Source: Klebsormidium nitens (taxonomy: Eukaryota; Plantae; Klebsormidiophyceae). From it: a stretch of DNA of 64,000 nucleotides. The notes below the pieces were generated by a model. That model saw only the letters and a list, made by a program, of their open reading frames with translations. It did not search any database and was not told where the DNA came from. Shown here one piece after another: positions 1 to 64,000 of this stretch; the first letter of the stretch is position 1, and the number at the start of each line of letters is the position of its first letter. Location: assembly GCA_000708835.1 (NCBI GenBank), contig DF236959.1, positions 295,728 through 359,727 of the forward strand, given 5' to 3'. The translations under genes were made by a program, and so were the position numbers.

Positions 1-319
1 TCGTTGTGGCCCAGAGGATCGTAAGGGCCTTGAGGTTGGCAATCGCCGGGGGGATGGGCCCGGAAATGTGGTTGTACGACAGACATAGATGTGTGAGGTT
101 GGTTCGCTGGCACAGGCGCAATGGGATGCTTCCGCCGACGTTGTTTTTTGAAATGTCGAACCAGGTGCTGTCGCTGAGGCTCTCCCACTGCAAATAAGCT
201 TCTTCCAGAGTGCGAGCGCTCGCCGGTTTGGATAAGTTCAGCAGAGCGACCAGTAGCAGCAGCAAAGCCCTGTCTGCACTCAGCCAGCGGGGACCCTGTC
301 GGAGGAGGGAGAGCGCCAT
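1..319 (-). CDS. 5' part of a signal-peptide plus plant-type leucine-rich-repeat protein (secreted LRR or receptor-like); runs off the left edge
   Basis: Manual translation from ATG at 319: MALSLLRQGPRWLSADRALLLLLVALLNLSKPASARTLEEAYLQWESLSDSTWFDISKNNVGGSIPLRLCQRTNLTHLCLSYNHISGPIPPAIANLKALTILWATT. Hydrophobic N-terminal stretch followed by LxxLxLxxNxxsGxIP repeats. Absent from the ORF track, presumably because no stop lies inside the window. Confidence 0.85.
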   Translation of the reverse strand, partial: MALSLLRQGPRWLSADRALLLLLVALLNLSKPASARTLEEAYLQWESLSDSTWFDISKNNVGGSIPLRLCQRTNLTHLCLSYNHISGPIPPAIANLKALTILWATT

Positions 320-1014
320 TGCACCTGGACGAGGGGCAAACCCTTCACTTAGCTGGTAGGAAGCGAGTAGCACAACAATATCCTCCAGTTTTGGCTAGCA
401 ACAGGCGACTTCCGCATTGACTGTAAGTCCACTCAAGTTTCCAAACCGCTATCTAATGGAAAGCATACCAAAGGCCAGAAAATCTTCAATTGTTGCTCAC
501 CTACACTTAAAAGTTCTTAGCTATGGCGACCGTGGTTCGATAGAGGAGTGATGCACACAATCGACATTGCAGGCAGACTTTTCATTTGACCAGACAGTTT
601 CTAGACCGGCTCCGCTCCTCCACCTTGCGGATACCCTAAGAGTTGGCCCGATTTGACTTGATCGATTGTAAACAAACTTCATCATTGTGCTTGAACCTCT
701 TACTTATAATCACCGAGCTTTGACACGTCAGATGTCAGAACAGTTTTTACATTGCGAAGAACGAGGAGACATACTAGCAAGACTCGCATGGACCTGCCTG
801 CTATAGTGTCAAGTCAAAGAATGTAGCAATCTTCAGCTTTCTTTCTGTTGCGTCATATAGTTTCTAAAGGGCTGCGATTTCAAAGCTTGTCAGTCTAACG
901 ATTCCTTAGTATAAGATTGCTGTTTTCAGAACATTAGTATATCCCAGAGGCCCCTCCCACAGTGGTTCGAGACCTTGCTTGAGTATCTTAGAATGAGCAG
1001 CTTATGATATTGGA

Positions 1015-1490
1015 ACCCCAGCTTTCTGAATGAATTCCCCAAAGCTGCCACACAGAAGCATCGAGGAAGTAATTCTGGACAGACAGGATGGGGGGATTCC
1101 TCGAAGTGCAAAGAGATCTTGCCAGCGAGGACCTACAAACCAGCCTGTCAACTCACATGACTGATAAGAGAACTTGTACAGAATCATACGAAACGCGGAG
1201 GGCCTCAATCACGGAGTTTCTATTTGAATTCTGCGATAAAGATCCCACAATGATGATCCAGATAAGAACCAGACGGAATCACAACATGGTAAGGGTTAAG
1301 CAAAGCCGCCGCTTGGTTTGACCAACAAGTCTAAGTTCTGCATTTGCGGAAGTGCCCCCTCAGCAGCTTTCTGAACCAAATCTCCGAAAGCTGCCATGCA
1401 GAACCATTGAGGAAGTAATTGTTGACAATGATAGGGGGATCCCCTGAAGAGCAACGAGAGCTTGCCACTGGAAACAAGCTTTTTACATAG
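1015..1490. repeat. Degenerate direct duplication (about 115-130 bp copies at about 1015-1135 and 1360-1490)
   Basis: cagctttctgaatgaattccccaaagctgccacacagaagcatcgaggaagtaattctggac versus cagctttctgaaccaaatctccgaaagctgccatgcagaaccattgaggaagtaattgttgac; similarity continues through gggggat(t/c)cc and gag(atc/agc)ttgcca. Confidence 0.7.
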
Positions 1491-1911
1491 AGACATCACA
1501 GTTCTGAACAGCCGACAATACACTGCTTGTTGATATGCAGGGGAACAGAAAGATTCAGCGCCGTCATCAAACCAAAATTTGGCTACCTGCCGAGCCCCTG
1601 CCGAGTTTCGTAAATTGCATGATGCCGCAACAGAAGTTAGTCCTGAGCAGATAGTTATCGCATTCCAACTTCAAAAACGTCACTTCCCCTTCATATTGAG
1701 TGACAAGCAAGGAGCACCTTGAACGTTGTCTCATGTATGTCATTCTGGACACTGGCCTAGGGCAGAGGAACTGCAAATTACTCAAATTAGAAGCCCCGAA
1801 GAACCTGGCATGTTACTCACCTGCCTGGTGTGAATGCCACTTGTGTCCGCTTCAGTTCAGCGCTCAAGGGCTCCCCCAGCGACCTCCTGTAAACCCATCA
1901 AAAGCCCACCG

Positions 1912-1981
1912 CCATCAGCGTTTGTGCATACTGTCGATCTGATGTTGAATCAACCAAAAATCAACACGGAATAAAATCAAC
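1912..1981 (+). repeat. Left terminal inverted repeat
   Basis: ccatcagcgtttgtgcatactgtcgatctgatgttgaatcaaccaaaaatcaacacggaataaaatcaac aligns gaplessly with the reverse complement of 18050-18119. Confidence 0.85.
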
Positions 1982-2090
1982 ACTGGCTTTAACGGCTGAT
2001 CAACGTTGATTAGGAATCAACAACATATAATCAACGGAAATCAACAGTCGCTGTTGATTTTGCTTCATGATTCTCTTTCAACGTCGAATC
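1943..2090. repeat. Left subterminal array of ATCAAC/GTTGAT motifs
   Basis: At least 7 (a/g)atcaac copies, including the perfect 12 bp palindrome atcaacgttgat near 2000-2010. Short subterminal repeats are typical of CACTA elements. Confidence 0.7.
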
Positions 2091-2421
2091 ATGTACGTAT
2101 CAAGAAGGGCAGGGATACTTGATCAGGCGTGTGATCTGTGTTGATTGAGCACCATATTAATGGAGCTTGTACAATGCGAACATGGGATGTAGAGATGCAA
2201 ACTCATTGCATGTGATTGATTCGGGCACGCATCCATCAGACTCAGCGGTCTAAACACGCAACCCATTGAACGATTATTTGGAAACAATTTCATATCAGAT
2301 GATGTCAATCGTAAGAACAAGTAGTTCTAGACACCAAGTGAGAGTTCCTACTGCTGGCTACTACGTCTCATCAGAACTGGTGACGAATCAGGTCCTTGTA
2401 GTACACAACGAGCTAACGTGA

Positions 2422-5400
2422 CTAATCAAACCACTGTTCGGGGTTTGCTGCGGTGTCGTTGGCTTGCTCAGACGAACCATTCTCACTTGCTCCCGCTGCT
2501 GCCATTGCCTTCGCGCGCTCTGCTGCACGGCTCTGAAGCCTCATCGGGCAGACCGTAGGGTCTTCCGGTGCCACAACAACTACGAAAGCACTGACTCGGG
2601 GCTCTCCGGCTAGAGCCTCCTCGCGTAAGTGTAGCATCGTCGCCTCCTGCTTCTCCAAACGCTTGATGCCCCGGAATTGCAGCTCCAGCTGCGTCGAAGT
2701 GAGAGGTCGTTTTCAGCTTTATGCTATCGTGCACCATCAGCATTGGTAGTGGTATCTTCTGAGTCTGAGCTAGACAGGTCCCAACTACTCAATTAGCTTT
2801 TGAGTAGACATTTGGGCATGGTGGAGCTGTTGATAGTGCTGTAAGGATCTAACCGTCCAGAGAATAAGGTGCTTGCACAACAGAAATCGTTAACTCCTCT
2901 CGAGCTGCTCGAACTTCTGCCAAATCACTGGCCTAATGAAGTCGAAGCGCTTCCGCATTCACCACAGCAATCCGCCTGGAATCCGAAAGTTTGCGGGTCT
3001 GACCTTTGATTATATGAAAATGGCTTTCATTTCATCGAAGTCAAAGACAAAGTGTTCTGACGAATTGACCAAGTCGCTCAGAGGTTCGCATCTAGCAATT
3101 AAGCAACTCAATTGGAGTGGCCCACTGGATAGGGTTCGAAAGTACGTACCACAACCTCGACCAATGCAAGCCGAGCCAATGTCACGACAAGCTGATCTGG
3201 TACAGGTTGATGGTCAACGTCCACGCCACACGCCTTCGCCAAGACTGTACGGAAGCGCAGGTCACCGTAGGCGTCCGTACCTGCCTTGCGATAGGCGTCA
3301 CCTGTCGACATGCATGAGGATGATCGAGGATGTCAGCAAGACGTCCCAGGACTTGTCAGATGTCTCGAAACAGTTTGACCAGGATACAAGGACCATTCAC
3401 GTGCGGGACGACGGAGATGCAGCTGCTCAGACAAAGCTGGACATCTTGTCGTGGACATGGATCCCATAATTGCTCTGATCAGGTCTCAACAACCGAGAAA
3501 CCTGATTGTCACTGTATCAAAGTTCGCAAGAGGGGAATACTGGGCCTCCCGAGCTGTTGGGTTCAAAAAGCAGATTCTGACGTACAGCCAGTACAGGGCT
3601 TGCAAAGAACAGCATATGACATTTATGATATAGGGCACATTTACAGAAAACTTACCTGCGAGAAGCTCGGTGGTAATCTTTGACCAGTCTTCAGTCCCAG
3701 TCGCAGGCAAGTCGTACCACTTTGTTGCTGCTCCCCGAATAGTTGACACCGCTTGGCCTCTCTTCATGCGGAACTTGTCCATTTGGTGAGCTTGGATGAA
3801 GTCTTCGTATAGCTCGTCGAAGAGATCCTCCTGCTCTGGGTCTGGTCCCACTCGAAGTGCGAGCTTGGTGTTGCTCCTCATGAGCTCGGAGTCAGCAACT
3901 CCAGATGTGAGCATGCTTAGGTTGACAGCATCGGAGGCGAGGAGCTGCGGGAAAATTTACAGTGAGTAGGGCGCCTCGTTTTCAACAAATGCTAAACGAC
4001 AAAGCTTTCAAAATGACCGAGACGAGCCCCATCTGCTGTTCCTTACAAATCGTTGGTCGATCCGGAAAACAAATGGACAACTCGGCAAAGAGCTCACTGG
4101 CTGAAACCCACAACTTGAAAGGAAGACGAACTGCGTACATGTGTCGAACCATCCTCAAAGCCTTCCTCTTTCATCAATGTTGGAACGATAGACTACTGGC
4201 CCGTCATTGGTCTTCCAAGTTATGCATCGGAAAGGTCAGAATGGAAGGGAATCCAAAACATTAGCTGCAGAGCCCCTGATCGTAAAAGAAGCATGTCTAT
4301 GGACCGCACAGAAAAAGCAAAGAGCTAAGTGCACCTGACATGGCACCATACAAAATGTTAGCTGAGATCTCAACCTTACAAATCGAATCGAAAGGTTTAC
4401 TTGTAGCTTGTCGCTGTAGATATGCGCACGCGGCTGCTTACTTTGATTGGGGACTTTGCGGAGCTGAGGAGCTTGGGGTTTGCCTTGAGTTTTTCGAGGG
4501 GCCCAAGCTGATGCTCCGGCACTCCAACCTGCACAGGCAACGTAATCAATGAGTCTTGTTATCTGGTTACGTAGGACAAGACAATACGTTTCTATCTTGT
4601 TGGATTGCGTTCTGCTTTTGTGGGAGGAAATGCAGCTGAATCCGCAAGGAAGAAAGTGCGAGTAAGGCCTAAGCTGTGCTATGAACATCGCCTGCATTGG
4701 AGTTTGCAGAGTGGTACTGATCCAAGTTGGGATAGATAGCAGCTAGCTTGATGACGCAGTCAAATCTAGAAAGAGGTTTTCCGCAGGATGACTACTGAAT
4801 CTGCATTGCTGAGGTTCTCTTCTTGAGCCTTCAGGTTCCTTAATAGATAAGCTGAGCAGAGTTGGATATGCAACATCAACGAGGCGAAGACGAAAACACT
4901 CCAGCTCATTCAGTGATTCTAAATTAGAGGCATGCAAGTGAAAGGGTTTCAGAGTAGATCACATGTTGAGACACCGTCACCGAAGACGTTGCAGGGTCAG
5001 GACTTTGCTGGCTCAATCCTGGTCTTGTCTTCTTGAAGCAGTTTAGGAGCTGAGTCATTGACTTCTCCAGTCTGTCGTTGCGCGCCAGTTGCTCAACCTG
5101 GGCCTGCTGCATTTTCAGGTGCGACATAAGCAAAAGGTTGAGGTCGATACCGGCTTCATTGGAAGCCGCGGAGAGCACCAGGTTAGCTGCGGCACTTCGA
5201 CGGATGTTGCTACAGGACTCTCCACCTGCGACAGAAAACAAAGTAAGAGAGTAAGGACCAGCATTGGATCATCTGGAGCGCTCTCATTACTTGAGACCCC
5301 GCCCGTACATATCAAGTAGTCTGGCCAATTCTGGCAAAACACTTCATCTGCCTATGTTAAAACTCGAGTTTGGCTATCTTCCTGCTTCAAGTAAGCAGCT

Positions 5401-6684
5401 GAACCACCAGATTCAGGGAGATCATTGCATCAGGCATTGCAGGGTGACTAACACAGCCTCTGACTTCCTCATTCAATCCTGACCTTCCTCAAATCCCTTT
5501 CAAGAAACCACGATCACAATTCATTTTCACTTACTCTTCTTATCCTGAACGGGGACGATTGCTCTATCGTTTCCAGCTTTCTTCCTCCTTTTGCGCGGTG
5601 CCTCTTTCCTTGGGATCGCTCCCAACAGTTCAGCGAGGTCGTCCTCGGCAGCATCGCTATCAACCTCACCACCTTGCAGAAACGAAAGAGAGGCATGCTG
5701 TGAGCTGTTTCAGAAGATAGAATGATGTTTCACAGCTTAGTAGGCCTTGAATGCTCTAATATACTTGGATGAAGTGTCCACAAAAATGTATGATATTCTG
5801 CTGAATGCAGCTTGCCTTCTCTGAAAGGTCACCTTCAATAGGGAACTGTATACATGGCGGAAACAAACTATGGCAGCTATCCCAAATGGCATCAAGGTGG
5901 ACGAGACCTGTATAGCTACCAAGACCAGGACTCAGCTAGTGCGCGACGTCAATCTGGTGTTATCCTCCCTTTGACATGTTCCCAGCCTTAATCTCTTGAT
6001 TGCAGGGCTGACTTGCTGCTAAACACTGGCTACTTTGTGGGATCACAAAAAAGCATTGCAGAATCCAATCCATTTGAAATTACAGTTTGAAAGTTGCCTT
6101 ACTCTTTTCGGTATCCTCAGCCTCCTCGGTACCCAGTTCCTTAGCAGCATCCTCCTCCTCCAGGTCATCGTCTCGAAACTATCCGTCTCCTCTTCACCAT
6201 CCTCACCCTCTTTGTATTCGGAACCTGAATGCTCCACCGAAGGCTCTCTGCGTGCCCGTCTGCCTGCGGCCTCAGTGCCGCCAGCATCTACATTCAGCTC
6301 ATCCTCCTCTTCACTTGAATCTTCTGCAAACAAGTTCTGCATCTGCGGCCTGTTCCTTTTGCCATTAGCATTGGCGCTGTCAGGTTGTCCAGCTGCAGCT
6401 GCTATGGCTGCTTTCGCTTTGGCGAGAGCGGCGGGATTCTTACAGTTCTTAGTCAACCATTTTGCGACTTCTCCAGCGTCATCCCCTAGCATGTGTGCAA
6501 GGCGGGCCTCTTCAGTGGTGGCTGATCTCTTAGGCCTTTCTGCCAGAGAAGGAAGCGGACCGCTGTCTTCTTTGTCCTTTGGTAGAGCACCACCACTGGC
6601 TTTGGCCCGCTTGTCGCCAGCGGATGCGGCATCATTCCCTTTCCTCCCTCCACCGCCAGCCATAATTGACCATTCGCTGTGCAA
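2422..6684 (-). CDS. Multi-exon passenger gene of unknown function (basic/acidic low-complexity N-terminus, helical C-terminal part); possibly frameshifted
   Basis: Exon-like blocks bounded by AG/GT: 6684-about 6104 (MAGGGGRKGND...), about 5670-5535 (GEVDSDAAEDDLAELLGAIPRKEAPRKRRKK), about 5226-4980 (MSHLKMQQAQVEQLARNDRLEKSM), about 3940-3655 (EQEDLFDELYEDFIQAHQMDKFRMKRG), about 3300-3145 (DLRFRTVLAKACGVDVD) and about 2688-2422 (LELQFRGIKRLEKQE...NPEQWFD*). Some internal exons are unresolved; no domain recognised. Confidence 0.6.
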
Positions 6685-7656
6685 GGCGACGTGGAAAAGT
6701 AAGTCTTACTTACCTAGGTAGAAAGGTCTTGTCTTTTTCAATTCCTCACGTCATTGCGGCAAGCACTGGCAACCTAGCAACCTCACTCAGTACCCAAGTC
6801 AGACTCGGGGTCACTGGTCAGTGGTCACGGGTCAGGCTGACCTTCTTTTTGAATGCGTTTCGTACTTGCTGACTCAAACGTTTGCCGTCGATCTTCAATC
6901 TGTGCGATCGAAGGGTCCTTTCACGGGCTGCATGCTTCAATATAAAGAAACTAACAGCGTCGATGTACGGCTTCTCATCGCCTTTGCCGTTCGATGTACT
7001 TTTCCCGCCACTTCCAACTGTAGATTACCGCCGTAAGATTATCTGAGGCGACAATCTTGAGTCGTCCGATGCACCTGAAGGAAGGGCAGTTCTCCGAAAC
7101 GCTCTTCATCGTCCATCAGAGGCACAAAGAATGATCGGAAGGCTGACATTCATTCACGTCCTAATCGTGTGAGTGGAAGAACATGATCTCGGTATAGTTC
7201 AAGTCTCAAGAAGGTCCAGTCTATCAATACCTATAGCGGGTGCAAGCGAAGCATGCCAATGGCGTCAATCTGGTAATGGATGGCACCCTTGAAGGCATCT
7301 TGCCAACCTAGGTTGCGCAGCAAGATTGTAGTTGAAACATCTAATGGAAGCCTCTTTTGGTCCAAGAAAGGTGGATTATTGTTTTTTCCTTTGTATCTTT
7401 CAGCACTTCTTGGTGGTAATGGGGATATGCTGACATTCCGTGAGAACACCAGTGACCAGGTGTTGACTAGGGTTGTACACAGTCTGGACAGAGTGAGAGG
7501 TTGAAGCTTCCACAAAAAGCGGAGCACACTCAGGCTGAACACGCTGTAAGCTCAGGGTGGCAGATGTGCAGCCACAGCTGCAGTGGGCTTTGAAGGTCAC
7601 GCCTCACACCATAGCAGGGGTTTGTGTACTGGCAGGATCAGTCTTAGATGTTGCAG

Positions 7657-10369
7657 CTGCAGATGGAGAGCAGCGAGTTGGGTGTTGGTGTCCGCCTTAT
7701 TTGCAAGGCAGAATCAACGAGCACCTGGGAGTTTGAGGAGCCGCTGTACTCATCTCTGCCGCCTCTGCATTCAGTAGATATGCCCCGCGAGCTTGTCAGG
7801 GTAAACGCGCCGGCATCCTTAGTTGAGCCTCTTCATGTTTACCTTCATGCGGCGCTGTCAAAAGAGAAGGACTCAGCGGGCAAGTGGCGGGCCCTGTTCA
7901 TGAGATATTACCAATCAGAGCGAAAGCTTTGGGATTCTGTGTTTCTTCGATTTGAATCGCAGTATCGACTCAAGCAGATTGAAGGCATTTTTCAGAAGCT
8001 GAAGCGAGGGAACATTGCAAAGAAGCCGGTTGTTCGAGTCACCGCGGTGGTGGCCTTGCCGCGAGCTCGTGGTTCTGGCAGCAGGTGAGTTTCCGGGACC
8101 CAAAACTCTAATAAGGGGTCTTCCGCAGGCTTTTGTTGCCCATCATTGCTGAAGCCTCACGGTGGTCATTTGAAAGGTATTGTTCTAGAGAGGCGTGGAA
8201 CCCTTGCCAACCCAGGTTTAAGTGAGCGTGCCTCTTTCAATAAACAGACTTTACTACCGAGTGTCCGTTAAGAACCTGCTCAAGGTAGACTTGCTGCAGA
8301 CAATGGCGCCGCCGAGTATGCCATCCACTTTGGATTTGCACCGTTCATGTTTGCAGGCTTTAGGAAAATCCTCACACTTGACTACTCACCAATCTTGTGT
8401 CGATTGCTCTACATGTTCATAGATCAGAGAAGTCTGCTGAGAGTCACTGTCCTTGCTGGTCGATTTGAGATGGATTGTGTTGAAGCTCAGAGTATTGCCG
8501 GATCAGGTCCAGTGTAATCACGTACATTGCCCATTCTGCAGGGACGGTCGCACAGGGACAGAGGTGGAGAGGTCGGGCGAGCAAAGCGCAGGTGGGGCTC
8601 TCGAAGTTGTGCAGACGGGGAATGTAAGATCTGCCGACGACAACGGCACACAAGGGCCAGGTCGGGAAAGGGAAAGATCAGGGGCAAAGGCAGAAGCAGC
8701 GTTTGCAAATGGGGAAGTTGGCAGTTTAGGAAAGCCAGGAGGTGCTGATGCGCGGAGTGGGGGAATACCTCCTCAGGGTCTAAGAGAGACGGATATGGAC
8801 GGGGCAACAAAAGGCGAGAGCGTGGGGCAGGCAGCGAAGAGCGGCAGTGGGGGCTGCAATAGCGCGGTTGCAAGCACTTCAAGCTGTCAAGCTGCCTCCG
8901 GCATCAAGGGAGGGGTGAACGGCGCCGCAGCATCCTTCGAGACGGTGCCAAATGGAACAGTGGACAAGGTATGTATGCAGTTACACTTGATCTGGGAGTT
9001 CCCTTGCTTGAGAATCACAGACTGACAAGGCAGGATTCTGCCTTGCATGTCCGGCTGAAAACCTGCTAGTTGTGTCTTGCCTATGAAGATTTCGATTGTC
9101 AATTGGGAGCTCGTGTTCCTTCCTGTTGTGTTGTGTCACAAGCCAATTGCTGCGCAGATTCGATCACGCATTGTGAGTTTGTTTGGTGTGGTATTGCTGT
9201 TGAGAAACAGAGAACAGGTTTTTTGTCTCGTTGTGTTTGCAAGCTGGTTCTGTCCACATCCCTTGCTTTCAATTCAATATCCGTTTTGAACATATTCGAA
9301 AGCTCGCTGCGCAATCAGGGCAATCCAAAGTTGGCCACTGAGGATTCCCTACAAGCGAATATTGAGCACGCCAGTCTTGATCAGTCACGATCCAGTCATA
9401 CCTCAGCTCAGACTGCAGAGAAGTAATGTTCATCAACTCTTTGTTGACCACACCTTTGTGCTGCAGTCCCTGCGCATGCTGACGATTGAGGAGCGAGAGA
9501 TGCTCCAACTGCCGGACCTGGCTGACGCTGTGGGGAGTGGGTCGTATGGAACGGTATATGAAGTGTTGGTTGACGGGGGGTCTTCTTGGGCTCGCGTCTT
9601 TCCCGATCGTGTTGGGACCAGGGTTGCTGTAAAAGAATATCGCCCTAAGGGCCTAGGTACTGCGTACACAGTCGAAAACGTTTCTTATGAGGTCATTCTA
9701 GCATCAGCTTTCTCTCACAACAATGTCGTTAAGCCTTTCGCAGTGTGCATCAGCGGTCCAGCTTTGCCTCTCGCTTTCTTTCCTTACTTCAATCAGGGAT
9801 CTTTAGGATCTGTCCTTCGAAAACGGGATGATCGCAGCTTGAAAAAGCCCCTCGCTAAGCTGATGTGGACAGCTAGGGTTCTCGTAGGGGCGTGCTTGGA
9901 TCTTTTGAAGGCAATCCAGCACGTTCATGGTAAGGGCATTGTACATAATGACCTGACTCCCAACAATATCCTCGTTCACTTTGACGAACGTGAGTTGTCA
10001 ATAAAACTGGCTGTGCACGACTTTGGTTTGGCGAGTAGGCTTGTCGACCGCAAGAGTCACCGAAGTTTCAAGTCCGTCAAAGAGGAGGAGCAGTATGCTA
10101 AGAGGTACAGGTACGTTGCTCGAGAGCTCATCTTAGGGAGCTGCTTTTCAAAGGCAAGCGACATGTATGCTGTAGGTCTTCTGTTGGAGGATATTCTAGG
10201 GCTCGATCGGGCTTCCGTCAGAAAGGAATTGTCGGAATCAAGAGATTGGAGCGAGGTGCTTCTTTCATTAGCTTCGTTGGCCGAAAAAGTCCCTTCAAAG
10301 AGGCCGACTTGCGATCAGGTACTTCATGCTTTTGAGACATTGTGGCGAGTATATCAGTATAGGAACTGA
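7657..10369 (+). CDS. Spliced Ser/Thr protein kinase (non-RD, HND catalytic loop) with an uncharacterised N-terminal domain; 5' exons unresolved
   Basis: Phase-consistent exons 7657-8084, 8542-8968, 9467-10369. Kinase motifs: GSGSYG, VAVK, alpha-C Glu (SYEV), HNDLTPNNILV, HDFG, YVARE (APE equivalent), SDMYAVG. Confidence 0.9.
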
Positions 10370-11956
10370 AAGACGAAAGCTAATGTACATTAACGAACTA
10401 AGAACATTGTTCGTAAGTGCATGGTCCGACGTCACTGAGCTCGAATGGAGTCTTGCACACCCGCCTGTGGAGTTCCGTTCTTGATTGTGCCAGATCGAAT
10501 ATTGCATGTGCCGGCATGCAGTAACTTCGATTACACAAGATGTATATGCAACATGATGAACATGGGGTGCGGTTGAGGTATATGCCGGGCCGACAATTTT
10601 CAACCGTCTCGTAAGCACTGCAAATTCTATATGTGGGCCCGGTCCTCTAACAACCTTAATCAAGCTCTTCAATTGAGACGTTAATGTGACGCTTGTATTC
10701 TATGGCCCGATAAAAGCTTAACGCTTTTAGAGCTAGACGATCCGCGCACTCATTCAACCGTCACTGAGTCAAATCCTACTCCTACATGAACTGTGTATTA
10801 ACCAATGTGTTCGTCTATAATGACATGTCGAGCAGGCGCCGCCGCGTCTGTCGCATGAGCACACCGACATGTTCGAAATTTAACTCCATCCAATAGGCCC
10901 CGTGTATGATACTTACCATCATGAGTTGGCGCGGCATCAGAGGTCCGACTTTATTGCACGCCACCCGATGACCCTAATTAGCGCGTGCCCCTAGCGCGTT
11001 GCGTCATGTGTGCGGTGTGTTGTATCGCTGAGTTTGGCAAATCAATGTTTCGTGAATTTCATGCTGCTTGACTCTCCTGCCAGACATGGCTGACCTAGTA
11101 CGAAAATGTATCATTAACATGATTGCACGAAATATGTTAAATCTTCAAATGGTCTCCGAATGTACAGGCGCCACATTGCCGGACCGGTTGAGTTTGATTC
11201 CAAGGACTTGAATGTTTCTGCGGTCCGCGGGCCACGCCTCACCGTCAGCACTGCAACTGAGTTATCACCGCATCATGCACTTGTACTGCCAGTGCCGCCA
11301 TAACACACGGTACGTATGAGGCTATGATGCGGCATATATATAACTATTCAGACAATTGTAACTTGTGAATGTGCATTGAAGTGAAATTCGAGCTAGCCTT
11401 GAAAGTTTGACTTACTCGCGGACCGACATGTCACGGCGAACGGTAATTTTAAATTCGCATGAACGCGTTGGAAAGAATTCCACATATGTCGGTTCAAAGG
11501 ATGAAGCGCACTGCATGCTGCTCGCACATCTGTACTTTGTATCGAACCCACACTGACAAGCATGACATTGATATATGTTTGGACTCGGTACAGCGTCTTC
11601 GCGAATCTTCGACGACTCGGATTTACATGCATATGATGTCGGGCCCCGGGCTCAAGCAGTCGGCACAATTGCATTGATGTTATTCTCATGCCTGGCCATG
11701 GCATCGTTGTCCGGTCACTAGCACTGTTTTGAACCGGGTTGTGAATGGCACAACAATCATGATATCAGGATCATGAGTACAAAGCTTGATATGGCTGCGA
11801 GCCCCAAAACGTGTGTCGGAATACGTTGAAACTGACAACTCGGGTAAGCTACAATAATTATGATACAGGAACATCCATCCGGTCGAGCGCTCTCGAGTCG
11901 GATGCATCAAGGGCTAGCTGAATATACTTGATCTATTGTTTCCTAGCGACTATGCC

Positions 11957-14900
11957 CTACACTAGACGGGTTTCATTAACATAAAACATACCTTCGTTGT
12001 TTGGATCCGGGAGGATGTGCTCAAGCCGTTTTATTGTTTGAAGGCCTATGACGTCATACCGAACCTGCTCAACACCCCCGGGGCCGTTAACCATCTCCCA
12101 TTTTAGACGGATGCTCCTGGTCCCGTCTTGTGGGCCCGTTTTCTGATACCACTTCACGAAAGCATAGGCGCGCTTCTGTCCCCGGTGATCGACACAGGAA
12201 AACAACAAACGAAGTTGCGCATACCAGTCAGTCCGTTCCAGTCGCCCTCGCCGTTCCGACCCGACACCATCCACAATCACATTGCTGAAAACGGGCCGCT
12301 GGTTCTGCCCGAAGCATGGGTTCGCCCGAGCCAACTCCGTCTTCAAACTGCCGTCAGGCTGCCGCGCTCTTGCAATCGCAAGCGTCTTGTGTCGGATAAC
12401 CTGCACAAAATGAGGCAGACCCGTTCGACTTCGCATCTTCGCAGTTTGACACTCGTCAGCAATGACTCTACTATATCTTGACAGTTTTGCCGAGGGCTTT
12501 GGCGAATGCAGAAGCGAAAGCAAGCAGCCTCTTGGCAACGTTCACCTTATGCTTAAGCAAAATTCATCAAGGGAAGCTTCCGATTTAGAATTTCAAGCAT
12601 TGCTGATTAAAGGATCCAATCAACGCATCCCGGAGCATCCTGGTGACTTTCTTGGGGCTTTCTTTCAATTGGACGTTTGCGCGATTCAGATCCAGATTTC
12701 TACGGAAACGTTGCGAGCAGCCATAAGGTCAGAAGAGGCCGCATCAATCCTCGGTCCATACTTCTTCTCACCTTGGCGTCTTGAACGGTGGGAAGATTCG
12801 CGAGCAAAGCTCGCGTGCCTCTGGGATTCCCTCCGAGGTGCGCGCGAAGGACGCGCTCGAGATGGACCAGCTCGGGCTGCGCGAGAAGGGCGGGATCTCG
12901 ATTGCCGTCCCGCAGGGACTGCCTGGAGAGACGGAAGAGACGGAGAGGGCCACCTTTCACGCTCAGCAGGTTGGTCTTCTGGTCTCTAGCCTGCAAGCAA
13001 AAGCGAAACAACTTTCAATAAGGTTCTCTGTAACGATGCTAAGCAGCCACAAACAGTTAGCTTGTTGTCCGGGGCAGGTAGATACGATAGAAGGTTCACG
13101 CAAGGACGACGCCGAGGAGGACAGTGCGTGGATTGCAACAAGCAGAGCCTTTCTTGAGAGAGTACTCGAGCCATCGGAGCGTGTCAGGACAGTCGGTTCA
13201 TGATTATGCAATTGAAGGCCCCCTGACTGAGCGCTTCCTGCAAACGCTGAGGCACAAACGCTGACCGGCAGAGAGCTTTGACCGGTATCAGTCGGTTTAA
13301 GCGATCCGAAAACCCCCTTCGAAACACAACGAGAACGAAACCAAAAGAAAGAGAAGTAAACGGACAAACGACAGATGAATCTAAGAAGAGGGCGGCACTT
13401 GCAAACTTAACGTGATGCAAAGCGCCAAGGATGCAAAGCGCCCAGATGCAAATGAATTACACCTCACCCGCTTGCGGAGAGCTGTCTCCTTCCGAGTCGG
13501 AACGAAGTAGTCCTTGCCCGCTTTGCGCAGGGCGAGACGGTCGGTCACATGCTTGACCATTTGCAGCTGCATATGGTTTTTGTTGGAAGCTCTGAAGGGG
13601 TTCTTTGCCGTCCTCTTGTGACTCGACTCGTAATTATCGGCAGAGTACTCCCCGGGAAGACCTTTGAGACTGACCGACTCGGTAGAATGCGCGTTGGTGT
13701 GTACCTTGGAGGTACCCCAACCCGAAGCCTGGTAAGGCAAAATCCTCTTCATCTTAGCGAGGACCTTATCCCAATCAGCGTCTACCTTCGCCAAGGACGC
13801 ATCGGTGTGACCTCGGCTTTTGTGCCGGACAGCAAAGTCAAGGTACACATCAGCGAAATCGCGAAAGAGGGGTGTTATCTCGTCACGACCGTTGGGCAGT
13901 GTAAAAACTCCCACGACGGCATAGACGGCTACCTGCAAGAAAAACGGACAATAATTTGTCTCCTCAGTTTGAGCGGGTGAAAAGCTCTGTGAGTCGGCGA
14001 CCAATCAAACAGGGACCGCCTGCCCTATGTTTCTGCTTTTCACAAAAGCATGCGTCCAGGTGTGCTTTGCAGGCTTTTACTTTGTTTAAGGCGCGCTTGC
14101 AACCAGATAGCCAGCTGTCCTTTATAGGTAACAGCAATTTGACTCTGAGGTAACAGCAGCCCGAACTGGAGTCTGGCCAAAGAGAATCAAGGATGTTGCC
14201 TGCACAGAAGTGAGGGGTGCAAGTTGAAGGATAAGTGCGGCAGCAAAATCGAACAAAGGTACCAGAAACAGCAAGTGAAAAGGGAAAGATAAGTCTAACA
14301 AAAGTACACAAGAAGAATCGGCCGCAGCGGCACGTGCAATCAGATGTGCGAAGCAGGAGTTGTCGAAACCCACCGACAAACTGTGCCGATGCTCGAAGGC
14401 GGTTACGAAAGACGAACCGCCCAGGAAGTCGATGTTGGGCAAACGGAGACCAGGGTGCGAGTTCCGGAAGGAGAGAAAGCGCTTGTTCGCTAAAGCCACG
14501 CGCTTATTGCCCTCCTTGGCTCCGAACTTGTCCTTAGCGTACTCGCCCACGAGCTCGAACAACATGGGTATTACCCCGTGGTCCAGCTGCAAATACAAAA
14601 GCACCGTGCTCTTCGCCCTCTCTTGAACGTTTTTAGGAACCAATTGTGCGACTCAAACACGGATCGATAGCAGAACACGCTTCTTACAGGACGAGTTCTT
14701 GAAGCTCCAACCGAGTTCAACATTTGCCTCACCTCGTAGTGCTTTCGAAACAGATGGATGGGCCCAGCGTATGACTAAGGAAGCCAGAAAAGCTAAAACC
14801 GGAATCAGATGCCGCAGTGCTTACGGTGCGTACCTGGTGCATGATCTCTGGTAGTATGGATCGATAAACGTTCCCGGATTTTGTGTTCCCCCCCTTCCAG

Positions 14901-17540
14901 TCCCATAAAGCATTCTGCAGAATCACGTTATAAGGTAAATAGCATGGATGCATGATCAGATTCGCTGAAGCTTCGATGGCTTTCTAGGACCGGAAAGCTT
15001 TCCCAACTGGAACCTGGCATCTAGTTCGGAAGACACTTCGCACGACCAGGGACTGCCAACTTATCTTTCTCAAGGAGATCGCATAAAAGCAGTCATGTGT
15101 GTAGAGAAAGGAGGCGCATCTCACCTCAACCGGGTTCACTGACCAGCCTTTGACCAATGACTCAATCACCGCATTACAGCCTCCCTGTGCATGGAGCTTC
15201 ACAACCTGATCGTAGATCTGCTTCATCCTCTTTTCTGTCCGAAGTTCGGCGCGTCTGCCTGCAGCTAGATCATCAAGGTCGCAGGCCAGCACGAGACACG
15301 TGTGACAAGGGCAGTTAGTCTTGTTGCCACTCTTTGTACCTGCAGCAACACAGCCTTCTTGCCAGTCAGTTACGACGGCGTATATCATAGGCCAAACTGT
15401 TGTCTTGACTCCGTCTGCATCCTCAACCTCCATGCCCCTGCACAAAAATAAGTTCAGTCAGAAGATGCTCTTGATCTGGTGGTAGTCCCTCGTTACCCAT
15501 TGAAACGACAGGAAGAGAACAGAATGTTTGCAAGAGTCTAGGTGCAAGTCAACTCTTCCCTACTCCCGCCTGCCAGTGCTCATGACGTGAAAGCATTGGC
15601 TTAGACAATCTGACTCAGTGATTCTCAATCCAAGACATGGATCTAAGACAGCAAACCTTACGTCAAAGTGTAAAGTTTCAAGCGCTCCAAAATTCTCCGA
15701 TAGGAGTCGTGCCATATCTGGAGCTGCCGTAAGCGGAGCGCCTCTGAGCCTTCCGAGAGACCCGACTCTGGGCGTGGTGCCACATATGGAATGTAACCCA
15801 CAAGAACCCAACCAGAGAGCTTCCCCCTGAGCTCCTTGGGAATGTTGGCAAGGCTCAAGATCACTGGGCGCACTTTGAGTCGCCCACTCAAACTGAGCGG
15901 TGTCCCGTCGCTATACAGTATGAGCGCCAGCACTGTGTCTGACGCTGGGATCAAATTCTGCGATGGCAAGCACAGAATATGTTGACTTCCTCGCGTCTGG
16001 CGAAACATCTTTGTCTTGTACTAGTCCTGACTCCTAACACTGCTTTTGTGAATCAAGGAAATACGCGACTCAAGAAAACACAGAGTGTGACAGCGCTACT
16101 GCACGGACTCTGGCTGTGAACTGCTGTGAGAATCTAGATCTCGGAGGAAGTGCGGAAGTGATTATATCTTGAAACACACCCACATAAACCCAGAATTAAG
16201 GGCTGGAGCGCTCACCTGCATGTCATGCCACCAGACGCCGGTGTGCGCCTCTTTATACCGGCGCTCCCCATTCTTGATCCGCAGAATCTTGGGCTTCAAG
16301 ATCAATTTTCCAGCGTGCGCCGGATCCTTCCACAAACTCAGAACAGCAGTATACGCATCGCAGTAGTCGAGGAAGAGGTCTTGTCCATCCCCGGGGCCCG
16401 CTAGGTTGGCTCTAGACCAACCTTCCTGCATACCACATTGCAACCATTAGATCAGTCACAGCTTTGCGAGCTGACACTAGCAGCTTCCAACACCCCACGG
16501 GTCAGGACAATGATGACTGGGAGATGAGTACGCAGAGTGCGCAGACAATGAGACGTACCCAGCTGAGCAAAGAAACAAACTGAATCAGTAAACTCTGTTT
16601 GCATTCCTAGCTGATTGTGTAACTCGCTGAAAAAGTGATGTGGTTGCACCAGCCAAAGATTAAGGTGAAGGGCATGGCAGTACAGGTAGAACCGACAGGA
16701 AGTCAGCCAGGGGGGCAAGAGAAGTCCTCTGAACATTGAGGCTTTTGCTGTGAGACAGTAATCACAAAATGTAGCTCAATTTTTACTCTGCCATCAAAGG
16801 CGTTCCCTTGTCTTGCCAGGCCTACAAGCTGCCAAAACAGAGTCAGGCTCACAAGAGATAGTATCACGTCGGGGCCTCACCGGTCTTGGGAGCGTGTCAA
16901 TATGCTTCTGCACATCTTTGTCATTCTTCAATCCAGGAATCTCAGCAAAGCTGAGCAGCCAGTTCTGGTCCTTCCGAGAGAGCCCTCTGCCCCCATTGCA
17001 GTTTTTTATGAATGCTACAACCTCTTGCCTTTTCTCTTCCGCTGGATCTTCAGAAGCAAAGGTGCTGGACCCGTCACAAGGAGGAATCTGTTCGAACCGC
17101 GCCCCAACTTGCTGACCTAAGGCAGATGTCCTTGGTTCCGGAGATATGAGGTGGTGGTATGAAGTGTCTGCTTCTTCGGAGTTACCTGTCCCAGCTGCAT
17201 CTTGAGTTACAATATGAGGAGGAGTTAGAGGATCTGGGATGGGCGACAAGGGGTGGGAGGAAGAATCGAAGGCGTTGAACTGCCGGAGCGGCGATGATGG
17301 TGGAACTTGTGTCGACGTACTAGTTGCAGTGATAGATGCACTAGATCTCACAGGAATGCAGCCCCCCTCCTTTCGCTGGTGGTTGGTTAGCTGCTGATAG
17401 GAAACAAACTTGCTCTGACACTTACGGCACACAATCCTGCCACCAAGGGGACTGCCACGCCCGTTAGCGGGGGACCGTGCAACAGCTCGTCTTCTGGGAG
17501 AGAGGTGTGGAAAGAGGTTATCAATAAAATGGTTGACCAT
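11957..17540 (-). CDS. Plavaka-type (CACTA/Mirage/Chapaev superfamily) DDE transposase, 9 exons, about 966 aa, with N-terminal C2H2-like zinc finger
   Basis: Exons 17540-16881, 16425-16216, 15957-15662, 15437-15125, 14914-14834, 14586-14374, 13932-13468, 12990-12772, 12400-11957, all GT-AG and phase-consistent with no stops. Motifs: CRKC-x12-H, EAHTGVWW, ILYSDGT (D1), VTDWQEG (D2), CHTC (C-x2-C), EIMHQLDHG ([M/L]H), KVHTNAH (H-x3-H), YESSHKRTAK (E), and C-terminal AQLRLLF...AFVKWY...YDVI...FYVN. Confidence 0.9.
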
Positions 17541-17914
17541 GTTCAAGCTGAACAAAGCTAATATCACAAGCAGTCCAGCTCCCAGCTAGCTGCGCAGCTC
17601 TGGAGGCTGGCCTTTCTTTCAAGCTAGTACTTCTAAGCTAGGAGTCCTCCAGTGATGAACCTTGCCAAAGTTCTGCCACTTGCGCAATGCTGACCGTCGC
17701 ACGGCCCCGCGTTGCTACTTTCCCACAGTTTCCCTCAAGGCTACAGCATTGCTATTAGAGAAGAGTTGTCTCGTTCCTTCTAGAAGCAATGAGGCTAATT
17801 TGCAAGCTGAGTCCCAGGGACAGCAGTATGGTCACAGGAGCTTGTTGTGACTCCGAAGAATCTCGAGATATCAGCTGTGCTGGTGCAGTCCCGCCACGCT
17901 GTCAGAATTAAGTA

Positions 17915-18100
17915 CGTCGATTAGCTGATACAGATATTTTCAAGTTCAGTTCAACGGGCTTCCCAACCGTTGATAAACTTTCACGGTCGAATCAAGAGTC
18001 AAAGTGCTGGTCGATATACAATCCGCGTTGAATCGACACTGGACCCGCCGTTGAAATTATTTCTTGTTGATTTGTTGATGATTCGACAAGTAATCGACAA
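17915..18100. repeat. Right subterminal array of GTTGA(T)/TCGA motifs
   Basis: Dense gttgat, gttgaa, tcaac, tcgac and gtcga motifs mirroring the left end. Confidence 0.65.
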
Positions 18101-18119
18101 GATCCCAAAACGCTGATGG
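18050..18119 (-). repeat. Right terminal inverted repeat
   Basis: Reverse complement reads ccatcagcgttttgggatcttgtcgattacttgtcgaatcatcaacaaatcaacaagaaataatttcaac; 53/70 identical to the left TIR. Confidence 0.85.
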
Positions 18120-19179
18120 CCGCTTCTGCCTCAGACTCTGAGTCAAACAGGACATGAGCCAGCTGCCACTTGCAAATAATGCTGCGCCAGTGCTGGACAG
18201 TGGGGTTGCTGTACCTGGCTACACAGCTGTCGGTACATGGTCACTGGTCATATCAACGACGAACGTGTGAATCCGTTTCAGAACAGCTTTCCACCCGGTA
18301 GGAAACTTAGGTGGCGGTCGATCGTGCGGCATGCTGAAGCCGGACATGCGGGCCACAGCCTCGGGCCTGATCACTGATTGGCCTTAGGCACAAAGCTACA
18401 TCGACGGCTAATACGTTCTGACCTTATAGGCACTAACTTCCGGGCTGAGTCCAATCATTTGTGCTTGGGCGTGCATAATGGTGCCAGTGCCCAGCGCCCG
18501 GCACAGCCCCTACCCCGCGCACCTCAACCGGGGCTCAACCCTGCCTCCAACGATACCAAGATTGGCGACTTCTTGGCATATACTCCAACAAGCTCTTCAA
18601 CATTGATGGCATCACCGACCTTGGCCCGGGAAAGCGGGAGTACATCGGGCTGTCCACTGGAGTTTGCACGGTGATGCAGGAACCGAGCGAGGCGGACGCA
18701 AACGCGGTGTACCAGTGCTATACGTCGCTGCAGTTCCAGTCGGGGAAGTACGCGCCGAGCGCGATCTTCCTAGCGAGCGAGTTCCAGAAAGGTCTTGCTC
18801 GTATCTCTTCCGTTTGAAAAGTCGGTTTGCCAATCAATGACACTATGAAGTGAACAGTTAGTCGTTTTGCACTTGGTTAAACGCTGCGTATCAGACCGTT
18901 GTTGAATCTGACCCCGGGACGGACCAATTCTTTTCTTGGCGCGGCATCAGTTTGGGCATGAGCTGAGATACGATTCCGGCCTTTCTGCCCTGACAATGAT
19001 ACTCAGCTCGCTAAGTGCTTCGCACACTGGACCTGATTCAGAATCTATACGCATCGCAACATAGGCAATAGGCCTTTTGCATCTTTTCCTGCTTTGCACG
19101 GCGAATAAGCTCACCACACAAATCGATCTTCCACTGACTCTTCATTAACGTCAATGGCTGCAGTCGTCTTCAGTGACAG

Positions 19180-19335
19180 CGAAGTCCCCCCGAAGTCCCT
19201 GCATACACAATCATTGGGGGCAGCGGATACTTCAAACGGATCACAGGCACTGCGGAGCAAGAAGACGAGACGCCCTTTTCTCCAGTGTCCGAAAACGGAG
19301 AGTACTACATCAACCTTGAATACTACCTTCCGTAG
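19180..19335 (+). pseudogene. Isolated terminal-exon-like fragment with a dirigent/allene-oxide-cyclase-like IIGGSGYFxxxxG motif
   Basis: After a gacag acceptor the frame reads RSPPEVPAYTIIGGSGYFKRITGTAEQEDETPFSPVSENGEYYINLEYYLP*. No upstream exons found; the family call rests on one short motif. Confidence 0.25.
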
Positions 19336-21375
19336 AGCGTGCGAGTCCTTTCAATGGTCCCGCGCTATTTCTTATTGGCGGTAGTTCGTTCCAGCACCCT
19401 GCACTGCTACTGAGGTACAGTCGCATAGTTTTAGGGACTAGCGGGACCAGGATTGGGTTAAAAGAAACAGCTCTTTGTACGGCTTCATGTAGTTTGTCGA
19501 TTGTGGTTGATAGCATGCGGATCAGGTCACTGCATAATCTTGCTACCTGCGATAAGAGGGGCAGTAACTGCTGCAACCCTGTTCTGCTCTTTGTATGCAC
19601 TCTCCTGCGTTCCTGAGATTTTGCGAACCATCTCTATGGGGACTTCATTACTTTGATTACAGTGTTGACAACACAGCTTCGTGACTAAAGTTTATTGATA
19701 GGAGCAGACTACTTCAGTAGAAACCTATTTAGCAATTGCACTAAATGTCGAGTGGGCGGCAAGGGGAGCTAAAAAGCACGACTGAGCTCGTTCGAATTCC
19801 TGCCGCACTTCCGATTCTCTGCTTGGGTACATGTTTTTTTCATTGAAAGGTTCGAAATTGGAAAACATCATGATCTGTCAAAACAATCTCGCCACTTCCC
19901 TCGAACGTATGCGATCCCTTTCCGGATCGATTGATGTGATTTGGATTTGTGTCCAATAATTAAGGCAGCTCAACAAAGGATCAGTGATGCGAAACCACCG
20001 ACAGCTCGAATCTGATTTTTATACGCGATGCCGGTGCTCTTGTTGGCGACGTTGTTGTTCACTTCGCCACTTGTTGCTAAGCGCTGAGGACCTACGATTG
20101 ACACGACTGTTGTCACACAGTTCCTTTCTCTTTTCGGCGCATTGGCGTCCATTACGTCGTGCTGGATAGTTATCGACAGTAGTATGGTTCACTTAAACTT
20201 GGGGGAACCCAGTGAGCTGTCGACCTTAGAAGATCTTTACTTCTCTTCGATCAGCCAAAGCCAGAATGTGGATTCAATTGCTGAACGGTAGATATTCAAA
20301 GCTTGAAGCCAAAGCGAACATTTTGACCTTCACACAAAAATGACCCTGACGAAGGCAATCTAATCCGAACCAACAGCTTTATCCAGATGCAATTCGCGAT
20401 CGAGAGAAGACGCAACGGCATGTTCCGTATACGACGTGACAGTAGCCTGAATGTCTCTGGACCCTCCTGTTGCCAATTAAAGTCCTTAATTGAATGGACT
20501 AAGTGGCAATCTCCGGAGTCGAAATGGACACAGTGGCAACTTCTGCCTCGTTTCTCAAGCAAGGGGGCGCTTGTCTCCTGATAAAGCTTGGGAAGCCCCG
20601 AGCTGTACACAAGCAACACACAAAAATCCCTGAACCAGAAAGAATTTCAAGTTGCGTGCTCGGCAGTGACCCCTAGTGGTCCTGTAGAACCACAGTTAAC
20701 TACCAAACGCGGCCAACCTTACAGCGATACTCTTCCTCCAGCTGTGCAGATCCTAGCTAGACGCTTAGCTGGGAATCGAGCGCCATCATATCATTGGTCT
20801 AACGAATCCATTTCGTACAACGTGAGCGTCTTGCATCTCCTTTTGGCGTGCCTCCGCCCGCCTAGGCTTGTCTTACTGCGCTCTCTTAAGCTGCACAAGT
20901 GCGATGTCGCTTTGAGACTGCAGCAAATGCTCCTTGTTTGCCAGTCAGTCAGAGAAAGACGCCGTTGACAGGGACCTTCTCATACCCGACGCATCAAAAC
21001 TCGTCCAAAACCACCCAGTTATTTGGACCTCGACTCTTGGGCATCCCTTTGAATTCAAGGATCCAGTCGAAAAGAAGCAACTACTTACGGCAAAGGCGCC
21101 CTTCTCATTATCGTACTTGGCTCTCGGTCATCAGATCCTGAAAGTGGTTTGAAGCAGTTCCGTCAGCCCAATTCTTGGAGCACGCGAAGCAGATACCTTC
21201 TTCATGCGGGTTTTATCTGATCTATGGAATGGCAGACATTGAATTGATGATATTTCCGAAGCTGCTCGACCTAGACAAGCTGCCATGCGCTTTGGTCTCA
21301 CTCTTTTGCGGAAAAGGATGTTTGACCCTGCGTGTGCCTGTCGGTCGTGCTTTTCCGCACGAACGGATGTCTAAG

Positions 21376-21541
21376 CCTGCTTCTTTTATCGTCGACAGGC
21401 GGCCTCTTTCGTGAACGACTTCGCATCTCTGACCCTGCTTAACTGTGATCATTGGTAAGCGGCTTTTCATCAACGATTTTGCACCTCTGACCCTGCTTCT
21501 TTTATCGTCGGCAGGCGGCCTCTTTCGTGAACGACTTCGCA
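21376..21541. repeat. 58 bp tandem repeat, about 2.9 units in A-B-A arrangement
   Basis: Unit 1 and the partial unit 3 differ at 1 of 50 positions. Unit 2 is diverged but keeps cctgctt and cga(c/t)tt(c/t)gca(t/c)ctctgac. Confidence 0.85.
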
Positions 21542-22856
21542 GGGCCAGCCGGGAGCAATCATCGGCGGCGCTGGCAAGTACAGACTGATCAGAGGCGAAG
21601 TTAATTACTCAGACACAGTTGTGAGCGCTAGTGGAGATTACAACTACGATGGCCTGATCCTAACCTACATCGTATCTTAAGCCAAGCTCAGTCCTTGGCA
21701 CGTGCAGGAGCGAGAGCGCTTATATAAAAGACTGCCGGCAAGACATCTTTTTGTCGTTTAGTCCGATACAAGGCTTCAGACGGCTTCCTGGATCGCAATA
21801 AGCTGTCGTTGAACTCAAATGCAAGAAATGTCTCACACAGCGTGCGACTGCTGCTGTCCCAATTGGCGTGGGGACAAAAAAGGAAAGAGGTGATAACAAC
21901 TTCCATGCTGTTTTGTCACGCTTTAAATATTGACAGAATCATTCGTCACGACGACGTCACTATTTAATTTGTATATTCTGCGTTTTCCATGATGGACCGC
22001 TTGCTTTAGTAATGCATAAAAGGCTCGCACACCGCATAATGATGGCATCCGGCAGCTTGGGCGAGTCGGACGTCCGGCAAAATAACTCTTCAGCGGGCAG
22101 TGGGCATTGCAGAAGAATGCGCGCATGCCCGCGCGCACATACCAGATCACTCAAAGGTACACAGGTTGTTCGATCGCAAGAATCCGAGCATGGAAGGCGT
22201 ATTGAATTCCACTCCCGTCTAGCATCTGGGCTGTATGTTTAGCACAACTTCACATTCAGCACGGCTGTTTATAGTAGGCCGCGATTGGACCCACCTTCTC
22301 GGTCTAGTTTTGCTTCATAGCTGTGATCGAAAGCAAGTTCAATGTCTGTAGCCCGGTCGACCGCAAATGGATGCAAAATTCACAATGATTCAACCCATAG
22401 TATGTGTCCAGCTCGAAACTCGAATGAGGCCCGCGTGAGTCCTGTCTAGTTGCTCTCAATGGGTATTTTGATGGATCAGGATCTGAACCGCCAGATGTGA
22501 AGAAGAGCAACGAACAATGAGCGGCTTTCATTCATAATGCAAATTCTCTCGATCCGAAACGTCTGCTGACGTTCTTGAAGAGCTCGGTGGCCTGTTTCGT
22601 TCGTCTATTGAACCTTCTCTGCAAATCTGCGTGGCCCAAAATTTACGATCCTAATGACCTCTTTCAAGAAACACTGAATCCTTATGAGTATACTGACACA
22701 AAATCTCCGGTTGTCGACCTCGTTGCGCTTTGGTTTTAGACTCTGCTTAGGACGCTGTCAGACTGCGACGCGTTGAATTGTGACGATCAATCGTTTGACG
22801 GATCGGTGAAAGCTTGACGGGCCCGTCGCAAAACGAGCTGTTTCACGAGAGCTCTA

Positions 22857-25800
22857 CTAATACATAATGCTGGCCGTCACCTGATCCGCGTACTCCCGGT
22901 CCAGACCGCTCAACGCCCGGTACAGATCGCCCCAGAACGGCTTGCGCGCGCGCAGCGCGCGTATGCGGTTATCCGCAAACACGTTGAGTAACGGCGCCAC
23001 AAACATCTCCCCGAACATGATCCTGCGCGCGTACTGGTACGCGTCACCGTCCCGCCACGTGTCAAGCGGGAAGAGCAGGTTTTGGGTCAGCTTGTGGGTG
23101 CAGTAGTGATCCAGGGAATGCATGACCGTGTGCAGCCAGAACGTTTCGAAGGGGACCAGCTCCCGGTCGATGACGTGGCGCTCCATGGCCGCGCGCAGCG
23201 CGCCGCGCGACGCGAAGAGGAAGCGCGTGAAGCGCGAGTTGACCGCGGAGAACGCGCACGGTGCGGCGGTCTGGTGCTGGTGCAGGAAGATCTGGCAAGG
23301 GGAGGGCTAACCGAAAAGATTTGGGCCGGTTAAGGTTATATCCAATCGGAATTTAGGTACACGCTCAAGGGCGAAAGGTTTGAAAATGCACTCCGTTTTC
23401 TGACGAGTTTGACGGCCGCAAAACGCGCCAGCCCGATGCTGGCGGCGAACCTCTGCCGCAGGTGGTAACCGAGAGTGGTTAAGGTCGGGTTAGGTGGCAA
23501 TCTCCTTCTCTCTCTCTTGCCAACACGTTTAAGAGCAGGAACTAGAAACGCAAGTCACCGGCCGCAAAGGCGACCCGCCATGTGGGTTTGGCAATTGTTT
23601 GGCTTTTGAAGTAGCGTGCAATTGAAAGGCGAGTTTGGATTCCATCGCATCCAAAACAGAGTCTGTGGTGAGATGCTTATCAGAATCTTTGTCCATTTTG
23701 TGATGGTTCGCAACAGCTGTCGTTTCAGAAAAAGAAGAGCATCCGTTTCTAGCGGAGGGATTTTGCCCGGAAGGATTTTGAAATATCATCGCAAGTACAG
23801 GCATCCTTAAATCAGAGCTTTGTGGCGTTCGCGACGTAAGAAGATAATAGGTGGTCAGCAAACAGGTTGAGGTTCATGACCCTTATCGTGGGGAATTCTG
23901 CGTTCCAACCTCACGGAAGATATCCTCTCTTGAATCCGGAAGAAATAGATTTTTCAATCAAACTCAACCTCGGATCTCTCCATCTTCGTTCGACGGCCGA
24001 ACCATTGGAGGATGTACGTACGCGTAGCTTATGGTAATACTCACATAGATTGAACAGATGATAAGGACGGTATTGCACGGCGCAGGTGAAGAAGGGAAGA
24101 CTAGCACAGGAGACCGCATCTGATACGACAGGGTCAAACATTCGCTGACAAACCGTTTGGTCTTGAAGTGCTGTACTAGAGTCAGGACCTTCAGTCTTTA
24201 AGCCAATCATGTCGGCTTCAAAGGGTGAAGGATCTCAGTTTCCAAAAGTCCTCCGGTTATCCGTTCTGAACTCGAGCTTTTCGGGAATACTAACCAAGGA
24301 TGCGTCCTGGACGAAGTCTTCAACCGATCAAGATTCGGCGACTTGTCACAGAATGTTTTGGCCCGTAACCACGAACGGTTATGGGCTGGCTATGGGCTCA
24401 TTTAAACTGGGTTGAGCGTCCAGTGACCAGGATTGGGCGGTAACAATCCTTTGAACGAGGTTGAAGACCGGTAATCTGTTTGAGAACAAGAGACTCGTTT
24501 TGACAATCAGCCTGGTTAGCAGCCAAAATCTTCGTGCGAGGTAAAAGTACGTGTTGCGAGCACGTAGTATTTTTTCTCTCATCGATATGGAATCAAATAT
24601 ATCCAAAAGTGCGTTGAACCCCTCATGGCCTCACCTCATCACACGCGTCCGTCACTAACGACTCTATCTCGACGGGCATTCCGTACAGCATCGGCCCGTT
24701 AACCGCCCGGTTAGCGGCCGCCGGGCTGAAAACGGTGTACAGCAGGTGCCAATTCAGCGGCAAAGTGCCGTAAGCCGCCTCCGGTAGAAGTGGGCGGTAA
24801 TTGGCGGCCAGGAGAGTCTTGACGAGGCGGTTCGAGCCCGCGTGCGACTTTCCGTGGAAGGCAGTCACGTGGTACACGTGGAGGGTGGCGTATATCTGCT
24901 CGCGGCTGGTGACGTCAGCGCCGTTGCGCGTAAAAGTGATGACGCGGTTCTCATCCTGGAATCGGGCGAAGCAGAAAGGAGGTTGATCTTGTCGAGTCGA
25001 CAAGTCGATTCGAGTCGAGTCCAGTCGAAAGTCGAGTCACCGAGTTGGAGTTGCTCTTATTTATACAGGCGAAGCGCGCCAGAATGGGGTGCCATTCAAT
25101 GACAATCTTCGATTGGTCTGCCTTGGACGTGTTTAATATTGATCTGATGTCTCTTCGTCGACTTGGATGCGACTGTCGATGTTAAGCAGCCGAATGGGAA
25201 CGGATAATCAGTCTGGCGAACCGCTGAAGACGGATCAAGTAAGGTGCATCTGAAGCGTAAGTGGTGCGATTTTTCCCTCTGTCAAAACTACATCCAAATC
25301 CACTTTGAGATAGCTGGGATTCTCGTTCGCTCTTGGAAATGGATATGGTGTACACTAGAAACAAGCTATATGCTTCAAAGACTGCGAAGGCCCCTATCTG
25401 AGTGAGACTAAGCTAGGTCGTCTCATCGCATGAGCACACGCGGGGCGAGTTTTACAGTAGAACTTTAGAAGTCTGTCAATGTCACGGGGCGTGCTGACAC
25501 ACAATCTGCAAACAACTTCTGGCGAGATGACGAAACACGATGTGAAAGTTCTAGGATCTCCCGACAAACCTTGGCTCAAATGAAAGATTTTAAAGTGATG
25601 GAAGCCGGGTTTGCCAACGTACAAACTTGCGCACTGAATCGTGCCCGCGACTGGAAACGAAACTCAAGGAAGACAATGAGAAGTTAAGAATGGAAAGCTC
25701 CGACTGCCAAGAAACCCCTGATTCCAGTCGTACCCTGACTCAATTAGAAGGTACGTGCTCCGCACCCCTTAGTAACCCCCCTAACTTCCAAACTAACCCT

Positions 25801-26555
25801 GGCCGTCCCAGTGCGGTTACCTTATTTTTGTCTAGCTTCGCAATATCTTTTTCAAGTTTGATCGGTTCAATCATTCGTAAAACCCAGCTTCATACAAGAC
25901 GACTAAGTACCGCAAAGTTACAGCTGGCAGACTGCCGCCACTCGGCTACCTTTGCCCCTTACCTTTCGATCGCCCTCCGAGATGAAAGGCGGTTTTCATC
26001 TTTTCCTGTTCACAGCTCTCTTGGGTGCTAAGCAGGCTGACTATCAGACTGAGTCTCTTGTTATCGAACACATTACTAGGCTTTAACCTCGTTCCAGGGC
26101 TGGTTACCGCCCAATTCTGGTTATCTGACAGTCAACACGATTGAAGCAGCCCATAGCCAGCCCATAATAAAAAAATCCTGTGTTCATTGAACCCACAAGA
26201 GAACCGCTGTACAAGAGTTTACCTTGTCATACAGCAAAGTCCAGCTCTCCAGCACCCGCCCCGAGACCGTCAAACTCGCGCCTTTCACTTCCACGCACAT
26301 CAGCCTCTTGCCCCGGCTGCCCGGTACGACGCGCGCCAGCGACGCGATGCTTGTGCCCTCCACATACGCTATGATGTCCGTGTCGTCCGGCTTATGATAA
26401 GTCGCCAGCGCGAAAGGGAGCGTCAGCAGCGTGTAGAGCCAGGTAAGAAGGTAGCACGGGGTTTGGAGGATCCAGAACGCGAGGAAGTTGGGGAGCAGCG
26501 CGAGCGTGGGGCGGCAATCGTAGAACGCGTTCCGCAAATCGGCCCCGCGTCCCAT
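22857..26555 (-). CDS. 3-exon, 362 aa His-rich protein; lipoxygenase-like non-heme iron site suspected
   Basis: Exons 26555-26223, 24955-24635, 23291-22857, all phase 0, GT-AG, GC-rich codons. Motifs HVTAFHGKSH, YRPLLPEAAYGTLPLN, HTVMHSLDH, C-terminal QVTASIMY*. The gene model is well supported; the functional call is inference. Confidence 0.75.
24128..24365. repeat. Imperfect inverted repeat (MITE-like hairpin relic) in intron 2 of the His-rich gene
   Basis: gggtcaaacattcgctgacaaaccgtttggtcttga (about 24131-24167) matches the reverse complement of about 24326-24363 (gggccaaaacattctgtgacaagtcgccgaatcttga). Confidence 0.45.
24375..24540 (-). repeat. Dispersed repeat family, copy 1
   Basis: Reverse complement ...caggctgattgtcaaaacgagtctcttgttctcaaacagattaccggtcttcaacctcgttcaaaggattgttaccgcccaatcctggtc...gcccatagccagcccataa aligns with 26032-26170 and 28160-28330. 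Confidence 0.8.
26032..26170 (+). repeat. Dispersed repeat family, copy 2
   Basis: caggctgactatcagactgagtctcttgttatcgaacacattactaggctttaacctcgttccagggctggttaccgcccaattctggtt...gcccatagccagcccataa. Confidence 0.8.
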
Positions 26556-28159
26556 GGCTAATTACATCAGGACGGCTTGTGTTTGATCACACGCGGACGG
26601 CTGTCCAGCGTGAAAAAGCGAATGGACACGTCCGCTTTGCTTGCAATTCTAGAGGTGTTTAGTTCAGCTCTTGCGGAAAACGGGTGGGGACCCAAAGGTT
26701 GCTTCACTCCGGCTGTAAAAGGAAACACCTTCTATTGTTGTTGCAGGCTTGGGTGATCCGGAGTGGCAGTTTCCTTACGGGCCGTCAACTTGCGGGGAAG
26801 GAAGCTCAAACCGACTTCCAGCTCCAGCAACTTTTTGTATTCTTGTGAACGACGTCTCGAAGCTGCCAGTCTGCAGATTAGCCTCACATCTAACCAGACC
26901 AGCTTTAATTACAGTGAATGTTATCCGGCCCAAAGGCAGTAGTACTACTGCTGAAGATTGCAACTCAAAAGACTATTGATCGGCAGCACATGAGACTCCT
27001 TCACCTCCTAGCCTGCAATTCGGTCCCAACATCCTGGGCGTGTGGAAAGCAGTGTGTCAATAACCTCCAGAAGCTGAGACAGCGATCTTCCGATCTAACT
27101 TCAAGGGCTCCTTCGCAAATCTGTCCGCCAAAAAAGCCGCGATAGACATTCCCATCTTTTGTGTATTTCCTTTGCAACTGCACTCCTACCCTTGGGTCAA
27201 TACAGTAGTGATCCTAAGTATTCTACCGCTGCGCCGGCGCGCCGTGATGTATAGTGACGCATAGTGGCAGCTGCTTGACTGCTTAATCTGCACTAGTCGC
27301 CAGCAGCTTGTCGACTCTGACACCGATTCTGGCTCTCTTGCCTGTTGGCCCCCAGCTGTTCATAGCATAACACGATCTTCGATTACAGTGGTTCATGCAT
27401 ATTGCAAGTTCTGCAAAAGCAATCCGAAATGGGAGTACTGGTCAACTTCGTTACCTCTCTGTCTTCTTGCATCGTCATCACTGTTCAACGACGTACGGTA
27501 CTGAAAGACGTTCGAGTTCGCACGGGTAAGACTGCATTGACCGGACGCTCGGACGCCTTGAAGATATTTCCGGCGGCGCGCGCGGTGGTTAGGACTCGGT
27601 TTCACTGGGCTGATCGTACGGCTCGATGACACTACGAAGACCCATCGACGGCTACTTTCATCACTTTGAGACCACATGCTCCACATGGCTTCAATGATTG
27701 GACAAGTCTGAGAGATGTCAATCACCTTCTGGGCCGATCAGGCCTTTAACTCTAGCAAAAGGGGTGAGCCCCATGAGCCCGTCTTCGCAAAGTTACCACG
27801 TCTTGTTTATTCCCCAAATTTCGTCCTTGCTTACCTGACTGCTTTACCTGACTGCTTTACCTGCAAGTTCGGATCTTTTGCTGTGAATAAATCTCGATAA
27901 TCTCAGGTTGTAGAATCCGAGCCTTGGAGGCGGCTCGTACTGTTGCTGACTTGACAGCGGATCGATGTTGCAAACCTGCCAACTCATACACTTCTGAGTT
28001 CCAAACCTCGACACTTCCAGTCATTTTCTGTACGCGGTTCTTCAAATGTAATACAAGTGTAGTGGTTGATCCAGTGGGCACTCGCACACGCCTCAGTCGC
28101 AAAGCTCAGCTGGAATCTCATGACTTATGAGGTGCCGACATCCCTAGCCTGGCGATTCT

Positions 28160-28330
28160 GCCACAAGAAGTTCTGGCTGCTAGCCAGGCTGATTACCAAA
28201 CTGAAGTCCCAGGTTATTGGACCATTAACCGGTCTAAATAAGCTTGTTTCAAGGTTGGTTACTGCCCACGTCTGATCAACGGACAGTTAACCTCTTCATA
28301 AGCAACCCATGTTAGCCAGCCCATTGCCAG
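28160..28330 (+). repeat. Dispersed repeat family, copy 3 (more diverged)
   Basis: gaagttctggctgctagccaggctgattaccaaactg...ggttactgccc...gcccattgccagctcacaa matches copy 1 (gaagattttggctgctaaccaggctgattgtcaaaacg). Confidence 0.65.
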
Positions 28331-29907
28331 CTCACAACCATCCATACTTAAGGACCGAAAACCCCTGAGCTGATCCTCGAATAACAACACGGATCACTCG
28401 ACGAATGTAATCCACTAAGGGGTGCTAGCTGCAGCATGACCAACTTGGCTTACGCATTGACGACGTCGAAACACGCATTATGACAGTACCGTGAGGTCAC
28501 GACGACTGTGTTGCACAAGAATTGATACAACTTCATCAGAGGCAGCAAAGTACAACGTTGTCAAACTTGAAAAAGACTCAAAGCTGTGTATGGCTGTAAA
28601 TTCACTGCCCAGATTACCCTTGCTTGCGTTCTTGGGCTATCGGCGTCAGATCGGCGTCGGAACGAGTGAGTCCGGGCCCAGGGACACCCCTGTTCGATTC
28701 GAAAAATCGGAGAAGACGTCCGCTTCAATGTGGAGGAAAAGGTCCTGTCAGATGTCAATGGGTACCTACACTAATCGCAGGAATGCAATTAATTCTCGAA
28801 GCTGCTCAATTATTTTCCATCACGAGAAAGAGATCTGGATGCATGGCGGCGGATTTGAAGGAAGCAGTCACATTTTCCTCTCCCTTCTGCATCTATTTAG
28901 AAGTGAATTAAAATCCTCCAAACGAACTATCCAAATAATCATCAGGAACCTTTTCCAAGTCGGTACCGCGTAGCTTAGACCTTGTTGGCGAAATGAATCT
29001 TCCTACAAATATTGTTACATCATTCTCATGAGACTCCAGAACTGTGCGAAAAGCCACGTACGCAGTTTTGCTAGTTGCAATGACCAACAAATAGAGAATG
29101 AACTGGTGATCAGTGATTTCCGAGTCACATCGAACCCCCTGATCAGACGAGTAGTCCTACTTCTAGAGTTCATGGAATTCCATGACGTGACAATTGACCT
29201 CAACCATACACTCTCGGAATAGTCGGCCAATCATCGCATCGAATTAAGTCCCTTACTGACGGATCCATCGTTGATGTGACCGTCTTTTCCAAGCTCCAAG
29301 CAGTCTTAAAACTCATCTCGGATTCTGGTAAAGAGGGCATTCCAATTCTTGAGTGCTCCGTCCCTCGTCTACATAATGGACGATATTTGCTGGCTCTAGA
29401 GTTTGTTCCTTGAGATCCTACCACTTCCATTTGTAGCTTGAAACGCCTGCGCAGACGCCGAGCGCCCTTTCTAAGCAAAATATTCAGGAGGCAAGGACAG
29501 GACAAAGGAGCTTTTTAACGTGGGGGCAGAGAAAGCAGAAGAGATCCTTTTGAAGGGAAGGCGCCTCGGTAAGTCGAAGATGTTGTTTTCAATGGAAAGC
29601 AGAAGGGAGACGTGAGAAGGTAGAACAGCTCACATTCGAACTCATTTGTTTCAACTGCTGAAGCACTTTAAGAGCTTCCCCGTGGCAGGAAAACAACGGA
29701 GGCGCAAAGGAAGGAAGGGCAAACAGTTAGAGCTCAATCGCTTTGGATTCTACTGTCTGGTCGCACCGAAGACATAATCTGGTTACGGGGGCAAAACGCT
29801 CAGGTGAAAGTGAAAAGTCGTTCTGTCCAACGACAAAAGCCTCAAAAGGTTTCTCTTCAAGAGCTCAGTGCTCCCAAAAGCTTCTAATTTTAAGAGGCCA
29901 ACCAGAC

Positions 29908-30978
29908 ATGGCCACGTGTCTCGAACCCAGCAACCTGAAGAGTCTTGCGGCGTTACAGGCCCTAAAGCGCCTCCACGTGTGGGACGCGGACTTCAAGAAG
30001 ATGCGCGAGCGGCACCGCGCGGCCGCGCTGCGGCTGCACCCGGACAAAGCCCCGAGGACCGGGGGCGACAGAATGCGCGAGCTCAACGGCGCGTACGCAA
30101 TGGCCAAGACGCCGGAGCTGCACTTCGCTCTATCGCAGCTGGATCTGAAAGCGCGCGCGCGGGAGGAGGACCGCGCGCACGCGTTGAGAAGGCGGGAAAC
30201 GATGCAGAAAGAGACAGGGGAGGGTGCCCCGGGGGAGCAGAAGCGGGGGGAAAGTGCCCGGGGACTGAGGGCGGGGAAAAAGGAGGAACTAGAAAGGGCG
30301 GAGAAGAGGAAGGCGGAATTGATGGCGAAGCTGCGGGAGCATGACCGGAAATTGAGAGAAGCGGTTGAGGGGAAACGGAATGTACCGGAAGAACGGAAAG
30401 TTGGAAAGACCTATTTCGAGGGGCGAAAGGAGCAGGGGGGAGCAGAAAAGGAGAGGGAGAGGCGGATAAGGCACGGAGAGGACGGGGTTGTGTTGAATGC
30501 AAGAATCTTCTGCGAAGATTCTGAAGACGGAGAGAATCTGAGAAAGGAACATAACCTGAGCGGGGAGAAAGAACGGAACGGAACGGAGGAGTTCGGAGAA
30601 GCACAGGAGCGGAAGCGACGGGGGTTGGAGGACTTCGCGAGAGGAGTAGAGTTCAGTTGGAGAGAGGAGCTTAGGAAAGCGCGCGCGCAGATGGGCCGCC
30701 AGACGACGATCCTAGATAAGCTGCGGGAAGAGGCGCGGAACTTCGGCGCGGGGGGAGAGTTTGGCACGGGTTCCGGGCCCCCGGAGGAATCCGAGGCAGG
30801 GATCGGGAGTAACGCTCGCGCAAAATGCGCGCAACAAGAGCGAGAGCGCGCGCGAACACCCGTCGATGAGCTGATTGGTAGGATCATGGAGAAGATTCGG
30901 ATCATGGAGGTGAAGAACGAAGAGCGACTGGATGCCTACCGCGCAACTAGACTGAGTGAAAGAGCAGATGGGGCGTGA
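29908..30978 (+). CDS. Intronless J-domain (DnaJ-like) protein with a long charged coiled-coil tail
   Basis: DFKKMRERHRAAALRLHPDKAPRTGGDRMRELNGAYAMAK carries the HPD motif between helices II and III; the rest is E/R/K/G-rich. Likely start ATG at 29908, inside the 411 aa ORF of the track. Confidence 0.75.
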   Translation: MATCLEPSNLKSLAALQALKRLHVWDADFKKMRERHRAAALRLHPDKAPRTGGDRMRELNGAYAMAKTPELHFALSQLDLKARAREEDRAHALRRRETMQKETGEGAPGEQKRGESARGLRAGKKEELERAEKRKAELMAKLREHDRKLREAVEGKRNVPEERKVGKTYFEGRKEQGGAEKERERRIRHGEDGVVLNARIFCEDSEDGENLRKEHNLSGEKERNGTEEFGEAQERKRRGLEDFARGVEFSWREELRKARAQMGRQTTILDKLREEARNFGAGGEFGTGSGPPEESEAGIGSNARAKCAQQERERARTPVDELIGRIMEKIRIMEVKNEERLDAYRATRLSERADGA

Positions 30979-32546
30979 TGAGAAGTTGGAAGGAGTCGGA
31001 GGGTCAAAGGTCTCTGGGATAAGCGACAAGAGATTCGCCCACACAATTATGCAATTTCCAGGCGGCCAATGATCAAGTGGAACATTCAAGGAAGTGTATC
31101 GTAATCGTCCAACCAGGACTCCATAAGGCTTACATACACGTAATGTCGCATCGAGAATCAAAGAAGTATGTGTATACGGTGCTTGGCAAAGTACTCTGAA
31201 CGACTCCAAGGGCTATGCTTGGCACAGCTGCTAAGGAAGCGCCAGTTTTAGCTTCGAAATAAGTGGTCGGACTCGCGTTCATTAACGTGCGGTAGGCGCG
31301 CAGTCCAGTGCAGACGGCACCCCGGCATCACAAAACACTTACATAGATGCCAAATTGGGCCGTTCTGATTCCGGAGATAGTTCACATGAATTTGAATACA
31401 TTGACAACACGTTTACACTCGTGCCTTTCAGGGCATGCGATACACGATAAGGCAGGGACTCCTCCGAAAGGCGCGTACCGGAATACTAAAATCAGATCCC
31501 GCCGCCTATCCTCCCTCAATCAAACAAACAAACCTTTCCATAGAAAGTCTATTTTTTCCCTGACTTTTTTGACGGTCGTCCAACTCGTGTGAAGCTTGCA
31601 TACATGTGCCCTGCATGTCCGTGGACTGTCCGTGCAGGCGTCTCAGATCTGACCTAGGCTAGTGGCTTTTGTGCAACTAGCAATGACGTCTAATCTTCAA
31701 TCACTGCTTCAATGCACAACAGTGCATGCTGTACCGGCTCTTGTCTCATGGCAGTGGTACGTACTAACTTGTGATAAGATACTAAGCGCCTATTGGCATG
31801 TAAATTCCACGCGCGCAAATGCAAACTTATCGACGTCGTGCAAGCCGGTGCCCAGACCGACGGGCCCAGCATATTCGGGTGCCATCGCTGTAATTGACTT
31901 CCAAGTTGTCTTCGGGCATGTCAGTCAGGATACCCCCGTACGTGATCGACTCGTCACTGAAGCTAGCTGACACGCGCACGTACACGCCCGGCGGCCATGT
32001 ACGTGTACGTATGCGCTTACTTAAAACATGCGCAGTGTATGAATGCATGCATGATGATAACAGTCAGTGAGTCATGAGCTACTATGTTACTCTAGAATCC
32101 ATGTGCAAACATGGTCGATCTGCTGTTTGAATTAGCATGCCTCGGATCATGCTTAGATCTCGAGCTAGAACTTATGATCGAAGGCCCGCAGCAGCCACTT
32201 GCCTGATGAAAGCGCAGACTCGAGGGAGTGCAACTTATGATGAATACATGCCCGATTCGCAATTCACGTTGTCACTGCAGATCATGTCTGGCGCATGATA
32301 TCGGCAGGTAGAGGCAAGGGCAATCTAGTGGGATAATCGAATGTTCCGTCGTTGTTAATCACCTCTTACCCTTTGTTGTGTGAAAAGGCATATGCCTCTT
32401 CTCATGCCATGCACTCTCAAAGATGGACGGGGGTCCTTACACGTGTCTTCAATTGAAATCAATTGCCTCCAGAGCCAAGTTGCATCACAATGACACTTCG
32501 ACCGTCCGCTCTGATACTATTATCAATCTACAACGTTCCTGTCAGG

Positions 32547-35500
32547 CTAGCGATATCCTCCGGGCGCATAGTACGGTGGCGGCTGGCCATACGGCGGCTG
32601 CTGCTGAGGCGGGTTCTGCGGCGCCGGCTGTTGGTAACCATACCCCTGCCATTGCTGGTACCCGGGGGGGCCTTGTTGCGGTTGCGACTGATGTTGCTGC
32701 GCGCCGTACTCGTACCCCGACACCGGTTGGCCTTGAGTATAGTACGGATCGGCGTAGGGGGGGGGCGTCGAGTGCCCATACGACGGTGGCCCTGTCGGGG
32801 GCCCGTGGGAAGGGGGTCCGTGGTGCTGCGAAGGGGGGGGGTAGGACGGGGACGGACCATAGCCCGACGGCTGGGAGGGGGGGTAGGGGGACGGCTGCGA
32901 CTGCTGGTACGAAGGCTGCTGTCCCCCTCCAGGAGGGTGTTGCTCGTTTCGGGGGGGTGGTTGCATATGCTGCGGCTCGGGGCTGGGCTGCCGCCCCGGG
33001 CCTCCCCCTCCGAACAACGACTGTACAAACCCGAACGGCCCAGGTAGCTGCACCCCCGAGTGCTGCTGCGGCTGCGGGTGGGGGGGGGCGGTTGCTGGCG
33101 GCGCTCTCCTGGGGGGGGCCAGGCTGCGCGCCGTAGGGGGAGGGGTAGCCCCCCGGGCCGGCGGGCTTGTTCCCCCCCGAAATGGTCATGCTGGTCACCT
33201 GGCGCTGGAGGTCTTCCAGCATTTCGCTGAGCTGGATGTCGCGCGTCATGACGAAGTCGCCGCACTGCTGCTTGAGCGCGGTGATCGCGTCCTGGAGCGT
33301 GATGTAGAACTTGACGCCCTCGTTCATGTTCTCGCGCAGCTCGCGGTACTTGGCGGCCGCGCGGCTGATCTGGTCGACCACCTTGTCGCGCGCGCCTGCA
33401 GAGAGGAGCGTTCGAGTTATTACGTTCTAACGACGGAGAAGAAAACGACGAAAGCAGCTATACGTTTATCAGACGAAGGAAGGATAATATGCCGAAGCGG
33501 ACCCTCAAAAACGATTGGCTGGGAGGGAGAGAATGTGAGGAGATGAAGTCACGTCAAGCACCCGCTTTTGGGCGTCTGCGATCTGGTAGGAATGACTTTA
33601 CTGAGGAAGAAATTAACATTTCCGGTTGTGAGAATGTCATGCGTGCCCTTGAGAAGGGAAAAAGATTGGAGATGAGCATCGGGAAAACGGATCAAGTGCG
33701 GTCAGCAAATGCAGAAGAGCGGCCAAATTAAGGTCGTGGATGCCGTCTGAAAGGACTCCGCCTGAAGACTCCGCCTCACAAAACCTCGGTGACATGATAC
33801 TGCATTCTGTCGGCTTTGAAGAAAGGGCCGAACGATCAATGGGAGCTCCCAGGAACGCCTTTCTCAGCATTGCCATACACTGGAAGGGCCTAAAAGACGT
33901 GCAAACGTGTGCAACGCAAACCCAATTTAGAGCCTCTCTAGACAGGTTGGCAAAGCCTAGCAACAGATAACTGCACAGAATCAGCGAGGATTGACAATTG
34001 TGGTGTTTGCAGATGCTGACTATGGGGACCCGATTAGATAGGTCGTAAGTCAAGCAAAGATGCTAATTGTGGAAAACCTGATTGAGGAGGGTCACAGAAC
34101 AAGCCGCAGTAAGAAACACACCCCATGCAGCGAGGTAAAGCTTGTTGAAACAAGAGAAATACAAGGTATATCAAAGGGTCTCGATGCAGTGCTCGGTGAG
34201 AGCGACCGATCAAACTATGTCACGCATAGACGGAATGCCAATTCACTAAGTGGAAAGCTTAGAGATGGCCCGAGCCCTTCATCCAACTACTTAAGTTTTT
34301 ACTCGTACACGACTCCAGACAATTTTGACAACGTCGAGACAATCATTTCGGACGCAGCAACGTAATCGATGTGACTTGGTGCCTCCGAAGAGAGACTATG
34401 CTCGACCTTGGTATTGCATACGCTTTTTGGGCGCAATCCGTTTTTGCCACCACCGAACAACTCAAGGGAATCCAAGAGAAATGCGAAGAACCGAAGGGCT
34501 AACGATGAAGATATGGAAGGAGCTCAAGGGCACGAATCAAACGGCAGCTCAGAATTTACTTATTGTTCCAACTGAAAGAGCGGATCCACTTAGAGCATGG
34601 GCTCTGCTGCATTGCACACTCCAAAGGATTGGAAGGAAAGCTCCCAGACGTGCAATTCGTTATCGCCCTAGACAATCGCTGCACCAACAGTCGCAGCTGG
34701 TGCAGGAGTCAATCTCGACAATAAGGAAGTCCTGCCAAACTTAAGGAGCTCAAAAGTTCTCGAGCGTTGCTATCATGAAATCAGGACTTCAGCGGGATTA
34801 GAGGACAGCCTAGGTTTGATGGCCGCTGAAGTCCCGCCCGGAAGCTGGCTCGGTCAGTCATTATAGTGTCAAATCAGAAAAAGGCGCAATCGCTTGCAAG
34901 ATGCCGAACCCAGAAAGGGTCGTCCCTCAAACTACCACTCATCTTCAGGAGGAAGTTGGAGCGACAGGCTCCAAAGGTAGGCACTGCTCTGAAAGGGTCA
35001 GCTTTATCGGCGCAGTCCATCTTTGCCTAAGTCCTTATCTTTCAAAATCTAAGACAAGTGGGAATGAACTATCACGGGTTGGAAAGTACGACCACAATGT
35101 CGACAAGCTCAAACCACGGAGGACGAGCGCGGCGGAAGCATCGGACTTACCTCGATACTCTGCCAGCTGGAAAGCTTGCACGAAGAGGTCGTTCTGGTCC
35201 TGCAAGTCGCAAAAAACAGCTCCTTCAGGTGGTTTGCAACAGCAAAAAATTGGCTAGAAAGCCTTTGTCAATAGGACGGATCGCCCAATCAAGTCCTGTG
35301 AAGCAAGTGCACCAAACCAGCGATGAGAAGACAAAACTCTCCCCTACTATTTGCAACTTATAAAGTCAACCCGTGTGAAGACGGGAGGTCACTCCTGGCC
35401 GACGGCAGAGCATTTGGCGTGTCCCCACAAATTGGTTGTGGCCCTGGCACTGCAATCTTTTGCTGCCGCCTCCAGCATTCTCAACTCCATCTTACATGAG

Positions 35501-38500
35501 TCCGTGACTTCGCTTAGCTTGCCTTCTTTTCAACAGACTCGACACTTTCTCGTAAACGAGACAAGAAAAGAGGTGCAGGCCCAGCCCAATCAAATAAGCA
35601 GCAGAAGATTCTGAATCCAGTAACATAAAGAGGTGAAGGCGCTGCGGCGCACCTTGATGAGCTTGAGCAGCTCCTCCTGGCGCGCCACGTTGCTCTGCAC
35701 GTCCGCCGTGATGGCGTCATACTTTGCCAGCTCCTTCTTGAACAGCTCCTCGTACGACCCCGAGTATGTCATCAACCGCGGCAGAATGTTGTCCTGCAGA
35801 ACGAAAGGGAGGAACCGGGTCAAAAGAAAGTCGCTAGTCACATCAGGTTCCTGCACAAAAGCTTGGACCAGAGATGCAAAACCCTAACATTGATTCCTTA
35901 GCTGATTCAAGATCCGGGTTGAACGGCTCAACTTTACGACAAATCTCTAAAGCACTCGAAGCATTTTCTAAGCGCAGGTACCAGTCAGGTCTGAGGCCAA
36001 CGCCCGCCCGATGTCTCCGGACGAGACTACTGGATTCACACGGCTCAGCTTTACACTCAAATTTATTTTCCACGACCTACCTTCTGCTTCATGCTCTTGA
36101 GTGCATCCTCGAGCCCAGCTCTTTGCGAGCCAACCTTCTCGAGCTCGTTCTGCAGGCAGAGCGCGTACCGAGACGCATAAGTATCGGGCGGAAGCATCAG
36201 AAGGTGCATCCAAGGCTCATAAGGGCGAAGAATTCAAGGCAAAGTAAAAGTACAAAGCAGCGAGCCGGTTCGGCAACTTTTCAAGAGCACGACCTAATTT
36301 GTACCAACAAACGAGGATAAGATCTGGCATCGATATAGAAGACAGGCCGGTCCCGCAGATGCAAGAGCGTTTACACTCCGTCTTCTGCATGGAGATCCTT
36401 CCATCCATTCACGTATGCGCATGAAGCACCCAGATGCAAAACAGCGGTTGTATGGGGGCGCAAAGTAGGTCAAAAGCGCAGTGACTAAGTCTTACCAGTA
36501 GCTGACGCAGCCCATGAGCGACCTGGTCTTCGTTTCCGTGTACGGATACAATCGGCTTAGCAAGAGGGGGGATGGCCGCTTCAATCTGCAAACATGAAGA
36601 CGCCCAAAAGCTGGTCAGCTTGCTGCGAGCGTAATGCTGCATTGCAGCGGCTCTAATTCAAGTGACAAAGTGCACCCCTTCGGACCATCTGAGCCTAAAC
36701 AGAAAGCTCACGGACAAGGAGGATACTGTAGGTGAACGAAGGATCTGTCCAACATCGAGGATCGTAAGGCTGCGAGTTCCAGTGTGATTTATGTACGCAT
36801 AATTTTCTTGAAACATGTTCTTGCATACAAAAAACGAGAATCTTTAAGGACACCCAAACCGAAGGCTACCAAAACCGCACAGAAAGTACAGGAATCCACC
36901 CCTCCAAAGGGAGGCAAAGAACATTGCACAACCATTTACGAACCAAAGCCGAGAAGGGGAAACGATCTTTACCGGCTGGACTTTGAGAATGGACAGTAGC
37001 GGCTCCAGGTCTTTGATGGTCTTTTCGATCCGTGCATCGCTCTCACCAGCCTGTAGCAAAAACGATTGAAGTTAGGCCAAATGACTTGACTAATCTTCGG
37101 ACAGGACGCCGACTGCTCGTACATAAAGAAAACATTGATTTTGAACCAGAGTTCCGGTACGGATACCAGCACATAGGAAGCCATTTGCAAAGGGACTACG
37201 AGCAAAGGCGAAATCGTGAAGAAATGGAAGTAGGACGTCGTGCTCGGGGCCAGGTTCGAGTGACGACGAGAAAGTGAATTTGTTTGCTCGTACCTGCTTC
37301 AAGTTTGACGCAAAGCCGTTGGCGCGGTCCTTTAGGTTCTTGGTCAGCGAGCTCGACTGCGGCCTGCAGAGTAAAATGGACACCGTTCAGATCCTCGTAA
37401 AATACAGGTGTTCAGAGGTGTTTGAAGCTGCCTACGACACTCGTCACACGTCTGCAGCTGAACTCCGTAGAGCGCTGCCTACTGCATCCTTAAAGCTCGG
37501 CTCATGCACAATCTCGCAAAATTTCAAGAACAAAAGCAAGAAGAGGTCACTGGCAGTGCTTCGTTATCCATCTGCACAACGGAAAACAAGACGGCGAATC
37601 ACCGGAGGCAGGATGGAGGCCTATGATTCCAAAGTTTTGATGAAGGAGATCAGCGCAGTATGGTCTCAGATGACCCCGAAAACTTATTGAAAGAAGGGGC
37701 GCGTACCTGGTCCACCTCGTCCCGAACTGGGCCCGCACTTGCCCGTCGTCCCGCTCCTCTTTTTCCAAGAGGCCCTCCGTCTCCGCTAGCAACCGCTCTG
37801 CACGGATCCCAAAACAATATAGGGATATATAGGGATATAAAGTGAGCGTTATTATAAAGTGAGCGATATATAAGGTCACCAGCGCCTCTGGTATCGTAAA
37901 GTGAGCAAAACGACTTTTGATCAATGCTGAGCCCCATGCAGGACTCCCTAAACGTTCTGCGCTTAGGCGATCAATGCGTATGGTCAGACAACATACTCTT
38001 AACCAAAAAGTCGATGCCCCAAGGTTACAACGGAAGTTGACTGGAACTTATGGACCCCGAAGCAAAAGCCCGCTCCACAAATTCTTCAAAATCAGAAGTC
38101 TTGCAGCCTCCAGTGACACCCAAGCTTCAAAATTTTGGCTACGCATCCAGATTGCAATAACGTTCGCAACTGATTACTTCCACCCTTTGAGCGACCGCCC
38201 TGAGCAGGAACCAAAGGTGCAAACCTCCAGGTAGTCCCTTCGCCATATCCTCAAGACCCGTTCGGTGTGGACTGCTGTAACCGAATCAAGATGACCCACT
38301 ACCGTAGGAGACTGAGGAGACTGAGAGTTTCCCTCCTCACCATTCTCCTTTCGGAGCTCCCGCAGGTGCTGCAGCTCTTGCTCGAGCGCAGCGGTGGCCC
38401 CCTCCACTTGGACCGCCTCCACGTCATCCCGCAGCTGCTCGGGAAGCTGGATGTTGCCATCCAGCGCCAGCAGAACGTCCGGAAGGTCCTGCAGCAAAGT

Positions 38501-41500
38501 TTGGACGTCCGAATGAGTTCCCCCTTCGAGTTTGTACGATACGGAAATTCCCAGTAACCCTTGCCAATTAGTAGCATTTTCTGATTGTGTAGTGCTTGCT
38601 TTTGTCCGATATGCGTTTGATGTAACGTTGATTCCGTTTATCCAGGGGCGAAGCATTCAAAAGCAGGCTACCAGAAGCATCGTCAGCCGTCGCATCTCGA
38701 CCTTGACTTGACTCCACGAATTTAAGAGACAATGTTTTTCCGATGCGTACTGTGCTTCAGGGGCCAAGACAAACGAGTGCCGACAGCATTCACAACCCTT
38801 CTAAAGTCAAGAAGCAACGAAAAAACTGCCCTTCTTACCATCTCCTTGAGGCGCACCCTGGTGACATCGCTCTCCTGCTGTAGCTTGTTGTTGTGCGTCC
38901 GGATGATGTCATCCACCATTTCGGTGTATCTGGAGAGGGCCTTGGCGCTGCTGTCCGGGACGAGGCCCGTGAACATCTTCTCCTTGTTCGGGTCCAGCGC
39001 GTCGTCCAGGTTCATTGACTTGACCTGCGGGTTAGTACTTTGGATTTCAGAATCTCGTCATTGACGAGGAGACAACAAGATCTCGGGATTTCAAGGTTTG
39101 ACACTAACGTTTCCAAAAGGCATCTTTCACAATCCAGTACACCGTTCAACTTGAATGGCTCAGTCTTCTGTGAAAGAGGGGGTCGATAAGTCGATCATAA
39201 ATTGCTTGAACAGCCTCCAGTATTTCCTTTGTCGTCTTCCCCAGGTTCGTCAAAAACCGAAGCCCAAACGTGCAACGTTGAGGTGCTTGGAGGGCCCGCT
39301 GCTTTTATAACCAGTAAGGACCAGGAAGGACTCTTATACCCTTGTGGAGGTGTTCTGGTAAAACCAGGCAATTCGACATCCTTCAAAGCCTCGTTGAGGT
39401 TTGCTGTGCTCGTACCACATGCTTTTACGTCGAACAAATGTTCTCTAAGGAGAATCCATGACAACGAAGACTATTCCATCTCAGAGCTCGACTTCGTTCC
39501 AGCCACTGTTGTTGAGTTTCCTGCTGATCCAACAAAGGGCTCAAGTCGGTGCCAGCATATGCATTCACATCTTGCTGCAAGAGACGAGCTCACCAATGGG
39601 GTTGCTTGAATAGCAGGCAGGCTGTCGTTGTGTGGGACCCGCATCAGGTACACCCGGTCGTTCTCCCTGCAGACGAATAATGTCAGAATGACTTCGGTCA
39701 TTTTACCTTGCTCGACTCGCGAATTGTTCGAAACTCGACCATCTCCAAAAACCTTCCAGACAATCCGTACCAATAACTCTTCGTATCCTCCTCCTTGAAT
39801 AGCAAGAGACAGCTTCTTCTTGATGATTGCTGCGCCGTTCGAGCTTCACTGAAAGAGAGAACCGATCAAAGACAATGCCTAACGGTTTTTCCTACCGCTG
39901 CTATCGAGCTTACCGAAAGCCGATCGTCAAGAGTGCAATCAAACGACATGATCTACGACTAGGAGTTTGGAGGGACGTCTTACTTGTTTGCCCGCTCCAG
40001 GTTGCGCGTAACATTCAACTCAAGCTTCGTCACAGCGTCCATGAGCGGCCCAGTTACGCCCTTGCTTTGCTGCAACACGGTAGTAGGCAGAGCAATCTTA
40101 CTTCACGAGCAATTCGATGCACATACTCGTCAGCTACGTGGATCCTTTTTGATGACGATATCAAGTCAACCAGCCCACAGCGCAATCGTCGATATTGACA
40201 AGATTCCACCGACAAGGTTGCTTAAGTCTGTCAATATTAACGACTCTATTCGGCTGACATCAATGAAGGAGAACACCCACCTTCTTCGCATCTGCCAGGA
40301 TGGTGGTAGCCGCTTTCAACCGCGCTATCTCCTTGTCAATCTCTGCACACCAGATTCACATCCGTCGGGTAGATTCCAGCGTGCTTGTGCAAACCGCCTT
40401 ACTCAGGCAACCAGTAACGATTTGATCGGCGCCTTACCAGCAAATATGCTTGCGAATGACCCTCCTTCCCAACCTTCCGCAATTTACTTCTCAAGAGCTT
40501 CGCAGACAGTAATCCAGGGGTGAAGCACGCACGAAACCCCAAAAGTAAAAAATGCAGGCCACTGACAAGCCAGATGGTCGTATGGTCGTTCGGCCTTCTG
40601 ATGTGTACGAACAATGCATTCAAAAAGCACGAACGAAAAAGAAAAAAGACAACGACACCGTGAGGCCTCGGAAGTGGGCCCTATATGAGAAAAACAGCGC
40701 ACCTTCTGCAGCGTGCAGATCCAACGACACCCGGTACAGGGCCTCTCCGTGGAACTGAGCAGCCTTCAGCTGGACATGGGAAACCCAGGACTGCAGCAAA
40801 GAAGTCGCTCGTTTCTTTGAGCGCATGTTGCAGTCATGGGTTATGAAGTTTCATCAGGATTTTGGTAGAGACCCCTTTGTCGAAGCAGAGATGCTGTCCC
40901 GGATTTCCTGATCAACAGTGAAACATGAGCACAAGACTGCAATAGGCAGCTTTCCACGACGATCGTCAGTGAGCGCGATGCTGCTGCCAGATCAAAGATG
41001 GCCGTTTGCCCCCCCGACAGCGATGGGACTTCCATCAAGCATTGACCTCATCTTGAGTAGCTTGCTGTTCATTTACAAACCCAATGATAAACGCCGACTC
41101 TCTTGAGCGGGGGAACATTGCGTCTGTATCTTGCCTAACCGAATGGGATTGGAATTAGTTGCCAAGCTTGCAAATGGTAGCTTGCCCAAGCCCCCCGTTC
41201 CAGACTCTGAACTTGGGAAAACGGCTGTTACGAACCTTGTCGAAGTGCTGATTCAGAGGGGGAAGCACCAGTGCAGCATATGCCTCCTCATAGAACAGGC
41301 CAACTTGCTTGGCAATCCTGGCGCAAAGGGTGGACGACTTGTTCTCTGCTGTGACCTTCTCAAAGAAGCACTCCTGGGCCTGCACGAGCAAGGTTGGCAG
41401 AAAGGACGACATTCAGACTCGGCAAGATTGCTCCCGGCCGATCGATGGCCAGCATCGACACATTGCATATCGTCCGGGGGAATGTCCAAAACAGAAAGGT

Positions 41501-43775
41501 AAGCCAGCACACTCAGGACGCTTTCCATTTCTAATTTGGAAGCGAGGTATTGGAATGAACACCTTGCCCTGTTTGGAGTTTACTTTCGGCCACAGGCTTG
41601 AGAGAGACTACTCAGGGCAGATTCTATAGCGAACGGAAAAGGAAAACTCATCACTCCGACATGTTCAAAACCCCTCACCTGCGCCAACATGAGGCGTTCA
41701 AGCATGCCCGCGCACTCGATGGAGATATCCGGAGTTGCCAGGTCAGGGTTGGCCTTCATCGCAACATTGTCCCGCAGGTATGCATACGCACCGGCGGCAG
41801 CCTGCGGTGTCAACAAACACAGGGTGAATGATAGACCCGCTTGTCTGACACATTCTTTCTGTTATGTGTAGCTGCCCCAGCCAGTAACAGTGAACGACCA
41901 ATCTCTTCATGTGGGCCCGCCAAATTGATGTATGATAGAGAGGCACTTCCAAGCAGGTGCATGTGCCAGCACGAAAAGTGGTTGGTCTGAATTGATGAAG
42001 ATAAAGTGCACTTTTCGAATCTGTAGCACGTTAAGGCATGAGCCTAGGGGCAGTAGAGTCAGCCAGTGCCCTGAACTTAGAAACCCTGCAGGCAAACAAG
42101 GTCAGCTGTTCCCAAGAGTCTGGAGGAAAAGATGCGCAAGCCAGCTTACCTGGAAGCAGTTGCATGCTTGCTTGAGGCCGTTTGCTGTCGACCGCTCTGC
42201 ATTCAGCCCCAGCTGACTCTGCACTGCCCCAAGATTGAACATGATGGCCGCTTTCTCAAAATGAATGTTCTGTTGAGACGCCTTTCTGGCATTCTTGAAC
42301 GCATCCCACCATGTGAAAGTGACGGTGTTGACGTGCTCCCGCTCTGTGCTGATTGGGAAGCGTGACTCCATGACAGTAAGCGCCCGGAAGTATCTGGAAT
42401 ACATGGAGGAGACAGTGAATACGGAATATTGCATTCAAGATACGTGGCAAAAGTGCTACCCATTACTGGATTTGGGGATCAGCACAGGGAAGACAATGTT
42501 TGGAGTGTTATAGCTGACGAATGCGATGAAGCAGGAAGAATACTATGTCAAAATTTGGTGCCCTTGGTCGGGAACACCCTTGACAGAACATCGGCTCTCC
42601 GTATACAATCTTTTCGACAAAGGGGGGGAGCTGTACACCCTGTAGATAAGTGTCCCTATACATAAGCTTTAGATCATTCTTTTGCAAGCTGCACGAATTA
42701 CAATTAGGGTTCGCAGAAGGTAGGGGAGTCCACTTGATATACCATCATGTTTTTGTTTATTGAGGAAGCCTTTCGGCGAGCATCTTCCCACCATAGCTAT
42801 AATTGTAGCATTTTTTGTCGCATTAAACTTGGATCGACGACTTTTTTTCTCAGAGCAGTGCAGGAACAATCTGCCTCCAGTCTCAAGCGCATGAACAAGC
42901 TGCTGATGCAATCTCTCAAAACTGCTTTTAAGGTTGAAACTACGATCCACCATCCATCAAAGCTGAACAGAAACTTTGGAGTTTGTTTATATACTTTAGA
43001 ACTTAAAACGACCACGTAACTGTACTTTAACTGCACTCAGAATGCAGACATGAACTGCGATCAAATTTGATCAGATGTCAAAACTCACTTCTTCTAATCA
43101 TCGGAAAAAGCACACCTAATGCAGCAGATAATTGTGATGCGAAAGTGCCCACGATTGCAAAAGAGGCAAAGCCAATATAGCTAGCGGAAGATAGTGTACA
43201 TGACACTATAGCAAGCATAATGACTGCGAGGGAAGTCTTCCTCAGTGCTCTGCATGCAACTTTGGGTCCATAGTCCCCCAATTCAGTCACTCCCCCAGTA
43301 AATCATGCTTCTGAGCTTGAGCTAACACTTTGGCCAATGATCTACTTCATTTCTCCAACACAACCGGCTCGTCTCACAGCAGAATGAGCGAATCAATTGA
43401 AACACATATGCCCTTTGAAGCACCGTACATAAGCAATGACAGCTCCACCTTACAGACACGCAATTGCAACTTCATTGGTGCATGCGCATCTTAAATAGAC
43501 TCCCGAGAAACCTAATCTCCTGAAAGTACAAACAGCTTTACAAAGAAAACTTACTTTTGCAGGAGGTCCCGCCTTGCTTCCAGGGCATCCTGCGCCGCCA
43601 CAACCTGCAGCCGCATCTCCTGGACCGCCCGCAAGTCGTCCTCAGCATCCTGCGCCTCCCTCTCCGAATAGTGATGCACGATGTAATTCCGGAGCGGCTT
43701 GTAAAGGTCAAATGCCTGGGTCTTCTTGCCGTGGATGGCGAGCATCACGTTGATGCTGACCGACGAGGCCGCCAT
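32547..43775 (-). CDS. ALIX: ALIX/BRO1 ESCRT-associated protein (BRO1 domain, V domain, proline-rich tail), 18 exons
   Basis: Exons 43775-43555, 42393-42150, 41801-41679, 41379-41236, 40790-40703, 40342-40281, 40069-39984, 39666-39594, 39024-38839, 38488-38341, 37797-37707, 37363-37294, 37050-36973, 36585-36496, 36149-36081, 35793-35653, 35199-35151, 33395-32547, all phase-consistent. Hallmarks: FTWWDAF, FEKAAIMFNLGA, ENDRVYLMRVP, QFGTRWTRPQS, EGVKFYITLQDAI. The last exon needs one frameshift in a G run. Confidence 0.95.
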
Positions 43776-43891
43776 GGCTGCTGCGTCTGAGAACTTCCAG
43801 GGCACCCCTTGACTCTGACTCCGGTGAGAAAGTTGAAGGCAATTCATGCAACTTCAAGTTGAAGCAGGAAAGGCTCTCTTCTCGTGCAGTG

Positions 43892-43973
43892 TTTTAGGGT
43901 TCTAGAGTTTTAGGTTAAAAAGCCCTCAAACCCTAACGCCCCAATCAACCGGGACGTCTCTTCAAACCCTAAA
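43892..43973. promoter_or_regulatory. Telo-box-like motifs upstream of ALIX in the divergent ALIX/PLAC8 intergenic region
   Basis: TTTTAGGG 43892-43899, AAACCCTAA 43928-43936, AAACCCTAAA 43964-43973; a TGACGTCA palindrome lies at 44064-44071. Confidence 0.45.
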
Positions 43974-44982
43974 CAGCTCTGATCGAGGTTCGCGCGGTTT
44001 CCCGAGGACACCCACTCAGATTCTGCCAGCTGGCCCTGGCAATTTGAACTGATGTCAGAGATCTGACGTCAGTGTGCTGGCCATGGCATTGGCATGGCTA
44101 CCTTTCTTTGTAAATCCTAGGTAGGTACTGTAGGGGGCGCAGCATTGCAGGAAGAAGGTCTTTTGCCCGCCTTCTGTTGCTACAGTGAAGCAGGACAACA
44201 GGAAGTATCGCGTGCCTGGTGCCTCAGGACTGACGCAGTTCCAAGAGCAACCTGGTCTCCTTTTGCTTTCTTCCTCACTTTCTGCTTTTGCTGCTTCTTC
44301 TCAACTGTCGAAAAGCAGTTTGACGCCGCCTTTGGCGGTCAGAAGACCTTTACGGCATATAAAGTAAGGAGAAAGAAATCTGGTTGTGTTCAACGAAGTC
44401 TGTAGTTGGCAGCATTTGAGTTGAATAGACAAGAACCACGGGAGGACAAGCGTTGGTGTTGGTCTCGCTGTCTAGTATTCCATCAGGTGAGCTTTGTTTG
44501 TCCTTCAATAACCTAACGGAATCATTGGGACGCCACAATGCTGTCAGTAGGAAGTGCGGGGCTGTGGACTGTCTATCTCTTTTGAGAGCCATCTGAGCTA
44601 GCAGAATGTTGGGTGCATATTACATTTCAAGACTTACATAAGCTTTGCGTCAAGTAGTCCTGAAGATGAAGATGGCATGCTTCGCAGATTTGAAAGTCTG
44701 CGTATGTTTTCCGCTTCCAGGTACAAAGTGTTTCGATAAAGAGAAGTTGTTCTTGCACAGTTCAACAATTGCATTTAGCAGATAAGTTGCTTGGTGGTAC
44801 TCTCAGATTTGCAGCCAACCACTTCTCCCACCACACACACTTCAAAGATTTGCAAAGCCAATACTTCTCGGATTTGCAGTTGTGTCTTTTGATGATAAAG
44901 AGTAGATATTTGTTTGCTTTTACACCGCAAGTGTTCCATGGTCACGAGAAAGCTGTTCTTGTTCTGACAGGTTGTTCACACC

Positions 44983-47900
44983 ATGACGGACGAAGATAAG
45001 GCCACTGCCTCCCGCCCCACTGGTGAGAACGGGCTCAAGGGCCGGCCATCTCCAATTGAACTGCCAAAGGTCCCTGAGAATGGGGCCTTGTCAGGGGACA
45101 AGGCGCCCCTGGCGACTCCACAGTTCACTGCCACCCCGACCTTCAACAGGGCCTCCAGCCAAACTCCTCGGACGCCTCGGACGCCGTCCCTTCGCCGGTC
45201 GTCAACGTTTGTTGATGTGAGTCCGACCTGCTTTGACTGAATGATGCTTACGGGGCGGTATATCTTCGTGGCAAGAAAGTCAGGTGTTTGGAAAATGCAA
45301 GAATCTGATGGTAATTCTGGCACGCTGTGAGATTTTGATTTTGATTTTGTGGATTTAGAGGGTCAGTAAGTGAATTGCGACAAAGATGGATCATTTGGGA
45401 CATACTGCAATTGCATTCAACTTACGTCATCGATACAAAGGGTTGTGGGAAGGTTGAAGATGTTAGGAAAAAGAGAAAATGAAGCTGATACAAATGACGA
45501 GAACAACATTGGCAATCAAACAAGAGTGGAAAAGCGATTCAAGAATCAAACATCTTTTGACGTTGATAAAGGTAATGCTTGGAAGGAGTGTGAACAGAAC
45601 AGTAGACAAGTATTCTGGATCAGAAAACACTTAGATGCAAGATGAACCTGTAAGGGCATATTACCGTAGTTGAAAAGGACCGGCAAGAAAGGGACGACTA
45701 ACAGAACTGCATCATTTTCTTGTCCAGAAAGTAGCAGAGGTAAAGGAGGAAAAGTCGGCCGCAGTTGAGTCGGAGCCGCTCACCGAAGCAGAGTCGAAGC
45801 ATCGTCTTGCAATCGACGTCCCCTTCCTAGGCAGGGTAACCTGGGAGGAACTGCGAAAGCAGGCAATGTGAGTTGCGAGGCCAGGTCTTGCTTCCAAGAC
45901 AAAAACACCTTAAGTTCACCTTGTAACTGATTCTAAACCATGTGCATCAGGCGTCAGTCTTCAGTCAAGCTACTGCATATCTGCAAAGCTGTATGTGCCG
46001 GAAAAGCTTGGATGCCTGACTGATAGCCTCTTCTGCAAAATGATTTGTAGGAGCAGCTGAGGTTGGCCCTCCTGGGTTGGGTGGTTTACAGAACCACCTT
46101 TCCTCCGCACCTGATTGCGCTTCTCTCCATTCTCTCCCACAAACGTCCCTGGCGAATTCCTGACAATTGCGCCTGGTCTGGGTCTGGGGAGTTGATTATT
46201 TCGGTGGACCCACCCTCTCTTCCTACGAGGTATTCCCGAAGTGTTCCTAAAAGAACATTGAAGTTCAATGCCTTGTTAAAAAGTAGTCCTTTTCCTGTCG
46301 CCCCTGAGCGCAACCTCTTACGCTTTTTCCGAATCCCTTAGTGCGGCGCTCCTTTTCTGGATTCTGTGGGTGGCCGTCAGGACACAGACCCTTCCATTTC
46401 TTCAATCAAATATCCCTGTCTCCTGTCCCCGCAGATTCCGATTCTCCCCCATGAAACATCAATAGCCTGAGATCTTATGTGCAGAACCTGGCTCAAGGAG
46501 CCCCTCAACATTGCGCTCCTGTTCTGGATCCTGGGGGTGGTTGTGTCGGGCGCGATCCTGTTCTTCGTGATGACGGGCATGCTCAACGCGCAGCTCAGCA
46601 AGAGCCAGCGCAACACTTTGTTCGAGATTTGCAACCAGATCATCAACGGGCTCTTCACGCTCATGTGCATCCTAGTCCACCCGATGTGAGCGAATGTCCA
46701 TCTCTGAAACCGTTCCAAACCTTGAACGTCGAGAAATCTGAAAGTTAGATCTTGAACGCTGCCGAAATTATCCAGATTTCGCTGCGTAGAAGATGTTGTG
46801 TTCGTTCAGTTTAGACTCACGTGCATCCTGGTTCACGCTAGTGGACAAGCCAGAAGCCAACTTTCAGATTCAGGAACCTCCAGGCCTCGGATCTTTGAGG
46901 TCGATACCTGCAGACGAAAGTGGTAAAAACAGCTGCAGTGTCTACTTTCTTTTCTCAGATTTGATGGGTATTTACGAGCAATCTGTTGCGCACTGTGTGG
47001 ATCGGACTAAAATCTACGAATCTAAATGCTCAAATGCATCGTGAGAGAACAGAGGAGAGTCCGTGGGGGTGATCCGGTTAGTTTACAAACGACCAAGTAA
47101 ATGCGGCCTTTTCGCAACTAACAGAAGGTGGTCCAGGCTCTTCGAAGCCGCATTCACCTCCAATCATATACTGGAACAATTGGTTGTAGAGAATCGCATG
47201 CTGTGAAGATTTGTCTTTTACAGCTGCCCGCAGCAGGGCGAACCAGCTGTACTGCTGGAATGGGAAGTGCATCCACGAAAGGCCCAATAAACGCTTCTCT
47301 CTTAGCATGCCCCATCCTGACCAGTTCTAACCAATCGCCACTGTCGTAAATTGAGAAATTGTAAGATGGAGTTGTTAAAGTCGTGTGATCGTGTAACCTT
47401 ACATGTGTCTTCGATTCGCAGCCGCCTGCAGCACGCTAACCGGTTGTACCGCTGGAACGAGAACGACATCAGGAAAATGCGCAAAGTGTACTGCAAGGGC
47501 AACGTGCGCAAGCCCAACGAGTGGAAGCACATGAGTGTCGTCGTCTTCTTCCTCAACATGAACTGCTTCTCCCAGGTAAGGAGTGGAACTCCATTTTTCA
47601 TATCAATAGGCGTCCGCAGCATGGCGTCCGAAACACGCCTCCCCCTCAAAGTGTGCCCAGATATGCCCTCGAAGTGCGGCATTTAGTTTCTCGCCCTTGA
47701 ACTGTGCCGTTTCGATATGCTGCCGGGAAATGCCTCAACATGCTTCCGAATCTGCATCCTGAAGCTGCCATCCCACCTGCCCTTTAACTGTGCAAACCAC
47801 GCCTTTCGTATCTATCCTCAGAATATACCGACTGATATGCTTTTGAAAAGCTTCCTTTAATCCGATACTTAACATGTCTCGCTTCAAAGTGGCGTTGAAA

Positions 47901-50900
47901 GCGCTGTTTGAACTTGCTATTTTTGATGCCCCCTAATTGGGTGCCCATTCGCTTATGTGTTCCCGCTTGGCCTTCCAGGATTGTGCCCGATTTTGCTGAG
48001 TAAGTCGATTGCGAATCAGTACGATAAGGCCAAGCAAACAGAGCGACCCCATCGACAATCTCTTGGACCAAAAAAATGATCGAAGACACCACTTGCTCTT
48101 TCTTCTTGCAGTATGCCCTTGCCGGCCTGAACTGGGGCTACTCGAGGCACGACCGCCCAGCGATCGGCGTCGCGGTCACTCTCTGCGCCGCCATCGGTTT
48201 CAGCATTGCCGCCAGTATTTATCTCATCGTCAGTCCCTTGGGGAAGACGTATGACTATGTTGAGATGGAAGAGGAGGTAGAGGGGGGCAAGCTAGCGCGC
48301 CGAATGTCGATGGTGCAGCGGGAGGAGCGAACGGTGGGGATCGTCACGGACCCGCAATGGCACGGGCGGACGTTTGGGTGCCTGGACAACAAGAAGGTGA
48401 GGAGGTTCAGTGCGGAGAGTGTGAAAAGATTGCCTTTAAAGTAGACTTAGAAAGGGATTGTTAGTGTGCTCAAATAAAGTGGAACAGGAGATCTGCTAAC
48501 TTGACAGGAAGGCCGGAGCGAATCGGGCTGCGGTAAAATTTTCTCCCCTTCACGAGATTAACGAGTCTGGCTGTTGCATGCCGAAAAGTTTACAGATTAT
48601 GTACAAAGCGGAGGGATTTTGTTGAGGAGGAAAACGAAAGTGGAACACGGAAGCGGAGGGGTCTGCGTAGTTAGGGGGCCACGTTATTTTCTGTGCTGGA
48701 ATACGAATCTGCAGAAGAAAATGTTCTAACCGATCGAACCTTCGGACAGAGGCTGCCCTTAGGATATCAAAGCCTGATGAACAATGCCAGGGGCACGCCT
48801 CCTGTATGCATTGTCCAACCCAACATCCCTTTCCGGATTTAGTGATCTTCTGAAACATCAGCAACCATCGACACTGCACAAACCCCCAAGATTGAATTCG
48901 AGAACTCCAGACACCTTAAGCGTCACTGAACCTTCGCCCGTCCTTCGGATGCTTGCTCGCCTTGAAAAAACCCCCACCTCACGAAAAGGCCTTCTCTCGC
49001 ATTTTTTCCAGAAGATGCAAAAGGTGTAAGGTCTCAAACCGCTCACCGACAGATGTGACTGTACGATCGCTTTCTGCTACCGACCAGTTGAGAGCCTTCT
49101 GTGTGCCCCTCGTATCGCTTTCGAGCTTTCAGAATCCTGAGGGTTCCGGTGCGGATTCCGGTTCCGGTTCCCATTTCAAATTGTCGCGTTCCCACAATCT
49201 CTTCGTAGTTTCCGTGGGGCCTTACGGCCTTGTTTTCGTATCTCGCTGCTTAACCATGCTCACGGAGCGGACAAACCTGCTCCGTACTCCAACGCAGATC
49301 TTCCCGACTTACCCTGGGTCTCTTCTCCCAGGTGTGCCTCCTGTCGTTCACGTTCTGCTTCTGCGTCTTCGGCCACAACATGGAGCGCCTCGGCCTGGGC
49401 AACGGGCTCGTTCACACCGTCTCCTTCATGCTCTTCTGCTCCGCCCCGTTCCTCGTCTTCACGCTCGCTGCCGGCAACCTCGACGGCAACGTCCGAAACG
49501 CGCTCACGTGAGTCTTCCGTCCAAACCTGGCAGTCCAGCAAAACGCCCATGTTTTCTGCCTTCCGTAAGCGACCTTATTTGTTCCGATTGAGCAGAAATT
49601 TTGTTTGCCCTTTGACCCTGAAACTGCGCCCCTGGAAAGCATGACCGTATCTGCAAATCTTCTGCAGGATCAAAGGCTCCATTTTGTTCGTTTGCAAACT
49701 CGAATCCGGGGTTCACGTCCCGAGCCACAACTCTTGAAAGTTGCGAACTTGCAAAGTCACCTTTTACAGTGGATCATTGATCCCTTCAGCAACAACTTTT
49801 TGAATCATGCCCCTGCGAAATTGATCCTGCAACGTCCTTAACCCAAGTCGTGCACCGATTGCAGGATCACTGGCGCCATCCTGTCTGTGTGTGGTCTCAT
49901 GTACGGCGGCTACTGGCGCACGCAGATGCGCAAGCGCTTCAAGCTGCCGCCGAAGTCCTGGGCCACTAAGTGCAAGACGTTCGGCGACCTCGTCTCGTGG
50001 CTGATTGTCCCGTGCTGCTCTCTCGCCCAGGTACGAAGTCGCCTTTCACCTGATTAACCAGAGAGTAAGCCCAGGGAATAGTCAGTGGAACGGGTGGGAT
50101 TGGTTAGGGGGTTAGGGTAGGTTCGAGTGCAGAACGCGTGAAACTTTGGTTTTTAGTCCAACCCAAGAAGCTTGCTTACCATTCACTAGTTCGACAGCTA
50201 CCGAAATGGCCTCGCTTAAGAGGAAACCGCCCTCGGTTCGAGGCCCGTTCAAGACGTTCTCGTGTCGCAGAAAGATGTTGTGTCGTTCTTCTGGAAGCCG
50301 GGCGTTTTGGGCAGTGTTCGCCAGATGCGAGCGACGTTGCACTTTCAGGCAAGGTTTAGCCGGATGCAAGCAACGTTTCCTTATCCGAAGCGTTGGTAGG
50401 ATGTAACCAACGTGAGGCAGGGGCGAAGATCGGAAAAGTCGATCCGAAAACCTCTCGTGAAGAGGTTTTCTGCATCCCTGTTTGGTGAAAATACTTTGCC
50501 ACCGGCTATCTAGGGTGGGGACGCGTCGGGGTCAAACAAAAACAATGTCTGTCCTCGGTACGACGCCCTTACTGATGAATCGCGCCCCTCTTCTCACCAC
50601 CAGTCCTTTAAGTCTCTCTTGCTCAATCTGGTCGTGTTCCGCTTTCCAGGAAACCCGGACCGCCGAGTTTTACGACATCGAAGAGGCCGCTTTCATCCGA
50701 CGCCCCGGGCATTTCGGCGTGGGTTATCCGCTAACCCAGGAGCAGAGCCAGCGGGACGAACACGGGCTGCCGAAGGAAGGCACCGAACTGGCGATGCAGA
50801 GTTTCAAGTCACAAACGAGTATGAGCAGCCCGGCCCCCAGTCAGTCTAGCTTGTCGCCGGGTTACATGCCAGGACAGGTTACCGGACAACCAGGGCCGAT

Positions 50901-51000
50901 GGTTGCGCCGCCCACACAGGTTGCACCGAAACGGGATGAGTTGAGGGAAGGGGATGATCAGGTGTGGACGGTGGATGCGGACAAGAAGGGCGGGCTTTGA
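44983..51000 (+). CDS. DUF2985/PLAC8-family membrane protein, 8 exons
   Basis: Exons 44983-45216, 45728-45867, 46485-46685, 47422-47575, 48112-48396, 49332-49507, 49865-50030, 50650-51000, phase-consistent. Motifs WLKEPLNIALLFW, NQIINGLFTLMC, YALAGLNWGY, FGHNMERLG, YGGYWRTQMRKRFKLP, PCCSLAQETRT. Confidence 0.92.
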
Positions 51001-52333
51001 CCGGACGCTTAGGTTGTATTTATCGAAGGGTTGTCGTGTAAGTGTCTTGTCAACGTAGCGCGACTGTGTGTCTATCGAGAGGGTTCTTGTTGAGAAGGGT
51101 TCTACTGCGGCCGATCTTGGGCTTCTTTGGAATAAGCAACTGGCGGCTAGCAGCAACGCAAATAATTACGAACAGGACCGTTGCTTTCTCGTGATTGCAG
51201 CTCTGCAATAATTGGTTGGTCTTAGCAGTGCCTTGATGATAAGAGAGCCTGCGGGCTGTTGATATAGACAAGCTGAACGCCTGATCTGCCGTTGCAGTAT
51301 GTCTCAATCGTCAATTTGTTGCAATAGGATCTTGTCGAATGCACCCAGCCTCTTGCCATATATGGTATGGTTCACACACGTTCAACGAGCTTGACAACGC
51401 ACACAAAACACACATGCAAACCTGCCAATCATAGGGAATCGTACAGGATTTTCTTAGAGAACGTAGGGTGCACTAAGAGCAAAACGACCGATTTAAGCGG
51501 ACGCGGGCCGTGAAGTACAAACGCCATTCTAGCTCGACTTGTGTAAGCAGAACGAGCTGCTATGACTCAAGCTCAAAATCTTGGCTTGCTAACTCAGGCT
51601 TGAGCACCGTCCGATCACCATATTGCTCATCTTCAGAGATCGACGGTTACAGGTTACAGTGAGCCGGTGAGGTTTCGTAATCAACGGGTACAAGTTTGTA
51701 GGCCCTTGAGGAAAGCAACTGTTTCGCACTCCGGCTCTAGTTCTTAGCAAAGTCTCGCATGCTTTCAGAGCAAGCTGACTTCAAGTTCAAGTTCAACTTC
51801 AACTTGTGTGTGTGAGTTCATCATGTGGACTTAATTCGGTGCAGAGCGCCCCAGGATGAAGTGTGGAGCTTTCCTTCACGAACTGCTGAGGCGCACGCCA
51901 TGCATGTGACGGTAGGATCGGATCAAGCTGAGATGTCCTTCTTCAGGACCTTGCTCTGAATCGCGCTGAAGACTCTGCTTCATTCTGATCAGTGCATGTG
52001 AGCAACGACACGTCTCAAAAATGCACTACAGACCAGTTTGGTGACAGCTGAGCGGGCAGGCCCCAGCTTCTTTGTCGTTTCTTTTTGTTGTCTGGAGTCG
52101 TTAAAAGTGAAGATTGCACAAGTATGACTGCTTCGAACAGCAGATGTGGGGTTGTAATTGAGCGCAGATGGAATTAGGGTTCTGTATGGAGAGCATCATA
52201 TTTGAGTGAATAGCAACAGCAACACGTTTTAAAGCCTGCTTCTAAGACTGATCAATCTCGGATCTCCCTAGGGGGGCTACCACCCTGTTAGAATCACCGC
52301 CAGCTCAGCAGCTGATCTGCTGATAACACCATC

Positions 52334-55300
52334 ATGTCGTTGGACGCGTGCCTCGCGCTGTGTGTCAACTCCACAGCCTGCCTTGAGGACTGCCTCCTTG
52401 ACGCTGGATGGACGGCTCCTTCACCAGACCTGGGTTGGGTTTTGGACGGGTTCCTGTCAACCATTCTGGTGGTGCTGAGTGCCATATTTTCGGGACTGAC
52501 GCTCGGCCTGATGAGCTTAGACAAGCTGGGGCTGCAGATCCTGCAAGAAGGGGGGGACCCTGCTGAGAGGAGGCACGCTCGCGCCATCGCCCCCATTCGA
52601 GAAAAGGTGAGCATGAAGTGACCTGCATCAGATTCTGGCGATGCAAAGATTGTAGTTGATGTAACTGAGGCGGTCATGATTGGACAGCGACTTCAACCTG
52701 CAGGATCTCGATGAACCCGAGCTTAATGCAGGTCTCAGTGCCCTCTTGGGGATTTTCTGATATGCGCACTTCACAATGGTGGTCAAACGTACAAAGCATA
52801 GAGATTCAAAGGTTGCAACTTTTGAGATCTGAAAAAAACTATGTGGACGAGCATTAGGTCTCAATTGTGCTCTAGCTGGAAGGCCAGCTCAAGGCACCTT
52901 CGAAATCCTAAGACTTCGTTGGAGCGCATTCCAATGGTGCTGGAAGTTGCCGCGCTTTTAAGGTGCTCCACTATCTCCGAAACTTGGTGCTGATTCCCCG
53001 ACCACTTTGCGACAGTGTGTTTCAGAATAGTTACTTCTGTTTAAGGATTAAAGCTACAAGTTTAACGCCACTCAACCGCTTCTGATGTGACAAGAAGGTT
53101 ATCTTTTGGACCTTCAGATGGACGTCACCTTCTATGGCAGACACAGTAAAAGTACTGGGAAGGCCCATGGTGTGACTAAAGAGTGGTCACCTACCATAAC
53201 AGCCCCGCTTTCCGCTCCTACGAACCTTGATCAGAAAGCCTTGCCGCTCCTCCTGCATCTCAGTGTCACGTCACACAGTGATCCTATTGTAATCACTTTA
53301 TTACACATGTGCTATTCTTTCCAAACGCATAATCCCCCCCTTCTTCCCCCACAGGGAAACCTCCTGCTGTGCACGCTGCTGCTCGGGAACGTCACGGTTA
53401 ACAGCCTGTTAGCCATAACCATGGCCCGGGTTACCAACGGCCTCGTCGGCTTCCTGGCATCTACCGCTCTCATTCTTCTTCTGGGAGAGATCCTGCCTCA
53501 GGCCATATGCTCCCGGCACGGCCTGGCTATCGGGGCCCATACCCTATGGGTCGTTAAGGTGTTCATATTCCTCTTCTACCCGATCGCTTGGCCAATTTCG
53601 AAGCTGCTGGATAAGATGCTGGGGCGTGAGATGGGCATGGTGTACAGCAGGTGGGCCACTGAAGCTATTCTATCATTGCTATCTGAGAAAACTTCGTTTA
53701 ACACGGCTGCTCGTTGTCAAGCGTCCATGTTCGTCAGATGACAGTATGCTTCTGTGCATATTTGTTCAGCAGCGTCTGCGGTCTTCCAGTCCTGCAAGAT
53801 AGAAATCCCAGAAAACCGCCAGTCAATTGGTCAACAAGTAGGAGCTTTTGAGATATGATCGACCAGATTGTCTTAGGGAAGACTGGCTGCCAACGGGCAA
53901 GCTTTTCAACCAAGATTAGAATGCAACAAAGCTTCAAGGTCCCATTTGCGGAAGACTGGCTGCCAACGGGCAAGCTTTTCAACCAAGATTAGAATGCAAC
54001 AAAGCTTCAAGGTCCCATTTGCAATGTACCAGTTTCCTGCCAATGACAGTAGCTCCATCCGGGTTGCCCTCTGCCGACGAATGATCTGCCGAACTCTGCC
54101 AAGCTGATTGACCAGCCAACCAACTGTGTTCAGAAACCAACAAAGAATCTGGATGACCGTAAGATCGTCTCAGAAATATGTTCGAAGCAGATTTGTTGAG
54201 TAATTTGTGATTTTGATCGCGAGATACCAGGGATCCCAATAAGCATAAGATATATGAGCATAAAATCATATGTCAATACTGAGATAGGGTAAGCGCTCTA
54301 AGAGCCACAAAATATCTCATGTAATAATTTGAGTGTATATATGGGAAACCCGCAGGAAACCAAAGGTTGAGCTGGCTGTGCTAAAAAAAAAGACTCTTTT
54401 TTTTTATCTACGCTCCACACTTTCGAAAAGTATGTCTTTTCGTTCATTCCAAAAAATATTCTGTCTTCTTCCTTGCCTACACGATCGTAGTAGAAACACT
54501 GATAACTTGACCCATCTCACTAGTTTGTGGTAGAAGCTTAAACTTAAACACAAGAATTGGACCAATACGCAGGGAGGAGATCCAGAAGCTGATCGAGCTG
54601 CACGTGACCAACCCCGAGGCGCAGCTCGAGTCGGGGCTGACCAAGGACGACCACCGGATGCTCATCGGCGTGATGGAGTACAAGAAGCGACGCGTGCGGG
54701 AAGTCATGACCGAGCTGGACAACGTGTACATGCTCGACTGCAAGCGCCGCCTCGACTTCTCCACGCTCTTCGAGGTCAGGGGGCATAAGGTCTCTAGATT
54801 TGACTTGGGTTTTCTCGAATCTTAAGTTGGTGTTTTCAGTTCGAGTCTTTGTCTGTGCCGGCTTCTTCTTTATTGGCTGCTGCTGTTGGTTCTGGAGTAG
54901 TCGCTGATGCCTGAGAACAGAGGTGAGGTCCGTATGTTACTCCGTAAGGAGCGAGTTGTTACAAAACGCTAAGATCTGCGCCAAAACCTACTCGCCAGAG
55001 TCCTCCTTCTTGCAGTTCCTCATGCCTTCTCGTAGTACGAGACGGAAAGTTGGCCGTATGCATTTCAAACATTGCTTTTTCCGTGCCGCACTTACTCGGG
55101 AGTACATACTCAGGCCGCAACCGACCCTAAGCCGCCTTGTCTCGACGTTTCTTGTTTGTTTTCCGTTGCTTTTCTGTTCTTACCACCTCTTCCTTTGTAT
55201 GTCATTTGTCGTGCCTTCTCAAGATGCATGATCCTTGGATTTTTGGATTCTTCTTGTTACTTCCTCTGCTTCTAACCCTTCCCCGAATCCCTCGATCGTA

Positions 55301-58300
55301 CTTCGCAGATCTACAAGTCCGGTTTCACGCGCATTCCCGTGTTCGACACCACCCATCACAACGTGATTGGCATCCTGTACGCAAAGGACTTGATCCTGGT
55401 CGACCCGCAAGACCAAGTCGAGATCCGCACAATCCTGTCCTTCCACGGGGGGGAGGTCAAGAAAGTTAACGAGGACACGACGCTCGACTACGTTCTGAAC
55501 GAGGTAAGGGTTATCGCAAACGCGAGCGATATTCTGGGAAGTCCTGAGCAACGAACGATAATCTACCTGTCCGTTCCTGAGTCGGATAGAGCAGGAGAAC
55601 CGGTAACAAGCAGAAATGCACCTCGTGGCTTCATTTTCGCAGGTAGTGAAGGTCCACTTCGATTGGCATTGTAAGAGACACACTCGATTGCAAAGCCCTT
55701 TCGATTCGTCTTCCTTTCCTGTCATCCTCGTTTCAAACGTTCCCTTCCTTCCCAGATTTCAGGTCTCAGGTTTTTGCCGCGTTTGTTCATTTCATATCTA
55801 GCACCCTTCCCGTCTGGGTTCTCCAAGCCCCCTCAAAGCACATCTCGAATCGAACCCCGCCTGGTTCCTTTCTGCGCAGTTCAAGACGTCCAACAGCCAC
55901 ATGCTCTTCGCCACGCGCCTCGTCTCGCAAGCGGTGGACGACGCCCCGGGCTCTCCCGGGGGCTACTGGAGCCGGGCCTGCACCGTGGAGCAACTGACCG
56001 GGATCATCACCCTGGAGGACGTCATCGAAGAGATCATACGCGATGAGATCGTGGACGAAACGGACATGGCGGTGGATGCCAACCGTCCGAAGCAAAAGGA
56101 CCGGCGCACAAGCGCGCGGGCGAGCTTGCAGGGGTAAGGCGTTTCGTGGGTTTGGGCTTTTAGGGTTTTGGGCTTTCTGGCTGTTAAGCTTTTGGGCTTT
56201 TGGGCTTTGGGACCTTTGGAAGAGCGAGGGTGGACGTTCAATGTGTAGGTGCGAGTTGACAGCTCGGTTGCGAATTCAAAGTGTTTGACTCACCAAAAGG
56301 TCCACTTTCAGTACCACGGCTTTACTCCCTAGTCAATTCTGTGGGGCGACCAGGTGGTGAATTATTGTCTCCAAGAAGCGTCGGGCCTTCAGTGGAGGAG
56401 CATGATTCAGGGGGTTTCCAACATGTATGAGCGCAGCAAGGGTTTTCGAGAACAAGTTTCAATCTTTTCGCAGGTATCTGAACCTGTACGAGCACGACCA
56501 CCGGTTAACCAAGGAGCAGCACACACTGTCCGCGCCCGAGGTGCAAGCCGTCACCGCGTTCCTGCACCTCAACGTGGACGAGTTCAAGCTGCTCCCCGCG
56601 GAGACGGTGCTCAAGGGGCTCGTCTTTAGAGCCACCCTCATCGAGCGCCACGTGAGCATTCGCACCTGAATCTGCAAATTGCTTTACCTGAACGTACTCT
56701 CGTCGTTTCGGTAAATTCTTTCCACTCTAGGTCTGCTTTCTTTTAGTTTTCGGAATACCTCTTCTGCAAAGACGGCGCTTTGGGGACTCGTCTGTCGTGC
56801 CACCCTCATTGAGCGCCACGTTAGGGTCTACGCTCAAAGTCTTTTCTTTATCTTTTCGAATTTGCTTTCTCTCTTTTCTCTGCTTGTTGATTCTGCTCAA
56901 ACAGACTGATTGAGTCGGTTCGAACTGGACACATGCGCGATGGCTTCGTTGTTGAGAAAGTAAAAGCGCAGGTTTGTGTTCCACTTGTTTTGTGGAACCT
57001 CTTCTATGGAGACGGTGCTCAAGGGGCTTGCGGTCGAGTCTTCTCATCCGTTCACTTGGGTCAGCTTTTCTTTGTTTCTGTCACACATCCTACCCTTGGA
57101 CTTGCACGTAGACGTGAAGGGTGCTTCAGAAAGTCGTCCGACGCCTGCCGTCATCAAACGGCACGTACTAGACGTGCTCGAATGTGCAGTGTCGAAGTTT
57201 CCCTTGGGCGATTATGCTTCAAATTTCGTGAAGCTCGGCAGGCCAGACGGCTGCGCCATTAAGCCACTGTATTTGAATAGTACGTGATTTTGCACATGAA
57301 TCTGCTGCTTCGCTTCCCTTCGTGTGTTTTGGGTTGCTCCTTCCATATCTCTCGTTTGCCGGTGCAAAAGGGGCTGGGCTGTTGCAACACCATCATCGCC
57401 GGCAATTTAGGTTGCGCGNNNNNNNNNNNNNNNNNNNNNNNNNNNNNNNNNNNNNNNNNNNNNNNNNNNNNNNNNNNNNNNNNNNNNNNNNNNNNNNNNN
57501 NNNNNNNNNNNNNNNNNNNNNNNNNNNNNNNNNNNNNNNNNNNNNNNNNNNNNNNNNNNNNNNNNNNNNNNNNNNNNNNNNNNNNNNNNNNNNNNNNNNN
57601 NNNNNNNNNNNNNNNNNNNNNNNNNNNNNNNNNNNNNNNNNNNNNNNNNNNNNNNNNNNNNNNNNNNNNNNNNNNNNNNNNNNNNNNNNNNNNNNNNNNN
57701 NNNNNNNNNNNNNNNNNNNNNNNNNNNNNNNNNNNNNNNNNNNNNNNNNNNNNNNNNNNNNNNNNNNNNNNNNNNNNNNNNNNNNNNNNNNNNNNNNNNN
57801 NNNNNNNNNNNNNNNNNNNNNNNNNNNNNNNNNNNNNNNNNNNNNNNNNNNNNNNNNNNNNNNNNNNNNNNNNNNNNNNNNNNNNNNNNNNNNNNNNNNN
57901 NNNNNNNNNNNNNNNNNNNNNNNNNNNNNNNNNNNNNNNNNNNNNNNNNNNNNNNNNNNNNNNNNNNNNNNNNNNNNNNNNNNNNNNNNNNNNNNNNNNN
58001 NNNNNNNNNNNNNNNNNNNNNNNNNNNNNNNNNNNNNNNNNNNNNNNNNNNNNNNNNNNNNNNNNNNNNNNNNNNNNNNNNNNNNNNTAAGAAGGAGGTA
58101 CGGTACTTTTGAAGCCAAATTGCTCCTCTGGTATGTACCTTGGAACACCACTTGGATCTGAAAAGCCATCCGATCGGCTAAGAAATTTGGAAAACCTTTT
58201 GCAGCTCTTCGGTCGACGCGCACCCTTAGACTCCCCTTTCAATGTGACTGGTTGTCATTATCTTCCTTTCCTATCGTTCCGCTGGGTTTGGTTGGTGGGT

Positions 58301-61300
58301 CTTCCTTAGACATAGGCCGAACGAAGTCAGCCACGTCCATCGAGCGCCAGGTGAGGTCACTCGAGGTCCAACTGTTCTGTAGCTTTCACCTTTCGTTTTC
58401 TCCTTTCTAACCCGCGGATGTACCCTGACGGCGAATATTAACCTTTCGCTGTCTTGAGGACGTTCTTATTTTGGCGACATCTACTTTCTCGCTTTCCCTT
58501 CTGACTTGCATCTTAGCTTACGTTTGAAGCTTGACACCTGTTGCACAACATCCGTTCCGCCCGTCCAAGGATAAGAGGAGGATAAGAGCGAGGTCTGTGC
58601 AACAGCCAAGAGTCTGGACAAGCGCATGGTGGTTGAGCTTAATCAATCACGCGAGAAAATACAACTCAGAAATTCCTAATATTCGCCTTTACACAATTGC
58701 ATTGTCCCCTCTCTACAGGGAAAAGAAACGACGCCTGTACTTTGCTCAAGTCTCAAGTCGAGCACATGGTGTAAAGACGAAAGGAAGCGTGCATTGTTGT
58801 AGGAGGGTTGAAATTTTACCACACAATGTTACGTAGCCCTGCACCCATCAGAAACGGGGGACTCCCGAGGATTGCTAGGCCCCGGAACAAGTATGCGTTG
58901 TTAAGTATCGAAATGTTGGACCATGGGAAACCAGCTTGGTAACGATGAGGTGTCAAAAGCCTGCCATTCGCCCACCCCTGACCCTTTGCGCCCAATTCGC
59001 TCTTTCTTTTCGATTCAAAGAAACCGTTTTTGAAGGTCTGGAAAAGTTTTGAAAAATATCAGAAAAATCACTCCCAGCAGGACAAAGAGAGCGAAGTACC
59101 CGTGTCCCCAGAGAGTCAGGACAAGCACATGGTGTACCGCCGCGGCATGCCGGCGCCGTTCTTCACGCTGGTGATCGCCGGCAAGCTGCTGATTCGAGCG
59201 GGAAAAGAGGGCTTCGAATCGGAGATGGGGCCTTGGACGAGCCTCGGGGAGGCGGCGCTGCGGAAAGATGATTACGTCCCGGATTATTCGGCGATCATCG
59301 CGGGGCACTGTCGACTGCTGCAGGTGAGGTGACGTCAGCAGCAAGGTTTGGAAGGCATTATTCATTCGGGGGTGCGGAGCGTCGTGCAAGGAGGGCTGCT
59401 TTCCCGATTTATTCGTTCTTCAGTAACAGGCAGAAACGGCTGTTGCAATCGAGGTAACGGACATTGGGCAGTTCGTCGAGAAAAGGTGTTGTTTTGCCCC
59501 AATTCCCGCTGTCACTCCGGGGGGTACCTTCCACATGCAAAAGTGGTCCCGTGCGACGGTCACATTGTCATCGCAAGACTTTACTTTTTCAGCGTGGTGA
59601 CGAGGTGGAACGCCGCGGTGTTTTTGCTAACGTATGATTGTACGAGTCGCCGAATTGGAAAAAATACCCACGGTGTTTTCTTGGCGACGGCAGCACCGCG
59701 GCCCCTGCTATACCGTCCGACGCTCGAATGCAAATTCATCCGCTCTGTGAGTACAGACCCTGAGTCTTTTTATTCGGGGTGTACTGCAGATCTACCGGCG
59801 GGACTACTTGGCAGCGATGCGCCTGGCGCAGCCGGAGATGATCACAGCATCGCGTCAGCTGAAGCAGGCGATCGTCGACATGGAGTACGAGAACGAGTCG
59901 CGACAAAACAGCCCGCTTTTGGTGAACCACCGTCGAATCGACGAGAACGAAGAGCCCCGCACCCCCCTGCTGATGGACATCGACAGCAGCCGCGCAGGTG
60001 GGGCTATAGGCGATGGGAAGCGGGCCGCTTATCGGGCCGAAATCAGAGCGGACGTACAAGGAAAAGCAACAGATGTTGCTGACGAATTGTTCAAACGAGA
60101 TGTGTTTGAAGGAGGTGTATCAGGATGGATGACATGCTTAGCTATGCTAGAGTTCGTTTTATTGGTCCCCTCGGGACCCTTTTGTCAGTCAGCAGGGGAC
60201 TTGCTTGGTATCCGCTCAAGGGTCTGCCGAAATGACGCTCATTGTGGGCCATTGGATGGGTCTTCAGGGGTTTCACTCTTTGGAACGATCATGCGGATTT
60301 TTCTGCTTTTCTCGAATCGCTTATTGCTCTGCTCGAGCCAACTGTGCTGTCGTCACGCTGACGCTCTCTGTAACCGAGCCGGACGAGCTGTCCCTCAAAA
60401 TGTGCGCAAAAGCGGCTGACGTTGTATGACGATCCCCGCAGCCGGGCCAGACGTCCTATCGTCAGAGATGCACAGGTTGAAGCACCTCACGTTCATGTGT
60501 TCATTGAACTGACGGTGGCGCTCCTCTCTTCACCTCTGGCCTCTTGGTCGCTGTGGGCAACACCTGCTGACATCATGCTGACTGCTTTTCTGCAGAGCCG
60601 GACGGCCTTTCGCCCGAGATGCGCGCTCTCAACCGGCTGACGTCACTGGGCAGCGCCAACTGGGGCCGGCTGGAGCAGGAGGCGCAGGGGCGGGGCGTCA
60701 TCATACGCTTTGACAACATGCGGTATAAGCAGGAGACGACCGTCAGCATTTACACCAGGTGCGTCCAGAGCTCAGTGCGTGAGTGTGCGGGAGGGGAATG
60801 TGACGTGTTCGGTTGGTTCTCCGATCTGAATGCCTATCCCCGGAGTTTCGGGGCTACTGCTCGCGTTACTAAAGAAGGCAGTCTCTGCGAGCAAGATGCG
60901 GGTTGGAAAGCACGGTCTTTGTTAGTCTGAGAGTTGTAAATCCTGCGACCATCGATGGGCGTATCAAGCCCTGCAAGAAGCGTGCGAAAACCTCAGCATC
61001 GGACACGGAAAAGTGTCAGGCAGTGTGCGCAAGGGTAAAGGACGCCTCTCTCCAATAACCTACCCGTCAAGGAAGCCTTGCGAACATTGAAAAGCCTGGC
61101 AATGCCCTCAAAAAGCTTACGTCACTCTTCTGTTTTTTTGACGCAGGGACCATCAAGCGCTGCTCGCGAAGGTGACGGACGCCTTCACGTCGATCGGGCT
61201 GCGCGTGCGGAGCGCCAAGATCTACACGGAGGGGGACAAAGCGCTGGACGTCTTTGGGGTCGTTGGAGAGTCGGGGGAACAGGTACCGGAGGATCAGTTT

Positions 61301-61348
61301 GACTTTGTGAGGCAGCACCTGCTGTCACGCGTTTTCGAAACTAACTAG
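52334..61348 (+). CDS. CNNM/CorC-family metal transporter (DUF21 membrane domain, CBS pair, cNMP-binding-like domain) with a C-terminal ACT domain
   Basis: Exons 52334-52606, 53355-53650, 54573-54774, 55309-55503, 55880-56133, 56474-56651, a probable exon ending about 58099 whose start is in the gap, about 59081-59323, 59790-59997, 60596-60758, 61147-61348. Motifs [78 protein letters not shown], then an ACT-like C-terminus. Confidence 0.92.
53877..54022. repeat. Perfect 73 bp tandem duplication in CNNM intron 2
   Basis: 53877-53949 equals 53950-54022 (ggaagactggctgccaacgggcaagcttttcaaccaagattagaatgcaacaaagcttcaaggtcccatttgc). Confidence 0.9.
56148..56220 (+). repeat. Degenerate T3-4GGG(C) telomere-like intronic repeat
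   Basis: gggtttgggcttttagggttttgggctttctggctgttaagcttttgggcttttgggctttgggacctttgg; contains one TTTTAGGG. Confidence 0.55.
57419..58087. other. Assembly gap (N run) inside the CNNM gene
   Basis: Run of N; sequence resumes with taagaaggag followed by gtacgg, which looks like an exon end. Confidence 1.
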
Positions 61349-61404
61349 AGTGGGAGGCGCCGGGGGTGGAGCAACTAGGGTAGGGAGGACGGGAGGAACT
61401 AGTG

Positions 61405-61765
61405 AGGGGAACAGGTGCCGGAGGACCAGTTTGGCTTCGTGAGGCAGCACCTGCTGTCACACGTTTTCGAGGATAAGTAGAGTGGGGAGAACGTGGGGAC
61501 GGTGGAGATTGGGGGAACGGTGTGGAGAACGGGGAGAAACGGTGCGAGTGCGGTGGAGAAACGAGCAACTAGGTTGGGGAGGAAAGGGGCAACCAGCGAG
61601 GGGAGCAACGGTCGAAGGGCCAGGTTGGTTTTGTCGGGCAGCACCTGCTGTCGAAAGCCTTTGAGAGTAACTAGCATGAGGTGCAAAGGGAGGGGAGGGA
61701 GAAGAGGGCGAAGGTGGTCCAGGGGAAAGGGGCTTCAGAAAGTTGTGCCGGAGGACTGGTAGGGG
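61405..61765 (+). repeat. Tandem degenerate copies of the CNNM C-terminal coding segment
   Basis: Original [24 protein letters not shown] (ends 61348); copy [24 protein letters not shown] (ends 61480); copy QVGFVGQHLLSKAFESN* (ends 61674); remnant gtgccggaggactggtag near 61745-61762. Confidence 0.85.
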
Positions 61766-63014
61766 CATGCTGCTGTCGCAAGGGTTGAGTTGGAATGAGC
61801 AGCTTCGGTAGAACGGGTCCAAAGTCGGATGTGGCAACGGAGATGGGTGAAAGGGGGTGTCGAGAGTTGGCAGACGAAAGGGGAGCGGGGAGTGGTTGGA
61901 CAGACGTCGCGTTGGGAGGACATCGAGGCGGTTGTTTCCAAGAGCGAAGAAACTGAGACAACACTTTAACAACCTGACCTTTTAGGAAGGCCGAGACAGC
62001 AGCTTGGGGGCAGGGTTAAAGTCAGAGGGGAAGTGGGAGGCTACTGGGGGGACTGTGGGCTGGGCGCTGGTGGATGGAAGGGGGAACCGCCGGGTGTTGC
62101 GACTTTTGTGAAGTCGGAGTCGAAAGTTGGGGCTGGGGCGGACGGAACAGAGGGGGCGGACGAGGGCTTTGAAATTTATAGGTCTGCTGTGAGTTTAGAC
62201 GCGGAGGTGATCGACGGAGCCAAAGAACGGAAGATGAACGTTGGGGAGATTGATTTTTTCGTCATGATGGTTTCAAACGAGGCGGGGTTGGTATGCAGGG
62301 ACTTCGTGTTTTGACCGACAGAGCAAACAGATGTGAATCTTCGCTTGTGCTAGAAGGAAGAAGGAAATAATTGGCAATCAAGTGGCATGTGGGTCCAAAG
62401 GGAAGACGCATCCTTATTGGAATGTCAAGATCTGGTTATGTCTTGGATTCGGTTGATCTCTGACTATACGGAAGGCACTGATTCAGAATGCCAGCGACAT
62501 CCAACCACAGACTTTCGTTTAGGGCTTAGCTAGGCAGCCAGCGCAGGGTGTTACCTTAGTATAGACTTTAGTTTATATCCTGTACCGTAGCGCATGCCCG
62601 CCGAAGTGCGGCGTCATTGAGAAGGGAATTTGAAATCCTTTTAGAAGAGGGTGGCGATCATCTGTAGTTACATACAACAGACCGCCATAGTTGCTTACAT
62701 ACCTACATTAGCAGGCTAATAAATGATCTAGAGATACTAGTCAGAATAATCACTTGGATGCTGAGAGTGGAAGTTCTTCAACGTGGTTTATGCAGGAGAC
62801 TCTAGCTAACTGTAGGACATTTCAAGATTGCTTTGGAGCTAATCATTCTGGGAATCTGTCGCAAAGGGGTCGGACGAGCCTGTTTGTCCAATCGACGTGT
62901 GTGGTGCGTGACATGGCCGACGAAAGCCTCACACTTAAGGCTTGGTGCAGCCTAGGTCACTGGCGCCCGCGGCCCATTAATCGAAGGACTAGCTCATGGC
63001 CGCGTTCACACAAG

Positions 63015-63957
63015 NNNNNNNNNNNNNNNNNNNNNNNNNNNNNNNNNNNNNNNNNNNNNNNNNNNNNNNNNNNNNNNNNNNNNNNNNNNNNNNNNNNNNN
63101 NNNNNNNNNNNNNNNNNNNNNNNNNNNNNNNNNNNNNNNNNNNNNNNNNNNNNNNNNNNNNNNNNNNNNNNNNNNNNNNNNNNNNNNNNNNNNNNNNNNN
63201 NNNNNNNNNNNNNNNNNNNNNNNNNNNNNNNNNNNNNNNNNNNNNNNNNNNNNNNNNNNNNNNNNNNNNNNNNNNNNNNNNNNNNNNNNNNNNNNNNNNN
63301 NNNNNNNNNNNNNNNNNNNNNNNNNNNNNNNNNNNNNNNNNNNNNNNNNNNNNNNNNNNNNNNNNNNNNNNNNNNNNNNNNNNNNNNNNNNNNNNNNNNN
63401 NNNNNNNNNNNNNNNNNNNNNNNNNNNNNNNNNNNNNNNNNNNNNNNNNNNNNNNNNNNNNNNNNNNNNNNNNNNNNNNNNNNNNNNNNNNNNNNNNNNN
63501 NNNNNNNNNNNNNNNNNNNNNNNNNNNNNNNNNNNNNNNNNNNNNNNNNNNNNNNNNNNNNNNNNNNNNNNNNNNNNNNNNNNNNNNNNNNNNNNNNNNN
63601 NNNNNNNNNNNNNNNNNNNNNNNNNNNNNNNNNNNNNNNNNNNNNNNNNNNNNNNNNNNNNNNNNNNNNNNNNNNNNNNNNNNNNNNNNNNNNNNNNNNN
63701 NNNNNNNNNNNNNNNNNNNNNNNNNNNNNNNNNNNNNNNNNNNNNNNNNNNNNNNNNNNNNNNNNNNNNNNNNNNNNNNNNNNNNNNNNNNNNNNNNNNN
63801 NNNNNNNNNNNNNNNNNNNNNNNNNNNNNNNNNNNNNNNNNNNNNNNNNNNNNNNNNNNNNNNNNNNNNNNNNNNNNNNNNNNNNNNNNNNNNNNNNNNN
63901 NNNNNNNNNNNNNNNNNNNNNNNNNNNNNNNNNNNNNNNNNNNNNNNNNNNNNNNNN
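63015..63957. other. Assembly gap (N run)
   Basis: Run of N. Confidence 1.
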
Positions 63958-64000
63958 CAATAGCCCGGGTCGTTATACAGAGCTTGAGCACAAGCCTGGC

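Follow-up and report, generated by a model that had tools for sequence, protein, structure and literature searches.

Plavaka transposons belong to the CACTA/Mirage/Chapaev/Transib clade, and to our knowledge none of them has been studied experimentally. We know of few accessory genes that DNA transposons have kept, and the products of all those known to us (TET/JBP, SET and adenine methylases, and the VANDAL anti-silencers) have DNA or chromatin marks as their target. Members of the PlavakaB group have 5′-CATCA..TGATG-3′ termini and generate target site duplications (TSDs) of 2 or 3 bp (PMC12730594). The Spirogyra pratensis genome paper reports Plavaka transposases from streptophyte algae and a moss and groups them with those of fungi in the CMC clade (PMC13519894).

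The window analyzed in this study is a 64-kb stretch of Klebsormidium nitens DNA. Positions 1913 to 18118 very probably hold one full-length copy of a PlavakaB-type DNA transposon, which is likely self-mobile and has an orphan gene (hereafter ORF2) and a protein kinase gene as constitutive modules. The element is 16,206 bp long (16.2 kb), and its gene order is ORF2 (−), kinase (+), and transposase (−), the layout that the initial annotation had given. The extent proposed there, 1912 to 18119, captured the element but lay one base too far out at each end. The left terminal inverted repeat (TIR; 1913–1982, +) begins CATCAGCGTTT and the right TIR (18049–18118, −) ends ...AAACGCTGATG; the terminus is of the CATCA..TGATG type. 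The two TIRs match without gaps at 52 of 70 positions counted from 1913 and at 53 of 70 counted from 1912, the value claimed previously, compared with 17.5 ± 3.7 for random 70-mer pairs (maximum 33 in 20,000). The perfect 12-nt start, CCATCAGCGTTT, is found in the window only at 1912 (+) and 18119 (−). The proposed subterminal ATCAAC arrays were also recovered: the two 300-bp stretches richest in ATC[AG]AC in the 64 kb are the two ends of the element, with 11 copies in both orientations at 1933–2145, an array conserved in the related copies L003, L006, and L046 (see below), and seven copies at 17916–18098. No further copy of the element was found within the window. The flanking ORFs matched no Pfam family, and a disrupted host gene was therefore not identified.

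The transposase gene (11957–17540, −) encodes 979 amino acid residues and is defined by Pfam matches, RNA joints, and an intact ORF. Its nine exons lie at 16880–17540, 16216–16424, 15661–15996 (with an uncertainty of up to 24 nt in the acceptor), 15125–15436, 14834–14914, 14372–14586, 13467–13930, 12770–12989, and 11957–12398. The ORF is uninterrupted, as annotated initially, and its ATG at 17540 is 579 bp from the right end, where about 580 bp had been estimated. Three exon pieces matched the Pfam profile PF18759 (Plavaka) with 29.5, 44.4, and 28.8 bits, above the curated cut-off of 26.3, and jointly cover profile positions 44 to 296 of 325, which bears out the earlier attribution to Plavaka. 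The expected signature of DDE plus C-x2-C, [M/L]H, and H-x3-4-H is intact in the arrangement D..D..C(2)C..MH..H(3)H..E, represented by D320, D426, C446-H-T-C449 (C-x2-C), M531-H532, H682-x3-H686, and E706; these residues were assigned by motif reading and the Pfam register, not from a structure. The motifs are kept in all four copies of the element, except that the MH motif reads differently in L006. By contrast, the label "CACTA-type" had to be dropped: the termini are CATCAGCG rather than CACTA or CACTG, and Plavaka alone was matched at E ≤ 0.1, with no match to Transposase_21. The termini, the TSD, and the profile suggest a PlavakaB-type element.

ORF2 (2422–6663, −) is an orphan accessory gene for a protein of 550 amino acid residues. 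Its seven exons (6207–6663, 5535–5672, 4963–5225, 4442–4528, 3656–3944, 3150–3301, and 2422–2688) were modeled from frame-specific conservation and GT-AG sites, and P0017 and P0013, the homologues annotated in K. nitens, are consistent with this model. The N-terminal half of the protein is of low complexity and contains a PRKRRKK motif; a helical stretch follows, and the C-terminal ~235 residues are conserved. No Pfam family was found for ORF2 even at E ≤ 10, and no DNA-binding domain was detected; an AlphaFold2 model from an eight-row alignment had a pLDDT of 39 and was unusable. Only five cluster representatives of the ORF2 family were present in 1.84e9 proteins. The ESM-Atlas features of ORF2 point weakly (0.88–0.93) toward Basidiomycota hypothetical proteins, DUF6698, and DUF6532, the last of which is listed as co-enriched with Plavaka/KDZ in Ganoderma (PMC8955403). 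In three RNA runs, ORF2 was represented by one 198-nt contig only, from the 3′ end (2367–2564), at low depth and in one run.

The kinase gene (7648–10369, +), modeled from conservation and splice sites, has three exons (7648–8084, 8542–8968, and 9419–10369) and encodes 604 amino acid residues: an N-terminal domain of ~145 residues is joined by a low-complexity linker to a complete kinase domain (PF07714 at 5e-23 and PF00069 at 7e-23), which was the only Pfam domain found in this gene. The TK/TKL-like kinase domain is complete as judged by its motifs (GSGSYG, VAVK, HND-LTPNN, DFG, and ARE); the catalytic loop is of the non-RD type, and its usual Lys is replaced by Thr. The closest relatives of solved structure are MET, MLK1, and ROS1, at about 1e-11 only. 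The N-terminal domain was modeled with a pLDDT of 78 and a pTM of 0.74, and no fold match was obtained for it (best Foldseek E values of 0.27 in PDB and 0.26 in AFDB clusters; best VIA-align Z of 3.2). An E2/RWD-like fold was considered for this domain and rejected because the matches were not significant. Essentially no RNA contig covered kinase exon 1 in the three runs, and the word share of exon 3 was 0.17 in the best run and 0.00 in the others. Between the divergent ORF2 and kinase genes lies a conserved noncoding block (7242–7420), which is 77% identical to L003 and 72% identical to L006 in otherwise unalignable intergenic DNA and possibly serves as a shared promoter or 5′ UTR.

A metagenome contig, L001, contains the three-gene unit at 97.3% identity within unrelated flanking DNA, and the homology breaks off exactly at the CATCA..TGATG termini. 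These boundaries, and the separate 2-bp duplication at each insertion, show that the 16,206-bp unit moved as a whole. The high identity of a copy at another site also indicates that this lineage moved recently. Exons diverge by 1.14% and non-exon DNA by 2.10% between the window and L001 (Fisher p = 3e-6). The projected gene model of the L001 transposase has a +1 frame shift, which may reflect a genuine defect or a mistake in the assembly. Variants in the RNA contigs and in the DNA run X1 mostly differ from L001 (5 of 20 match in X1); L001 is therefore the source of neither. The family resides in Klebsormidium, with diverged copies annotated in K. nitens NIES-2285: L003 and L006 (contigs DF237105.1 and DF237989.1) share the order ORF2 (−), kinase (+), and transposase (−). 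Thus, four copies (the window, L001, L003, and L006) have the three genes in one order with the same kind of ends, and in a fifth lineage, L046, ORF2 adjoins the left subterminal repeats. The initial annotation had named outcomes that would speak against it, namely, no other copies linking the kinase or ORF2 to the transposase, ends that do not co-occur around other copies, or an orthologous locus retaining both genes without the transposase; our searches returned none of these.

In three pairwise comparisons, dS was 0.49 to 0.80 and similar across all three genes, and dN/dS (omega) was 0.25 to 0.31 for ORF2, 0.21 to 0.24 for the kinase, and 0.09 to 0.11 for the transposase, with no bootstrap interval reaching 0.41. 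The similar dS and low dN/dS indicate that the cargo travels with the element under constraint. Together with the common order in four copies, this supports the earlier proposal that the kinase and ORF2 belong to the element as constitutive modules. Alternatively, both could be host genes captured once by the ancestor of the family and kept intact through host benefit or youth, with no role in transposition. Gene capture is common among other DNA transposons; moreover, the kinase and ORF2 were undetected in RNA contigs where the transposase was present, apart from the 198-nt contig, and kinase paralogues with the same N-terminal domain (48–57% identity) occur in L002, L004, and L005 without the Plavaka transposase or ORF2. 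However, omega values of 0.2 to 0.3 at dS 0.5 to 0.8 in every between-lineage comparison reflect long-term constraint on mobile copies rather than on one host locus, the gene order, the orientation, and the intergenic block are conserved, the ORF2 family is almost confined to these elements, and the paralogous kinases are themselves each tied to a transposase-like gene. We therefore consider simple capture unlikely.

The transposase-like gene in L002, L004, and L005 is one conserved but, as a transposase, very divergent gene (gene X) with the motifs D..CxxC, C-T-[LM]-H, and E-K-S-H-W-R-A-K. Nothing was found for gene X in Pfam or PDB profile searches, and a word-indexed search returned the query alone. 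Gene X was also considered as a relative of the Plavaka transposase and rejected, with an hhalign probability of 0.3% and only the motifs and one ESM-Atlas lead in its favor. We tentatively suggest that, in Klebsormidium-like algae, transposons of the CMCT clade might use the kinase with its private N-terminal domain as a mobile accessory module that rides with both the Plavaka family and gene X. In that case, this kinase would be the first known to be maintained by a transposon, controlling transposition or host silencing by phosphorylation, and would have been exchanged between transposon lineages, like TET/JBP in fungi and the PAG genes in red algae.

The ORF and catalytic motifs of the window transposase are intact, and the gene is transcribed and spliced at seven of its eight introns. 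All eight had been predicted initially; seven were seen as GT-AG joints in contigs of three RNA runs and were absent from the DNA run, but intron 2 (15997–16215, −), with in-frame stops, a GTGAGC donor, and an acceptor near 15997, was retained in all RNA contigs seen (continuous over 15715–16424 in the three runs). This intron is supported only by the reading frame and by its non-conservation in L003, unlike the flanking exons. The ORF2 stretch had no coverage in runs with spliced transposase RNA, which argues against DNA contamination. The retained stops would fit a window copy that is immobile, either a relic or a domesticated locus in which intron retention keeps the transposase transcript nonfunctional, as would the right junction in read set X1, which lies in a single 9-kb contig with no second identical insertion evident there; neither an empty site nor an excision footprint was found. 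This explanation is improbable, however, because the three ORFs and both ends are intact and the 97% copy attests to recent movement; furthermore, contigs lose rare isoforms, so that a spliced form may exist, and TIRs are usually lost on domestication.

The exact ends were determined by comparison with the second insertion, which reads GTG-CATCAGCG...TGCTGATG-TGC (hyphens mark the element boundaries). Because the L001 junctions read in this way, the termini are CATCA..TGATG with a 2-bp TSD. In the window, the TSD copies are GC at 1911–1912 and GC at 18119–18120: the homology with L001 begins at 1913, and the corresponding two bases on either side of the L001 copy are TG. The TSDs are thus GC/GC and TG/TG in the two insertions with both ends readable, and the CATCA..TGATG termini were found in the window, at both ends of L001, and at the right end of L003. 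The ends as first read, with CC..GG (CCATCA) termini and a 3-bp CCG TSD as in CACTA/EnSpm elements, fit the window, where CCG is present on both flanks, and the right end of L003, which also reads ...CGCTGATGG, and PlavakaB families are able to make 3-bp TSDs (PMC12730594), but this reading is highly improbable, since it fails in L001, where a noncomplementary G and T adjoin CATCA..TGATG on the outside and TGT differs from GCG as a 3-bp flank while TG/TG matches, the homology between the two copies spans 1913 to 18118, and the window reads equally well as GC-CATCA..TGATG-GC. Under the 3-bp model, the empty site would be ...GCCCACCGCTTCTGCC (also given as ...AAAGCCCACCGCTTCTGCC), and under the 2-bp model, ...GCCCACCGCCGCTTCTGCC (also ...AAAGCCCACCGCCGCTTCTGCC); the empty site predicted initially was 1 bp off, following the corrected terminus. 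A common gene order with differing 3-bp TSDs had been put forward as a check; the order held in four copies, and the TSDs do differ but are of 2 bp, not 3 bp. A scan of metagenome contigs for the terminus pattern CATCAGCNTTTNNNNATNNTGTCGA, in a collection that evidently does not include the sample with L001, gave 38 loci, none element-like beyond the pattern. Overall, the initial annotation was partly confirmed: a Plavaka element with an intact transposase and cargo modules stands, the terminus, the TSD, and the CACTA-type label were corrected, and intron 2 was not fully confirmed.

For the self-mobile PlavakaB-type element that we favor, a mechanism can be proposed. The DDE transposase would be made once intron 2 is removed, would bind the CATCAGCG termini and excise the element, and would make a staggered cut of 2 bp when reinserting it. 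The ATC[AG]AC arrays are putative binding sites for an element-encoded protein. One candidate is the N-terminal zinc-finger region of the transposase; another is ORF2, which might act as TnpA does in En/Spm. We hypothesize that the kinase is an element-maintained regulator that phosphorylates the transposase, ORF2, or a host factor controlling transposition or silencing. If intron 2 is retained, the product would be an N-terminal protein of ~290 residues that lacks the catalytic core and may have a regulatory function comparable to that known from P elements.

The K. nitens genes KFL_001560290, KFL_001560300, and KFL_010400010, annotated as "hypothetical," are transposon genes, and such an origin matters for counts of kinase repertoires in streptophyte algae and land plants. 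A kinase under purifying selection in several diverged lineages would add phosphorylation signaling to transposon accessory functions, and a complete and intact element offers a compact system for testing Plavaka movement. The initial annotation left it undecided whether this family had been described. Streptophyte-algal Plavaka (PMC13519894), PlavakaB ends and TSDs (PMC12730594), and giant red-algal Plavaka (10.1101/2025.02.11.637652) are published; a kinase cargo in Plavaka was not found in the searched literature and is new for the group.

En/Spm (CACTA) of maize and other plants belongs to the same wider DDE clade and likewise has subterminal arrays of short repeats in both orientations. 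It differs in having CACTA rather than CATCA termini and a 3-bp rather than a 2-bp TSD, and the element described here has no Transposase_21 match. En/Spm also follows a two-protein logic, in which the transposase TnpD is accompanied by TnpA binding the subterminal repeats; these are alternative splice products of one transcript, whereas the genes here are separate transcription units. ORF2 has no similarity to TnpA, and a TnpA-like role would be one of analogy only.

The giant Plavaka elements of red algae (Bostrychia preprint, 10.1101/2025.02.11.637652) are similar in size (17–19 kb, compared with 16.2 kb here), combine a transposase with an accessory set that is fixed across families, and have repeat arrays possibly bound by an accessory protein. 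They carry three accessory genes (PAG1–3) instead of two and make up a third of the genome, whereas the copy number here is low. The domains of PAG2 (N6-adenine methylase plus SET) and PAG3 (ParB-like plus 2OG oxygenase) had no Pfam match in the ORF pieces of 2.4–11.8 kb or the full-length ORF2 homologues. PAG3 itself is detectable by HHpred only (10.1101/2025.02.11.637652), so a very remote relation of ORF2 could escape Pfam.

The report on Archaeplastida Plavaka (PMC13519894), in the passages considered here, covers transposase domains, without element structure, termini, TSD, cargo, or a kinase association. In domain and ends, the element resembles PlavakaB of Agaricomycotina (Iyer et al. 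2014; Kojima 2025, PMC12730594), with which it shares the PF18759 domain, the CATCA..TGATG termini, the 2-bp TSD, and, as in some families there, the presence of an accessory gene. It differs from these fungal elements in its streptophyte algal host, in the eight introns of its transposase gene, and in its cargo, a protein kinase and an orphan protein in place of the TET/JBP dioxygenase.

We examined the kinase-carrying Plavaka transposon in the window and found that it is a real element whose element-level interpretation is well supported, as the initial annotation had proposed; its account of the ends and target site duplication (TSD) needed correction. CCATCAGCGTTT occurs at exactly two sites within the 64-kb window, at 1912 (plus strand) and ending at 18119 (minus strand), and an ungapped comparison of the outermost 70 nt at each end shows identity at 53 positions. 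In 20,000 trials, 70-mers drawn at random from the window and paired matched at 17.5 ± 3.7 positions and never at more than 33. The proposed pairing of the ends was upheld. The subterminal ATCAAC arrays were likewise recovered: with both strands counted, ATC[AG]AC was densest in the 300-bp stretches at the two element ends (11 copies in 1912–2200 and 7 in 17830–18119), and no more than three copies per 300-bp stretch were present away from them.

The element had been delimited as 1912–18119, with CC..GG termini and CCG as a 3-bp TSD. CCG is indeed present on either flank, but this model fails in L001, a JGI metagenome contig of 16,472 bp that matched 1913–18118 in a single alignment (97.3%) and whose flanks (125 and 123 bp) showed no relation to those of the window. 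The junctions of L001 are ...CATGTG/CATCAGCG on the left and TGCTGATG/TGCGCA... on the right; under the CC..GG model its terminal bases are G and T, which are not complementary, and its 3-bp flanks are TGT and GCG, which do not match. With CATCA..TGATG as the terminus, TG lies on either flank of L001, and the window reads GC/CATCA...TGATG/GC. Because both copies fit this terminus, the element is 1913–18118 (16,206 bp) with a TSD that is likely 2 bp, judging from the junctions of two complete insertions. These features agree with those of PlavakaB, for which termini of 5'-CATCA..TGATG-3' and TSDs of 2 or 3 bp were reported (Kojima 2025, PMC12730594). CGC directly followed the 2-bp duplication in all three readable right flanks, namely, GC/CGC in the window (18121–18123), TG/CGC in L001 (16352–16354), and GT/CGC in L003 (16254–16256), and no mirror image was present on the left; the recurrence may reflect either a preferred target or coincidence.

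When the kinase exon was used as the query, it matched the proteins P0001 (98% identity) and P0003 (K. nitens KFL_001560290), plus weaker ones. Locus L003 (K. nitens GCA_000708835.1, DF237105.1) was collinear with the element, starting at the left subterminal repeats and extending through the right terminus, with exons 70–89% identical and introns mostly unalignable, and is annotated with a 530-aa protein (minus), a 422-aa kinase (plus), and a 907-aa Plavaka protein (minus). L006 (K. nitens DF237989.1, 16,358 bp), a scaffold comprising little besides the element, was also collinear, and the Logan contig L046 carried a further diverged ORF2 adjoining left subterminal repeats. These comparisons, together with L001, indicate that the unit moved whole and that its gene content and order were conserved across lineages; the claim that the three genes are constitutive is borne out by the order ORF2 (minus), kinase (plus), transposase (minus) in L001, L003, and L006.

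We then calculated dN/dS by the Nei–Gojobori method, a standard codon-based method, for each pairwise comparison of the window, L003, and L006. The dS values were 0.49 to 0.80 for all three genes, indicating an equal divergence age, and ω was 0.25 to 0.31 for ORF2, 0.21 to 0.24 for the kinase, and 0.09 to 0.11 for the transposase, with no bootstrap interval reaching 0.41. These low values indicate constraint on all three genes during the divergence of the lineages. Even for the closely related window and L001 copies, divergence was lower in exons (1.14%) than in other DNA (2.10%; p = 3e-6). In L001, the kinase is intact and ORF2 is almost complete, stopping three codons early; the transposase (L001:10951–11244) is shifted by +1 in frame and falls to 80% identity at residues 746 to 843 of the window protein (approximately exon 12770–12989), which reflects either a defective copy or an error in the metagenome assembly.

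The transposase was confirmed as a Plavaka protein: three minus-strand exon pieces each scored above the curated cut-off of Pfam PF18759, and all the motifs were present (D320, D426, C446-x2-C449, M531-H532, H682-x3-H686, and E706). Seven of its eight predicted introns (16425–16879, 15437–15660, 14915–15124, 14587–14833, 13931–14371, 12990–13466, and 12399–12769, minus strand) were joined at GT-AG sites in Logan contigs of three RNA runs, and no such joint was found in the DNA run; the eighth was seen only in retained form. With these joints, the frame starts at the ATG at 17540, ends with the stop at 11957–11959, and is interrupted only in one stretch (15997–16215, minus) with three in-frame stops. 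Since this stretch also has a GTGAGC donor at 16215 and is the sole non-conserved part of the transposase region in L003, it represents the remaining intron (intron 2), retained in the RNA contigs. Its removal gives a protein of 979 aa, with four phase-0 acceptors possible within 24 nt. Intron 2 was the only one of the eight retained, in three independent runs, and the predicted product of the retaining transcript is an N-terminal part of approximately 290 aa, containing the zinc-finger region without the DDE core, which recalls repressor isoforms of other transposons.

Word shares of the transposase region were 0.57 to 0.58 in at least six RNA runs, consistent with the exon fraction. In the three runs with spliced transposase, essentially nothing covered ORF2 and kinase exon 1, the sole exception being a 198-nt contig at the ORF2 3' end (low depth, one run), which argues against the transposase contigs having come from contaminating DNA. 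For kinase exon 3, a single RNA run had a word share of 0.17, and the others with the same species label had 0.00. Thus, the transposase is transcribed, and under the conditions sampled the cargo genes yield few or no transcripts. RNA word depth at 15396–15789 and 13556–13656 was 4 to 20 times that of the remaining transposase sequence; a 101-nt contig with three differences had a depth of 330 to 407, and a non-canonical joint (15445>15654) was also deep. Transcripts of more strongly expressed Plavaka paralogues sharing these conserved stretches are the likely source.

At a few bases, the RNA contigs carried differences from the window that the DNA run X1 does not share. X1 differed from the window at approximately 20 positions (2350–8300 and 11850–17750), shared with L001 a 4-bp insertion (AAAA) after 2745, and contained two alleles across 6784–6897; one of its contigs stops at approximately 1913, the left terminus. 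X1 and the window are therefore not identical strains or copies, and because L001 accounts for few of the RNA-contig and X1 differences, several near-identical variants or strains exist.

The kinase gene (plus) encodes a full kinase domain (PF07714, 5e-23) with the motifs GSGSYG, VAVK, HND-LTPNN, DFG, and ARE, and its model, based on splice sites and conservation in other copies, has three exons and 604 aa. The best solved relatives, MET, MLK1, and ROS1, reached only ~1e-11; by sequence, the kinase is divergent and TK/TKL-like. The N-terminal domain of approximately 145 aa had a predicted fold of fair confidence (pLDDT 78), and its model had no significant match in PDB or AlphaFold DB clusters. 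ORF2 (minus), modeled from GT-AG sites and frame-specific conservation, has seven exons and 550 aa, consistent with the annotated K. nitens proteins P0017 (KFL_001560300) and P0013 (KFL_010400010). It matched no Pfam family, a search of 1.84 billion proteins gave just five cluster representatives, and its structure model (pLDDT 39) was unusable. From anatomy and selection, the kinase may regulate transposition or silencing, and ORF2 might bind the subterminal repeats by analogy with TnpA. Between these divergent genes, a non-coding block (7242–7420) was 72 to 77% identical in L003 and L006, where neighboring intergenic DNA was unalignable; this block may serve as a promoter common to both genes or as a 5' UTR exon.

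Distant kinase paralogues sharing the N-terminal domain (48–57% identity) were found in L002, L004, and L005, three loci lacking the element's transposase and ORF2. Beside them lies a conserved multi-exon gene, gene X (L002:7592–9679, minus; L004:538–3266, plus; L005:2495–4496, minus), whose motifs W-x-L-x-x-D-[LM]-K...C-L-Y-C, C-T-[LM]-H-A-x-N-R, and E-K-[ST]-H-W-R-A-K are similar to the transposase series D..C(2)C..[M/L]H..E-x-S-H-K-R-x-x-K. Its nearest clusters in ESM-Atlas features were RAG1 ZnC2/ZnH2, Transposase_21, and Plavaka (0.88–0.91), and hhalign, Pfam, and PDB profile searches gave no match. Possibly, gene X encodes another CMCT-type transposase, highly diverged, with the same kinase module as its cargo; if so, this module travels with two transposases that belong to one clade yet differ greatly.

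In full-text literature searches, neither an autonomous DNA transposon of this clade with a kinase gene nor any account of the Klebsormidium element was found; the closest mentions concerned maize MULEs containing fragments of kinases and Rhizophagus kinase genes located close to MULEs. Plavaka transposases have been reported in streptophyte algae (PMC13519894). Giant Plavaka elements of 17 to 19 kb with three accessory genes are known in red algae (10.1101/2025.02.11.637652), and fungal Plavaka elements carry TET/JBP (PMC12730594), but the accessory genes of neither include a kinase. Thus, compared with known Plavaka elements, this element is new in its cargo, host group, and full anatomy.

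Follow-up and report, generated by a model that had tools for sequence, protein, structure and literature searches.

Cut-and-paste transposons are usually thought to need a transposase alone. What role does a gene for a protein kinase have inside such an element of the streptophyte alga Klebsormidium nitens, and does the element depend on it or merely carry it along? These questions are raised by a stretch of 64,000 nucleotides (the window, to which all positions refer). Its DNA is eukaryotic, with a GC content of about 50% and genes that are rich in introns. An initial annotation, made from the sequence alone, had described a transposon-borne non-RD kinase fused to an N-terminal part that could not be assigned. 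This proposal was followed up by homology searches and structure prediction, both run exon by exon, and by comparison with related loci.

The Kinase Gene Is Carried by a PlavakaB-Type Transposon

The kinase gene is carried within a DNA transposon of 16,206 bp (window 1913-18118), whose limits were obtained from the alignment with a second copy, from the termini and from the target site duplication (TSD). This second copy, L001, is a metagenome contig of 16,472 bp, which is 97.3% identical to the window over exactly 1913-18118 and has unrelated flanks. The termini of the element are CATCAGCGTTT...AAACGCTGATG, and a 2-bp TSD surrounds both copies, GC in the window (1911-1912 and 18119-18120) and TG around the L001 copy. 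The same element is thus found at two insertion sites, which marks it as mobile and the kinase, lying inside the terminal inverted repeats (TIRs) and the TSD, as transposon-borne. PlavakaB elements are defined by the termini 5'-CATCA..TGATG-3' and a TSD of 2-3 bp (Kojima 2025, PMC12730594). The termini and the 2-bp TSD of the window element fit this definition, and from its sequence it is apparently an intact cut-and-paste PlavakaB transposon of a Klebsormidium alga. The occurrence of Plavaka elements in streptophyte algae has been reported in the Spirogyra genome paper (PMC13519894). Apart from the kinase gene, the element comprises the following parts:

1913..18118, no strand: whole PlavakaB-type element
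1913..1923, plus strand: left TIR, CATCAGCGTTT
18108..18118, minus strand: right TIR, reverse complement of CATCAGCGTTT
2425..6684, minus strand: third gene, "ORF-B", divergent from the kinase gene, exon blocks kept in L003
11957..17567, minus strand: multi-exon Plavaka transposase, convergent with the kinase gene, PF18759 matches, nine exon blocks kept in L003

The transposase matches the Pfam family PF18759 at 15658-16008 (44.5 bits) and at 14984-15445 (29.1 bits; cut-off 26.3). As had been noticed before, the kinase gene converges on this minus-strand gene, and both are enclosed by the inverted ends (1913 and 18118). For ORF-B a Pfam search gave no match. L003, a diverged relative of the element, comes from record DF237105.1 of the K. 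nitens NIES-2285 assembly and has all three genes in identical order and an identical right end. Its homologues of the transposase and of ORF-B are annotated as a Plavaka protein of 907 aa and as a protein of 530 aa, respectively. The transposase of the L001 copy contains frameshifts.

Structure of the Kinase Gene

The kinase gene was located at window 7648-10369 on the plus strand. As read from the DNA it has three exons, which are joined in frame via GT..AG introns:

7648..8084, plus strand: exon 1, orphan N-terminal alpha/beta domain (N-domain); ORF 7648-8088, donor AG/gtgagt at 8085, two bases carried over
8542..8968, plus strand: exon 2, Gly/Ser/Ala-rich linker, probably disordered; acceptor ctgcag/G (AG at 8540-8541), donor AAG/gtatgt (GT at 8969)
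9467..10369, plus strand: exon 3, non-RD protein kinase domain and stop codon; acceptor gctgcag/TCC; Pfam Pkinase

The in-frame connection of the kinase exon to a Gly/Ser/Ala linker and an N-terminal block had already been recognized in the initial annotation, and the N-terminal peptide quoted there is indeed present in the ORF at 7648-8088 (+). The start had to be corrected: there is no ATG at 7657, where it had been placed. Candidate ATGs lie at 7648 and 7663, and only the one at 7663 (MESS...) is conserved in L003, which lacks that at 7648.

The join of the three exons is supported independently by two observations. The public K. nitens gene model KFL_001560290 (P0003), which is located on a diverged copy, also joins the N-domain block, the linker and the kinase. 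In addition, the acceptor of the kinase exon (a pyrimidine tract followed by CAG/TCN CTN CGN ATG CTN AC) is found at the identical codon in five loci, whose proteins are down to about 50% identical. The predicted product has about 585 aa, composed of an N-domain of about 140-145 aa, the linker, for which a Pfam search gave no match, and the kinase domain. Judged from the sequence, it is near certain that the locus is a real three-exon gene inside a transposon.

A Divergent Non-RD Kinase Domain

The kinase ORF (9362-10369, +) scores 82.2 bits against Pfam Pkinase (PF00069) and 82.5 bits against PK_Tyr_Ser-Thr (PF07714), with cut-offs of 31.7 and 23.1, respectively. The only other Pfam family listed is APH, which with 16.6 bits stays below its cut-off of 23.2, and Alpha_kinase is not among the Pfam matches of this ORF. 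The following motifs were located:

9533-9550, plus strand: Gly-rich loop, GSGSYG
9623-9637, plus strand: VAVKE with the beta3 lysine
9944-9967, plus strand: catalytic loop HNDLTPNN (non-RD; Asp and Asn kept, loop Lys replaced by Thr)
10019-10027, plus strand: DFG
10019..10126, plus strand: activation segment from DFG to ARE, 36 residues
10115-10126, plus strand: VARE

With the alphaC Glu (YEVIL), which is present as well, all residues needed for phosphotransfer are kept, namely the beta3 Lys, the alphaC Glu, the catalytic Asp, the Asn and the DFG Asp. The earlier description as a non-RD kinase with its catalytic residues in place is borne out, as VAVK, HND, the downstream Asn, DFG and also ARE are all found in the window. 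The deviations from HRD and APE that it listed, HND and ARE, are both real. However, the exchange of the loop Lys for Thr had been overlooked, and ARE proved to be limited to one clade.

This became apparent from the alignment of nine family members. The Gly-rich loop, the beta3 Lys, the alphaC Glu, the catalytic Asp and Asn and the DFG Asp are kept in seven of them. The non-RD state extends to the whole family, with H-N/C-D in all eight aligned members that retain the Asp and HNN in the decayed L008, and the Lys of HRDLKxxN is absent from all nine. At position Asp+4 the distant members have R or K, as in tyrosine kinases, and the window clade has Asn. Only the clade formed by the window, L001, L003 and L002 has ARE, whereas the more distant members have APE; by this alignment APE is the ancestral state and ARE is specific to one clade. 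Two members look decayed in their sequences, and exactly the catalytic residues are gone in them: L004 has an internal stop, NNFG for DFG and a damaged catalytic loop, and L008 has HNN and TNFG in place of HND and DFG.

The best PDB matches were MET, ROS, DDR1, FGFR1, JAK2, MLK1 and SOBIR1, with 45 bits for the single sequence and 64-69 bits for the profile. These scores are uniformly low at about 25% identity and no family stands out; the loop reads DLTPNN in the window and DLxxR/KN in the distant members. The kinase is very divergent and seems to resemble tyrosine kinases (TK) and tyrosine-kinase-like kinases (TKL), and no known family can be named for it. Non-RD kinases in general are active without phosphorylation of the activation loop. 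In the present case the loss of both the catalytic-loop Lys and the Pro of APE could result in weak or no catalysis.

The N-Terminal Domain Matches No Known Fold in the Libraries Searched

For the N-domain an AlphaFold (AF2) model was calculated from an alignment of 21 sequences, which reached a pLDDT of 83.2 and a pTM of 0.78 with five concordant models. The predicted topology begins with three strands and a helix, continues with two short strands and three helices, and ends with one more strand, giving a mixed alpha/beta domain with six strands and three to four helices in the model. The initial description of the block as helical thus does not hold.

Sequence searches with the N-domain gave no match in Pfam, PDB sequences or the protein atlas. 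When the model was compared with structure libraries, the best hits had an E-value of 0.7-0.8 in Foldseek against the PDB and of 0.14 in BFVD. With VIA-align against 48,161 chains the best Z was 3.4, which is lower than even unmatched models usually reach. As far as the model can tell, the fold has no match to any known domain family in the libraries searched, and the statement that the block could not be assigned was right at the level of both sequence and fold. Kinases and E2 enzymes made up many of the weak rows in Foldseek. However, the reading as a remnant of a kinase N-lobe or as an E2/RWD fold was rejected, as a second look with VIA-align gave no such chain at a Z of at least 2 and the wide search stayed at the above maximum. 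For residues 57-125 a helix-turn-helix DNA-binding motif was considered on the basis of homeodomain and trihelix rows, but it was not adopted because their Z of about 3 is at noise level.

The last long helix ends in a Lys/Arg-rich patch that is conserved throughout the family and may serve for nuclear localization or contact with nucleic acids. Being compact, confidently modelled and without a match in the searched structure libraries, the N-domain is a promising subject for structure determination.

Extent of the Family and Genomic Context of the Relatives

The N-domain profile was searched against 1.84 billion representatives and gave 24 matches, about 17 clusters of which are real. All the real matches are short ORFs of exon size, found in soil assemblies or in unidentified ones. 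The long matches are bacterial repeat proteins, which aligned in many short stretches and were read as spurious. On every sufficiently long contig (the window, L001-L004 and L006-L009) a kinase exon follows the N-domain on the same strand at a distance of 1.2-2.4 kb. By sequence, the combination of N-domain and kinase is a small family of its own. A word-index search of 5.8 billion proteins found only five relatives, none outside this small family, and in these searches neither a close host paralogue nor an annotated host gene outside the family was detected. The search for full-length relatives with the annotated model P0003 returned only itself and P0001. In the metagenome scans the N-domain profile found nothing and the kinase profile only generic kinases with 25-32% identity.

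A Plavaka transposase is absent from the examined flanks of L002, L004-L006, L008 and L009 (tblastx, phmmer and Pfam with E up to 10), so that the family may come from a host, or hosts may have copies of it. A search for TIRs in the other loci gave nothing above chance. In L002, L004 and L005 the kinase adjoins a shared gene, gene X, which has the motifs D-(19)-CxxC and H-(5)-H-x-E. In the protein atlas its features were closest to the RAG1 core (score 0.96), an affinity that neither Pfam nor PDB sequence searches confirmed, and an hhalign comparison of gene X with the Plavaka exon was negative. In L006 and L009 the motifs are intact, and the examined DNA contains no recognizable transposase. 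The kinase of L006 lies 7 kb from an SNF2-type gene. ORFs of 411 aa occur in both the window and L004, but they are unrelated and share this length by coincidence.

The kinase tree of the family has long branches and gives no resolution of the branching order, and no direction of transfer is therefore claimed. With such a tree, and with L006 and L009 showing no transposase in the examined DNA, the family may have arisen either in a host or in a transposon, and it may have moved between transposon families.

The Kinase Gene Is as Constrained as the Transposase

To compare the constraint on the different genes, dN/dS was determined according to Nei-Gojobori for the window and L003, which at the DNA level can be aligned only in exon-like blocks:

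Kinase exon: dN/dS 0.13-0.15, dS about 0.52
N-domain exon: dN/dS 0.25-0.29, dS about 0.37
Linker exon: dN/dS 0.45, with indels, dS 0.58
Transposase, nine blocks: dN/dS 0.143, dS 0.62
ORF-B: dN/dS 0.32, dS 0.55

The deficit of non-synonymous changes relative to L003 is significant for the kinase exon (binomial p = 9e-22) and for the N-domain (p = 5e-5). At the amino-acid level the N-domain exon is 84% identical to L003 and the linker exon 53%, again with indels. Comparison of the window with the more distant L002 gave a dN/dS of about 0.18-0.20 at saturated dS. Across a dS of about 0.5, purifying selection has thus acted on the kinase gene as strongly as on the transposase.

The youngest copies behave differently. 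Between the window and L001, 4 synonymous and 12 non-synonymous changes were counted in the kinase gene, a neutral ratio. Such a ratio is expected because individual insertions decay after landing. A propagating lineage under selection with decay of the single insertions is the usual picture for transposons. Neutral evolution of the copies, combined with a lack of expression, had been named beforehand as an observation that would speak against a role of the kinase. Neutral evolution is true for this youngest pair, but does not refute such a role because the deeper comparison with L003 shows strong constraint (0.15 for the kinase). A simple recent capture from the host, the other objection raised in advance, is not what was found either: no host paralogue was detected in the word-index searches, and the constraint on the kinase equals that on the transposase between diverged subfamilies (0.15 versus 0.14).

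Proposed Role and Alternative Explanations

As the kinase gene is as well preserved as the transposase, the element seems to need the kinase in order to spread. Regulation of the transposase, countering of silencing and a toxin-like action had been suggested for it in the initial annotation. Our overall reading, which we regard as reasonably probable, is that the kinase gene is an accessory (helper) gene of the PlavakaB element, needed by the element lineage to propagate. The kinase would most likely act in the nucleus, where its targets would be proteins of the element itself (transposase, ORF-B) or chromatin or silencing factors of the host, with the N-domain supplying the targeting. Being non-RD, it would be independent of activation-loop phosphorylation. 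A more far-reaching version, which we put forward tentatively and think rather improbable as a whole, is that N-domain and non-RD kinase form an old transposon-only module. This module would have been exchanged among CMC-clade DNA transposons of streptophyte algae (Plavaka here, and in L002, L004 and L005 the RAG1-core-like transposase that adjoins the kinase), and the kinase would license transposition by phosphorylating either chromatin or silencing proteins of the host or the transposase itself.

The strong constraint could also have another source. If Plavaka had captured a kinase gene of the host, from a family specific to algae, and this gene were riding along as a passive passenger, the constraint would reflect a host-level or pleiotropic benefit or a carry-over from the active lineage. 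Gene capture is common in CACTA-type elements, the youngest copies evolve neutrally, and L006 and L009 keep intact motifs without a recognizable transposase nearby, L006 in the vicinity of the SNF2-type gene mentioned above. Against this, the constraint on the kinase equals that on the transposase over a dS of about 0.5, and the two elements compared have all three genes in a shared order. The word-index searches, moreover, found no close host paralogue, and in L002, L004 and L005 the kinase adjoins another transposase-like gene. We consider passive carriage unlikely. Slightly less probable still is that the protein is a pseudokinase or scaffold, which binds ATP or partners without phosphorylating them and serves as an adaptor, for example by bridging the transposase and the element ends like TnpA-type proteins. 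The substitutions HND for HRD, Thr for the loop Lys and ARE for APE point in this direction, as do the long activation segment of 36 residues and a Pfam score that is low for a kinase (82 bits). Against this, the Gly-rich loop, the beta3 Lys, the alphaC Glu, the catalytic Asp and Asn and the DFG Asp are maintained in seven of the nine members, and the copies lacking catalytic residues are precisely those with other signs of decay (L004 with its stop codon, and L008). Some atypical kinases, such as RIO and Bud32, are active even though they lack the loop Lys. That the kinase acts as a toxin-like or addiction effector, harming cells in which the element is lost or silenced, or manipulating host signalling at the host's expense, is very improbable. 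Its sole support is the general precedent of bacterial selfish elements with toxic kinases, whereas nothing in the data points to a toxin. Neither an antidote-like partner nor a secretion signal is present, and the matches in Pfam and PDB show no resemblance to known families of toxin kinases.

A kinase whose constraint matches that of the transposase would clearly exemplify a eukaryotic transposon that brings a signalling enzyme of its own. It would also offer a handle on the communication between the element and host chromatin, or on the self-regulation of the element's enzyme. If the more far-reaching version is true, the licensing of transposition by the kinase would represent a new type of transposon counter-defence or self-regulation, made up of a protein kinase and a new fold.

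Comparison With Known Systems

In the literature searched, no report was found of a eukaryotic-type kinase with an orphan domain that is conserved in Plavaka elements of a streptophyte alga. Among kinases, the best PDB matches were TK/TKL and non-RD kinases (MET, ROS, JAK2, MLK1, SOBIR1/BIK1-type). The transposon kinase lacks the Arg before the catalytic Asp, as do plant and animal non-RD kinases, and the distant family members carry a TK-like D-L-x-x-R/K-N loop. On the other hand, the sequences are identical at only about 25% of positions, a receptor or a known regulatory domain is absent, and the window clade has neither the loop Lys nor the Arg.

Among transposons, En/Spm TnpA and VANDAL VANC are non-transposase proteins of plant CACTA- and Mutator-type elements that aid transposition or counter silencing. 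The likeness to the kinase would be a functional analogy, as proposed here. There is no similarity in sequence or fold, and TnpA and VANC are DNA-binding or anti-silencing factors and not enzymes with a kinase fold.

IS3EU transposons of rust fungi carry an alpha-kinase gene, which is mentioned but not analysed in PMC12730594 (section 4.1). They are likewise DNA transposons with a kinase gene that is opposite in orientation to the transposase. However, the kinase superfamily (alpha-kinase there, eukaryotic protein kinase, ePK, here), the transposon superfamily and the host kingdom all differ.

The closest parallel is found in fungi, where PlavakaB elements carry TET/JBP dioxygenase genes as cargo (Iyer et al. 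2014 as cited in Kojima 2025, PMC12730594). Both systems share the transposase family PF18759, the termini CATCA..TGATG, a TSD of 2-3 bp and an enzyme gene that travels with the transposase, and the proposed exchange of the kinase module among algal transposons would parallel the exchange of TET/JBP genes among fungal ones. The element described here resides in a streptophyte alga, its cargo is a kinase of the eukaryotic type joined to an orphan N-domain, and it has a third gene in addition. The range of cargo-carrying PlavakaB elements is thereby extended from fungi to the plant lineage.

Genes accompanying the kinase at related loci

At four loci of more distant family members, the kinase gene is found together with one or both of two multi-exon genes, here named gene X and gene Y.

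L002:7592-11693, minus strand, gene X, multi-exon, adjoins the kinase gene
L004:538-3266, plus strand, gene X, multi-exon, adjoins the kinase gene
L005:2495-4628, minus strand, gene X, multi-exon, adjoins the kinase gene
L002:24-1572, plus strand, gene Y, multi-exon, accompanies the kinase
L006:11293-12581, minus strand, gene Y, multi-exon, accompanies the kinase

Gene X, common to L002, L004 and L005, is characterized by the motifs D-(19)-CxxC and H-(5)-H-x-E. A Pfam search of gene X gave no match; in the protein atlas the RAG1 core was nearest to it (score 0.96). The L004 and L005 copies have lost the motif cysteines and the Glu, and look decayed. Gene Y, the second of the two, occurs at the kinase loci L002 and L006, where its placement and orientation are not the same. 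It was likewise searched against Pfam and no match was obtained.

At L008, another family locus, a decayed N-domain and kinase gene is enclosed by direct repeats of ~400 bp (9096-9503 and 14463-14859; 97% identical, 5.36 kb apart), an arrangement that may represent either tandem duplication or something LTR-like.

Features of the transposon and of the window

In the metagenome contig L001 the transposase is interrupted by frameshifts (10147-12218) relative to the window and the diverged K. nitens relative L003; of the two 97% identical copies, the one in the window looks the more intact. Between the divergent ORF-B and kinase genes lies a ~190-bp block (window 7242-7435), 77% conserved in comparison to L003 and containing a CCAAT-like motif. 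This block is possibly a promoter used by both genes, or else exon 1 of ORF-B (ORF 7231-7542 on the minus strand). The low GC at the window end is due to a run of N at 63014-64000 (assembly gap).

Immediately internal to both element ends, short subterminal repeats with the motifs TGTCGAT and AATCAACA are present (window 1924-2000 and 18040-18107). These repeats resemble the transposase-binding repeats found at this position in CACTA elements.
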